From positions 3,660,001 to 3,724,000 of the forward strand of contig OZ076409.1 in assembly GCA_964187785.1 (NCBI GenBank): DNA of 64,000 bases. The letters run 5' to 3'. This stretch comes from Amphiscolops sp. MND2022 (taxonomy: Eukaryota). Each line of letters begins with the position of its first letter. Position 1 is the stretch's first letter. The position numbers and the translations under genes were made by a program. The notes under the pieces were generated by a model, which was not told where the DNA came from, did not search any database, and saw nothing but the letters and a program-made list of their open reading frames with translations. Of this stretch, positions 1 through 64,000 are shown one piece after another.

Positions 1-1303
1 CCTCCTCGCTCCTCAGGGCAGCGATGACGTTGGCACTCTTCTCCAGGTCTCGGTTGCCCATCACCACCTTGGCGCCCCTCAGAGCCAGGTCACGTGCCGC
101 CTCCTTGCCCACACCCGCACTGCCCCCTGTGATCACGATGACGTAACCGTCCAGCCTGTACTTCTCACGGTCCAGGTAATCGTTCTTGCCCTCGGACTGG
201 GCGGCTTCTGGTTTCACTTCGGCTGCTGCATCTCCGTTTGTTTCTTCTAGTCAAGTCCAGTTTTATTGTTAGGATCAAAAAGTAGATCAAAGATTTCCAT
301 CCAAAAATGCAGTAAAAAACGTGCAAGGAATTCAAATCGATTCAACGAATAACCTGAGAAGTCAATGATGCTTATGTTGAATCTTTATCATGGTTTTGAC
401 ATGCTAATTTCATTGGCTAGTCGCTGAACCGCTTTCAAAATCGCTAGAAAGCTCTTTTCAAACTATTAAATGTTAGACTTCGAGTATGTTTTGAAATTAA
501 ATGATAACTTTTAATTCATTTTTTGCGAGAAAAAAGTCCAATCTATTAGTTGCGCTAATTTGAATCGCTACTAAAATCGCTGAAAAATTCTGCGAGCCGC
601 TAATTCGCTCAATAGCGGTGTGAAAACTGAGTTGATTTCAGAAGTTTTGGTTGAATCCCTAAAATTGGGTTTTATTGTGTTTCCAATGCCGTTTTTTATT
701 TAAGGTAATTGAGATTCAAATATTTCTGCTAAAAGATACTAAATGTACATCAATTTTCTGAAAAACTGCCACAAACACAAAAACTGGTTAAAACAATTTT
801 TTGAACTTTTTATAGTTTTCAAAGGTGTTTGAATCTTTTGCAATCAAAACAACAAAAATTCCGAAGTTTGACAAAGTTTAATCAAAATAGCACTTTTCCC
901 AATATTGAGAAGCAGAAAAGGCTTTTCCCAAAAGCTTTCAGTCGACTATTGGACCCCCAACTGAAGATTCTGTTTTGATTGCAGAACGCGAAACTTTGTT
1001 CAAAAGTGTGAAATTCTTTTATTTTGCATATCCGCTTAAAGTTAGTTTGACATCAAATTGCACTTGATTTGACTGGACATTACTAGTTTCTTCTGTGGCC
1101 GGAGTTTCATCTTTCTTCACTTCTTCGGCAGCAGTTTCAGTTTCTTCCTTCTTAGTTTCAAGTTCCTCCTCCTTCTTTCCATCTTCGGCAGGAGCCCCCC
1201 CACCGTTCTCTTCTGCATGGGTGTCATTCTTCTCCTCAGTTTGGACTTCGTACTTTTCCTCGTGTTGCACTTCGTTGGTGGTCTCTTGAGCCTCTTGAGT
1301 CAT
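1..1303 (-). CDS. Short-chain dehydrogenase/reductase (retinol dehydrogenase 11-14/WWOX-like), 5' part; exons 1303..1084 and 246..<1, truncated by the window edge
   Basis: Exon 2 translates to ...YRLDGYVIVITGGSAGVGKEAARDLALRGAKVVMGNRDLEKS, containing the TGxxxGxG Rossmann motif. The donor A|GTAATG (1083) and acceptor CTAG|AA (247) are phase-1 compatible and join the acidic exon 1 (MTQEAQETT...) in frame. Confidence 0.85.
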
Positions 1304-1417
1304 TTCTACAACTGAAATTTAGAAAATACAAACAATTAGGTCGAAACGTGACACGGAAAATGAGTCAGACACGGGTGAAAATTGGTTATGAACTGCGAGA
1401 CAAAATTGAAAAAAAAA

Positions 1418-2358
1418 CAAGACGAGAACGTCTAAAGTCGGCGCCATATCTAAGGCTCAAAAAGCGTAAAACACTTTTTTTGGAAAAAAATTGAAATTTT
1501 TGAAAAAAAATTTCTTTCAAAAGAAGTCGCATAGTGCCGAAAAATGTAAAAGGGGGGACCCTTCTGGATTTATTAACAAACATTCCGTTGCAAAATATCA
1601 AAAAACTCAAAGGGGGGACCCTTTGGGGACATTAAAAAATTTTCGAAAAAAAGTCGCACAGTGCCGAAAAAAATCCAAAAGGGGGACCCTTTGGGCACGT
1701 CCGGTTTTGTATGTTTCCTTGAAAAAGTAAAAAATGAAAGGGGGACCCTTTGGAGTAAAGTTTGTCTTGGGCGGACTTGGCCTCAGGTGCTCTGCTCAGG
1801 ATTGTAAAAAGTGGACCGATCAGTGTGAGGATTGTAGTCTGAAGAAAAAAAAAGGTCACTGCTATAGTCGGGCATTTTTTCAAGGAAAACGCGCCGACTA
1901 AAAACAAGCCGGGAACGGCATAAGTCGGCGCCATATCTAAAAATCAAAAATAGCAAAAGGACTTCAAGGTGTCAAGTATTCTCTTCTTTAGTACCCGAAA
2001 AACCCAAAAGTTGGACCGAACTGGAACGGTAAAAAAGGGGATTTCAAATTTTTCAACATCCATTCTGTTGCAAAATTTAAAGTTTTCGAAAAACAAAAAA
2101 ACGAGAACTTTGAAAAGCGTCATAGTGCCGAAAAATGTAAAGGGGGCCCTTTGGGATTTTTCATAATCGAATCTGTTGCAAAATATCAAAAAACTGAAAA
2201 AGGGGCCCTTTAGTCTCGCCCGGTATTGTTACGCTGAAAACAGGAACAACCTTTATAGTTCAGTTCTCTGGACCAAATGGTCCAATTTGATAACCTAAAA
2301 CTTCGTAGAACTATTTCGTCAGTTCATGTGGATTGAAGTCACTAATATAGTCGCGTTC
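1418..2358 (-). mobile_element. Two head-to-tail Helentron-associated (HINE/DINE-1-like) elements, family A
   Basis: Subterminal inverted repeat AGTCGGCGC/GCGCCGACT, a short hairpin at one end (AGACG..CGTCT), a second IR at the other, A/T-run insertion sites, no TSD and an internal GGGGGACCCTTT-rich minisatellite. Confidence 0.8.
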
Positions 2359-4091
2359 AGAAAAAGTTCGGGGAACTTCAAATCGTAGCATATTCAAAGT
2401 TTGGGAAACAACGCAGTGATGGATCGTCCACACGCAGTAAATACTGCGCGTCATATTCACATAACCAAAACTTCATTCAATGAGCCAATCAAATTAATCA
2501 GTAAAAATGGATACAACACAAGCGGCGAACTAATTACGATAATGTAATCAGCTATGCTCACGTACATCTGCTGCCCTAAATGCATGAGCGAAGCCATGCG
2601 GAGCGACGTGCCATTACTTGACCAGCGGCAGGTTTTGACGAAAGACGACCTGGAGTGGCGGAAAGCGACGCGGAAAGAGGAAGACTGAGTCATACAACCT
2701 ATATGAAAATATTCTTTGGTATGGAATTCTTTCAACGCTTTGAATAGTTTTTTTTCGAGAATATAAACATTCTACGAATTCAACAGTCACCAGAATTTTT
2801 AACCTAGTGAAAAGACCAGTGGCTACAGAGAAGTATGCATCAGCACGGTAAAACTTCGAAAGCTATCACGAATTCCACCAAATTCACTGTCTACCCGCTA
2901 GTGAATTCCTGCCCCGCCAGGTTAGAAAAACCTCAAAGAAAAACCCATACACGATATTACAGCTTCACGAGGAATCTATGGGCAATCGTTCAAATTTAGA
3001 GCAATGATAGAGATGAGTAAAACGATACGCAGTAAGTTGTAGATAGACATTCACAATTCGGGAAATGCTTGTTTGATAATTTGAAGGAAGAAAAACCAAA
3101 AACCAAAACAATGACATTAAAAACGACATTCAAACAACCTACACAGAATGCGAAATAAGTTTTTTATGGTATGTGAAAGTTTTCAAGAAAATGACACTTT
3201 TCAAGTAAGTAGCAAAACGATGAGCGTAATTTCATAACACATATATGACCATGACATTCTAATTATAATAACAGAGTAGAAAAGATGAAAAAACTAATTC
3301 TAAAAAGTTACTAACAACGTTCCAGAGAAGCCACCGAATGAGTAACTGGGTTCTGATATCTAAACTTGTGAATCTGTCTGACGAAATATTTCGGACAAAT
3401 TGGTATTTGAGAAACAAACGAAACTTATCTCCAGTAGTCATAGAGTAAACTGCATAACAAAACTGCATGCATCGAGGGGATTTCTTTGCAATTTCTCTGC
3501 GAGGAAATGTAACATTCTGAAAAGTCGAAGTTTGCAACAGCAGAAGGCACGATTAAGGTTAATGGAGAGTCTAGTAGTGGTTATTTGAGGGCTTTGTTTA
3601 CATAACTAAGAGAGCGTTCGCTGTGAAATAGAACATTTGCGCAAAATTTTGTAATTACCGGAAATTGGATGTGTCGAAATCAAATAGCAACATTTACTGC
3701 AGCAGATAGATAACATGCATAAAGTCCCGATTTCACAAATATTATGTAATTGGGTACGAGTTGAGTTCATCGACAGATGGTACCAACTGGGACCCTCGGG
3801 TTATAAAAAGTCCAAAAAAATGATACAATAGCACACGAACCCTTCCTTCTTGACCAATACAACACGCAGACCAGACCCGTTGAAGTAACCTCGACGCCAC
3901 CTCAGCAGCAGGAGAGTATATCGGAATTTTCTACATGTCATTGCATGTATAATATGATTTTTTGAAAAAGCGTAAAGGATTGAAGGACCAGTTTTTAAGA
4001 ATGAACTTTTGCACCATATAAAACTTAGAGAGCCTGATAATGATTTTGAAGACTTAACACCTGCATTGAGTAGGACGCATGGTCGGTGGTA

Positions 4092-5289
4092 CCAGGTGAA
4101 CAGAAAAACGGAATGCACAGAAATGTGTCTTCGAAGTAGTTTTACCTGTAAACAAGGACAGTGAAATTCTTTTTTTTCTGTTGTCAATCATTAGAAAGAA
4201 GCCCTTGTTACGTAATCACATCTTCAACTAAGGATGTTTCGAACCATCAGAAGAAGTTTAGACATATGTACTACTAGGTGAACCAAAAAAAAACGGAACG
4301 CACAAAAAATTTTATACTCTCAAAATGTCAAATATTTGTCACAAAATGTTTCAAAACAACTTTGAACGCTGAAATTCAGCTTGTCAATCTTTCAGTTTGA
4401 CAACATGGCTTTCACACATTCGAGTGTCAAAGAACTTTCACACTTCAGAAGTGCCAACAACTTGACTGGTAAAGATGTCTAGAATTTCTCGGAAAGTTTA
4501 AAGTATGCTCTGTTGAAGATGTGGTTACGTAATAAAAGCTTCATTTTGAATGCTCCACCGAAAAAGTGAATGCTTAACAGTGAATTGTTTACAAATATTC
4601 CAATTTTTGAACACTGAAATTTTTGTGCGTTCCGTTTTTTTTGGTTCACCTAGTACCAGTCATTTCCTCCACATCAAATCGTTCGAAGTCGTCGCGAAAC
4701 GTTCGTTGACAAGTATTTGAAACTTTAGATAGCTCGAAAATTTTTATACGTTCCATGTTTTTGGTGTAACTAGTACTATTACTGAGCTTATTTAGATGAA
4801 GGCGTGATTATGTAATGAGAGCTTCAATCCAAATGATTGACAGAAAATTGAAAAAGTTTCAGTACCCAGTTTACAAATTATACAATTTTGAAAACGCAAT
4901 AATCTGCGCGCTTTTTTGGTTCACCTACTAGGTGAACCAAAAAAAACGGAACGCATGAAATCATTTTGAGCTCTCAAAGTTCTAAATATTTGTCAACAAA
5001 TGTTTCAAAACAACTCTGAACATTGCAACTCAGCTTGTCAGTCATTCACTCTGACAACTTTATTCGAAGCAAATGAACTTTCACACATCAGAAGTGTGAA
5101 CGAAATGACTGGTAAAGACGTCTACCCTTTTTCCGAAGCTTCGGTTCATTCTTTGTTGAAAATTTGATTACGTAATGAGAGGATGATTGACAGAGACAGT
5201 GAAAATTTTCAAGTGTCTTGTTTACAAATATTACGTTTTTGAAGAGTGAAATATTTTTGTGCGTTCCGTTTTTTTTTTGGTTCACCTAG
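4092..5289. mobile_element. Cluster of nested Tc1/mariner-type MITEs (CTAGGTGAACC TIR family; copies 4274-4653 and 4928-5289)
   Basis: TA|CTAGGTGAACCAAAAAAAACGGAACGCA ... TGCGTTCCGTTTTTTTGGTTCACCTAG|TA. Confidence 0.85.
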
Positions 5290-5571
5290 TAATAGGTGAC
5301 TCACAAAAGACGGTACACCTAAAAATTTTGCAAAAAAGTGACAACGTAAAAATGTTTCATCTGACATACGAGGACATCTGACAGACATGGCAGGTTCTTT
5401 GAACTGAAATCAAGAAGAGCCATCCATCCAAAACCTGCTTTTTGATTTACAAGCTCAACTCAGAGTAACACACACATTGACAGCAGTTTGAAATGGACTA
5501 CACTGTCATCAATCAAAAGTCATGAATTTGAAAATGCCAGCAGCTTGTTCGCAAACGTGGGTGCTTTGGAA

Positions 5572-6640
5572 ACCGTTTCAAAAAGTTCGCGAGACTAGAA
5601 CTAATTAATATGTTAATGACGTAATCCATTGGTCTGAATAATCTTATCTATTAGACTATAGATTTAAAAAACTAAAGATTCAGCATATTGATGTCGTACC
5701 CGTACTGAGACTCCATTCAATTCCATCGATGGCCATCGCATATTTTTCCGATGGGCATCGATGGCCCATCGATGGGATTTGAATTATCGCCCAGCGCATG
5801 GGGGCACTTGTGGAGCATTTTAGAGTTTGTCTAATTTTAACCTACTCTCATTTCCTTTTGAGCCTGAGTAAGCATTCTCGAGCCTGAAAATCACTTATTT
5901 CGGAGCCTTGACCTTGAATTGTTTGAAAAATAAATTGAAAAACCCGTCAAAATTGGAATTATCCGCATGAAAATGCGACGGAATCGAGCTTCCGTTGCTG
6001 GGAAAACGATCTGCTTGTAAGAAGACAAAATATTTGAAATATGCAGAAATTTGACTCTGAAAATACGTATTTATATCAAAAAATTTGGTGTTTTTTCCTC
6101 GGAAAGTCAACAGAATCCGGTTTTTCACAAAAAAATAAATAATATGGATAACTATGTATAACTTCATTTCCGAATAAAATGTTTGGGCATCCTCGAAATC
6201 CCAAACAAAGCTTAAATAGACTGAATGAAAAACTTAAATGGCAAGACTTTTGTTGAAATTTTGAACATGGCCAAGTCGAACGAATTTTTTTGACCGAAAA
6301 TTTCGATTCCCATCGATGGGGTCATCATTAGAAAAACTTCATCAATGCCCATCTGACGCTTGATTCGTTTTGTGAGTACAGATTTTCGACCCAATTTGAC
6401 TTTTTTCTGTCTGTCAGACCGCTTAATACCTCGCTTCAGGATTCCTCTAAGTCTTGACTCGGAAATCGAGAAAATCCGAGCAATTGCTGAGTTTGTATAA
6501 TACGGGTTTGCATCTTTAAAATGGTATATCAATTTTGCAAGGGAGTCAGATGCGCGTTTGCCTCACATCGTTGCAGAAATTGATGCGATGGCATCGTTTG
6601 CTAAAAGACTGGTACCTAGTCTCGCGAACTTTTTGAAACG
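5572..6640 (-). mobile_element. Tc1/mariner remnant with HTH fragment (ORF 6212-6532) and a nested insertion
   Basis: TIRs CGTTTCAAAAAGTTCGCGAGACTAG / CTAGTCTCGCGAACTTTTTGAAACG. SAIARIFSISESRLRGILKR...GRKSVLT resembles the paired-like HTH/GRPR region. Confidence 0.7.
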
Positions 6641-7525
6641 ATCTATAGACTGCTATTATAAACAGTATCAGACACACAAAGATTACCAGAAAACTCAACA
6701 CATTTTAGGCTACTGAATACATGTATAATATACAATAATCGTGATATATATATCATATTATATTATGTATTATATATTATTATTTATGTATATTTCTTGT
6801 GCGTACTGCTAATAATTTATGCATTTGACACAATTTTTCTAAAAATATTTGTTTGCGTTTAAACTTTTTCCATCGTTTTGTTTCATGGTTTAGGAATAGT
6901 TTAATCCGGAAACTAAATTCAAATGAGATGTTAACTAAAATTAATTGAATGCGTTGAGTTTTTTGGTTATTTACTGTGTTGAGTTTTCCGTAACCCACAA
7001 GAAACTTGGTGTCAGGTCTAGATTTTTAAGTATATTTCATATGAAACAGCAGCGTGGATACTCATCATTTAATACAAAATGTGCCCAATACACAGGAGCG
7101 AAGCCGCCTAGCGGAGTGATCTAGAGTTTGTTTCCAAAAAAAGCTGACCCAGGGAGTGCAAAGCACAACAGCACATTCAAGACAAAACAATAATTTAACA
7201 TAAAAGCGGGCTTCGTAATTCGAACAAAAACTCAAAAAAAAACAAAACGGGGGATCATTTAGGACCCTTAGATCCTCTTCACATACAAAGCTTTATATAG
7301 AAATTGTAGATTTTTTATAGTCACTTCGACCGATTTGAAAAAAATATATATATATTTAAATTTCACTAAGCGTCGACTAAAAAAATCACAACTGTCTGAA
7401 ACTTTCATTATATCTGAAAAAAACGTTCCATAAACGTGATTAAATCAAATTTGAGCATTGAAAGAAGGTAAAAATCGACAAAATTATTGAAGCTACTGAT
7501 GATGATGATAATGATTAGCAGTGTT

Positions 7526-10500
7526 TTAGGAATCGAAGAGGTCTCTGAAAGTCTGGGCTATGACTGGTATCATGTCACTTGCTACCATGGACCTGCCGTG
7601 TTTGTCGAAGGTTCTTTTGCTGGCTTCTCGGATCAGAACGGAGGCCGCGTAGCTGCCAACCAGAAGGGGATGGTGACTCAACTCATCACTTCTGAAAAGA
7701 AACAGACGGACCACTTAATAAAGAAGGATAGAATTAATGAACAGGACGGGAACGTCTCAAGTCGGCGCTATATCTAAGGCTCAAATAAAATCGAAGGGGG
7801 GAACCTTTGGAGAGAAAAAAAATTAGAGAAAAAGTCGCACAGTGCCGAAAAAAATCGAAAGGGGGGCCTTTTAGTTCCGTCCGGTTTTGTGGGTTACGTT
7901 TAAAAAGTAAAAAACCAAAGGGGGACCCTTTGGAATAACTTAGATGCGTTTACCTGGTATTTAGTTTCCTTTAGTTGAACGTTAACGTTCGTCGCTTCGA
8001 GTCTGTCTTAAAAAAAGTGACTGTAATATTCGGGCTCTTTTAATAATAAAAGCGCCGACTGAAAATGGGAAATCAGTGGAAAAGAGTCACACTATTTAGA
8101 TTCGAAAATGTAAGCAAATCACCTAAAGCCGAATTAGATTAGCCAGAATTTGAAAAGGCTATCTTTTAAATTAGAATCAATGTTGGTTTAATGAATCGGC
8201 TATGTCTTTACGGGGCGCTTGCAACGTCCAAATTCTATCTTCAGAAAGTTCAGTTCTGAAACGTTTCTCGCATTCGGGGTTAGTTAAAACACGAGAGGGG
8301 CACAAGATATGCCAATGTTTTAACCCGGAAGCGTTGTTTTTTGCAGTTATTTTTCCGCCTAAGACGAAAAAATAGGATTGTTGAATAAATATTTACTAAG
8401 ATACCTGCATTTTCAAATGCCAAATTGCACTTCAATTTTCAACTTTTTGGGCAAGTTTCTAATTGAATTTGGCATAAGTTTAGTAACTTCTGTCTTTTTA
8501 CTTGTACTGCAAAAATAATTCGAGGCGGTGAAGATTATTTCGGTACAAATGTCGGATGTATCATCAGATGACTAACTGACCCATTTTCCCGTGCATACTG
8601 CAGAGTCCAGTTGCAGAATACAGCCACAGCAGCTGCCAGAGTGTCTCCCTGCCCCCCACATCTGCAGGGACCCCCACTTCTGTCAATCACCTTGAAGCCA
8701 CTCCCCCCACCCAACAGGGCGTCACTGGGCCCCTTCAGGAGGATGGAACAGCCCCCGAAGAAGTCTGACACGACACGAAGCACTGAAGAAATATTGGCGG
8801 TGGCGTCTTTATTGCACGACGTGGCTGCTTCGTGAACACCCTGGAAAAGCTGTGGACATAGAATTTCGGGTTGCAGAAGTCTTAAGACTAGTTCACCAGG
8901 GGTACGAGATACGAATTTTCGGACAAAATTCGTCGTTTTTTAACTTTTTAAAGTTTTCTCAAAATCCAAGCAATCACGTCCTCTCGCAATATATTTTTTG
9001 AAATCTGCTGCAGTTACCAAGTATTTTTCGTCTTTCATAACATGGTTCTTTCATGAAGACGTACATCTTTTTTCTTCATTCAAATTCAAATTGTTTTTGT
9101 TGGTGAAACTTTGAGCTTGCAAGTTTTCAGGATAGGATTCCTTCAAGCGGGATTGTGCGCCATTGGAAGTCTCTTTTGCTCAAAAATTAATGTTTATTAA
9201 CATACTGTATTTGTGATAAGATTGACCAAATGAATCAAATTATTATTATTATTATTAGAGAATTTGAGGTTTTGGACGAGAAACCAAAGTAGAAGCTGAT
9301 ACTAGTTTTCCTGATTGAAAGCCTTGATCAAGACCTTATGTTAACAAGCCGGGAACGGCCCAAGTCGGCGCCCCATTCAAGGTTCAAAAAGAACAAAGGA
9401 AGGACACAGCGGAAAAATACTCGAAGCATCAAAGAATTCATACACTTGCGAACGTTTGAAGAAAACCAAAGAAGATATCAGTGCCGAAAAAGTGAGAACC
9501 TTCTGCTTCGAAGTACTTGTAAAAAAAATAGCACATACACACGGGTTTGAACACGAACCCTCTGGGTTGAAAAGCAAGCATCATACCACTAGTCCACGAA
9601 CGCCTGAGCTATGCGACTTGCGGACTGAAACGAGAGTTGTCGCCCGGAAAAAAAGCACCCACACTTTCCCATAACACTTGCTTATCGCAAGTGTAAAAAA
9701 CAATGTCGAAAACTTTTCTTCCGAGAAAAAAAATCTCAGTGCCGAAAAACGCAAAGGGAAACCCTCTAAGTTCGCAAAACGCTTTTTCCAACGCGAAAAT
9801 TTTTTAAAGTGAAGGGGGCTCCCTCTGACCTAATGATTTTTTTTCGAAAAAAAGTCACAGTCCCGAAAAAAAACGTAGATCTTTTCCACATGTATTGAGA
9901 AAACTCTCATTAGTCCCAGATGATCAAAACATAACCAAAGAGGTCACCCTTAGGACTCGGAAAATGAGTCTCTGGAACAGAAAACTGTAAAACACCAAAA
10001 ATTGCATCAATTTTTTTCGAATTTGTTTCAACATTTGAAAAACAATTTTCGTTAAATCGCATTGTCTCGAAAAACCTAAGATGGCCCTCTATGCTGCCAA
10101 AGGCTTTGTTTCTGTTAAAAATCGAGGGGCACTTTGGTTTTTAAAAAACTTAGGGTTATACAGGGCATGAAGAAATACGGTACATGAAGGAAACGAGAGT
10201 GAAGAGAGTAAGTGTCCTTACAGCTGCCCTCTTGAGCACCTCCAGTTCCATGAGGTTGGGGGTGAGCACCGCGTTGGGGTATCCACTCAGCAGCTCGGGG
10301 TCGGAGGCCAGCAGATGAAGACTGTCCTGCAGCCAACACAAAAGCATAAATGACGTCATACGATGCAATTACCACAAAACAGTTTTGAATTGTTTCTATG
10401 CTGTATTATCTGTTAAGCGTTTGACAGTCGCACAGTGACGAAATTGCCCAAAAGTCTGACCGTTTATAAATGAAAACATAAAAACGCGAAGCAGAGAACA

Positions 10501-13500
10501 TCTAAAGAAAATATTGTAAAAAGTCGCACAGTGCAAAAAAGACAGAGGAAAACTTTCCTGTCGCCAACATAAAATCATAAAAGACGTCATTCAATACAAT
10601 AACTATAAAAACAGTTTTGACCCTAATTGACACGGGCGTTTTTGCAAATTTTCGAAAATCTGAATTAAAATTTTAAATTATTAATATTTCCACAACTACG
10701 CAAACCAGAGTTTTGAACTATAGAGGGTTTGAAAGGTTTGGTACTGGGCTTTCATTTTGGCTAGGTAAGATTCTGTCAGGCTTCAGAATTTGTCTTTCCC
10801 GGTATCACCGATTCGGGGTCATTCCGCATTTTTCGGAAATAGGAATCGGATTTCCAGCTAATGCAATAACCGTAAGACACAGTTTTAAATGTATGCTGCA
10901 TCATCCGTTGAGCCTCAAGTTACGAGTCAAAATCATCTTTAGTAGAATCTAGTTTATTCCTAAATAACCCAGCGATACTTTAAAGCACCCTACCCTTTTC
11001 AATTCTCATTAGTTTTGTCGGTACCCCATATTCTCTAGCAGTTTTTTCTCAACCATTAATCGGTACCTACAGTAAGGGGTGTTTATAACGGAGGGCTTCA
11101 TAACGACGAGCGTTTATAAGGATCATTTTCCAAATTCCTGTCATATAACAAACGCTTGTAACGACAATCTTTATAACGACGGTTTTGTTACCGACATAAG
11201 AATCAACTGTCCCTCAGGGCCGTAATAAAAGCCCCCTATTGTAGATTGAGTTTTTTTGCACAAAAAATGGTTATACTTTTCCAAAATTCCGTTTTTGGCG
11301 AAATCCAGTTTTATCAAGAGTCATTGCTAAAAGGGACGTCATTTTTACAACACCTCATACCCTTCCACGACAAGACCTTGTGCAACAAACCCCAATACTA
11401 TCCCATTACGATACACATGCCGGTACGAACTAGCAGGATCCTGCTAGTTCGATTTTTGTCCAATCAGAGCGCGAATATTTTTTTTGGAAGTTTTACACTT
11501 GTCACACATTACGCGCATTGATAGGACGTTACACTAGTTGACAGGGCCTGTTGTTACAACAAGTCCCCGCACAGCGCTTGAAATTCGCGCCAACATTAGC
11601 GCTTCACTATATGATATATTCCAGCAAGACGGGAACGTCCAAAGTCGGCGCTATATCTAAGGCTCAAAAAGCGCAGAAGACTTTTTTAAAAAAAACTTTC
11701 AGAAAATGTCGCATAGTGCCGGAAAATGTAAAAGGGGGACCCTTTAGGCTTTATTAACATATATTCTGTTGCAAAATATCAAAAAACTCGAAGGGGGGAC
11801 TCTTTTGAGACAAAATTTTCGGAAAAAAGTCGCACAATGCCGAAAAAAAAATCGAAAGGGGGGGACCCTTTTGCACTAATTTCCGCTGACCGGACTTGGC
11901 CTTATGGTAGTAGTTTTAGTAGTTTCGATTGTAAGAAAAGTGGACCAATCGGGCTTTGTGAAACTCCAGCTGGTTGCAAAAAATGAAAAAAAAATTGAAG
12001 GGGGACCCTTTGGGGACATGAAAAAATTTCCCGAAAAATTTTAAAAATGAGATTTTTGAACAGTGTCACAGTGCCGAAAAATGTAAAAGGGGGACCCTTT
12101 GCAATTTTTTGACATCCATTGTGTTGCAAAATATCGAAACAAATGAAGGGGGACACTTTGGTGAAATCCAAAAAGTTTCAAAAAGTATCATAGTGCCGAA
12201 ATAAGTGGGGCTATGTGGGGATTCTTAGTGTTTTTTTCGAGGTTCTGGACGTCTGTTTTGTTTTTTCTTTTCGTTTTGGACGCGCTTCTGAGGTTGGAGT
12301 TGTTGAGGTTTGACGTTGAACAAATGAACAAAAAAGTGGACCTTACGCGTCTAAAAAAACTACCCACTGTAAGAGTCGGGCACATTTTCTACTAAAATGC
12401 GCCGACTAAAAACATGCCAGACTTATCGTTATTTTCTGAATTTAAATGCTTTCAAGCAAACTTTCTTAATTTCCCAGTTGCCATTGAACTGGTAATATCC
12501 AACCCAATTACGAGATGTTTTTGAGAAGTGAATGTAATAATGATGTCATTATTAACAGTTATTTGCCCAAATATGTCGTTGCATTCACGTCTGTCTTCAA
12601 AAATTCAAACGGAGAGCACGGCTTGTGGTTAGAGCATTCGGTCTGTACTGGGCGGTATCAGGTTCGAATCTCTCTCAACTCACCATTGTTGGGCCTTAAG
12701 CAAGTCCTTCATCCCTAGCCAAGTGGTATGGTCAATGACAAAAAATAACGCCTTCGGTGGAGAAAAGCGAAAACAAAAAGAACAACGGTGAGCAGTCAGA
12801 CCTTTGTGACCTCGAGCAAGTCACTTTGAAACCACAGCTTCAAGTCCACCATTGCTTGGCCATTTTTCTGCTATGGTACCATAGCTTGCTATGGGGAGAT
12901 AGTATCCGAAAAGGCCACCAATTTAGAAGAACAGAACTGCGTATTCGACGTCCAACCCGGGGAATTGGTGATAGAAACTTTTTTCTGAGTGACCCATTGA
13001 CTTTAGAAAGAAACTTTAGACAAAATAAAAAGTAGTGGAATGATTTGAAAACCCAAACCAATTCTTTTCATAATGTGAAATATGGCAAAAACTGACTATA
13101 CTGTTTAAAATGTGATAAATATCGCCCGCATTTAGGAGGCTAAATTTCTATATATGGAAAGAAAGTGACTAACCGCATCGAAGACGAGCAATTTGTTGAG
13201 TAGCTTGGCCTGTCTGACAATCTCTCGGGTGGTGTCAAAGATCTCTGGTTCTCTGCCCAGTCCTGGGCCCACAACCAATGCGTGCAGCCTCGGCAGCCAA
13301 CGGGTGGTCGAATCTGCGTCGCCATCTCTGAAAAAAACTTCTCTCAGTGTCGAAAAATGTATAAGGGCTTTTTCAACATCCATTCTGTTGCAAAAGATCA
13401 AAAAAATGAAGGGGGACCCTTGAAGACATTTAAAAAATTTCAAAACTCTCATAGTGCCGAAAAAATTTAAGGGGGACCCTTCAGCCTGAAGGGTCCCCCT

Positions 13501-16261
13501 TAAATTTTTTCGGCACTATGAGTTTTTTGAAAATTTTTCTGAGTCTCGCCCGGTTTTGTATGTAACCCAAAATAGAATAACTATTATAGTTCAGTTCTCT
13601 GGGCCAAATGGTACAATTTGGCTCCTCAAAATTTTATAGAACTTGTAGAACTACTTTGGTCAGTCCGTGTGGATTGAAAGAAAAAGAGTCACTAGTATAG
13701 TCGCGTTTCACTTCATGAAGGGCCGACTAAAAACTAAAACCACAATTTGAAAGAAAAAGTTCATTGAAGAGAGCAATAAATTAAAGTATGGGTACAAGTT
13801 CAGTTGAAAATCAACTAAACTTGGCTCAAAATGACTAACGCAGTCAAAAATGGCATAACTTACTAAAATTGTTTTCGACATTCAAATCTCGCAAAGAAGA
13901 AATTTGGAAAAGAAATGAAATGTGTTGGCTAATTTGTATGTAGTGCTAACAGTGTGCTGTGTACAATGACGTCAGGACTGTATGAGCGAATGGGAGTGGC
14001 CACGTCTCTGGTGCAGAACACATGAGCCAAGTCGGCGCCCAGTCGCAGTGACGTCATCGCCACGTAATAAGGCGCCCCTGAGTACCTGAAATTATGTACA
14101 TGACCAGGGGTGCGCAAAATTCGCTATTTGAAAAAGGTTGAAAAAACAATTCAAATACAAAAAAGTTATGAATCCTTTTTAAAAATTTTGTGAAACCTCC
14201 ACCTGCCAATGCTTTCAGAATTTGGCATCAACTGCTTCAACCACATCAATATAGTTGGAAAAAAGTTGTTCTTCATTCTTATTTTTCTTTCAGAATAGCA
14301 TTTGCCCCATCTTGTAGTATAAAACTTCTTGTATTTTCAGTCGGCGCTTTCGTAGAAAGAGACGACCATAGTAGTACAGCGGATCCCGGTTATAGTGAAC
14401 TCGCTTATAGTAGGATCGATCCTGCTTATAGTGAACGCATAGCGCGGTCCCGATTATTTGATCACTAGTATTGACTTAGCCCGCTTATGGTGAATCCTGG
14501 ATATAGTGAACAGCAGTGAGCGGTCCCCAGAGGTTCACCCTAACCGGGATCCACTGTAGTGGCTTTTTTAGGACCGACGAAGTGACAGATTTTATAAGCT
14601 TTATTAGCTGTTGGCAATGTCCTATTTGACAATCTATATACTACATTTGACCTGTAAAAAGTGCTAAGGAGTCCCCTTCCACAACACAACCCATACCGGA
14701 TTTAACGCAAACCCGATATAACGAATCCCGGATACAACGTTTCTTGGAGAATTTTTCAAAGCTGTAAAATGTGCAAAGGAGTCCCTTTCGACAATAACAC
14801 AACCCATTCCGGATTTAACGCAAACCCGATATAACGAATCCCGGATATAACGTTTCTCGGAGAATTTTTCAAAGCTGTTTAAAGCAAAACGGATATAACG
14901 AATTCCTGATACTACGTTTCTTGGAGAATTTTCCATGTTACAAAAGGGTCTCCCTTTGGATTTTTCTGGCGCAAACCCGATTTAACGCAAACCGGATAGA
15001 ACGACACAACCCATACCGGATTTAACGCAAACCGGATATACCGTATACCTGACACAACGTTTCTTGGGATTTTTTTGAAAGCTGTAAAAAATGCTAAATA
15101 AAAATTTTCTCGTACAACATCTAACACGTACTTAAATTCGGATGTAACGTTTTCAATGTTCGGATATAACGTTTTCATTTCTCGTATAATGTTATTGATT
15201 TTCCCCAAATTTTCACATAATTTGCGTTCAATGGAAAGCTTTAGGGTCAGGTTTTCAGTGCTACAAGACTTTTTGGATTTTCGAAAAATCTTTATTCAAC
15301 AAGTGAAACTAAAACCACTTTCCCGGGTACACTTTTGTGCCTTGAGCGGGGCGCCGACTTGAGACGTTCCCGGCTTGTTTGAGGGTGTTGTTTCAAGATC
15401 TCAAGTTTTTCCATCGTTGTCGACCCTCTATACGAATGAATTCCAATATCACAAGGCAGTGAATTGTCGTGTATCGTGTATCAAGTTTTTCGTGTATTTG
15501 CAAAAACAGTTACGTGTACTCGTGTATTTTTACCAAATCGTGTATTTTCGTGTATAATCGTGTATATTCGTGTATTTTTTCTGAAAAATAAAAAGATCTT
15601 CGAAAGTTTGAATTTCAATTTACTATTATAAACAGCAATTTGAATCAAAATTTCAAAGTTTTTTGGCGACATACGGTTTCTTCTTTTCGCGCATCGTATG
15701 TGACCTTGAGAAAATAGTCTTTTGACTGCTTCTGGGCCTGCTGGAATTTCTAAAATTTCAAGGATCAATTTTTTCAACACTTCTGACCCATTTTCTGCTT
15801 CCCAAAATGGACTCACTTTAATTATCGTTTATTTTCCGTGTAAATATCAAAAAATCATGTATCGTGTAGGTTCATGTACAGTCGAACTCGAATAAAAAAA
15901 CATTCGGATATAAGAAACGTTTTCACTCCTCCGATTTTATGCAAGTCAAACATTCTACGTTAATAGGACAACTGATAAAAGAAACTATGGATAAAAGAAA
16001 CGCTTTTCTCACCGCCCAATGAGTTTCTTTTATCCGAGTTTGACTGTATTAAAAATGCAAAAAATCGTGTATCTTGAGTATCTTGTATTGTGTACAATCT
16101 TCACAATTTATCCAATTTACTTACTCGTAAGACCCGCCAATGACCCCGATGCGACCACATTGACCTTTGTGCAGGGCAGAGGTCAAAGCTGGCACACACT
16201 TCCTGAACTGACTCAGCATCTTTTCCTCCTCGTCTTCAAATGCTTCTGTTGATGACGTCAT
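7526..16261 (-). CDS. NAXD: ATP-dependent (S)-NAD(P)H-hydrate dehydratase (NAXD/CARKD); exons 16261..16125, 14085..13951, 13327..13174, 10326..10222, 8840..8581, 7691..7526 (957 nt, 318 aa)
   Basis: Family motifs [70 protein letters not shown]. All five introns are GT-AG with matching phases (2,2,0,0,2). The start could instead be the downstream Met at 16219. Confidence 0.93.
7742..8060 (-). mobile_element. HINE family A copy in NAXD intron 5
   Basis: Same termini as 1418-1900. Confidence 0.8.
11070..11241. mobile_element. pogo/Tigger-like MITE (degenerate)
   Basis: TA|CAGTAAGGGG...CCCCCTATTG|TA with internal TATAACG repeats. Confidence 0.6.
11625..12407 (-). mobile_element. HINE family A copy (composite)
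   Basis: CAAGACGGGAACGTCCAAAGTCGGCGC ... GCGCCGACTAAAA. Confidence 0.8.
12611..12900 (+). mobile_element. tRNA-headed CORE-SINE-like element(s) (related fragment at ~50765-50850)
   Basis: TGTGGTTAGAGC...GGTTCGAATC head, followed by AAGCAAGTCCTT and TGTGACCTCGAGCAAGTCACTT, resembling the CORE consensus TGTGACCTTGGGCAAGTCACTT. Confidence 0.55.
13330..13728 (-). mobile_element. Truncated HINE family A copy abutting NAXD exon 3
   Basis: Internal family repeats and one terminus (GGCCGACTAAAA) are present. Confidence 0.75.
14339..15377 (+). mobile_element. HINE family A termini enclosing a MITE and a ~109-bp tandem repeat (14680-15130)
   Basis: AGTCGGCGC at 14339 and GCGCCGACTTGAGACGTTCCCGGCTTG at 15351-15377. 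Confidence 0.65.
14377..14556. mobile_element. pogo/Tigger-like MITE
   Basis: TA|CAGCGGATCCCGGTTA...TAACCGGGATCCACTG|TA. Confidence 0.8.
15457..16105 (-). mobile_element. Degenerate hAT element with dimerization-domain remnant (ORF 15481-15816) and a nested pogo-like MITE (15879-16046)
   Basis: CAGTGAATTGTCGTGTATCG terminus related to the 34161 [17 protein letters not shown]...[11 protein letters not shown] resembles the hATC motif. Confidence 0.7.
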
Positions 16262-17249
16262 CAATATTGCTGCTATTCTGTGATTGGTCCAGAAAACCGA
16301 AAAGCTATCATCGACCAATCATTAAAAAATCAATTTTTTCGCAGCTCAATTTTTGTCAGTGGATAAAATCAACACTTGTTAACTTTGCGCAAAAAAAAGT
16401 CGCTCATTCACTAAAAATGAGCCTATTAAGCGCGAATGTTCGCTAAATTTATGATTTTCTATAGACAACACAAATGGGCAAAATAGCAGAATAGATACTT
16501 CGATTTGGTAGAACTTCGTATTGGAGAAATTACAGGTCTGTTTTTTCAGATGCCATGTCTGTCTTAAAAATAGTTTTATCAAAATCTGATTTTAAAAAAA
16601 AGGTCAATCCAACTTTGGAAGTAACGTGTTATATGAGGTTTCAAACGGTGTCAAGTTTCTCAGATTTCAATTCAAACAATGATCGAAATGAACTTTACAG
16701 TGGAAATTACTAATAGAAAGAAATCAGGGTTGGGAAAAACGTTTTTGACATGAATGAAACCAATAGCGTGTTTTTTCTCAATAAAAACAGTTTTTTGTTG
16801 TTTTTTAATTTTTGTTGCAAACGTAAGGTTGAAAGCTCAATTTCAATGCACAGAGAGAGCACAATTATTCAGCGTTCAACTGTCGGAATAAAAATGCGAG
16901 CGTGCCAGCTTTCTCAACGCCCATATTTATTAATAATAATAATAATTGAATTTATCCTGGCATATTTAAACAACAAAATACTTTTTTTTCTACTCACAGG
17001 TAGAAAATGACAAATATTTGTACAAAATTGCCAAGGAAGGGGCATCAAGTAAGCTATTAGAAAGCTTTTTGTAAAGATGCCCGAAAGAAAAGTAGTGAAA
17101 AGTTAGAGGCATTTCCAAGAGACTGGATAAGACTGTTTATTTTTTACATATAATTTTTCCTTTTAATTTTATTTCTGATCAGATATAGTATCAGCAGAAA
17201 TCATCCTCGCAAGTCCTTATGTGGAGGACCATGCAATGTGAGAGACTCT

Positions 17250-20156
17250 TCAATATTTATTATAGATAATACTTATCAGTTCATCATTTCCAAAAATGTA
17301 AAGATCTGCAATTTGGTGGTAGAACTTTTTATATTGCTTTTCATCCATTTCGCATATGTTTTTATCAGGAGGCAATACTCCCCATTTGCGTAATGCATTC
17401 GTTAATATTATTGCACGATAATCAAGAAGATCATTTTTTTCAGCAAAATTCCATATATTGAGATTTTGGTTCCTCGTTTGTCTATTCTGTATCCCAATAT
17501 TGAGAATTTTGAATCCATTTCTGATCTGATCAAGTGAAAATTTGAATAATTCATAGAGGTGATGTTCGAATACTGTTCCAATCCTGAATTCCTTGAATTT
17601 TTCTATGACACTGGCCCATGGAGGAAGCCGTAGAACTATCCGGATTAATTTTTTCTGAAGCAATAGAATTTTTTGTAGCTTAGATTTAGGTCCTAACCCA
17701 TAGAGAAGTGCACCATATTGAACAACTGGTGATACATATGATCTAATATACTGTATTAGTTGTCTTTTATTCAAAGTTTCCCTTAATTTATAAAGTATGC
17801 CACTATGTCGCGCAAGTTTTTGGATGACCTTGGTAATGTGTACTTCAAAATTAAGTTTTTTTATCAAAAAAGATTCCTAAATATTTATAACTCTCAATAG
17901 AGGATATTTCATTGTCCCCAATTTTTATGTTCGAGTACTTCACAGATCTTTTCTCAAAAACGACAAATTTTGTTTTTTCAGAATTACAGGCAACTCTGTT
18001 TTCCGACATCCAATTTTGCAAAAGATTTTTATCATCAGAGTTAGAGTTTAATTCATCTATCATAGCTGTATCATCAGCGTAAAGTATGAGGTCGCCCTGC
18101 CAATTTGGGTCGGTACCAAGATCATTTATATAAACAAGAAACAACAGACGTCCCAATATTGATCCCTGTGGTACTCCACGTATTATAGGTTTAATCGTAG
18201 AGCATTTATCCTCAATTTTCACAAACTGATACCTATCTGTCAAATAATGTTCTAAGAGTTTATGGGTTATGCCCCTGATACCGATATGGTATAACTTTTG
18301 TAATAAAATTTTGTGGTCAACTGAGTCAAACGCTTTTTTGAAATCAACAAAAATACAGTTTGTTTTCACTTTGGATTTCCAATTACTTTGAATTTTTTTC
18401 CATAACATCGTAGCTGCTTGTAAGCAATCTTTCTTTTTTCTAAAACCGTATTGATTTTCTGATAGTATTGAAAATTTTTCTAGATAATTCATGAGTCTTT
18501 TATGAATTACTTTCTCAAATATCTTTGATAGATTTCCCAAGATCGAAATCGGTCTATAGTTGGATGTTATATTTTTTTCTCCATCTTTAAAAATTGGAAC
18601 AACTTTAGCAATTTTCATACTTTTAGGGAAAACGCCTTCGGATATACATTTATTAAAAGCTGTTTTTAAATAGGGAGTGATAATTTGAGCCGCTGCTTTC
18701 AATATTCTCACGTTCACGCCATCTAATCCAACCGATTTTTTGTTTTTTAATTTGGCAATAAAATTATAAACTTCTTCATTAGTAACTGGAAAGAAGTACA
18801 TAGATTGCGAATGATATCCTTGTTGACTTGTCCATTTACTGGACATCGGTGCATTAATTTCTGGATCACAAGCAGTTATGAAATAATCATTGAATTGATC
18901 AACAGTCAATTCACTGGATTTTTTCACCTGAGTTTCTACTCCTCTCGATCTTTTTATATACTTGAAGAGTTCTTTTGGATTATTCCGATCAACTTTGCTT
19001 TGAACGTCATTCCGTTTAGCAGCTCTTATTTCCTTGTTAACTTCATTCCGCTTCACTTTGTATCTATGTAAGACCTCTGGTGATTTTGTTCTGATCCATA
19101 ATTGGTAGATTTTATCTCTGATAACTATATGCCTTTTGATACGGTTTGTTATCCAAGATTTATTGGGATCACGTCGTTTTATTCGTTTAAGTGGGAAGTA
19201 TTTCTCTGTTGCCTCTTTCAGGGTTTTTGTAATATTATCGAGATATGTTTCTGCTTTTGCATCTGATTCGGGAATTTTACCCTGAGAATGACTGAGAAAA
19301 AATAGAAACTTTTCACAATAAAGTGGATCGTCTAGCTTTTTTAAAGATCTAAATTCAAAAATCTCTTCTAATACTTCATAGTAAATATCTAAATCTAATT
19401 TAAGACTATAGTGATCAGAGAACGTGGTTTTTTCTATCTGGGATCTTTGAACAGTGATGTTACTGTATATAGAGTCAATACATGTTTCTCGTGTAGGTTC
19501 TCTCAAACTCACCAAGTCAAGACCTTGTGAATACATTAAATACTCTAATGATACTCGTGTAGCTAGATTTTCGTTTAACATATCAATATTGAAATCTCCA
19601 CAGGCTATCTGTAACCCGCCACTGTTGATTTCAAGAACTTCTTCGACGTGATCTAAATACTTACTTTTGTTTCTGGAAGGTTCGCAATAAAAACAAGAAA
19701 CTATGACTTTCTTTGTCTTTTTGAAGTCACTAACTTTCACTGAAATTGACTCATTGTATTCATCAGTGTGCAGGAGTTCTGCTTTCAAATCTAGCGTTAC
19801 ATAAATTGCTACACCGCCACCTCGTTTTTTAGTTCTAGTGCTGGCCAAAGGTCTGTCGTATCCTTCAAGACAATATAATTCTGCGTCACTTTCGCTCTTG
19901 AACCATGTTTCAGTGAGTGCAATGATTGAAGGCTTTCTTTCTGCTATCAAAATTTCTAAATTACCTAAGTTGGTTGATACGGATCTTATATTATTGTAGA
20001 AAAACGTAAATCCCTGCAACGTTCTATTTTTTGAGTTAGTGTTTAGTGATCTTATATATTTACAGTCTGTCTCCAATGCCTCTTCGGAGTTGCTTGGGTT
20101 GCTAGTTTTTATAGTTTGAAATAAGCAACTCCGTCGCTGTTAATGCTTTCTAACAT
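17250..20156 (-). pseudogene. LINE ORF2 (APE endonuclease + reverse transcriptase) with two 1-bp frameshifts
   Basis: NIRS, LTETW, GGGVAIYV, GDFNID, SDH endonuclease motifs; NYRPIS, DFKKAFDSV, GVPQGSILG, YADD, YLG RT motifs. ATG 20156 follows the ORF1 stop; frameshifts fall in A-runs near 20117 and 17860. Confidence 0.9.
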
Positions 20157-20157
20157 T

Positions 20158-21015
20158 TCACTTCTTTTGGCCATTTTCACTTTCGTTTAATCCAGTTTTT
20201 TTCAGTGGGGGCGAACAACCGATCAAATTTTGAATAAAGTTTTCTAAGCCATCTGTATCAGAAGCCTGCTTGTACTCTTTCAGTTTATTTGTAATATCCA
20301 CGTTTGAGAGCATATTGGGTGAATCCATAGGAAGCGGTCTTTTAGCTCTTGGTTCGCGTGGAGTTTCAGTAGCGGCACTTTTTCTCACTATAGCCTTGCC
20401 ACTTGTAAGAATTTCGTCTGCATCTGTTTCATCAACAATGAAATGAGACCTTGTATGCTGTCCGTCCTTCAGGAGCACCACTGGAGCACTGTTTTTCGAA
20501 GACACTTTGAGGCCCAATCCAGCTGCATAATCCGATAAGTCCCTGTCCCTCTTTGTCAGCCTCTCATGCATGAAAACAGGTTTATTGTTAACTGGGTTTC
20601 CGAAATTTCTGAGCCAATATTTCCTTGCCCATATCCTATCTTTTTTCCAAAAATGGACAAACTTGACTATTACAGGGGGTGGGAATTTGATATCCTTGAC
20701 TTGTCCCAGAAAATGACATGCTACAAGGTCTTGTTCATTTACCTGAGTTTGGAAGACTCGTGAGAAAAAGTTGATAACATCAGCTACTAAGTTGTTTCCG
20801 GAGATAAGAGGTAAGTTTTGAATAATAATTGAGTCCTTGGATGTATAACGCTCAATTCGATTAACAGATGTCTCAAGATACGCAACTTTTTGTTCCAGGG
20901 TTTCAATAGTTTTGTCTTTTTCCTGTAGATTTTGAATCAATTTCGAAAGAAATTCTTGTAATTCAGGCTGTATTTTATTGCCAAGTTTATTCAGCTCTTG
21001 CACTAAGTCCGCCAT
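20158..21015 (-). CDS. LINE ORF1 protein (coiled coil plus RRM-like region)
   Basis: MADLVQEL... coiled coil, then SIIIQNLP, DLVACHFLG, PPPVIVKF and VFMHERLT motifs typical of CR1/L2-type ORF1. Confidence 0.8.
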   Translation of the reverse strand: MADLVQELNKLGNKIQPELQEFLSKLIQNLQEKDKTIETLEQKVAYLETSVNRIERYTSKDSIIIQNLPLISGNNLVADVINFFSRVFQTQVNEQDLVACHFLGQVKDIKFPPPVIVKFVHFWKKDRIWARKYWLRNFGNPVNNKPVFMHERLTKRDRDLSDYAAGLGLKVSSKNSAPVVLLKDGQHTRSHFIVDETDADEILTSGKAIVRKSAATETPREPRAKRPLPMDSPNMLSNVDITNKLKEYKQASDTDGLENFIQNLIGCSPPLKKTGLNESENGQKK

Positions 21016-21347
21016 GTTTATTTTCAGCTTTGAAATTTGGCCTTGAATGTGTTTCAACTGCAGCGACGAAAAGCACAACCGTTCAGCTTGACATCTGTCT
21101 CGTTTGTTATTCGAGGAGAACCATAGGTAAGGCCTAAAGCAGAGTTTTCTGTGTATATTATGCCTTGTCGGAACTCTTCAGACTTAAGATTTTTTTGGTA
21201 CGAGGCATAGCTACGTGCAAAATCAATGTTTTTTTTCGTTACTGTTCAGAACATTATTTTTTATTGCTGTTTAAAAAAGTTTAAAACAAACGTGACAGTC
21301 TTGAAAGAGAACCAGGATAAAATTACAGTCATTTCTCAAGGGTACTA

Positions 21348-21522
21348 CAGTGGAAGCCGCTTATATTGGACGCCTCGGGACTGGGTACTCTTGTCTACTA
21401 TATCCGTTGTCTCTTATATCAGTAGTACCATCGACCGGGTCAGGTAGGCCAGTGGACCAAAATATGCGTGCCAATTAAGCGGTGTCTCTTATACGCGTGT
21501 CGCATTTAAGCGGCTTCAACTG
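21348..21522. mobile_element. pogo/Tigger-like MITE
   Basis: TA|CAGTGGAAGCCGCTTA...TAAGCGGCTTCAACTG|TA. Confidence 0.8.
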
Positions 21523-23861
21523 TACTTGGAAAACGACGAAAAAAGTGACGAGAAAACCAATCCATGAATGCGATTAAAAGACATTTACGGAGAAAAGATT
21601 ACTATTCTTGATTCTATTCACACGACGGTTGGCGGTTCGGACCATGAGTTCAATCAAACCCAAATGGTGTTGAATCTGACCCCGGTTAAATCTTGTATGA
21701 AATCCCCTCCCCAACACGAACGAACATTTCATTCTTGAAAATTATATTTTCAGCTAATAAGAGAATATTATATGTAAGATGTAAGTACTCAGAGGATTGT
21801 CTTTACAGCTGTTTTTTACCCTAATTTTTCGATATCATTGTCCAAAATAGCAAAAATTCAAGCACAGAACAAGATAAAACAGAATAAGGCCCTATTTCAA
21901 CGCGAATTTTCTCCGTGATAAACTCTAATGTGCAACTTTTAATTGACAGTCAATGTAATGGATAGGATTATGTCGACATCAATTATTTTATTGGGCCAAA
22001 TTTTCAACGCAAACGATGTCGATATAATGTAATTGAACACATGGTCCGGTACTTCTTCCAGGTGAAAAAAACAGTATGATTGACCACAAAATCTATTAAT
22101 TGATAAACATTTGGATTTAGTATGGCGATATTTGTAGTAGTAGCAGCAGCACATTTAATGATAATTGGGATGAAAACGAAGAGAGAACAGAGAAGACTAT
22201 AGAATTTGGCACCAAGTTTGAATCAAGCGAGTTCGTTCACCCAACACGAAGATGAGTTAGTAGCTGGATAATTATTTTCCCATAGTTTACGTCAACTGGC
22301 GATTGAAGAAATGCTTCATCATATTAAAAATGTAGAAAATTTCGTTCGAATCGTACTGACAGTTTTTGAGATTATCGAAAAAAGTCCAAAACCGGATGTT
22401 TTTTTGGCCATTTTTGGGCTACTTTTAGCTATGTTTCTCAGATCCTAGTCATTCGATTTTGATGCCATTGAGCACGCAGTTGCATATTTGGGTGCAAAAT
22501 GACCATGATTTTTTTTGAAAAAATAGTATGGACAGTTTTTGACAAAGTTAAAATTTTCATTGAAAGGTCGCGGGAAAAACTTTTTCCGACTCCTAATAAT
22601 TAACTCCGAAAAACAGAACTGACTCCCTTAAAGCGGAAAATGCATCTTTTCGGGATTCCTCACACTGTGGGGGAGGTTCATTATTGTTCATGGTTTTGGT
22701 AACAAGCGGGAAACGACCCAAATTGGCGTCCCGCTTGAAGCTCCATTACAGTGCATCTGCAAGCTTTTTCTGAGCGTTTTGCGAAAATCAGGACACGCTC
22801 ACTGAATTCATTCCCTTTTAATGTTCGTTGCCTTAGTTTCCTTTGAAGTTGAAATCTTACTTTCCGCAAATTTGTGTTATTGGATGTCCGAGGAAAGTTA
22901 ATGAGGCCAATTAGTTACCATTCATGACAGGCCTTAAAAGCGCTAATTAAGTAAAAGGCAAATAGAGCAAATTCTGTTTCAGAATCTAGAAATATAATCA
23001 GTAGATTATTTCTCACTTTCCGCAACAATCATCATCTTAGTTTCTGCATTTATTCTGAAATCTGATGAAAATTGATAGAAAAGAATATTTGGAACTTTTT
23101 ATCGAATGAAGCTTTACGATTCGACCTGTGATTGGAACCGAATTCTTTTCATTTCCATTCTAACTGATCTCATGAAATATACAAGTTTTATCCAACTGAT
23201 TATAAAGCTTAAACCGAAAATGGAAAGCTCGAATCATACCTAATTGAATAAAAACATTCGGGTAATTTAATATTTAGACTTACAATTGATCTCGTGACGC
23301 TTTTCTATTTTTTAAAATTTTTTAGCACTCTAAATTCCAACGGACTTTCAACGAAACTTTTCTTGTAAAATTTTCGTTTCATTCAAAGTAATTCAATTCT
23401 TCAAATCAAATTCAATTAATTATTGCGTAGCGGTGCAATTGGTACAAAAATTGGTTTCAAATGTGAAATCACTGAATGCTAATGCTTTCTGGGGTGACGG
23501 CTCAGTGGTTCAGAATCGAGTTCAAGCTTCTTTAGTCGATTTTTTTTCTATCTCAAACCAGTTGAAACTATGTATGAAACTAAATTTCGAACCCTCTTAA
23601 GATTGGTTATTATGCATTTTGTGGAATCCAAGACACGAATTTGTCGGCATACTGTCCGAATATTTTTGGTCCTAGTTTCTACAAACTGAAACCGGCTAAC
23701 GTATTAGGCCATGCCCTCGAGTTCCGAAAAATTCCGTGGCTTAGTTTCGGCAAAATCAGAGCTGATTTGCGAATTTTACACGTTTTGAGACAAGTTTGCG
23801 AAATCGGAGGGCCTACACGCACGAAAAGGTGACTGTAGCGATTTAGCTTGCATATGCACAG

Positions 23862-24357
23862 TGATAGAAAGGCCAGTAGTTAGTCATTCCGAAACTAGCG
23901 GCAATACCGAAAGGAACAGGCATAAACCATTACACCTAATTCCAGAATAATAAGATGAACTGAGTTCTACACTGATGGATACTTGCTGAGGCAGAAAAAA
24001 TTGAAAGTAACCAAAACATCAAGTGGGAAAACGAGAGATAGGACTTTCGCGAAAAAGACGTTTAGTTACTAAAAGTTACGGTCATGAAAACACGTTAAAA
24101 GTGGAAGAAGAAAAGGCGAACGATCAACACTGCCAAGACTAGTGATTTTCACACAAGAGACTAGCAGGATCGCCGCATGAATGAACCTTCCGCGTCGTGT
24201 GTGTTTCACAGTGTGGGCTGAAACCAATTTGCTTTACGACGCCAATCAACAAACTGTCAGAAACCAACTGTACGGTGCTAGAATAACTCAATAATAGAGA
24301 CTGTTGTTCTATATATATGCTAAACTAGCTGATCGATAAAAACTGTTGTTTCTATCA
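23862..24357. mobile_element. LTR-like segment (TGATAGAAA...TTTCTATCA termini)
   Basis: 9-bp terminal inverted repeat with TG...CA ends. It begins where a host repeat (shared with 31660-31900) breaks off. No TSD or partner LTR seen. Confidence 0.4.
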
Positions 24358-24636
24358 AATTGTTTTCTGATTAAGAACGTTAACGAGAAAGTAGAACTGA
24401 TTTAGAGCGGGAATGAGCAAAAACTAATGAATGAACAGCATGGAAGCATGAACAAAGTAGCATTTTTCAATTGATATTACAGTTGTTCAAATCTGATTTG
24501 TCGAATTCAAATTAGACTCAGTTTCTGGCATGTCAACATGTTTGCATGTTCTTTTCCTTTAGATATTCAACATTCTCCCCGCGTTGAACTAGCTTCAAAA
24601 TTTGTATTCTCTTTCAGATTATTCTTGCTTGTTGAA

Positions 24637-25524
24637 ATGGATGCCCAAAAAAACAATGAGATTGTTGACCAGAAGTTGAAGAAGCCATATCCAGTCAGAA
24701 TGAGGGGAAATACATCCATGAAAGCGAATCTGCGGACTGAGGCGAGAAGTTATGAGCTTGTTGACGGGAATCTGAAGAAGGCGGGCTTGTTTGTATTGCA
24801 TGAGAGTGACTTCGTAGAGGAAGTGCAAAAAATCCACGGGCGTTTTGGAGACAATCATCTTTATGGCTTGAGGAATGTGGAAACCCAGTTGAGGAAGAAG
24901 TGGCATTGTGTTGGTTTACGCCAAAAATTGCACAAGTTGTGTAAGAATCGGTGCAAACGTTGCCAATTGACAAACGGGGGTGTGATATGGTTCCAGCGAA
25001 TCATCCGGCAATTTGAACCACCAAGTGAAGAAGTCGCCATAAGTATCTGTCATCGACTGAATTTGAAGTATGTGGGTGTTCCCGAGGTATCCTACTGTTT
25101 GCCATTCAGGCAGCCGATGTCCGTCGACGCAATAGCACCGAATGGGAACTGTGTGTTTTTGTCCATCCTTTATTCAATTGGGGCAGACACAGCACAGCAC
25201 GCAGAGTTTAGACGCCAGGTTTTTGCTCATCTTGAAAGGGAGGAAATAGCTAAAGCGCTGAGGGAAATTTATGAAGACGGCTTCGATCTGTGTCTTGAAC
25301 ATCGTGAGGAAGAGTCCAAAGTTCATGCAAGAGTGTGCGGAATCGTCATCCATGCGGCAGCTTCCTTGATTGGAGTGGATATTCTTGTACACTGGGAGGG
25401 TGAAGATGGTGTGCTGGAATGGATGCTGGGACTGGCCTCCTTGAAGAAGAGGAACTGGGGCAGTCATCAAGTTGCTCTTCGCTGGGTGAATGATCACGTG
25501 GATTTCGTCAATAAAGTAAAATGA
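24637..25524 (+). CDS. Antisense ORF (295 aa): integrase-type H2C2 zinc finger plus OTU-like cysteine protease domain
   Basis: YP..MKANLRTEARSYELVDGNL then H(GRFGDN)H..G...C(KR)C. The C-terminal part has APNGNCVFLSI...HAEFRRQV...IHAAASLIGVDILV...NDHVDFV. A TTTCAG acceptor ends at 24617, just before ATG 24637. Confidence 0.7.
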   Translation: MDAQKNNEIVDQKLKKPYPVRMRGNTSMKANLRTEARSYELVDGNLKKAGLFVLHESDFVEEVQKIHGRFGDNHLYGLRNVETQLRKKWHCVGLRQKLHKLCKNRCKRCQLTNGGVIWFQRIIRQFEPPSEEVAISICHRLNLKYVGVPEVSYCLPFRQPMSVDAIAPNGNCVFLSILYSIGADTAQHAEFRRQVFAHLEREEIAKALREIYEDGFDLCLEHREEESKVHARVCGIVIHAAASLIGVDILVHWEGEDGVLEWMLGLASLKKRNWGSHQVALRWVNDHVDFVNKVK

Positions 25525-25537
25525 CGTTAGTTATTTG

Positions 25538-25649
25538 ACATCTTCTCTAGGTAGATTGAAAATGGGTAGGGTAAGTGAATAATAACAATAACCACATCTT
25601 CTCTAGGTAGATTGAAAATGGGTAGGGTAAGTGAATAACAACAATAACC
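25538..25649. repeat. Tandem duplication of a 56-bp unit between the convergent stop codons
   Basis: ACATCTTCTCTAGGTAGATTGAAAATGGGTAGGGTAAGTGAATAA(T/C)AACAATAACC occurs twice with one mismatch. Confidence 0.95.
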
Positions 25650-25660
25650 TTGTAACTTCA

Positions 25661-28222
25661 TTAAGTAGATTCAGCATGGTCATGAGAGACCTCCACTTGG
25701 TCGCGCGAGATTTCTGATAGAAGGGGTCTGAGTTTTGTCACAGGCCGAATTAGTATAGCATTCTTCGTCTTGAGTTTTGCAACCCGAGATATTTCATCAT
25801 TTCCTTGATAAAGTTCAAGTATCCTTGCAATAGGCCACTGGAGAGGTGTTGTATTGTCTTCGGCAATCAAGACCAAATCATGAACCTTGGGTTGCCGACC
25901 AATATGTTTCCACTTAGACACATTTTGAAGTTGATTCAGATATTCTCGAGACCAGCGATTCCAAAACTGTTGTCTCATCTTCTTGACAAGGTGGTATCGC
26001 CTTTCACTCGAGATGTTTAATTGTCTTGGGTCTTCTGGCAGACTATTTGGGCAAGTTCCCGTGAGGAAATGCCCTGGCGTTAGGGGTTCCAAGTCGTTAG
26101 GTTCGGAGCTCATCGGGGATAGTGGACGTGAATTCAATATTCCTTCAATTTGTATAACTAGTGTTAGGAATTCTTCATACGAAAGAATTGTATTGCCCAT
26201 GATCTTCTTGAGATGCAGTTTGACAGCCTTCACGCCTGCTTCCCATAATCCTCCGAAGTGTGGGGCTCGGGGCGGGATCATCGTCCATTGTGTTCCAAGA
26301 TTTGTAGCAAATTGTGAAATAGAATTTCTCCTTTTCGCTAGGATCAATTTAAGTTGTATAAGTTCATTTCGTGCACCAATAAAATTTGTACCATTGTCGC
26401 TAAATATTGCAGCCGGTACTCCCCGCCTTGCTACAAATCGTTTTAATGCGGCAATGCATGCCTCGGTAGTCAAATTAGAGACAATTTCCAGGTGAATGGC
26501 CTTTGTAGCGAAGCAAACGAACAATGAGATGTACACTTTCTCTGTTGATTTCAAAGTTCCTTTCAACTTGACATGAAATGGTCCGGCAAAGTCAATGCCA
26601 CAATTTGTAAATGGCTTACTAGGAGTGATTCTTTCTTCAGGTAAAGGTCCCATAGGGGTTTGAAATGATGTATGTGCGAACCGAGCACATGTAGTACACG
26701 CTTGAATTATTCGACGAACAACATTTCGGGCATTCACGAACCAAAATTGTTGACGAAGGTTGTACAATGTCGATTGTGGACCAGCATGAAGACATTGTTG
26801 ATGATGACGAACCAAAATCTTCACGAGATGAGAATTGGCTTCGAGTAGAACTGGGTGTTTGACATTGTCATCCATGTCAGATTGATACAATCGGCCACCG
26901 ACTTTCATAAGACCGTCGGTTTCATCAATAAAGGGATTCAGTCCAATGAATTTGTGTTTCCGTGGAAGCTGCCTTTCTTCACGAAGTAGTTGAATTTCCT
27001 CTTGAAAGTATTGAGCTTGATGATCTTTGACTATTTGGTGTTGAGCAGACTTCAGTTCGGTCAATGTGAGACAAAGTTGTTGCGGACTCTTCGAACGCAA
27101 TTGTCGAATGAATCTCAAAACATAACCTTGCGTGTTTCTCAGTCTTTTATATTGTGAGAACCTTTCATGATCTAGTTGTGGCGTAGGTAACACGACGCTA
27201 TACACGCTTGGTTTGATTTTCCTTTTCTCAATTGCAACTTCTCCAATGACCGGCTTGTCGGGCCATTGATTGGGACTCGTCAAGAATTGAGGGCCATTCC
27301 ACCAGAGTTGGTTGTTGATTATCTGAGGTGCATGTGTACCCCGTGATGCAATGTCTGCTGGGTTTGACTTCGTAGGAACGTGAAACCAACGAGATGGTGG
27401 GATGAAATTTTGTATGTCGGCCACTCGGTTTGCCACAAATGTGTTCCATTTTGAAGGTAAAGCCTGTATCCAAGCTAACGTGATCGTGCTATCTGTCCAT
27501 GCGAATGTCTCCAGATTCTTCAGATTGACTGATTTGAATGCCTTGAGTATCTTATCGGTCAACTTCGCGCCCAATTGTGCTCCGCACAATTCTAAACGTG
27601 GCAATGAGACTGTCTTGATGGGAGCAACCTTCGATTTCGCTGCAATGAGATGGGAAATTCTTTCGCCTGTGGCTTTCTCTGTGACGAGGTAGACAGTTGC
27701 TGCATATGCATGAATGGATGCATCTGTGAAGCAGTGAATTTCGTGTTTGACTGGGTCACAGTCTGTGATGAAGCGATTCAATGTGAATGTTTCCAGAGTT
27801 TCGATGCCCTTGATGTCTGCATTGAATTCTTCGATCAGATTTTCTGCCAGAGGTTCGTCCCAGGCTAGACCCAGGGTCCACAAATGCTGAATCCAGATCT
27901 TGGCCTTGATGGTTATTGGAGTGAGCCACCCTATTGGGTCGAACAATTTGGCAATCTGACAAAATTTGTCTTTTAGTCACAGGTGGATTGATTTTGGGTA
28001 GGGTACAAGTGAACTTGAAATGGTCTTTCTGAGGTTGCCACGTGATTCCCAACGTTCGGATAGTTGAATCTGCTTCCAATAGATTCACTAAATCACCTCC
28101 ACGCATATCTGGCGGCAGTCTTTCCACAAGTGTTTGATCATTAGAGACCCACTTCCGAAGGGGCAATTTGGCTTTTTCCAATGTTGCTATGAGTTCATCT
28201 TGCAGACCCTTGGCATCTTTAG
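25661..28222 (-). CDS. BEL/Pao pol (partial): RT C-terminus, Pao RNase H/peptidase A17 region, H2C2 finger, DDE integrase; frameshift near 27955
   Basis: LRKWVSN, TLGITW, FDPIGWLTP, FTDAS..AYA, KSKVAP, LPRLELCGA, WTDS, FVANRV, NPADIASRG, GIDFAGP, SDNGTNF, PHFGGLWEAGVK, LNSRPL, LTPGHFL. Confidence 0.92.
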
Positions 28223-28570
28223 GTTCTGGGTTTCTTCGCTGAGAGGTACTTGGTGATATCCACAAGAGAGATCGCTTGCTGTGAAGTATTTGCCGTTAAT
28301 TCTTGTCATAATCACGGACTGGTTCGAGTGGCCAAGAGTAGTTTGTTGAGTCGGTGATAGAAATTAGATATCTTGCGTCAATTACAAACTTAACGTAGTC
28401 AGCTTTAGGTAAGAGAATGATGAGGTTTACAAAGAGCGAACCAAGTTCGTCGTCGTCTCCCATTTCACTAATGATGCCAGTTTCTTGCAGTTGTCCGAGT
28501 AGTTTTTCGAGTTTATCTTTCAGATGAAGTGTAACTTTCCAAGGACGCTGTTTGCGGAGTTCTGAGTAAA
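28222..28570 (-). pseudogene. Ty3/Gypsy-type reverse transcriptase N-terminal fragment
   Basis: Manual translation gives QRPWKVTLHLKDKLEKLLGQLQETGII...IDARYL...WPLEP/(frameshift) INGKYFTASDLSCGYHQVPLSEETQNL, matching the Gypsy 'F..DL..GYHQ' motif. Confidence 0.75.
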
Positions 28571-28614
28571 AAACTTAAGACTTAATTTGTTTTGGCTCGA
28601 GAAATATTCGAAGA

Positions 28615-28830
28615 TGAAATTGCTTTACTTGAAAGCAGTTTGAAAATCGTCTAAAATCAAATTGCTTTAACAAGAAAGCAGACTTGACAATAATTCTAAG
28701 ATAAAATTGCTTTACTTTGAAAGCAGGTTAAAAATCGTCTATGATAAAATTGCTTCAAATTGCTTCAGACTTGACAAATATTCTAAGATAAAATTGCTTT
28801 ACTTTGAAAGCAGGTTGAAACTCACTTAGA
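28615..28830. repeat. Tandem minisatellite of ~38-40-bp units
   Basis: AAATTGCTTTAC(T)TTGAAAGCAG...TAAGATA recurs about five times. Confidence 0.8.
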
Positions 28831-29640
28831 CAAAATTGAGCCAAAACTTGTAAAGATTTAAGATTTCTGATTAAAGTTCAAGTCAAGAAAAAGACTTGAA
28901 AAATGAAAGCTACGACAAAAAACATTGAGACAAAATAAGTTAAAGTTAGAGTTGAGAAAAGATCTTGGAAAAATGAAAGCTCCAAAAGAAGATTGAAAAG
29001 ATCTAACTAACAGATGTCGCGCCGCGCTGATGACGGGGATTGAGCCCGTGAATGAAGTGGTGGAGTTGAGGATGAATGATTTATCAATATTGTATTTCGC
29101 CAAAAGAAGAGCTCTGAGAGTTAAAAAATTGGTCTGCTTTTCTACTAAATTTGACCGCTTCGTCAGCCAATAGAATTGAATCACTACTGTGATTGGCTGA
29201 TGAGCTTGACGTCATATGACGTCAAGTCATATGATCTGACAAACGAGATCATTTCGCGTGTGTATTCCGTAGGCGAAGCGTCCACGAGAAAATAACGTCA
29301 TTTGACGTCCTGTTGTATAACCAAATATGGATTATGTGTAGTGTCTCAGAACAATGGGGGATGAACACGTTCGAGTGTGTTCAGAGTTCATCGCTGGAGG
29401 GCAGGATAAAAGAGTATAAGTTAAACTGCGCTTGTTATAAAATTAATAGCATGAAGTTTTCAAACAAAGATATACAAAGTCCTTTTGGATTTTCTCAGTT
29501 AATTTCTTTTTTATTTGCCATAAGTTGCACACGACAGCTTTGCCTGGTTCCATTCGGTAGATTAATCTTTCTTGTTTCATGCTGCCTTCTTGTCATCACC
29601 ACCTGAAACATCACAACTGCCCGGGACATTCTCTCTTCTC

Positions 29641-29928
29641 AAAAGCGGGGAGTGTCAAGACAAAGTCATGAAAAACTGTATATTAATGAAAATTCGTTGA
29701 AGTATCCATCACAGCCAATCAAAGAGCCAGGGAATCACAATTCAACACGCTGGACGAAGCAATGTGGACGAGCGGACCAGAAGAATAGACAGAACTTGCT
29801 GTACTGATTCAACTGTACTGAATAATCTTATCTTAATCTAACTTTCTCACTTGTCTTGAAAAGACTAAACTTTCTACACAAATTGTATTTTCTCTGAAGT
29901 TAGAAAGCTGAGCAATGGAGAATTGACA
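29641..29928 (+). mobile_element. PPT plus probable 3' LTR of a plus-strand LTR element
   Basis: AAAAGCGGGGAG|TGTCAA (29653) ... TTGACA (29928) inverted termini. Confidence 0.45.
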
Positions 29929-32807
29929 CAACTGAACATTCGAATATAACAAGTTCTATAAAGTTGAAATGTCTCAAACTAAGTCATAAAAGCCGCTCGA
30001 CCACAGTCCCTGACAAGGGATAATCTGGTTATGTGGTTCCTCATCCTGTGTCCGTACCCAAATGACTTCCCACACGGAAAGCTAAAGTGAGCGCATCTTT
30101 TTTTTTCGCTCACAGCTTCCGTAAATGCAAAGGCATTTTTTCGAAAAGAAATATCAAGATTCTGCTTTTTCATGAACTAGGTATTATTCATAGTACGGCC
30201 CAGATTGGAACCAAAATTTTCCTAAAGTTATATGAACTCCAACTTTAATCAAACGTTCGACTGTAATCGAAGACTAAGTTTTTTCCTTGGAGTCTTCTAA
30301 ATCTGTGTATGTCAATTTTCGGGTTTTGATACTTTTCCGTTCGACAATCTTGGTCGATGTAAAACAGCAAAAAATCGAAGACAAAATTTCATTCCCTCGG
30401 TGTATTCTTCTTGATGAAATGCGAAAACGACTGATGTTTGTAGTTTTTCTAGAATCTGGCATTTAATTTGGAATTAGTGGAAACCAAGAAAAACAATTGT
30501 GAACGATTTTGGGCAATAAAAATGGCTCGAAAAATTTTATTTTCTGCCCTAACGGAACTCGTTCTGAGTCGATGTACTTGATACCCGACGCTGATTGCCC
30601 AATAGAAATTACCCTTGGTTGAAGTCGTAAACTTTTTGATAAGCGACATTGAATAACCTATTCGACTCACTTGATCTAAATATTAAAGAAATTTCAGGTA
30701 ATTATAGGATGAGTGGAATCGTAAAACATTCCAAACGATTGAATTCAACTTTGCCCACGATTGCAGTCAAAAAATTTTCAATTCCATTCCAAGTAATTCG
30801 ATAAATAATTTATATTTATTCAAGCAGAAACTAAGGATTAAACAGAAAATGGACTGCTGTAATTGTACCAATTTCGGGGTCTTTTCTGTTATCACATAGA
30901 AAAAACTCAAAAAGATATTTTAGTTCAGTTTGCTATTATTGAATTGAACTTCTTTCAACCCACCATTGGAGCCAAACTCTTTTCATCTCCAATCCCGGTA
31001 ATTCAATAAGATTGTGAAATCAATTCCAGTTGAAACTAAAAACTAAACATAAAATGGAACGGTGTAATGGTACCAAATCGGGCGTACTTTCCGTTATTAC
31101 CTCCGGTGAAATAGTTCCCACCGTTAGAAATCCACCTATTTTTGGCACTTTTAGCAAAAAACCTTTACCAAAAACTAGAAAATTTTCTCATGCTCTGTCA
31201 GAAGGCCATAAGTTCTTTGAACGGAAAAGATTTTAAAACATTTGGGTAACCTAATATTTCGAGTTGCAGATGATCTTGCAGTGACGTTTCTATATAAATT
31301 CCGGCACATTTTCAAACTTTATTAAATCAGATTCAAAATCCCAAAATGCTGATGTTTTGATTAATTTAGTTATTAATGCATTGAAGCTTTACTATTTAAC
31401 CAACGATTGGAACCAAAATCTTTCATTTCCATTCTACTTGATTAAAAAAAACTTTTTATCAGCTTTATTCCAGTTGAAAGAAGCCTATCCCCTATTTAAC
31501 GATGAAAGGAAGAAAAGCCGACAATTTTACGGAACACGAGGCATTAGTTGGGACTTGTTTGTGGTATCTGAATTCATATTTACTCTCTGGCTTATTAGGT
31601 TTAATATCGACTAACTAAAATGTGAGTGGAAACAGACGCTATAATTTAGAGCCATTCGATTGATTATTATGCTTCTGTGAAATCTAAAACACGAATTTGT
31701 TGGTATATTTTTGGTCCCAGTTTCCAGAAACCGAAACCGGGTAACGTATTACGCAATGCCCTCGGATTCCGAAAAAGGAGAAAACTTCGTGGGGTGGTTT
31801 CTGCAAAATCAGACCTCATTTGCGAATTTTAAATGTCCGCGGAAACGGAGGGCCTACGCGCACAAAAATAAGTCTGTAGCGATTTAGATTGTAGATGCAC
31901 AGTCAAAAAGAGCAGAACATTTTTATAAACATGCTCTTGGGAAGTAATTGGGAAATTGTTACGAACAGTAGTAAAAAAAGGCCTCCAGAGACTAAAAAAA
32001 CACTTTTCCCCACTGAAACCATCCAAAAAATCATTACTCTGGTCTGCGTTTTAAACGAAAGCACCAACTAAAATGAGGCTTTCATTAGTTACAGAGTGTG
32101 AAGAAATTTAAGTTCCAAAAATTCATTTTCAGATCACGTTAATAAAGTGACTTTTTAAGCGTTTTTGCCAACTAACTTTTTCCCAGAACCAACTTAGTAT
32201 CATGGTATGATTTCATTTCTTGCTAAATTGATTTAATTCGTTCATTTAAAAAAAGTGATACCAGTGTCTAGATGTAGCTATTTTAGGCGGCCTCACTTGA
32301 TCAAAATCGACATTAAACAAAGATTTTGAATAGAATTAAATGAATTTTCAACGAGCACCGAAGATATGCAATTAAGTGAAGGAGAAATGATAAGTGAATG
32401 CATTGATGAAGATTAAAGGGGGGGGGTAAAGTAAACAGAATGCACAAAATATTGCAGCACAGAATATATTTGCCCTATTTTCAGAATAAAACAACAACAG
32501 ATATATATTTGCCCTATTCACAAGTACATTGCAACAAATTAGGGGATCGAATCTAAAAATTTGAGGTAAAAAACGTGAATGAAAAATTCAATTTTCATCA
32601 AAAATGGGTATTACTTCGATAATTTTTTTTAAAATTGAAAACTTTCCACAGAATAAAAAAGTTATCCTGACAGGACTGGGAATAGAGCAAGTGATACTTT
32701 AGGGTCATGAGACATATGACCTTTGTGTCCTGAGTTTTATTTTAGGTCGTCACATTGTGACCTCAGTTTTTGAGATAGAGTCCAATATTCTAATTGATCA
32801 TTACTAA

Positions 32808-34706
32808 TTAATATTGATCATTACTAATAAAGAAATCATTGCTAAACGAGCACCAATCAACAGGCGACATACATACAGGTCCTCCACTACTATTCCCGGT
32901 CGCATCAAACTCCACTATTTCCTCCGGACTCTCCGCAACATCCACGGAAAAGTCCAAAACAGAGGAAGAATCATTTTCCCAACAATCTGCGACTGTCCAC
33001 ACGTCTGAGCTTTTTTCTAAATTTATTCAGAGATGTCCATTCAAACTCAGTTTCGAGTTATTCGGTTTCAATGTTAATTCTATATACAGCCGAACACGGA
33101 TGGAAGAAACACGGATAAAAGAAACATTTGGATATAAGAAACGTTTTCACTCCTCCGCTTTTAAGCAAGACAAACTTTCTAATATTGATAAGACAACTGA
33201 TAAAAGAAACTATGAATAGAATAAACACTTTTAACGCCCTGAGTTTCTTTTATCTGTATGTGAAAAGACTTGGTGTAAGAGACCACAATGAATGAGTAGT
33301 GTCCACTTTCAACCGAGTTTTTTCACGCAAGTAATTAGAATCGAGTGTCAGTTCGATGCTTACCGAGGACCAAATGTTTTTGCTTGCAAACCTTGACGAG
33401 TTAAGGATCCCCCATCTAGGTTTTTTCGGCAGTGCTACTTTTCGATTCTTTTTTCATTTCACCAAAAGGTCCCCCTCTGCGTTTTTTTTCAGAGTTTCAG
33501 CTTCCAAAAAGACGTTTATCAAACCTAAAGGGTCCATTTTCAAGCTTTTCGACACTATGCGACTTTGAAAAAAAATTCACCAATTTAGGTGTTTTTGATG
33601 TTCTCCTCAAGATAAAAGGGTTTTTCAATACCTCAGATCGTCGCTCGTTTATTTTTTTGCACTCTGAAAGTTTAGGAATTTCCACAGATGCAATCCTGAG
33701 GATTGCTATGAGACCTTGAACTTTTTGAGCTTGAAGCGGAGCGCCGACTTTAGACTGCCTCGTCTTGTTAATTACTAAAGCGATTCCTTCAACACTTCTC
33801 AAATTAAAGACAAAACAACATACATCAACAGACATCTCTGTACCTGGTCCGCTTTCGCAACTTGCGAGAACTCTTTCAACATTGAGATCCACAAATCCTG
33901 AGTCGGTGGTATTCTCATGGACGAAATCTTTGTCAAACATCCGATTGTACTTCAAATGATCCCCCAAAACAGTCCGGCTAGAAGCTTGGTTGGAGCAGAA
34001 ATTTCCAACAGTATCATGATGCGTTTTCTCATTTGCATGGTTGTTGGTAACATTAGCATCAACGGGGTCGAAATCATTCAAGAAAGTAGTGGAAGAAACA
34101 TTAGTTCTGGAAGTTGCGCTTTCTTCACTATAGAAGGACCCCAAATCAACGCTTGCCGATTAGTGTATTGTCGTATACTGAGTTCCTCTTATAACGTGTA
34201 ATCGTATAATCGAACGTTTTGTATATCGTATAATTGGCCTCTTATATCGTTCAAAGGCATGGGGAACAATTTTTGGATCATTTTTCAATCGAAAAGTGTT
34301 AATTGCTTCGAAAAGGGGATTGCAATAAGCCCCCTTTCCGAATCTCATATAGCTATTACCATTTTCGGATGCATTTCATTTCAAAATCATGACAAAAATT
34401 TCATAATTTCCAAAAACGTCTCAAGTCCGTTTTGGGAAAATCGACGGAAAATGGCTGAAAAGCGATTCTCTGTAAAACTCGTATGATAATGGCATCTTCT
34501 TATAACGTGTCATCGTATAACAAATTGCGGATTTTAGATAATTTTTCGTATAATTGTATATCGTGTACAATACACTGTTGCCGATTCATGACGGCGTGTC
34601 TGGGTTTTGAGATCAGGTTCCAAGTTTTGATAGACTGCTTTCAAAAGGGGGGATAGGTAATCATCCACGTTCTCGTTCGTCTGTTCCACATTCGTGTTAG
34701 TCGTAC
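32808..34706 (-). CDS. Probable distal exons of the bZIP gene (34706..33844, interrupted by a MITE at 34161-34577; last exon 33004..32808), Ser/Asp/Glu-rich C-terminus
   Basis: Acceptor TTGCAG|GT (34707) is phase 1 and matches donor A|GTAAAT (45553). The frame is continuous once the MITE plus one TSD is removed. Donor G|GTACAG (33843) and acceptor CTCAG|AC (33005) are phase-1 compatible. Linkage to the bZIP gene is inferred. Confidence 0.55.
34161..34577. mobile_element. hAT-type MITE inserted in a coding exon
   Basis: TIRs TAGTGTATTGT / ACAATACACTG; 8-bp TSD TTGCCGAT at 34153-34160 and 34578-34585. Confidence 0.9.
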
Positions 34707-34876
34707 CTGCAAGAAGTTAGATCAGGAAACTAAAATCGGAAAATTTAGCTGATCTTTCTTTTTGAGGCTGAACTAGTTGAATTTGAGCTGTGTTATGTAT
34801 ATTATTGAACTGCTCGATTAACTCATATGTATGTATGGCTCACCCTAAATGAGATACAATAGAGTACCAAAAAGCT

Positions 34877-35404
34877 GGGGACACGACAATTCGTACACAC
34901 GACATCTCGTACAAAAACCAAAACCAGACATTTCGTACAAAAGCGAAACCAGACATTTCGTACAAAAATGAAACCAGACATTTCGTACAAAAGCGAAACC
35001 AGACATTTCGTGCAATTTATGTTATACAACTTATTATTATAACGTAGTCAGCTTTGTTCACATACCCCTAGTGCCCTAAATGCAGGAGCGAAGCGAAGCG
35101 ACGTGCCATTTGGTCATGCCTCAACGTTGCTACTTGGCGAAGGGAGCGAAGCGACCGAGCCATACAACATATATGCTAACCTCTTCAATTGACTCAAGTT
35201 CCATACATATTGGCTGTAACAGCACTGAAAGCTAGTAATTCTGTTGTTTGAGACCTATTCTGCAAATCTGTTCAATTTAATTTTGTACGAAATGTCTTTT
35301 GTACGCAATGTCCGGTTTCATTTTTGTACCAATTGTCCGTGCACGAAGTGTCGGGTTTTTGGCTATTGTACGAAATGTCGTTTGTACAAATTAACGTGGT
35401 GCCA
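34877..35404. mobile_element. MITE with tandem AACCAGACATTTCGTACAAAA repeats and a nested HINE-like insert (~35030-35270, related to 61790-61960)
   Basis: Inverted arms (GGGACACGACAATTCGTACA / TGTACAAATTAACGTGGTGCC) with ~23-bp internal repeats. Confidence 0.6.
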
Positions 35405-36064
35405 AAGCTGAAGACACTAGATTTCGCGGACAAAAAATCAAATGGCAAAAAATTCAAAGAGAATAACAGGGGTTATATGCGTTTTCAATGGTGGCCTACT
35501 GTATTATTAGAGTGGGACAGTAACTTAGCAAACAAATGCTGTTATTAAGAAAAAGCAAATTTTTTGAAGAATTTTGTGGAAATTTCCACTTGTTTCCAGT
35601 TACTTGTTTGCCGGTGGCTCGGACAAAAACCATATTGACACAAATAACAGCTCACCCCACTTAATCCAATAGATTGTCGATAACAGACGAATTTTTGTTT
35701 TCCTATAAGCTTTTTGTGTTTCTTAATGTCTTATTGATTGCGAAAAAATTCCTTGTCCTCATTTGAGGACGAAGTCACAGTTAATCAAGTGAAACTTTTT
35801 AATTTTATCTGAATAATAATAAGGACCGCGCGTACTGAAACCGAGATATGGTGTAGAGATGGAATTTTTTGCCCTTAGTACCTGGAGGGCGTGTCAGTGA
35901 AAAGAGTTCGGGTGTCAGTACGCTGCAAGCTGCAGAGTGAAACTAATTGATTGATTCTTTTTCAATGGACAATGTATACATTTAGGAAAACCAGATATTA
36001 ATCTGGAAAAAAATATCGAACAATCTCTGTTGTAACTTGCAAAAAATCTGCGAATAAATTCCAA

Positions 36065-37698
36065 CAAGCCGGGACCGGCCCAAGTCGGCGCCATATCCAA
36101 GGCTCAAAAATAGCAAAAAGACTTCCAAGTGTCAAGTCTTCTTTTACAGTAGTCGAAAATCGAAAATTTTTTTTGAAAAAATTACATACTAAAAAAATGG
36201 ACCGAGTGGCGCGCCGGGGCTCGCTAGCGCGAGCCCCTGGCGCGCTAAAGTCTCACAATGCCAAAAAACTGAAAGGCGGGACCCTTTGAGGTTTTTCAAC
36301 ATCCATTCTGTCGCAAAACATCAAAAAAATGCAAGGGGGACCCTTTGAGGAAAAAAATTTCGAAAAAAATCCAAGAAAAAATGTCTCGCAGTGCCGAAAA
36401 AAATGAAAGGGGGGACTCTTTGGTCTCGCCCGGTATGGTATGTTACGCGGAAAAACAGGTAAAACCATTTTGGTCCAGTTCGCTAGGCCAAATGGTGCAA
36501 TTTGACACCATAATATTCTGTAGAACTTTTAAGAACTATTTTGGTCAGTTCGTGTGGATAGAAAAAAAAGAGTCACTATAATAGTCGCGTTTCACTTCAT
36601 GAAGCGCCGACTAAAAAGAAAACTCCAATTCTGTGTAAACTTTTGTAAAATAATACATTCTACGTTTCGTGAACTATAGCTGTTACAGTAAGAACTATCG
36701 GGACAATTGTAGGTTTTGACTTTTGCAAAATTAACGAAAATCGCTATGAGTGTCCCAATCGAGAACACTTAGAGTTTGCCACTAACGAGACGGGAACGCC
36801 CGAAGTCGCCGCTATATCTAAAGCTCAAAATGCGCAGATTTGAAACATGCGTAGGACGTTTTCATTTTTTCGAGCTTTCGCATCCTCCTTACTAAAATAC
36901 AATACAGTTCGGATATAACGTCAAAAGTTCGGATATAGCGCTTAACTCCGAATATTACGAGGGGGGACTTCAATAAAATCGAAGGGGGGACCCTTTGAAG
37001 ACAAAAATTTTTCGGAAAGTCTCAACACCGACAAAATTGGAAGGGGACCCTTTAGTCTCGCCCGGTTTTGTATGTTACATTTAAAAAGTAAAAATTGAAA
37101 AAGGGAACCCTTTGCAATAACTCAGATGCGTTTCACAGGTACTCGTTTAGTTGAACGAAAATTTCGTCGCTTCGAGTCTGTCTTAGAAAAACGAGTGACT
37201 GTAATTAATAACAAGACGAGAACGCCTCAAGTCGGCGCTATATCTAAGGCTCAAAAAGCGCAAAACATTTTTTTTGGAAAAAAACTTGAAATTTTCGAAA
37301 AAAAATTCTTTCGGAAAATGTCGCACAGTGCCGAAAAATGTAAAAGGGGGACCCTTTTTGATTTATAAACACGCATTCTGTAGCAAAATAACAAAAAACT
37401 CAAAGGGGGGACCCTTTGGGGACATTAAAAAAAATTCGAAAAAATCTCACAGCGCCGAAAAAAAATCGAAAGGGGGGGGGTACAAAACTTTAGTCCCGTC
37501 CGGGCTTGTATGTAACGTTGAAAAAGTAAATGAATGCGCTCCCCGTCCGCTCCCCGCCAAAAAAAGTTTAGTACTTATTTAGTAGTTGAACGTTAATTTT
37601 AACGTTCGTCGCTTCGAGTCTGTCTTAAATTTAAAAAAAAAAGAAAAAAAACGAGTGACTGTAATAGTCGGGCTCTTTTCTTAAGAAAAGCGCCGACT
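36065..37698 (-). mobile_element. Cluster of three HINE family A copies (36065-36612, 36786-37205, 37212-37698)
   Basis: Repeated family termini and internal repeats. Confidence 0.8.
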
Positions 37699-38212
37699 AA
37701 TAAAAGCGCGACTAAAAATAGCGACTTTCAGCCTATTTTTTCTCAAGCGAATCGGAAAGCAGCGCTTTGGGAACATTATTAGTCAAAACAATCTTTATCA
37801 AAACATGAAAACTCTCTTCGATGTAGGTTTGTTGTTCTGAACGACGGTTCTTGTTTTCATCTGAATGCTTTTCATTATTACCTCGTTTATTAGTTACAAA
37901 ATGAATAAAAATAGAAGAAACTTTCAACTCTTTCGACAACTTTTTTAAATAAGCAAAGAGCTTCTTGTTTGGATACGCAAATGATGTAGGAAAAAAAGAC
38001 TTTTTCGAAGTTTTCAAGGGAAAAAATTGCATGTCTCGCGCCGATATCAACTCAAAATCTTTAGCTGTTGAAGTTTTTTCAAACGAGTACGAATATGCCG
38101 TTCCTGGCTTGCTTGAAGTTCTATCAACGAAGACTAGTTGACTCTTTACATAAACCCCGGTGCAAAACATCAATTCAATTAAAGATACGTCGAGAGAAAT
38201 CCCCAATTTTGC

Positions 38213-38500
38213 ACACAGAGGCGAAGCGGTGCTTCGCAACACATGACGAAGACATCGATTATTTTAATATGCGTATATATATTATTTTAATCGCATGCGT
38301 ATATATTCAACAGTTCAACTTTGTTCAATAACGTCCCTATGGCACAGTGGTCAACACTTATGCCGTGCAATCGGGAGGCTGCAGGTTCGAATCTCTCTGG
38401 GGTTTTGGCTTTTTTCTAAAAGGCGCTCATTATGAAGTTGACTATAGGGAAAAAAAACTTACTTAGCTGGACTGCAATGCACATTGACTTCGTCATGTGC
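38213..38500 (-). mobile_element. HINE-like family B element with an internal tRNA-derived segment
   Basis: Hairpin GCGAAGCGGTGCTTCGC, subTIR CACATGACGAAG/CTTCGTCATGTG, internal A box TGGCACAGTGG and B box GGTTCGAATC. A near-identical copy lies at 46551-46837. Confidence 0.7.
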
Positions 38501-38506
38501 AAAAAA

Positions 38507-38985
38507 CAAGCCGGGAACGGCCCAAGTCGGCGCCATATCTAAGGCTCAAAAATAGCAAAAGGACTTCAATGTGCCAAAGTATTGGTGAGTTGGGGACCCT
38601 TTTATGAAAAAAAATTTTTGGAAAAAAGTCTCACAATGCCGAAAAAAACTGAAAGGAAGGACCCTTTGGGGGTTTTCAACATCCATTCTGTCGCAAAACA
38701 GCAACAAAATTGAAGGTGGGACCCTTTGGGGAAAATTTTTTTCCGGAAAAAAAGTCTCACAATGCCGAAAAAAACTGAAAGGGGGGACCCTTTGGTCTCG
38801 CCCGGTATGGTATGTTACGCGGGAAAACAGGAAAACCTTTTTGGTTCAGTTCGCTAGGCCAAATGGTGCAATAATATTTTGTAGAACTTTTGTAGAACTA
38901 TTTTGGTCAGTTCAGGTGGTCTTAAAAAAACACTGACGAAAAGCCATGACTATAGTCGACTCTTTTCTAAAGAAAAGCGTCGACT
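38507..38985 (-). mobile_element. HINE family A copy inserted at the end of a family B element
   Basis: CAAGCCGGGAACGGCCCAAGTCGGCGC ... GCGTCGACTAAAA. Confidence 0.8.
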
Positions 38986-39384
38986 AAAAATCAGCGATTT
39001 CATCAAACTCTTTGATTGGAGAGTTTCAATGATGGTCTTGACAGATAAGCAGTATAAGTTATGAGCCATCCACGCCATTCAAGTTTACCCATTGCCGAAC
39101 TTTTAGACTTTCAGCCAGGGTTTTGACCTCGTTATTTTTTTGCCATCGCTAAACCGCTAATTTCAAAATCGCTATTTCGCTGAAAAACGTTTTCTTCAAA
39201 CTATTAATGGCTTGACTTCAAGTATGTTTTATGAGTAAAAATAATATGGTTCAGATTTTACAAGAAAAAAAAACAGAATTTTTCAAATTGTTTGGATTCT
39301 ACACTGGTAAGAGGTGGTAACTTATCGAAGTTCATTTTGAAATTCCGTGTATAATCTGAGGAAGTTTTGACTTCAAAGAGTTTA

Positions 39385-39742
39385 CACCGTTTCGGCGTTA
39401 AGTGAAGCATATCAGATGTTAAGTGAATGGTCTCGGCTTCCGTTCCAAATTGTCAGCCAATCACCGGTCACCAACTAAAAGTGCTTTTCAATCAGAAGTC
39501 AAGTGAACAATATCAGCATCCAAGTGAGTTAGCAAGTAAGAATCACCAACGAAGATTTCAAATTGAAGAAACGTTGACCAAAGAATGCTACATGTACACA
39601 AAATCGTATGTGGCGTCCGCTTACACTTTCATTCAAGCTACCATTTCGTTCACATTATTTGAGATTTGCAGTAGCAAGCAAATCAATTTCTATTGGTTGT
39701 TCATTTAACATCTGATATGCTTCCTTTAACGCGGAAACGGTG
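39385..39742. mobile_element. Tc1/mariner-type MITE nested in a hAT-like element (~39116-39823, related to ~390-630)
   Basis: TA|CACCGTTTCGGCGTTAAGTGAAGCATATCAGATG ... CATCTGATATGCTTCCTTTAACGCGGAAACGGTG|TA. Confidence 0.8.
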
Positions 39743-41606
39743 TATTAGTTGCCGCTAATTCGAATCGTTAACAAAACAGCTGCAAAATTCGCTAAATCGC
39801 TAATTAGCGGTGTCACAACTCTGCTTTCAGCTGAATAACACAATTCCGTCCAACATCGTTATATACGTTTTTCGAAATTTCGCTATCGAAGCACAGATGT
39901 ACATTAAAAATGTTGACAACTTCATGCTTATTTCATGTGCAACGGGAACATTCAAACCTAGATTTTGAATCTGTGAACTTAAAATCTCAATTATCCGTCA
40001 CACTGAAAAAAACAGCCTCATGACAAGAAGACCAAAAAAATCTAATTCTGAATTGGTTGGTTCTTCGATACGGAATACAGGTGGCTAAACTATTGTTCGC
40101 ACTTTTGAATAATTGATGTATCATTAAAAATTCATTTCGAGAACACAGGAAACAGAAAAGGCTGCGCCTAGAAGTCCGAAATCGAGGAAAAATTGATGAA
40201 GGAAAACTGGAAGCGGGTATAAAACAAGCTTTTCTTCTTCAGAGGGTATACAAACAAATTAGAGAAAACCTCATTTTGGAAGAAGAAAAACGTCAATACT
40301 TGAAGTTCATTTGATGTTTTCGATGATAAAAATGACAACCACAAAGTGCAAGTTCTTCAATTAACGTGGAAAGAAAAAGGAAGTCCATTAAGCAGTGATC
40401 ACGTTTCGAAAAAAAATGTTCAATATCCATTCATATTGTATTCCATTTTAGTCGGCGCTCAATCAAAAAAAAGGTCGATTACGGCAGTGATTTTGTTTAT
40501 TCGAGACATCTCGAATCGATATATTTTCAAATTGGCTGAGAAACTACCAGACACTTCCTACTGTCTCCAATTCAGTACAGTGTAAGTTTGAATCGTACCA
40601 GCACCGAATTTTGCTGCAAAAAAGTGATCAAATTATGAAAATTTTACACTTTCTCATATTTGAAGCGGGGCCATTCGTGAACACCAAAACTTGATCAACT
40701 ACCAAAAACAACGAAAAACTTCTAAAAGCTTGATATTGCATGGTAGTCCCATCGATTTGGACCAGAGTATAAACCAATAGATAATAAACCAATCTTTGAT
40801 GACACGGGCAATCTGATGGCATGAAACGCTCCAGACTTGATGCTCTTTGATAGTTTGATACTTTTTACTTTTCATCCATAGTAATTAACAAAGGTTGACA
40901 CTGTACGGTTCACTAAACACTCGAATCAATCATCCACGATACTTTCACATATGTCAAGATGATAAAAAATATGGCGTTTCCTCTCCTGAGTCGAAATATT
41001 TAGAATCGAAAATTGCAACTGAAATTCCCAGGGTCGAATTGATTATTATCGAATTTAACAGGACATGATAGCAATGGTATAATATAATGAAATTTCATTT
41101 CTTTCAATCCTAGATAAAACCAAGTCAATTCGCTTCTAGATAATTTTGCACATTTTCAATCCTATATTATTCGACTCTGCACAGCACTCCCTAAAAGTGG
41201 GACGTCGTATATTTACAAGAAAACGTTTTCCACCCAAAGTGCAAACTTTTTATGGTGAAAACCCGTGTTTGTTAATTCAGGTCAATAACTCTAGGTGGGA
41301 CAGAAAATTGCTTTTAGCAGTCGTTTTCCTTCCCCGATTTTGACATGTTCTAATTTCATACAAAAGCTTTCCATCCCAGAATTCAACGACACAAGAATCG
41401 ATTCATAGTACATGTATTTATGAAGATACCTAAACTTTCCGGAAAAATCAAAAAAGCTTCAATTAAAAAAACTTTTCAAAGATTAAAAAAATTTCAGGAT
41501 GTTTGCTGCAAAACTTGTTGAGGCGGAAGATAAAACGGAACTTAGAGGGCGTCTTCTAACTTTAAATAGACGGGAGAATTCGTTCGCTTACGTCTAATGG
41601 ATAAAA

Positions 41607-44071
41607 CAAGCCGGGAACGACATGAGTCCGCGCCATATCTAAGGCTCAAAAATAGTAAAAGGACATGAAAGTGTCAAAAAAACTCAAAGTATCAAACTCA
41701 CGAAAAACCCAAACTAGTGCGGGCCCCTGCAGCGCTAATAGGGGGACCCTTTCTCATTTTTCAACATCCATTCTGCCGCAAAACTCCAAAAAATGAAGGG
41801 GACACTGTGAAAAAAATTTCGTTAAAAAAAGTCTCACAATGCCGAACTAAACTGAAAAGGGGAACCTTTAGTTTCTCCCGGTATTGTATGATACGCGGAA
41901 AAAGAGGAAAAACTATTTTGGTTCAGTTCGCTAGGCCAAATGATTCAATTTGGGATCATAAAATTTCGTAGAACTTTTAAGAACTATTTTGGTCAGTTCG
42001 TAAGGATTGAAAAAAATTCAAAAAAAGTCACTATAATAGTCGTGTTTCACTTCATGAAGCGCCGACTAACAAGGACCGTGCGCACCGAAATGAAGTCTAA
42101 AACTGAAGGCTGAGGTGCTGTCTTGACACTGTAAACTGCAAACTCTCCTGGCAGTTTCAATAACGGTGCCACAAAAACAAACCATAGAAAATTTCTGTTA
42201 GCCCATAAAACTTTGGCTGAAAAGGAATCTCTTTCTCGAGGACGATAATTTAATCAACCTCACAGAATCGAAAAATACCCCAAAAGGTCTTTCAGCCTCG
42301 CCAAATGCGTTCTTTGAAGAAAACATCCGAAAAATCGAAGGATGGCTCTTGGGTCAAAAAATCAGATAAGTTGCACAGCGGTGAAAAGTCAAATTCATCG
42401 ACTTTGCAAACGCAAATAAGACGGGAACGTCTAAAGTCGGCGCCCTATCTAAGGCTCAAAAAGCTCAAACTTTTTGAAATTGTAAAAGGGGGGACCCTTT
42501 GGGTTCTTTGAAAAGAAAAATCGAAAAATAAAAATTTTTAGCCAGTCTCATAGTGCCGAAAAACTTGAGAGGGGAGACCCTTTGGGCTTTTTGAAACTTC
42601 AATTTGCTGTAAAATATCAAAAAACTTGAAGGGGGGATCCTTTGGAGACAAAAAAAATTCGAAAAAAAGTCGCACAGTGCCGAAAAAAACTCAAACCCTA
42701 TAATCTCGTCCTGTTTTGTATCTTACGATAAAAATGGAGTAACTGAAAGGGGGACCCTTTGCACTATCCTAAATGCGCTCCCCGTTTGCCTATGCCGGTC
42801 CAGTAGTTTAGTACTGTACTTAGTAGTTGAACGTTAATTTTAACGTTCGTCGCTTCGAGTCTGTCTTAAAGAAAAACAAGACGGGAACGTCTCAAGTCGG
42901 CGCTATATCTAAGGCTCAAAAAGCGCAAAACATTTTTTTTGGAAAAAAACTTGAAATTTTCGAAAAAAAATTTCTTTCGGAAAATGTCGCACAGTGCCGA
43001 AAAATGTAAAAGGGGGGACCCTTTTTGATTTATAAACACGCATTCTGTAGCAAAAAAAAACAAAAAACTCAAAGGGGGGACCCTTTGGGGACATTTAAAA
43101 AATTTCGAAAAAAAGTCTCACAGTGCCGAAAAAAAATCGAAAGGGGGGACCCTTTAGTCCCGTCCGGGCTTGTAGGTAACGTTTAAAAAGTAAATGAATG
43201 CGCTCCCCGTTTGCCTTTACCGGTCCAGTAATTTAGTACTGTATTTAGTAGTTGAACGTTAATTTTAACGTTCGTCGCTTCGAGTCTGTCTTAAATAAAA
43301 AAAAACGAGTGACTGTAATATTCGGGCTCTTTTATTTATAAAAGGCCGACTAAAAATAGACCGGCAAGCACGGGATTCAAACCCCTGCTTTTCAGTCAAT
43401 GTCAACACGCACATACATCCGCGCCAACCACTAGATCGAGCGGCAAGTGACGGAACAATGAAAGAGTTTTTGATTAAGCCCCACTCTATGGAAACTGTGC
43501 AGACCTATTTTTGGAGAAACTTAAAATCCATTGATAGAATTGAGATCTACTCTGTGGAAACTGCGAGCAAGTTTCCGGAGGAGCGATTTTTAGTCGGCGC
43601 CTTTTCCCTTAAGGAAAAAAAGCTCGACTATTACAGTGGGTAGTTTTTTTTCAGCCTACAATCTCACTCTGAATGGTCCACTTTTTTACAATCTTTTGTT
43701 TGTTTGTTCAACTAATTTTCTGAGAAGCAGGAGATCGTGGGTTCGATTCTCGCACTAAACAACAAATTTTTCTATGCTTCCAAAAGTAAAAGCGAGACCA
43801 AAGGGTCCCCCTTTTGGGTTTTTCCGGCACTATTCGACTTTTTTTTCGAAATTTTTTGAATTCTATCAAAGGGTATCCCTTGCATTTTTTTGAAGTTTTC
43901 GGTTTGTAAAAACATTTAATGAGCATAAATGGCCTTTTTTGAGTTTTTCGGCATTGTGCGACTTTTTTTAAAACACTTTTGAATATTTTTTTTTCCAAAT
44001 GTTTCCAATGGTTGTTCCTTGAATATTTTTGAGCCTTAGATATGGCGCCGACTTGTGACGCTCCCGTTATG
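41607..44071. mobile_element. Cluster of HINE family A copies (41607-42067, 42417-42875, 42877-43351; opposite orientation 43592-44071)
   Basis: Family termini; 42877-43351 is nearly identical to 37212-37698. Confidence 0.8.
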
Positions 44072-45428
44072 TTAAATTCATCAATAAGTGACAGTTAAAG
44101 CTACCTTAAGTCAGATATTCCTCGGAAATCTGCTCCACTTGAATCAATCTGTGAGAGCAAAACTTTAACTGTTAACTCGTTTTACGTAAAAATCATAATT
44201 GAACAAGGCGATGTATAGTGGTACATAATAAGAAACCTACATTCCATTTTCTGTTAACCTGACGACGAGTAGAACAACGAGGTTATTTATACATACAACT
44301 TCAAATATTTCACGTGAACAACGAAGAACAAATGAGAAATTACATACCGACATAATGAACATTACTTTCCAAATTATCCTGAAAACGAAACTGATCAAGA
44401 TTCATTGAAGCCTTTAATTGCCCCCTTTAATTCAACACATTTATTAGGGCAAAACTCGAAAATGTTTTTTTTTGCGCAGAAAATGCGCTTTTAAAATTTC
44501 GGTGCTATGTAAAGTGAAGGAAAGCCACCAAGTGAGGCCAATTTCGAAATTTATGCATATTTGAAGCTAGTAAATTTCCATTCTGCAGTACGTCTAATTT
44601 ATTTCATATTTCAAATTTCCAATGACGAATAGACAGCTCTTTAGCACCCCAAAACCATCAAAATTTTTCAAAGGAAATTTACAAAAATAGTTTCAAACTG
44701 GCCTAATTAAAAGTAAAAATTTTCCCATAACCGGAAGTTAACTTTAGTGGGATAGTTTTTTTTGTTTGAACAAAACATTTTTCACATTTTGACTGTGATT
44801 ATGTTGAAATTTTAAATGTATATTATGACTCAAAACAGGAAGCTGTTGAGTTTTCAACAAGAATGCGTGACTTCATAAGGAAAAATAGCGTGAACAAAGT
44901 TGGTATTTGAATGCTGAACTGTCACCCTGAGAATAAACAAAAGTTTTTTAATTTAGTCCCAAGTCGTTATATTCTAACATTCATTTTCACAAAATTTTTT
45001 CAAACAAAGTAGGTGGTGGAGGGAAAAACAGAAAAGGAACCATGTCATATATCCCCCCCCCCCCAAACTGCGGCGGGGGGGGGGGGGAATAAGACAGAAG
45101 GTTTAAATGTTTAAATACCATTATGTCGACATAGTTTGCTTTGAAATTTTGGTCTGCAAAACAATTGATGTCGACATAATCCTATCCATTACATTGACTG
45201 TCAGTTAAAAGTTGCTCATTAGATTTTATAGGGGACAAAATTTGTGCTGAAACAGGGACCTTTTTATACGATTTTAGCTTGTTCCAAACGTGAATTTCTG
45301 CTATTTTGGACAACAATATCAAAACATTGGGGTATTTTTTTTACCTGAAGTGTCCAAACAGTTGTAGAGACAATCCTCTAAGTATTTACATTCATATAAT
45401 ATTCTCTTATTAGTGAAATATTTTTTAT

Positions 45429-48400
45429 TCAAGAACAAAATGTGCTTTTCTGTTGAGGGGGGGATTCCTCAGAAGGTGTACCTCGGGGGTAGATGACATG
45501 GTCCCAGAAAAGAACCGAATAAACAATATAAACAGGCCTCACCACGTATTTACTATTGACAGTATCATTTGCATTGAGCTCGTCCGCTTTCCCCAAAAAG
45601 ACGTTGTCCCTTCCACTCTCACTGACTGATTGGTCAAAACTCTGGGGGTTGCCTTTGGGCACAGCGACCACTGGAACTTCTCCAACGTAGCCCACTATCT
45701 TGCCTTTCGTTTTCAGTTGTACTTTCTCATTGGTGCAGTCAGCGTCTCCTGCATCACAAGCAGATTGTTGTCAAGCAAATACATTTAAATGATTTTTAAC
45801 GAATGCTTTAACGAGAAAAATGTACTTTTGTTTTTTTTTCGGCACTGTGAGATTGGAAAATATTGAAAAAACGGCTGTTTTTCCTTCCCGCTCCAAGACT
45901 TTCAGTGAAAAATTCAACAAAAAGGATGAAATTTGGCTATATCGTTTAATATTCCTTCAAATAAATCTTTTCATTTAATTGACAGCTTCATTTTTCGTTC
46001 ACGCTTACATACAACTTTGCAGCGAATATCATTTTTGCGAATCAGAATAAAACCGGAAGTGAGCTGAACAAGCATTTTAAAAGACTTTTCATATTAATAA
46101 AGGTTAATTTTTTGAAGTTACGTGAAATGTTTCATTGGAAACTCAATTGAGAGCAAATTGCTAAAACAATATCATCTAAGTGTGGGGGAAAACAAAAAAG
46201 CAACGAAAAACAATTCCTCAACAATTTGAAATACTTTCACTTTTCGGGCATTAAGCGACTTGTGCCATTCCCCACTTGTTGTTCAATCTATCACTACGTC
46301 ACTGTTTCTACAGGTTTTTTAGACTACATTCTAAATGAAAAAACAATCTCACCTTTTTTTACCGCGAAACGTTCATTTCCTATCTTAATACATGTAAATC
46401 GACGAAATTTTACCTTTCGAGCCCTATTTTTCGAAAATGGGTAGTTATTTTTGAAATCAACATAAATCCATGAATTCAGTAGATTTTTGGTCATTAATTG
46501 AGCATAAAACATGCCAATAAAACTGTGGATAAAACGGTCAAAAATTGGAACACAGAGGCGAAGCGATGCTTCGCAACACATGACGAAGACATCGATTATT
46601 TTAATATGCGTATATATATTATTTTAATCGCATGCGTATATATTCAACAGTTCAACTTTGTTCAATAATGTCCCTATGACACAGTGGTCAACACTTATGC
46701 CGTGCAATCGGGGGGCTGCAGGTTCGAATCTCTCTGGGGTTTTGGCTTTTGTCTAAAAGGCGCTCATTATGAAGTTGACTATAGTGGAAAAAAACTTACT
46801 TAGCTGGACTGCAATGCACATCGACTTCGTCATGTGCAAAAACGGAAAATACCAAATTTGCTCGAAATCGGCCATTTGTAACTTTCTCAATTTTTGTTCC
46901 AGAAATATTTCAAAAACACAATATACACTTGATGAAATTGCAAGAAAGTTTTATCTCTGTTTTTTAAAATTCTCAACAGATTTCGAGAAAATCGAGCCTA
47001 AAATCGCCCCGGGAACGTTTTCTTAATCACAGTACTGTACAGTGATTCTAGAAGAAGCAACATAGCACGCGAAAAGAAAAAAAAACAAACATTGCCTGAT
47101 CAAGGTCTCACGCGCTCATTTCATTGGTCAAGAGCGATTTCCATAACATCATTTTCTGGTCTTTTGAATTTTTGACCCACTTGCAATTTTTTGATTTCAT
47201 TTTGACAGAAAAATTCTAAATATTTCTAAAAAACAAGACACTGATAACGTTCACTTTCTCTGTCAATCATCCTCTCGTTACGTAATCAGATCTTCAACAA
47301 AGAATGATGCGACTCTTCAGAAATAGCCTAGACGTCTTTGCCAGTCATTTTGTCCAAACTTCTGATGTGTGAAAACTTTTTTCTTGGAAGAAGTTTTCAC
47401 CGTGAATGACAACTTGAAATGCACTGTCCCGAGTTGTTTTGAAATGTTTGTTGACAAAAGTTTGACATTTCCAGAGCTCAAAGTTTTTTTTTAGTTCACG
47501 TAGTATTCACTTACTAGGTGAACCAAAAAAAAACCGGAACGCACAAAACTTTTTGTGCCCTCAAAATGTCAAATATTTGTCAACAAAATGTTTCAAAACA
47601 ACTTTGAACGCTGAAATTTAGCTTGTCAATCATTCACTTTGACAACAATGCTTTCACACATTCGAGTGTCAAAGAACTTTCACGCTTCAGAAGTGCAAAC
47701 AAAGTGACTGGTAAAGATGTCTAGAATTTCACTGAGGGTTCAAATCATTTTTTGTTGAAGATATGGTTACGTAATAGGAGCTCTGATTTGAAAGACTGAC
47801 TGAACAATTTTCAGTGTCTTGTTTACAAATACAGTAAACCCTCGATTGTCCGCCACCATCGGTCCAGCGCGAATTATGGCGGATAAGTGAGAGTGGCGGT
47901 TATTCAAGGGAGCTTAGAACGGGTGTTATAGCAAAATGTCCCCGTAGATTTGTGGCGGTTGACCAAAGATGGCGGATAATCGAGGGTTTACTGTATTACA
48001 ATTTTGAAGAGCAAAATTTTGTGCGTTCCGTTTTTTGGTTCACCTAGTAGTTGCAAAAAGTGTAAACAACATACTAGAGCCTTGAATGATGTGTGGTGGA
48101 TGTCGTGCGATGACGTCACCAAGTCGTGTTCGAACCGAGGGCATGGCCACTCGGTTGACGAGTTCCTCGTTGCACCTGCCACTCATGTCTTCCTCCTGGA
48201 TCCAGGGGCCTCCCTCTCCGTTCACACTCATCACACAGCAACCAACACTACTTCCTTAAAAGGAAAATCAACAACTTGTGACGTCATTGAATTGATAAAC
48301 AGCGGTTGAAAATTGTCAGGAGTAAACCTTTGAAATCCAGACAAATTTCTTGAAACAATCACAATTTTAGGTGTGCGCTTTCTTTGTGAGAAAAGCGCCA

Positions 48401-51400
48401 TTATAAACAATCAAGGAAACTGAAAATCAATGGAAAATAGCTCCTTTTGGTTTTTTTTCGGCACTGTGCGACTTCTTTAGAAAAACTGTTCATTTGACCA
48501 AAGGACTCGCCTTTGCTTTTTTAAACCGTTTTTTCGGCACTGTGAGACTTTTCAGAATTTTCAAAAAGCGCCTTTGAGCAACTGGACATGAAAATGATGT
48601 GCCTAGTGATCATGACTTTTTGCTCACTATGAGAATGTTGGTAAATATGCTATTACATTGTGAAATAGCCGAGGGAGGTCTCCACGCTTATTAGTGACAC
48701 CTAATTGGAGGTGGGTAGATGATTATCATTTTATTTGATTTACCATTTTTTCATAAATCAGCCGTTTTTGGGATATACAATTATGAGATTTTCCTTATGT
48801 TGCTTTTTCCCGAACCACCAATGTAGTAACTCTTCACGGCGATCAGAATTTCATGTGAAAAACGCCCATTGAATAACACAAGACCACCGTTGTCATGTTT
48901 TAAAACACTAGGTTAAAAACATGTTTTAAAACATGAATAAAAAACATGTTTTAAAACATTTTTCGTTTGGAATATATTTCAGATAGAAATGGGTAGAAAA
49001 GATCAAATTGGGATTTTCTTCAAAAAATTGAAAGTGATGTGAAAACTCGAGCCCAGTGCCAGGATTGTTTTGAGGATACGTGAAATTCATAAATTCTGAC
49101 AGTTACAATTGATTTGTATCATTTTCAAATAAAAAATTGATGAAAAACCCGTTTTTCTCTATACAAGTCACTCAAAAAATAGAAAAACAAAATACAAAAA
49201 AAAACGTTTCTTTTTCGATAAAAACACGTATAATTGTTTTTTTTTCAATAAAAATTATTTTTTGACAACCAGACGAAGCATCGTCAAAATAAGACGGTGA
49301 AACATTACAAAGTGGTTCAGACTCCGACTCCTCAAACTCACCGTTGTTCCCAGGCTTCAGCACACTCTTGATTCTGTTCACCAATCTCTCATTCGCTCTT
49401 CGCAGCATGAAGTTGCTCTTCTGAAGCACCTCGATTTTGCCCTCCAACGTCTTCACGTACTGCTTGTGTCTGTCCCTCGCAAACTGCGCCGAAATTCGGT
49501 TCTTCCGCTTCCTCTCGATCGCTTTTGCGCTCTCTTCGGCTGAAACGAATTCCACATTTTATCGGGGTGGCCAGCAGTGAATTAGGTCGCTTATAAGCGA
49601 AAGCGCAAAAGAAGCGAAAGTGACGTAATATCCGAATAAGCGCCGGCAACCCAAAGCGACGACTGAAATTTGCGCTTATCTGATTGGTCGGAAATTTCAG
49701 CTATTTTGGTGACAAAAAGTTTCACGCGACACCAGTGCAATTGAAAGATCTGTTGTCTTGAGGTGGTAATTTGGTGAGAAAAAGGAGTAACCGGTCAAAA
49801 TTTCCAAACTTTCAAAATAAAAAGAAATTACAGCTTTTGAAAACTTAAATTCGCTGAGCCAAAGTTTCCCTCCTAGAAAGCGCCGCTTAAGCGTTAGCGG
49901 GCCAGTCACAAGCGCAACAAGCGATAAGCGCGTTTCTTGATAAAACCTAATTCACTGGTGGCCAGTTTTTTTTTCAACAAAAAAGCGACCCAATTAAAAT
50001 CATAGAAATTTACGCTTTTTTACTTGAAAAAAGCTACCTAACGTTTCTTCAAAAAACATACATTATAGTAGGAACAAAATGTTGAATAGAATAACTGAGA
50101 TAGATATACACATAAGCATTCAAGAACAATGAAATACATTAACGGTAAAACATCATATTATTCAACGAAAAAGTTCAATAAACAAAACATGCTGTTGAAC
50201 GCCAATAAGGCTAAAATTATAAATACACAATCAAGATTATTACTATAGAACAAACAAAAACAAACATGTTTGTGAAAAAAGTGACTTTGGGAAAAAATCG
50301 ACCAGGTCGCTTCAGAGCAACGCAACTGGCCACGTTGAATTTTGTCCACAATTAGCTCAAAATCAGTTTACCAGAGAATAAAATCCCTATGTACGTTCAT
50401 TTCATCCCTATTTAAATGGAAGTTTTTCTGAAAAAAAATCGTACAGTGCCAGAAAACCCCAAGGTCGCCTTTGGGCTTAAAAACGTTTCATTTCGAAAAA
50501 TATCAAAAAAACCAAAGGGGGACCGTTTCGGAAGGCTGAAAATTTTTCGGAAAAGTCTCAAGTACCGAAAATCTCGGTTTTTATTCAATTTGTCAAAATT
50601 TGAAAAGGAGGACCCCTACGAACAATTTGGTATTTTGTAGAATATTTGTTGAAAAATTTGTTGAAAAAGCTGACTAAAAATCAGAGCAGGAATCTTTGTG
50701 AAATGAAAATTTCCAAAGTCGCACAGTGCCGAAAAACCAAAAACAAACAAGAACTATCAAGAAACCTAAGCAAGTCACTTCAAAACCACAGCTTCAAGCC
50801 GAGCATTGCTTGGCCACTTGGCTGCAAACATGACCTGGTACCATAGCCTTATTCGAGGGGGGGGGGTTAATTGGGGGGATTAGCTGACTTATTCTTCTCG
50901 TCAGAAAAGCGTATTATTTGATATAAAGTAGATGAACCTTAAGAGTTGATGGCTTAATCGTATTTGTTTATGACAAAGTTATCAGTCGAATTCATGCTAG
51001 AGTTCTCAAGAGAAGCAAATTTGCATTGAAACCAACCTTGCGCGGCTCTCTTGGCTCGCAAAGCTTGAAATCTCTCCAGGTCACTTCGGTCCATGACTCC
51101 TTGCAGAGGATTGGCACAACTCCTGGTCAAAGGTCAGAGTTCCCAACATCCAAACGAAAAAAAAAACAATTAACATCAACTAGAGCCGCATGTGCGGTAA
51201 AGGAGTCAGAAACGGATTAAAAATTGAAAAGCATTACGTACTTTGTCATTTGGTCATTTTTAGACTAGTTTAGGCTATCTTTCTCCGATCCCAGTCATAC
51301 TATTTTGATGTCATTGCACACATAGGACCCGAATATGGTGTACAATAATTAAAAAAAAAAACATTTCATTCTAATCGCATGGACAGTTTTTGAGAAATCG

Positions 51401-52170
51401 AAAAAAAATGGTTGGCTGTTTTTGGTCATTTTTGGACTAATTGAATCTTTTTCAGATCCCAGTCATACTATTTTGATGCCAGAAGCACATTGGGTGTAGA
51501 ATGACTGTGCAAAATTTTATAAAAATCGTATGAGCAGTTTGTGAGAAAATTGAATATTTCATTGAAAGGCCGGAAGAAAAACGAAACATTTTTTTCCGAC
51601 TCCTAAAACTTTTCGCCGGTGATTCAAACGTGATGATTATGCAAAAACTGAGCTGAAACCCGGTCAATAACATTCCAAACCGCTATGTTCGTTTTTCATT
51701 TTCCACGCAATAGAAACTCATTTACATGAACCTCCTAATTAACAAAACAAAAATAAAAATTTATTTCTCTAACTCCGAACGCTGAAATTCGCAAGAAAAT
51801 TGCAGAAACCCTCCCCCTTAGAATAAAAAGACCCAAATGGCTGAAACTCGAAGATACGCCAGTACCCACCTCCAAAAAAAAGAAAAATCAAATAGCTTTG
51901 TTGGAAATATGTGAAAAGCAACTCTGCCTGCCTCGTAATTTCATCTACGATAGATTCCTCTGGAAACAAGACGTCATCGATTGTAGTAGTGCTTCCTCTT
52001 TTTCCACTCACGAATGGGAACCTTCTCTTGTTACTACTAAATGCAGGTTGCACGCAATCTTCTCCCCCCTCATTTCCATTTGTACATGTAGTTCTGGATG
52101 ACTCATCGAGGGGCGGAGGTTGGAAGAGTTGGCGTTGTTTGTTGAAACTCCTGAACAACAAAGCAGTCAT
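45429..52170 (-). CDS. bZIP transcription factor (XBP1/CREB3/ATF-like basic region); exons 52170..51932 (or ..51923), 51122..51037, 49539..49342, 48254..48075, 45748..45554 (or read-through to stop 45429)
   Basis: Basic region and zipper ERKRKNRISAQFARDRHKQYVKTLEGKIEVLQKSNFMLRRANERL. GC-richer exons are flanked by AG acceptors and GTTGGT/GTGAGT/GTATGT donors, with consistent phases (2,1,1,1). Confidence 0.8.
46551..46837 (-). mobile_element. Second copy of HINE-like family B element
   Basis: Near-identical to 38213-38500. Confidence 0.7.
47514..48047. mobile_element. CTAGGTGAACC-family MITE with a nested pogo/Tigger-like MITE (47832-47993)
   Basis: Same TIRs and TA TSD as 4274-4653. The inner element is TA|CAGTAAACCCTCGAT...ATCGAGGGTTTACTG|TA. 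Confidence 0.88.
49575..49957. mobile_element. hAT-type MITE in a bZIP intron
   Basis: TIRs CAGTGAATTAGGT / ACCTAATTCACTG; 8-bp TSD GTGGCCAG. Confidence 0.92.
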
Positions 52171-52501
52171 GTGTATCAGGCAAGGTTGTTAAGTTGTTTT
52201 ACCCATGAATAAAACAAAAACAAGCCGGGGGGGAGAGAGAGAGATAATCGAACACATGGTCCGTTTGCTTTTCATTTAGTATCACTTCAAAGCGATTTTT
52301 TCCAAAAAACTAACAAATTGCATTTTCATATTTTACATAATTTTTTTGAATGCGCAACACTAACAATAGATTCTCCAGAGTGGGGACGTTATCACAAGAG
52401 ACCCGAGCGACTTTTTCTCCACCTCGACTAGTGATGAGCACGTGATGTCTAGACAGGCTGCTCTGATTGGTGGAGACATTAACGGGCGAGCAAGATTTCA
52501 G

Positions 52502-52520
52502 CCAATCAGATTCCACCACG
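52502..52520 (+). promoter_or_regulatory. ER stress response element (ERSE) CCAAT-N9-CCACG upstream of the bZIP gene
   Basis: CCAAT cagattcca CCACG has the exact consensus spacing and lies about 330 bp upstream of ATG 52170. A CACGTG (52439) and a second ATTGG (52466) are nearby. Confidence 0.55.
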
Positions 52521-55500
52521 TACTTCATCCTAACCTGAAAATATCAATGATTAAGACGGAATGATAAATGTCACACATTTCACTATTGGAAGCATACAAA
52601 AATCGACTTAAAAGTACAATCTTCTCTATCATTTCCAACCAAAAAGTGATTTTTCAGTGCCTATTTATTGGGGAATTTAATGGACAAGACGACCGTTAAG
52701 CGCCGGGATAACTCTAGCTCTGAACTAACAAAGCGACAAAAATTTGAAAGGATGCTAAAAAGCATGGAGAATTCATGAAGAGAATAAATTTTTAGAAACT
52801 TATTGTTTCAAAAGTTGCGTTTTATTCGAATTAGCACTCTCCGGAATTCTTGAAAACGCCTTGAACGTTGAGAAAATTTTCATGGAACGTTAAAAAAACT
52901 TTGATCAAGGACTGAAATGTCTGCTTTGAAGGATTGAATTGTTCTGTTACAAAACACTTGGTTTTATCCAGATTCAATCGTTGACCATTTCAACTAATTT
53001 TTCCTCCTATTTCGACAGTTATCATTTCATGACAAGTGGCTACTGGTCAACAAAAAAGGTCTTCATTGCTTGAAGCAGTCAAAAGGTGTCAAAATTGACG
53101 TAAATTTAGTTTTTAAGCAAATTTAGTTTTAGAATTGTACGGAAATGTAAGCGACTTGAAATAATTATATAACTGCAGTCCTAAGAAACTCAAAGGGCGA
53201 TGAAAAAAGAGTTTCTTTTATCCATAGTTTCTTTTATCAGTAGTCCTATCAACGTAGAAAATTTGACTTGCATAAAAGCGGTAGAGTAAAATTTTTTTAT
53301 ATCGGAATGTTTCTTTTATCCGAGTTCGACTGTAATAAAGATCCCTCAGCCAAAATTAGTTTGGGCCAAAACTACAGAACGTTGAAATTGCAATAGACTG
53401 AATTTGTGAGTGGTTGAACGGACAACGGTTGAAGTTACATAGGATGAAATGACCAGCCTTCAAACTGTCCGGACGCGACCAATTAGTTTTGATATTGTAC
53501 CATAATTAAATACCTCAGAATTAAACTTAGTTCACCGTTTTTACAAGGCCAAGCCTGGGAGCAGATATTTAACGCCTTCTCTAATTTTCTCTCAATGTTG
53601 AGACGTAATTTTTCGAAAAATACTCTAAAAAAGTCTCACATTGCCGAAAAAAAATCGAAAGGGGCCTTTTAGTCTCGTCTGGTTTTGTATGCCACGATAA
53701 AAAAAGGAATAACTTTTATAGTTCAGTTCCCTGGGCCAAATGGTACAATTTGGTCCCTTAAAATTTTGTAAAACTTTAGGTAGAACTATTTTGGTCAGTT
53801 CGTGTGGATTGAAAAAAGTCACTATAATAGTCGCGTTTCACTTCATGAGGCGCCGACTAAAAAAGACGGGAAAGGACGAAACTTGAATTTTCACACATCA
53901 GCCAAGTATATAAACATAAAACAATTAAAACTACAAAAAGAAACCTCAGCCATTTACAGAATGTACAATTTATTTGAAATTACAAGCAATTGATTGGAAA
54001 TTCAAATTCTATAGAAATTGTAGTGATTCGAAATTCATATTTATTCTATCAACAACCCAACACCTTTCGTTGGAAATACAATTTATAATCAATTTATATT
54101 CAAGTATTTACAAAATTTTAACTGCACTGAGATTGACGAGAAAAAAAAAAGATGATTCGAGACAGAAAAGGAAGAAGACTATGACTAGGGCAACCACAGG
54201 TGCTATTTCGGGGTCATCTTGAAATATTTCTTGAAAATTTTGAACTAAAAAATCCGGATCTTTTCTGTTGATACCCCCACGGGGAAATTTTAATTTGCCA
54301 CCACTATCAGCGATGAGTTTCAGTTGCAGTTAGAGTTATAAAATACTGCAATTTGATTGGTTGTTACTTTTAATTCAATGATAATTTCACTTGACCGCCC
54401 AACTGGGACATGCTGGGATGGTTGAATTAACAGAAAAGATCAAAAAATCCTTTCTCAGGAACAGAGGTTACGTACAATTTTGCAGGTATTTTTTAGCCGC
54501 AATTGTTGAGAACCATTTGTCGTGCTATGCGAATACTAACTGTGGTCAAATCAAACTTGATGAAACAAAATTCATCCCTTCGACCCGTGTTACAGTTTTG
54601 GGGTCAATTGAATAGCGCTACATAGGGGGCTTCAAGGTCAATTTAGGGTTGCCCTAATTATTATTGATGATCTACTGTCGATAATGGATCGATTGATATG
54701 TGGTAATTTGTTTCGATTTGATAGTAGATACCATTTTCATTCATCTGAAGAATTTTCGCATTTGCTGTGGAAACTCCTAAATACTTCATTATCAACGTTT
54801 TGTGAGATAAATACGGCAAGTATCTTTTCTCAGACGAATGATTGAAAATGTTTTAAAAGCACTGAAATAAATTCAATCTTGCTCAAAGCAGAAAGATAGA
54901 AAGTTCGATATGTTCTGATTGCAATCAGAACGGACGATGATATGTCAAAATATGGATATTTTTATCTGAAAAAAAAACGAAGAGCTTTTGGTGGAAGATA
55001 AACTGAAAGAATACAAAACTGCACCATTTTCGAAAGTTTTTGTTTGATTGAATCTTTACAACAAAATGGCTCGTAATTCATAGATTGAAACCGGATTCAC
55101 TAAGTGAACATATTATATCTGACTGGTTTCGGAAATCGAGCCACTTTTAACTAAATACGCCGTTTCTCTTGAAATAGAAACACCAATTCGGTAAATTGGC
55201 ATTCGCACATTTAGGATTTTCGCCGCGGCTTCGTACCTTGTGTCTCATTGTAGATACTTAGAGGATTGTCTTTACAGTTTTGAAACTTCCAGCAAAAATG
55301 GCCCTAATTTTTCGATATTATTGTCCAAAGTAGCCAAAATTCACATTGGGAACAAGCTAAAACAGTACAAAAAGGCCCCTATTTCAAGACAAATTTTCTC
55401 CGCAATAAAATTAACTGACAGTCAATGTAAAAGATAGGATTATGTCGACATCAATAATTCTATTGGACCAAAATTTCAACGCGAACGAAGTCGACATAAT

Positions 55501-55670
55501 GGTATTTGAACCTTGGGTCTCACCCCCTCGCGGCCGCTTGGGGGAGGAGTAGGGATAAGACATATGGTCCGCAGCTTCTATTTGAAGAGACAACAGCGTG
55601 TGTGGACTAGTTAGTAACTACTACTTCTACAACTTGGGGGGGGGGATTTGGGGTCATGTGTGGTTTGAGT

Positions 55671-58600
55671 TACTCTGGCTGGGCGAATCCGTCTTCGGTG
55701 CTGTAGAGAATGTCGAGCACTGTCTGCACGGCGACCATGTCACTGTTGGGATTCTCCTGACACTTCACTTCTATGTCTCTCAACTTGCTGAAGTAGAAGT
55801 CTCGCTCCTTCTCCAGACCTGAAATGAATAAAACGAAATGACACCTCAAGTCAGTGTATTCCCTCGTTAATGGGACTAGCTAGAAGATAACCATATTCGA
55901 TCTGGGCGTTTTTGCAAGTTGTCGAAAAATCTGTTAGATATCTCCAAAACTAGGCATACCAGAAAACGACATGCGTTTGAAAGGACTGGTGCTGGGCTTT
56001 TATTTTTAGTCGGCGCATTTTATCAAAATGAGCCCGACTATCACAGTGGCAAGTTTTTTTTCTTTTTTTTCGTCAGACCACAGAATGTATGCGTAGTGGA
56101 CACTTTTTACAGAACTACTAAAAGTACTGAACCGGCAAGCGGAATCACATCTGAGTTACTGTAAAGGGCCCCCCTTTCGTGTACTCAATTTTTAACGTAA
56201 GATACAAAATCGGACGGGACTACAGGGTCCCCCCTTTGAATTTTTTTCGGCACTGTGCGACTTTTCTTTCGTCGCCAAACGGTCCCCCCTTCAAGTTTTT
56301 TGATATTTTGCAGCAAACTGAAGTTTCAAAAAGCCCAAAGGGTCCCCCCTCTCTAGCTTTCGGCACTGTGAGACTGTTTCAAAATTCTCATTTTTCGTTT
56401 TTTCGAAAGTTTTTTCAAAAAAAATTCCGATTTTTTTTTATTGTCTCCTCCAATTTTTTTTTGATATTTTGCAACAGACTGGATTTTCAAAAAGCTGAAA
56501 GGGTCCCCCCTTTTACAAGTTTAAAAACTTAGCGCTTTTTTGAGCCTTAGATATAGCGCCGACTTTAGACGTTCCCGTCTTGTTCTTCATGGGTGGACTT
56601 TTGAAAAAATTGGATTTTGCCAAAAGGGACTTTTGGAAACGTATAACAATTTTTTGCGAGATACACATGTTTTCAGTTTTAGAGACAAACTCACTAATGC
56701 TTGTGCCGTTTAAATCAAACATAGTGCCAAAAATTGTTGAATAAAATTTGTGCTAAATGACATGGGCTACTGGCAAAACGGATCAGAAGTTGAAAAAAAC
56801 AAGCGCATACACTTCACTTATTCAACTTTTTCAAGCAACCGCGAACATCGCAGCAAACGGCAATTTTTTGATAGCTTTAAGAAATTCGACTTCATTCAAA
56901 CTTCGAGAAATTGACCATCAAATGCAACCAATTTCTATCACCTTGGGCAGTATTTTATTAGGCAGTCAATATATCTCAACTTCACAAGAAAAGTTTTCTA
57001 TGAAAATGTTTCAAACTAAATGATGTCAGGCAATTCTACTGATAACCTAATTGAATTTTTTCTGCTAGTTTTCCTTATCATACGAATGCTTAAAAATGGA
57101 AATGAGTTTAATTAACGGGTGTTTGATAACTGCTAAATTTAGGTATCGATTTCGTTGCGCGACTACGTCAACCCTTTTAGCGGGGTCAATTGAATGCTTG
57201 AAGCTGTGCTATTTCATTTTTATGGGACCGTTACGGCATTGCAAGGAGACCATCCAATTTAAAGCCCTGTAACTACTGCCTTTCCATTTCCGGAAGTTTC
57301 ACTTTAATTGGATGAAATCAATGATTGTGTAATATTGATTCACCTTCAACAGTGAGGTTTAGATCGTCGACTCTGGCATTCAACTTGTCGATCTGCATCT
57401 TGAGACTTTTGTCCGATGCCGATGCCACGTTGCCGTTGGAAAATCTCTGCGGCGAAGGGACGACCTTTTTGCTGGCCGCAATCTTGCCCAATCGGTTGTC
57501 TTGGTTTTGGTTCTGAAATCATACATTTAGACAGTGCAATAATTAGCTTGGAAGACGTGCGAATACTGGCAACTGAACAGCATCCCAAAACCCTATTGGC
57601 ACTTGAAGCTGTACTCATTCGTAGAAAGAAGCCCATCCTCAACACGCGCTACGAATTTAGAAGCCACACGCTGAACTATGTTTTTTAGTGTGGCAGTAGT
57701 TCTGTCCTGTAATCATTTAGTGATTGTACAATACCTGGTTTTTGCAACTAAATGTTTCTTTTATTTTAGATACAATGTTAACTGATGATGAATGATGTTA
57801 CATTCGAAAAGCTTTTTAATTCAACACTTGTCTTTTTATTCCTCAATTTTGCAATAATTAGCAATGGTGAACTAGAGGCAAAAAGCTTTTACACACGAAT
57901 GAGGTTCCGATTTTCTTGACAATTGATTTCTTGCCAAAGAATTTGACTGCTAGCCATTCTGAAGTCACAATTCGATATTAAGTTTCGCGGTCAACAGCTT
58001 GAAAAAAATGGGATTGAAAGTATGCGGCCATCCGAGGCAACATTCATTTTTCTACCCCAGAGCAAAGTCAAAATCTAAAAGCTGAGATACAGAACTGTGA
58101 TTAGTTACGTCGACATAGCTAAAGTGCCCTAAATGCAGAGGCAGAGTATTTGACCTAAAAAATAGGGAACCTGAAGTTTTTTTGAAGCCAATTATTGGAT
58201 AATCATCTGATCGCTGGGAAAACCGCCCAATCAATATTAATTGTCTGTAATAATTGCAATTGATTTGAACAATTTGATTTATTGGGTGCCCTTGTCTACA
58301 ACTTATTTAAAATACTTTTAATAATTTAACTTGTTGAACTTATCGCTGGTGCTACATCACCCACTGAGCTGTCTAAGGTACAGTCTAACTCGGATAAAAG
58401 AAACACGGATAAAAGAAACATTCGGATATAAGAAACATTTTTACTCCTCTGATTTTATGCAAGTCAAACTTTCTACGTTAATACGACAACTGATAAATGA
58501 AACTATGGATAAAAGAAACCCTTTTCTGACCGCCCAATGAGTTTCTTTTATCCGTGTTTGACTGTAATTGAAACAGATTGAAGAAAGCATGAAACGGCAA

Positions 58601-59089
58601 CACTACCTTGTTGGGTGATGTGTCAAAGAACGGTATATTGCACCTCTCGAGCACGATTCCACGTTTTTCCCTATCGGCTACAGGGTCGAAAGCGTCAACA
58701 TCAGTTGTGCGATTAGCATCGAAAAACTTGTACATCCATTGAGCGAACTCTAGATTGTCCATTGGTTTCTGCTTGACTAGCCTATCAATGCTGAGTTCCT
58801 TATCGATGCCAACTGATTTCAAACCAGATTGGAAAATTTTCCAATTTGAGATGTGATCAACTTCGACTTGAGATCCAAACTTTATTTTTCGTAAAGGAAT
58901 TGTCTCTCTGAAGGGAAACAACATATGCAGCAACAAGCAGTAGTGCTCCCCTGTACCCAGCTCATGTACCTTATATACCGTATTTGTCTTCAACGTGCTG
59001 TTCACCCAGCATATGAGATCTTGGCTACTGATTTTTGCTGCAGCTGATGCTGTTACGCAAACATTTAAAGCTTGAAACTTCCCAGACAT
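55671..59089 (-). CDS. MAPRE1: Microtubule end-binding protein EB1/MAPRE family; exons 59089..58607, 57512..57344, 55818..55671
   Basis: N-terminal CH domain (DLICWVN...ELGTGEHYC...NWKIFQ...DNLEFAQWMYKFFDAN) and C-terminal EBH domain (LTVEGLEKERDFYFSKLRDIEVKCQ...ILYSTEDGF). GT-AG introns in phases 0 and 1. The family call is firm; the paralog number is nominal. Confidence 0.9.
56008..56582 (+). mobile_element. HINE family A copy in an EB1 intron
   Basis: TTTTTAGTCGGCGC...CCCGACT ... GCGCCGACTTTAGACGTTCCCGTCTTG. Confidence 0.8.
58381..58564. mobile_element. pogo/Tigger-like MITE (family also at 15879-16046, ~33087-33260, ~53210-53332)
   Basis: TA|CAGTCTAACTCGGATAAAAGAAAC...GTTTCTTTTATCCGTGTTTGACTG|TA. 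Confidence 0.85.
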
Positions 59090-59639
59090 TGGTAACTGAA
59101 ACAGATATTGGAAGTTTTTTTAACCTTTCTTATGTGACGTTGTCGTCATTAATCTAGTGTCGCTTAGGCCATCATGTTGGGGGGAGATGACACACCCGTG
59201 TTCTGCAACCAAAAGGAAACTACATAAACGATGAAGCACTACTACTAATCATGCAAGCCACTATCCCAGTAAACCGACAGAACCGAAACAACTAAACCGT
59301 TGAACAGGTATTCGAAGCGTTCAGCAGTTGTGATTGGCACTGAAAAACATCGGTCAAAAAGTTCAAAAAGAATAGACCTATTTGCTGACAAGCCCATTCA
59401 ACGCTTTTGCGTTTTGATACGCACGGTCCGTTTAGAGAAGTAAAAGTTGATTTTTTACTTGCCGATTTTTTAAACGTTTCCAAAGAAATTGGCACAACTA
59501 TTTTTGATGAAAAAATTTGAAAAAAAAGATGAAACAACAAGATAAAGACTATTTCAAAAACGAGCGGCGGTAACCACGAGGCAGACTCACCTGACTGCCC
59601 CTCTTTTCACAGGTACAAATAGTTCATGTGGTCTACAAG

Positions 59640-60870
59640 CAGGGGTTTGCAATAATTAATTGGTCTTCCAATAATTGCAATAATAATTGCCAATATTATT
59701 GATTGGGCACTTTTCCAATAACCAATTAATTGGAAATCGTTTTGCCAATTATTGGTTTCATTGGTTTTCAAATTGAAAGCTCTTTTTCAGGTTTGAAATG
59801 AGTTCGAACAGAGATTTTAAAACCATATGCAAGAAGTATTTCACACCAATGGAAAATGACATTTTCAAATGCAAATGTGGCAAAATTTTGAAGCAAAAAA
59901 AAGGTACCGGTTGGTCTAATTTGATGGTGAATATTCGAACACAACACGAAACAACTCCATCCGGTCCCCAAAATACTTTGGACTTTATGCAATGTAAGAA
60001 GTCTCAAACCATCCATGATTGGATCGAATGGATATGCATGGAGCTTCGACCTTTTAGCTTTGTGGAAAGCGAGCATGTGAAGAAAAATGTCAAGCTTGAA
60101 GCAATTTCAAAGAATACTTTGCAAAAGTATATGCATCTCCTCACCAAGAAAGTGGAACAAGAAATCATCAAAGCAATGCCAGAAAAAATTGCTTTGATAG
60201 TTGATGGATGGACATCTGGTAGCACCCACTACTTGGGCGTAATGGCATCGTTCGTAATTGTGCCATTGCCAAAAACAATTCGTTTGAAAACGCTATTGTT
60301 AAGCTACAGTCTGGTGATGAATGTGCTCTCAACGTAAATGAAAATCTAGCGTGCAAAAAATTGAGAAGAACTTCTGATATCGAGTGCGAATTTCCACAGA
60401 CGGATGACTTCGCGGGAAACGTTTTGGCGAAAAAGAAGAAAGATACCAAACAGATGAAATACATTCCCTGCTCATTCATTTTGCCGACATCTAATCTTTT
60501 GGAACGGTTTTTTAGCGCAGCTGGTTTCGCTTCGAATGACTACCGAAAATCAACTTTGCCGATGAATTTAGAAGAGCAACTGTTCCTTCGATTTAACAAA
60601 AAGCACTGGGATTTGAATTTAGTAAATCAAATTGTGAGTGCCTCTGAGTGAGATATTCATTTGAGTGTGCATGCCGCTGAGTGAGCTGTTTTATAATGCG
60701 TCTTTTCGATGATTTTTGTAATTTAATCACTCTGAAACAGCTGTTTTTTAAAGTGCCCAATTATTGCACTTATTGCAATAATTTATTGGTCAAGGGTCCA
60801 ATAATCAATTATTTGGTTTTCAGAAGTTTTGGGACCAATAATTATTGCAATTATTTATTGCAAAGCCCTG
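59640..60870 (+). mobile_element. Internally deleted hAT transposon (BED finger, first catalytic Asp region, dimerization-domain remnant)
   Basis: TIRs CAGGGGTTTGCAATAA / TTATTGCAAAGCCCTG; 8-bp TSD TCTACAAG on both sides. ORF 59798-60337 has a C-x-C...H...H-type BED finger, RPFSFVE and DGWTS. ORF 60361-60651 has PTSNLLERFFS. Confidence 0.93.
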
Positions 60871-61152
60871 TCTACAAGCACCAGCTTCGAGAAATCCTGC
60901 ATCCAAAAATAATGGTTAACCCAGGTTTCATTATCTCGCATATCGAAATATACAGCCTGAGTGATCATAGTGAAATATCAAAACTCAATACCTACTGTCG
61001 TGAACTCCAAATGAAATTGGAAAATGGTCACCTGACTAGTTGGTATAAACTAATTAAATAGGTGCTATGTAAGCCCGGTCAATTCTGGATCGGGTAGCCC
61101 AAATTCTAGTTAGGGTTTTCAGCGGCCGCCATTGCATGATTTACATGGTGCC

Positions 61153-61718
61153 CAGGGGTCCGCAATTAAAAATTGATGAAGCAATAATTGCAATTATAAT
61201 TGATCAATTAATTGATTTTCTCATCTTGCATTTTTCAATTATTGGAAATTAACAAGCCAATTATTGCAATAATTGATTGAGCGCAATGCATTATCTTTTT
61301 CAGGTTTGAAATGACATCTAAAGTTGAAGCGCCAAAAGACTACAAGGCTTTAACGAAGAAGTATTTCACTAAACTAGAGAATGATGTTTACAAGTGCCAC
61401 TGTGGAAAACTTCTAAAAAGGAAAGATGGTACAGGCTGGTCTAACCTAATGCAACATATCAGAACTCGGCGAGCTTTTGGAGCCCTTGAAATCGGTTACT
61501 CTTGCCCTTCGAAGTCGTCAACGCTACTGAATGACTCTTTGAGTTCATTATTTTTGGGCAAATTTTCATCAATTTTGTCTGAATTTATGCATTGACAACT
61601 GTTGTTTTGATTTGCCAATTATTGCAATAATTGTTTCATGAAGTGTCCAATTTTCAATTAATTGGTTTTTAAAATTTTAAATGCCAATTTAATTGCAATT
61701 AATAATTGCGGACCCCTG
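61153..61718 (+). mobile_element. Related non-autonomous hAT element retaining only a BED-finger ORF (61311-61595)
   Basis: TIRs CAGGGGTCCGCAATT / AATTGCGGACCCCTG; TSD ATGGTGCC. KKYFTKLENDVYKCHCGK...GTGWSNLMQHIRT is homologous to the 59798 ORF. Confidence 0.92.
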
Positions 61719-62078
61719 ATGGTGCCTATTCATACAGCAGAAAATGAAAATTTCGTCCCATACAGCAGAATTCAAATTACAAGCTTTTAGTGTTGTTACA
61801 GCCAATATGTTGGAACTTGATTCATTCAAAAAAGGTTAGCATAATTGTAGGCTCCCTACGCCTAGTAGCAACACTGAGGCATGGCCATGTGGCACGTCGC
61901 TTCGCTCCTGCATTTAGGGTACTAGGAGTATGTGAACATAGCTGACTACGTTATAATAATAGTTCCGACAAAACCAGACACGTGTTTTCAGCTTAGTGAA
62001 TTCAATTCAATTTCAAATTTCAGCCAATCAGATTTCAGCATAAATATTCTGCGGGAACAGGAATAACGTCTAAAAGTC

Positions 62079-62375
62079 CACCGGGAATAACGTCTAAAGG
62101 AATAACATCTAAATCTGAAATGAACGGTGAACGGGAATAACGTCTAAAAAACGGGAATAACGTCTAAAAAGTGGATAACGTCTAAAAAGCGGAATAACGT
62201 CTAAAACTGACATACGTTTAATATGTCAAAAAAACCATCAAAGTACGTCTGAAAACCGGGAATAACGTCTAAAAAGTGGAATAACGTCTAAAAAGCGGAA
62301 TAACGTCTAAAATTGGCAAATACGTCTAAAACGTCAAAAAATCATCAAAATACGTGGCAACGGGAAGAACGTCTG
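62079..62375. repeat. Minisatellite of GGAATAACGTCTAAAA units
   Basis: About a dozen copies of the 16-19-bp unit. Confidence 0.9.
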
Positions 62376-62388
62376 AGAAATGACATCT

Positions 62389-64000
62389 GAGAGAGAGAGA
62401 GAGAAAACACTGTATTATTGTATAGGGATAGCTGGTGCCAGTATACAATAAGTGTAGATTGATTTATGCTGAAGCATAAATGATTTTTTCAAGTTTTACA
62501 GGGCGATAAATCAGGTGAAGCGGAAATCACGCCAAGTATGAGATGTATGGATAGGCATACGACTACTTTCCAAAGTTAGATGCCTTCTGAGACGACTTTT
62601 GAATGTGTGTAGACTTATACTAGTGTCTCTTAAGTACAACGGAAGTGAGTTCCACTTCGAAGAAGAATGATGAAAGAAAGAAAAAAGAGATACATGACTT
62701 CCCACGTAAATTATCTGATTAGTGCGATCGTTCCACCTGAAAATCGCCGTAGGTAACTTTAAAGAGCTCTGGAAGGCTTTTTTAGTATTTTTGAGATATT
62801 GGAACAGAAATACTAGAGATTTCAAATCGATAAGTTGCTTTATTCCAATTATTTTCTTTTTTTCTCTCAGATCACTCGACGATTTAAAGCTCGAACGGAA
62901 GTAGACAGATTTTAATGCCCAGTTCATCTGTTTCTCAAGGGAAAGTAGCAAAGGAGGGGATATTTGAGTGAAAAAAATCGCAGAGTATTCGAAATGACTG
63001 ATTATTAGCGCGTGGAAAAGCATGACTAAGACTGTGGTCGGAAATTTGTGTTGTATAGATTCAATAGTTTTTATTCCAACTGCCATGTTTTTCAGAACCT
63101 TTTTTACCTGGGTTTGGAAAGTCAAGTGTTGATCTAACGTTATTCCAAGATATTTACATTCACATTTCTTTTTGACAACTGAGGAGCACACGACAACTGT
63201 TTCGGAGTCTAGCTGTCTCTTGTCTTTTTTTCGGGAAAAAGTTATGAATTCTGTTTTACTACCATTCAAATTTAGTCGATGGGACTTAAAGTAACTTTCA
63301 ATTTTCAAAATATTTGTTTGCAAACATTGCAAAGCAATGTCAGGGTCCTGGTGACTACAAAAAAGCAAGCAATCATCGGCGTACTGGATAATGCGAGCAT
63401 CCTCCGTTATCTGTCCAGTCAGGTCATTGACATATAGGTTAAAGAGCAGTGGTCCTAAAATAGTGCCCTGGGGAACGCCTTGTTTCAGTTCTATCCAATC
63501 CGATTTGACACCGTTCAATGAAACCTGCTGCAGTCTATCACTGAGGAAACTTTTTATAAAGTTGATGGCCGAAAATGAGAAACCAAGAGACTTGAGTTTA
63601 GACAAAAGGATTTCATGTGAAAGTGAGTCAAAGGCTTTTGATAAATCCAGCAAGACTGCATGAACTATCTTTCCATCCTGAATTTCCTGTTGAACCGATT
63701 TGGTGAAAAACAAAACAGCATCTTCTACTGATACTTTTTTCCTAAAACCAAATTGGAGTGGAGCGAGGAGATTTTTTTCTTCAATGTAAGCTGTAATTTG
63801 CCTATGAATACATTTTTCAAGGATTTTGGAGAACGTTGTTGTAATCGAGATGGGACGATAATTTTTGGGATCTAGAATGTCATCTTTTTTGAAGATGGGG
63901 GTTATAGTCGCTCTCTTTAACATCGTAGGAAATACACTTTCATAAATGCACTCATTCAATATGAATGTTAAGTGAGAAGTCAAAATTTGCTTTCCATCAA
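62389..64000 (-). mobile_element. CR1-like LINE, 3' part with RT (ORF 62511..>63983), truncated by the window edge
   Basis: NYRPIS, QFGFR, DLSKAFDS, GVPQGTILGPLLF, YADD, KYLG motifs. A (CT)n tail lies at about 62389-62404. Confidence 0.92.

Follow-up and report, generated by a model that had tools for sequence, protein, structure and literature searches.

A clade of BEL/Pao LTR retrotransposons in Amphiscolops sp. MND2022 carries an antisense accessory gene (P0001) that is, very probably, a genuine clade-wide gene whose product has an OTU fold. The best explanation of the gene as a whole, held here with considerable confidence, is that of an antisense accessory gene of this clade whose product joins a zinc domain to an OTU domain, has predicted deubiquitinase activity, and likely derives from a Ginger1 transposase with loss of the DDE core. 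Additional antisense genes have been described chiefly in the LTR retrotransposons of plants; here, an animal BEL/Pao element has one with two readable folds, one of which retains an intact catalytic pair, so that its function is directly testable. Transposases are repeatedly found joined to a ubiquitin or SUMO protease, as in Ginger1, Helitron, and Mutator, but, to our knowledge, the purpose of this pairing has never been tested. The P0001 gene connects this pairing to gene flow from DNA transposons to retrotransposons and to ubiquitin-based control of retroelements by the host. A deubiquitinase that is active and targets the integration machinery, if that is what the gene encodes, would have no precedent among retrotransposon accessory factors in the literature searched.

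In the window (the whole 64,000-nucleotide stretch of contig OZ076409.1 that was analysed), the gene is an ATG-to-stop frame of 295 codons plus stop on the plus strand (24637-25524), conserved throughout the family. It lies between the 3' LTR (24269-24572) and the stop of the minus-strand pol (25661). Open reading extends back to 24475, and a further in-frame ATG lies upstream, at 24538, within the LTR. An earlier note on this DNA had described an uninterrupted 295-residue plus-strand reading frame inside a BEL/Pao element and antisense to it; this description is borne out, also in full-length copies. The LTR junction was rightly placed at 24572. The LTR itself is on the minus strand, is 304 bp long with TGT...ACA ends, and resembles both LTRs of two other copies, L036 and a 6.9-kb copy on contig C4 (window positions 24264-24572 align to both LTRs of the latter). 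Adjoining it is the polypurine tract CGCGGGGAGAA (minus strand, 24573-24583, read directly), and this polypurine block upstream of the reading frame is kept in other subfamilies too.

The remainder of the window copy is the 3' part of pol, the RNase H-integrase region (25661-28220, minus strand), identified by tblastn with the intact L036 gag-pol and by Pfam; the minus-strand integrase reading frame that ends at 25661 matches DUF5641, rve, and Integrase_H2C2. Between the two stop codons, the spacer contains two tandem copies of a 56-nucleotide unit (25538-25649, 98% identical), as against a single copy in L036. Near 27954-27964 the pol frame shifts: frame -1 covers L036-pol residues 974-1741, and frame -3 covers residues 888-976. 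The copy is also truncated at its 5' end at 28220, and neither a 5' LTR nor any further element sequence was found beyond that point within the window. It retains only the 3' LTR, the accessory reading frame, and 2.6 kb of pol, and with its frameshifted pol and 5' truncation it is a dead fragment. The earlier contrast of an intact accessory frame with a frameshifted pol is correct on both counts but incomplete, as it passed over the truncation.

The window frame differs by 2-3% from its counterpart in the full-length sister copy on C4 (dN/dS 0.71), so its intactness alone tells little. Since youth could explain that intactness, the reality of the gene rests on evidence from the family. P0001 has 122 matches in its own genome, and 21 of the 27 near-full-length ones lack a stop codon, which places the frame beyond chance. 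The best 30 of these 122 matches all share one position and orientation, each lying tail-to-tail with a BEL/Pao integrase; this answers the question raised earlier of whether other copies hold the gene at this place. Two full-length copies, from different subfamilies, contain it inside an LTR pair bounded by 5-bp target duplications: L036 (LTRs 99.4% identical, duplication CCGCC) and the C4 copy (LTRs 99.0% identical, duplication GCCAA). The gag-pol of L036 is one frame of 1741 amino acids with DUF1759, Peptidase_A17, H2C2, rve, and DUF5641 domains; the membership of L036 in BEL/Pao is evident from its TG...CA LTR pair, target duplication, Pao protease, and BEL-type integrase tail. The accessory frame thus retrotransposes as part of the BEL/Pao element. 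Every one of the subfamilies with integrases just 61-70% identical has the frame, and none of 30 more distant BEL/Pao loci (integrases 41-52% identical) has a P0001 homologue within 1.5 kb. The gene is present in every clade member examined and absent from more distant BEL/Pao elements.

Between subfamilies the frame is under purifying selection (pN 0.31-0.42, pS 0.78-0.88), which is the outcome of the dN/dS comparison among copies that the earlier note had proposed. The gene has also been swapped between lineages as a cassette: pol can be 98% identical in nucleotides while the accessory frame is 55% identical in amino acids. Cassette exchange, together with the splice-like borders described below, suggests a portable module.

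The structure model of P0001 (pLDDT 93.1) comprises two domains. The N-terminal integrase-like domain (residues 1-112; 24637-24972, plus strand; model pLDDT above 90) contains a YPYY-type segment (Y18-P19) and an HHCC zinc finger (H67, H74, C106, and C109). The OTU cysteine-protease domain with its leader segment occupies residues 119-295 (24991-25521, plus strand), as assigned from structure matches and hhalign. Its catalytic set consists of C172 (25150-25152) in the motif PNGNC, and H287 (25495-25497) and D289 (25501-25503) in the motif NDHVD; these motifs and those of the head are all present as named before. In VIA-align comparisons, ranks 1-23 are all OTU domains (Z 13.0-8.5), among them OTUD3 (Z 13.0, rmsd 2.8, 121 aligned), the Taggert virus OTU (Z 12.9), and yeast Otu1 (Z 10.1); the turnip yellow mosaic virus proteinase is also listed (Z 6.3). 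Residues 2-106 match the N-terminal domains of the Ty3 integrase (Z 8.0, 98 aligned) and the PFV integrase (Z 7.7). Foldseek returned 20 hits at E<=0.001 (OTUD1, E 1.1e-5), and those listed are all OTU domains. Model and alignments together support the architecture first proposed, an integrase-type zinc domain without a DDE core followed by an OTU fold with Cys, His, and Asp, and structure prediction recovers both expected folds.

In the protein of the window copy itself, Pfam gave no match to OTU or to Integrase_H2C2. An OTU match was obtained in six of 12 family members at E<=1 (best 3.8e-6), and L033-type copies exceed the Pfam OTU cut-off in the genome scan with 29-30 bits; against PDB sequences, the family profile reaches only E 0.15-0.36. 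The DDE core and the GPY/F module are absent: neither the window protein nor the 12 family members gave a Pfam match to rve, and the stretch from the zinc finger (C109) to the OTU leader (F119) is just about 10 residues long. C172 and H287 are unchanged across 42 homologues, and HVD is present in all 12 rows of alignment A1; H-x-D is the usual layout of the OTU triad. The Cys motif aligns with those of OTUD5, OTUD1, and OTUD3, and in most subfamilies, including the window's, it reads NGNC rather than the usual DGNC. P0001 is predicted, with somewhat better than even confidence, to be an active isopeptidase. It shares its fold and the positions of the catalytic Cys and His with OTUD1, OTUD3, yeast Otu1 and Otu2, and the OTUs of nairovirus L proteins, and the nairovirus matches additionally span extra N-terminal strands (model residues 115-160). 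Unlike these viral and cellular deubiquitinases, to which its sequence identity is 8-20%, P0001 has an integrase-type head that is otherwise found in Ginger1-like relatives only.

The C-terminal protease domain of Ginger1 transposases can be OTU or Ulp1. P0001 resembles the OTU-bearing Ginger1 transposases (Bao, Kapitonov and Jurka 2010, PMC2836005) in having a YPYY-type segment and H2C2 at its N-terminal extreme and an OTU domain at its C-terminal extreme. It differs from them in that it lacks a DDE/rve core and leaves no space for a GPY/F module, in that neither TIRs nor a CCGG/CCGT duplication surround its gene, and in that it is a stand-alone protein of 295 amino acids encoded antisense within an LTR retrotransposon. 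Library proteins matching P0001 at E<=0.001 number 305, including Ginger1-like proteins with H2C2, rve, and OTU and Helitron proteins with OTU; the Ginger1-like proteins P0051, P0057, and P0081 match both halves. With hhalign, the OTU part aligns to Ginger1-like proteins (probability 97.7%, E 1.5e-12) up to the last residue at both C-termini. A profile of residues 1-118 matches the N-termini of the Ginger1-like P0057 (1-116), P0051, and P0031 with 24-26 bits, the alignment starting from residue 1 and pairing profile positions 1-109 with Ginger1-like residues 1-116. With the same profile, the Gypsy integrases tested reach 2.4 bits and BEL pol gives no hit, and the domain bears no detectable likeness to the N-terminus of the element's own integrase (hhalign E 0.3). 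From these alignments, P0001 likely descends from a Ginger1-type transposase minus its DDE core. The capture of a core-deleted Ginger-like gene, as the earlier note put it, stands as far as both ends are collinear with Ginger1-like transposases, whereas the OTU trees fit either Ginger1 or Helitron. Two low-power searches of the same genome revealed no Ginger1 element with an OTU domain.

An origin in which the two domains were assembled separately, with the OTU coming from a Helitron-type element, another transposon, or a host OTU gene and the head from an LTR-element integrase, is unlikely. It draws on the OTU tree, in which the long branch of the BEL clade (2.35) attaches to a group of mixed Helitron and Ginger1 membership and not to the Ginger1-like OTUs; in a 43-row tree the clade groups with Helitron-type OTUs at forks with SH-aLRT of 84-94. 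A tree constrained to unite BEL and Ginger1 is, however, 2.55 log-likelihood units worse and not rejected (p-AU 0.216). Most library matches start at query residues 120-125, and the leader segment before the OTU is common to Helitron-type proteins. YPYY motifs also occur in some Gypsy integrases, according to the account of Bao et al. (PMC2836005), but it is the Ginger1-like N-termini, and not the tested Gypsy integrases, that the head profile scores highly. Against separate assembly, moreover, the start and the end of the protein are both exactly Ginger1-like, and among 27 library hits scanned, H2C2 and OTU occur together only in Ginger1-like proteins and in short P0001-type forms. That the reading frame reached the window copy through a separate insertion, either of a small DNA transposon nested in the element or of a stretch of host gene, is contradicted by the shared position and orientation at 30 of 30 loci, by the LTR pairs with target duplications in two subfamilies, and by its occurrence in all subfamilies with integrases 61-70% identical. 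A search for inverted repeats flanking the frame found none, and the 5-bp duplications (GCCAA, CCGCC) bound the LTRs. Such an insertion, which the earlier note had allowed for, is exceedingly improbable, its appeal being a priori and tied to the window copy being itself a fragment.

Two alternatives concern function rather than descent. P0001 might be a core-less mimic of integrase, a regulator or decoy that competes for LTR ends or integrase subunits in copy-number control or in interference with rivals, with the OTU domain secondary or inactive. Repression by truncated transposases is known and would provide a precedent by analogy; the N-terminal domain is conserved and the best-predicted part of the protein, and in most subfamilies Asn replaces the usual Asp before the catalytic Cys. 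Across the 42 homologues, however, C172 and H287 never vary, and conservation of the OTU half equals or exceeds that of the head; retention of the catalytic pair at identities as low as 41% would not be expected of an inert domain, and we consider this reading quite improbable. The other alternative, that the OTU domain is a processing protease for the element's proteins and not a deubiquitinase, is very improbable. P0001 is a separate protein of 295 amino acids, not embedded in gag-pol, the element has an aspartic protease of its own (Peptidase_A17), and the best fold matches are dedicated deubiquitinases and de-ISGylases. What speaks for processing is the presence of the turnip yellow mosaic virus proteinase among the fold matches (Z 6.3), an enzyme that both processes its own polyprotein and removes ubiquitin; some RNA-virus papain-like or OTU proteases act on their polyproteins.

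The preferred reading, an antisense gene for a deubiquitinase, calls for expression from the strand opposite to gag-pol, and the coding block is bordered by splice-like sites. A 3' splice-acceptor-like site, with a pyrimidine run to TTTCAG and then AT (24607-24617, plus strand), ends 19 nucleotides before the ATG; the TTTCAG had been pointed out before and is present, ending at 24617. One nucleotide after the stop is a weak 5' splice-donor-like GTTAGT (25526-25531, plus strand); use of either site is putative. YAG followed directly by AT occurs 6-19 nucleotides before the ATG in all seven subfamily types examined, and in other subfamilies a donor-like GTGAGT, GTAAGT, GTATGT, or GTCAGT occurs 0-4 nucleotides after the stop. 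On this strand GTRAGT is scarce (four to five per element), and two to three of these lie directly after the frame. Acceptor-like and donor-like borders are thus conserved across subfamilies. The LTR, read on the strand of the gene, yielded no donor-like site, so a cis-spliced leader is not evident. An AATAAA on the same strand (25510-25515), seven nucleotides before the stop, belongs to the window allele only and is absent in other subfamilies.

In the proposed mechanism, an antisense transcript starting in or beyond the 3' LTR would express the gene. In all subfamilies the coding block has an acceptor-like site ahead of its ATG and a donor-like site at its stop, and may therefore be an exon of that transcript; splicing would also remove the ATG-rich LTR leader. 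The N-terminal domain of retroviral-type integrases holds LTR-end DNA and neighbouring integrase subunits; that of P0001 could recruit the protease to LTR DNA or to the integration complex of the element. There, the OTU protease would deubiquitinate proteins of the element or the host, or free them of a ubiquitin-like tag, and tag removal would shield replication intermediates from ubiquitin-dependent destruction or silencing. This targeting mechanism is put forward tentatively, and docking onto the BEL integrase is a guess because the head is of Ginger/Gypsy type and not detectably like the N-terminus of the element's own integrase. A broader scenario, rather doubtful as a whole, is that a BEL/Pao lineage tamed both ends of a Ginger1 enzyme as a stand-alone, spliced antisense gene, whose product has a mini-integrase head for docking at LTR ends or at the integration complex, and an active OTU that erases ubiquitin-type anti-element marks of the host. 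The cassette would then have been traded between lineages and would evolve faster than the integrase, as in a host arms race.

Among known systems, the closest in layout are the aORF-3R antisense reading frames of plant Ty3/Gypsy elements (Grande gene23, RIRE2, Retand, and PvRetro13) and of the fungal Boty (brtn), as treated by Vicient and Casacuberta (2020, PMC7264820). According to that review, these frames occur in all or most copies of a family, an accessory or regulatory role is assumed for them, and their antisense promoter is proposed to lie in the 3' LTR or close to it. Clear database similarity has, by the same account, been described for none of the proteins, although ORF2 of PvRetro13 carries a conserved SMC domain. 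Like them, the P0001 gene runs opposite to the element in the interval from pol to the 3' LTR, at 30 of the 30 best loci including two full-length copies. Unlike these frames of plant and fungal Gypsy elements, it belongs to a BEL/Pao element and encodes two recognisable folds, one of them enzymatic. Captured enzymes are encoded by the ORF3s of bdelloid rotifer LTR retrotransposons (GDSL esterase and DEDDy exonuclease; PMC5408684). These resemble P0001 in that the family-specific third frame of an animal LTR retrotransposon is an enzyme, built of modules common to different classes of mobile elements. The rotifer enzymes are different ones, and none of the four clades named in PMC5408684 is BEL/Pao; in that paper the term OTU is absent and the single use of "antisense" refers to small RNAs.

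HTLV-1 HBZ, too, is a protein-coding gene that a retroelement carries on its minus strand, adjoining the 3' LTR and driven from it. A spliced form of HBZ joins a short LTR exon to the coding exon. An HTLV antisense promoter inside the 3' LTR is cited in PMC7264820. Unlike P0001, HBZ is a bZIP regulator of a vertebrate retrovirus with no enzymatic domain, and the two are unrelated in sequence. Helitron Rep/helicase proteins (P0033, P0053, P0055, P0101, and P0119) share with P0001 the transposon-type OTU subgroup, including the leader segment; their OTU is one domain in proteins of about 1700-2850 amino acids that have no H2C2 head.

The open reading frame (ORF) under study runs for 295 codons from ATG to stop on the plus strand (24637-25524) and lies antisense within a minus-strand copy of a BEL/Pao retrotransposon. 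Frame reading and the family copies confirm that it is intact, internal to the element, and antisense to it, as the earlier note had described. The integrase ORF of the element's pol (minus strand) ends with a stop at 25661, and its Pfam matches (DUF5641, E 7e-31, with rve and Integrase_H2C2) form the BEL/Pao-type set. The LTR (24269-24572, minus strand) has exact, readable TGT...ACA termini and is adjoined by the polypurine tract that the same note had placed there; window 24264-24572 is assigned as an LTR because it matches twice, 6.9 kb apart, in a full-length sister copy on contig C4 that is 97-98% identical to the window copy. An LTR pair was searched for within the 64-kb window and not found, and no remaining BEL/Pao element sequence occurs elsewhere in it. 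The window copy is a frameshifted, 5'-truncated fragment with an intact ORF, since full-length relatives share only 24264-28219 with it and since pol residues 974-1741 and 888-976 are in different frames; the frameshift had been recognized before, and the truncation is added here.

Other elements lie close to this fragment. Just past the truncation point, within 28221-28574, a minus-strand frame (28296-28574) reads like the beginning of a reverse transcriptase from another retroelement and has no Pfam match; at this junction the BEL copy may have been broken by, or fused to, another element. A LINE-like element adjoins the BEL copy at 17851-21015 (minus strand), with a 576-aa reverse-transcriptase ORF (17851-19581) and a 285-aa ORF1-like frame (20158-21015). 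Weak direct similarities between 23107-23862 and 31382-31903 (76-86% over 44-212 nt), outside the BEL copy, are possibly the remains of an older repeat.

The ORF is a regular component of one group of BEL/Pao elements. In the 1.07-Gb genome to which the window belongs, it has at least 122 matches at E<=0.001 (133 of 160 candidates were scored), and 21 of 27 near-full-length matches, among the matches listed, are free of stops. At each of the best 30 loci of these matches the homologue stands tail-to-tail with a BEL/Pao integrase, the same position in other family copies that the earlier note had suggested checking. The full-length reference copy, L036, is a complete young element with LTRs 99.4% identical, a CCGCC target duplication, and a single 1741-aa gag-pol frame containing DUF1759, Peptidase_A17, Integrase_H2C2, rve, and DUF5641; a spacing of 50 nt separates its ORF from the 3' LTR, on the internal side, and the pol stop is 155 nt away. 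The C4 sister copy has LTRs 99.0% identical and a GCCAA target duplication. Inverted repeats flanking the ORF, which had been named beforehand as the mark of an independent nested insertion, were looked for and not found. The reading of the ORF as an unrelated nested insertion is contradicted, and its probability is close to nil.

The ORF marks a single clade (integrase at least 61% identical) and not all BEL/Pao elements, because none of 30 more distant BEL/Pao loci (integrases 41-52% identical to that of the window) carries a homologue within 1.5 kb. These were the best 30 loci from an own-genome DUF5641 scan that gave 6215 candidates, 150 of which were scored. Among the ORF-bearing subfamilies, the most divergent includes a copy (L034, G000:C6:50331501-50341000) whose integrase region is duplicated head-to-tail (1901-3687 and 3684-5469, 1.8 kb, 99.8% identical). 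At G000:C9:36685508-36690909, several ORF fragments with stops, 67-73% identical to the window protein and spaced about 3.1 kb apart, have the look of a piece of a related element that has been amplified in tandem and has decayed.

Pfam finds nothing significant in the window protein; across 12 family members it reports OTU in six (best E 3.8e-6) and Integrase_H2C2 in one. A profile search of PDB sequences ranks OTUD5, OTUD1, and OTUD3 at the top, aligned at the catalytic Cys, at E values of only 0.15-0.36. An AlphaFold model from a 42-sequence alignment reaches a pLDDT of 93.1 and a pTM of 0.76, and replaces a first model from 12 sequences (pLDDT only 69.8; weak Foldseek rows at E 0.19-5). 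This model, together with a structure search against representatives in which ranks 1-23 are all OTU domains, bears out the earlier expectation of an H2C2 part joined to an OTU fold with Cys-His-Asp. The OTU matches include OTUD3 (Z 13.0, rmsd 2.8, 121 aligned), the Taggert virus OTU (Z 12.9), the CCHFV OTU (Z 12.7), and yeast Otu1 (Z 10.1). Foldseek with the 42-sequence model gives 20 matches at E<=0.001, with an OTU domain in every row among the matches listed; a search of the ESM Atlas returned no usable match. Residues 2-106, the integrase-type head, match the Ty3 integrase (Z 8.0, 98 aligned, chain residues 26-131), the foamy-virus integrase (Z 7.7, chain residues 8-96), and the N-terminal domain of MoMLV integrase (Z 5.0); the matched integrase region is presumably the DNA-end-binding and subunit-binding part of the intasome. 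Among the 42 sequences the only invariant columns are C172 and H287, and the H-V-D ending and the HHCC ligands (H67, H74, C106, C109) are kept across the family.

As defined by Bao et al. (PMC2836005), Ginger1 transposases combine YPYY, an H2C2 finger, a DDE core, and GPY/F with an OTU or Ulp1 domain at the C-terminus; according to the same account, YPYY is absent from BEL integrases. Over its positions 1-109 the ORF profile aligns at 24-26 bits with Ginger1-like proteins (their residues 1-116); the head profile scores 2.4 bits on the tested own-genome Gypsy integrases. For the OTU half, alignment with the C-terminus of Ginger1-like proteins continues to the last residue (probability 97.7%, E 1.5e-12). 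Alignment at both ends, with only about 10 residues in the ORF where Ginger1 has about 400, is the pattern left by a Ginger1-type gene that has lost its core. As a source of the head, recent duplication of the N-terminus of the element's own integrase was considered and rejected, the head profile having no match in the element's own pol and hhalign giving E 0.3.

A profile search of a library of 1.84 billion representative proteins yields 305 matches at E<=0.001, 27 of which were scanned with Pfam. The Ginger1 layout (H2C2+rve+OTU) is present in three of the 27 (P0051, P0057, P0081), Helitron Rep/helicase proteins with OTU make up five, and a Herpes_teg_N-like region is combined with OTU in another five. 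P0031 (449 aa; a Nucella lapillus protein according to one source) has H2C2 and OTU, as do P0029 and P0058 within about 300 aa. In OTU trees, the BEL clade falls together with two library homologues, P0010 and P0011 (support 100), and their long branch joins a group in which Helitron and Ginger1 sequences are mixed; a BEL+Ginger1 grouping is absent from the recovered trees, yet it is not rejected (delta lnL 2.55, p-AU 0.216). Two low-power searches of the own genome found no Ginger1 element with OTU. The Ginger1-like protein P0057 as query gave 26,376 candidates, of which 66 were scored, all about 31% identical over the integrase part, with one Gypsy family dominant. A Pfam OTU scan, of low power since the model misses most BEL copies, gave nine matches (four BEL copies of the DGNC subtype, three short host-like pieces, one 2244-aa frame, and one OTU-first 511-aa frame on contig C1676), none of which combines H2C2, rve, and OTU. 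The OTU-first frame (L076 280-1815, minus strand; G000:C1676:9116-12355) is G+C-rich, lies on a small contig, and is unlike the BEL gene; it could be another transposon type or foreign DNA.

The core-deleted Ginger-like gene proposed in the earlier note is upheld in the alignment of both ends and the loss of the core, but not in the OTU trees, which do not recover BEL with Ginger1. Tree placement and the low-power own-genome null count against a Ginger1 origin of the ORF, which on balance is still somewhat favored. On the rival account the head and the OTU domain, each alignable with Ginger1-like proteins, would have separate origins, and this seems rather unlikely.

From one subfamily to another, differences per site amount to 0.31-0.42 (non-synonymous) and 0.78-0.88 (synonymous, saturated); within subfamilies dN/dS is 0.45-0.78, as expected from decay after insertion. 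The ORF diverges faster than the integrase (integrase identities of 90%, 74-79%, and 58-65% correspond to ORF identities of 68%, 54-65%, and 40-50%), and the window type is an outlier in this relation. Against L036 its pol is 98% and its LTR 93% identical in nucleotides, whereas window 24603-25546 (the ORF and about 30 nt on either side) has no nucleotide similarity and a protein identity of only 55%. At another locus, L030 (G000:C6:55396429-55399800), a window-type LTR and ORF (93-97% nucleotide identity, 300 bp of the ORF deleted) accompany an integrase that shares only 76% identity with that of the window; L030 is possibly a relative of the lineage that donated the window-type cassette. The L036 mismatch and the L030 pairing show that lineages have exchanged the ORF as a module.

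The ORF is a conserved, mobile, and selected gene whose two-domain product has kept both residues of the OTU catalytic pair. This product is predicted to be an active deubiquitinase; the integrase-like head would take this protease to the LTR ends or the integration complex, where ubiquitin-type marks would be removed from element or host proteins. Two other readings are unlikely: that the protein works through its head as a decoy or regulator, which is slightly less probable than separate origins of the two domains, and that the OTU domain is a processing protease, which is less probable still. The overall interpretation in the earlier note was largely right on anatomy, namely an ORF within the element with an integrase-type head and an OTU fold.

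An OTU domain is already on record for Ginger1 and for Helitron proteins (PMC2836005), and rotifer LTR elements carry enzymatic third ORFs (PMC5408684). Antisense extra ORFs of plant Gypsy elements share the position and orientation of the BEL ORF; for the products of these ORFs, a review states, clear similarity to database entries has not been described (PMC7264820). Full-text literature searches turned up no paper that describes an OTU gene carried by an LTR retrotransposon, BEL/Pao or otherwise; only the Ginger paper surfaced, plus reviews of extra ORFs. The main text of the BEL/Pao survey PMC3118150 contains neither "antisense" nor "OTU" and mentions only env, and "OTU" does not occur in the main text of PMC6338049.

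Splice-like signals frame the gene on its own strand. A pyrimidine-rich YAG|AT site lies 6-19 nt before the ATG in all seven subfamily types examined, and a GT follows the stop by 0-4 nt in eight of nine sequence types (one decayed copy has none). The post-stop site is a full GTRAGT in four types and GTATGT, GTCAGT, or GTAAAA in others, while the window type has GTTAGT. An element contains no more than 4-5 GTRAGT sites on the ORF strand, 2-3 of them just after the ORF (GTRAGT-like sites in the post-ORF spacer are two of four in L036 and three of five in another locus, L037). No GTRAGT donor-like site was found in the LTR on this strand, the LTR stretch upstream of the ORF holds many ATGs, and a search of the LTR for clear promoter motifs on the ORF strand gave only palindromic TATATATA (window and L036 types) and TATAAAG (L037 type). 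Judging from these signals, the coding block would be an exon in a transcript antisense to the element, matured by splicing in cis or by addition of a spliced leader.

Upstream of the ORF start, the frame also runs without a stop across the polypurine tract and on into the LTR (window 24538-24636; L036 1678-1761), with an in-frame ATG at 24538 that gene callers use (328-aa P0002, 323-aa P0003) and that may be an alternative start or a product of chance; open upstream frames with an LTR ATG are present in other subfamilies as well (L034, P0005). Between the ORF stop and the pol stop, window 25538-25649 consists of two tandem 56-nt copies, 98% identical, of a unit that is present once in L036 and contains a perfect donor-like GGTAAGT. 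On the ORF strand, a purine-rich motif in which a G-run precedes an ATTGAA..TGGGTAAG-like stretch recurs in the post-ORF spacers of subfamilies otherwise without nucleotide similarity (window 25525-25660; L036 2650-2806; L037 2632-2816; and, in two further loci of the clade, L033 4086-4272 and L022 1300-1497).
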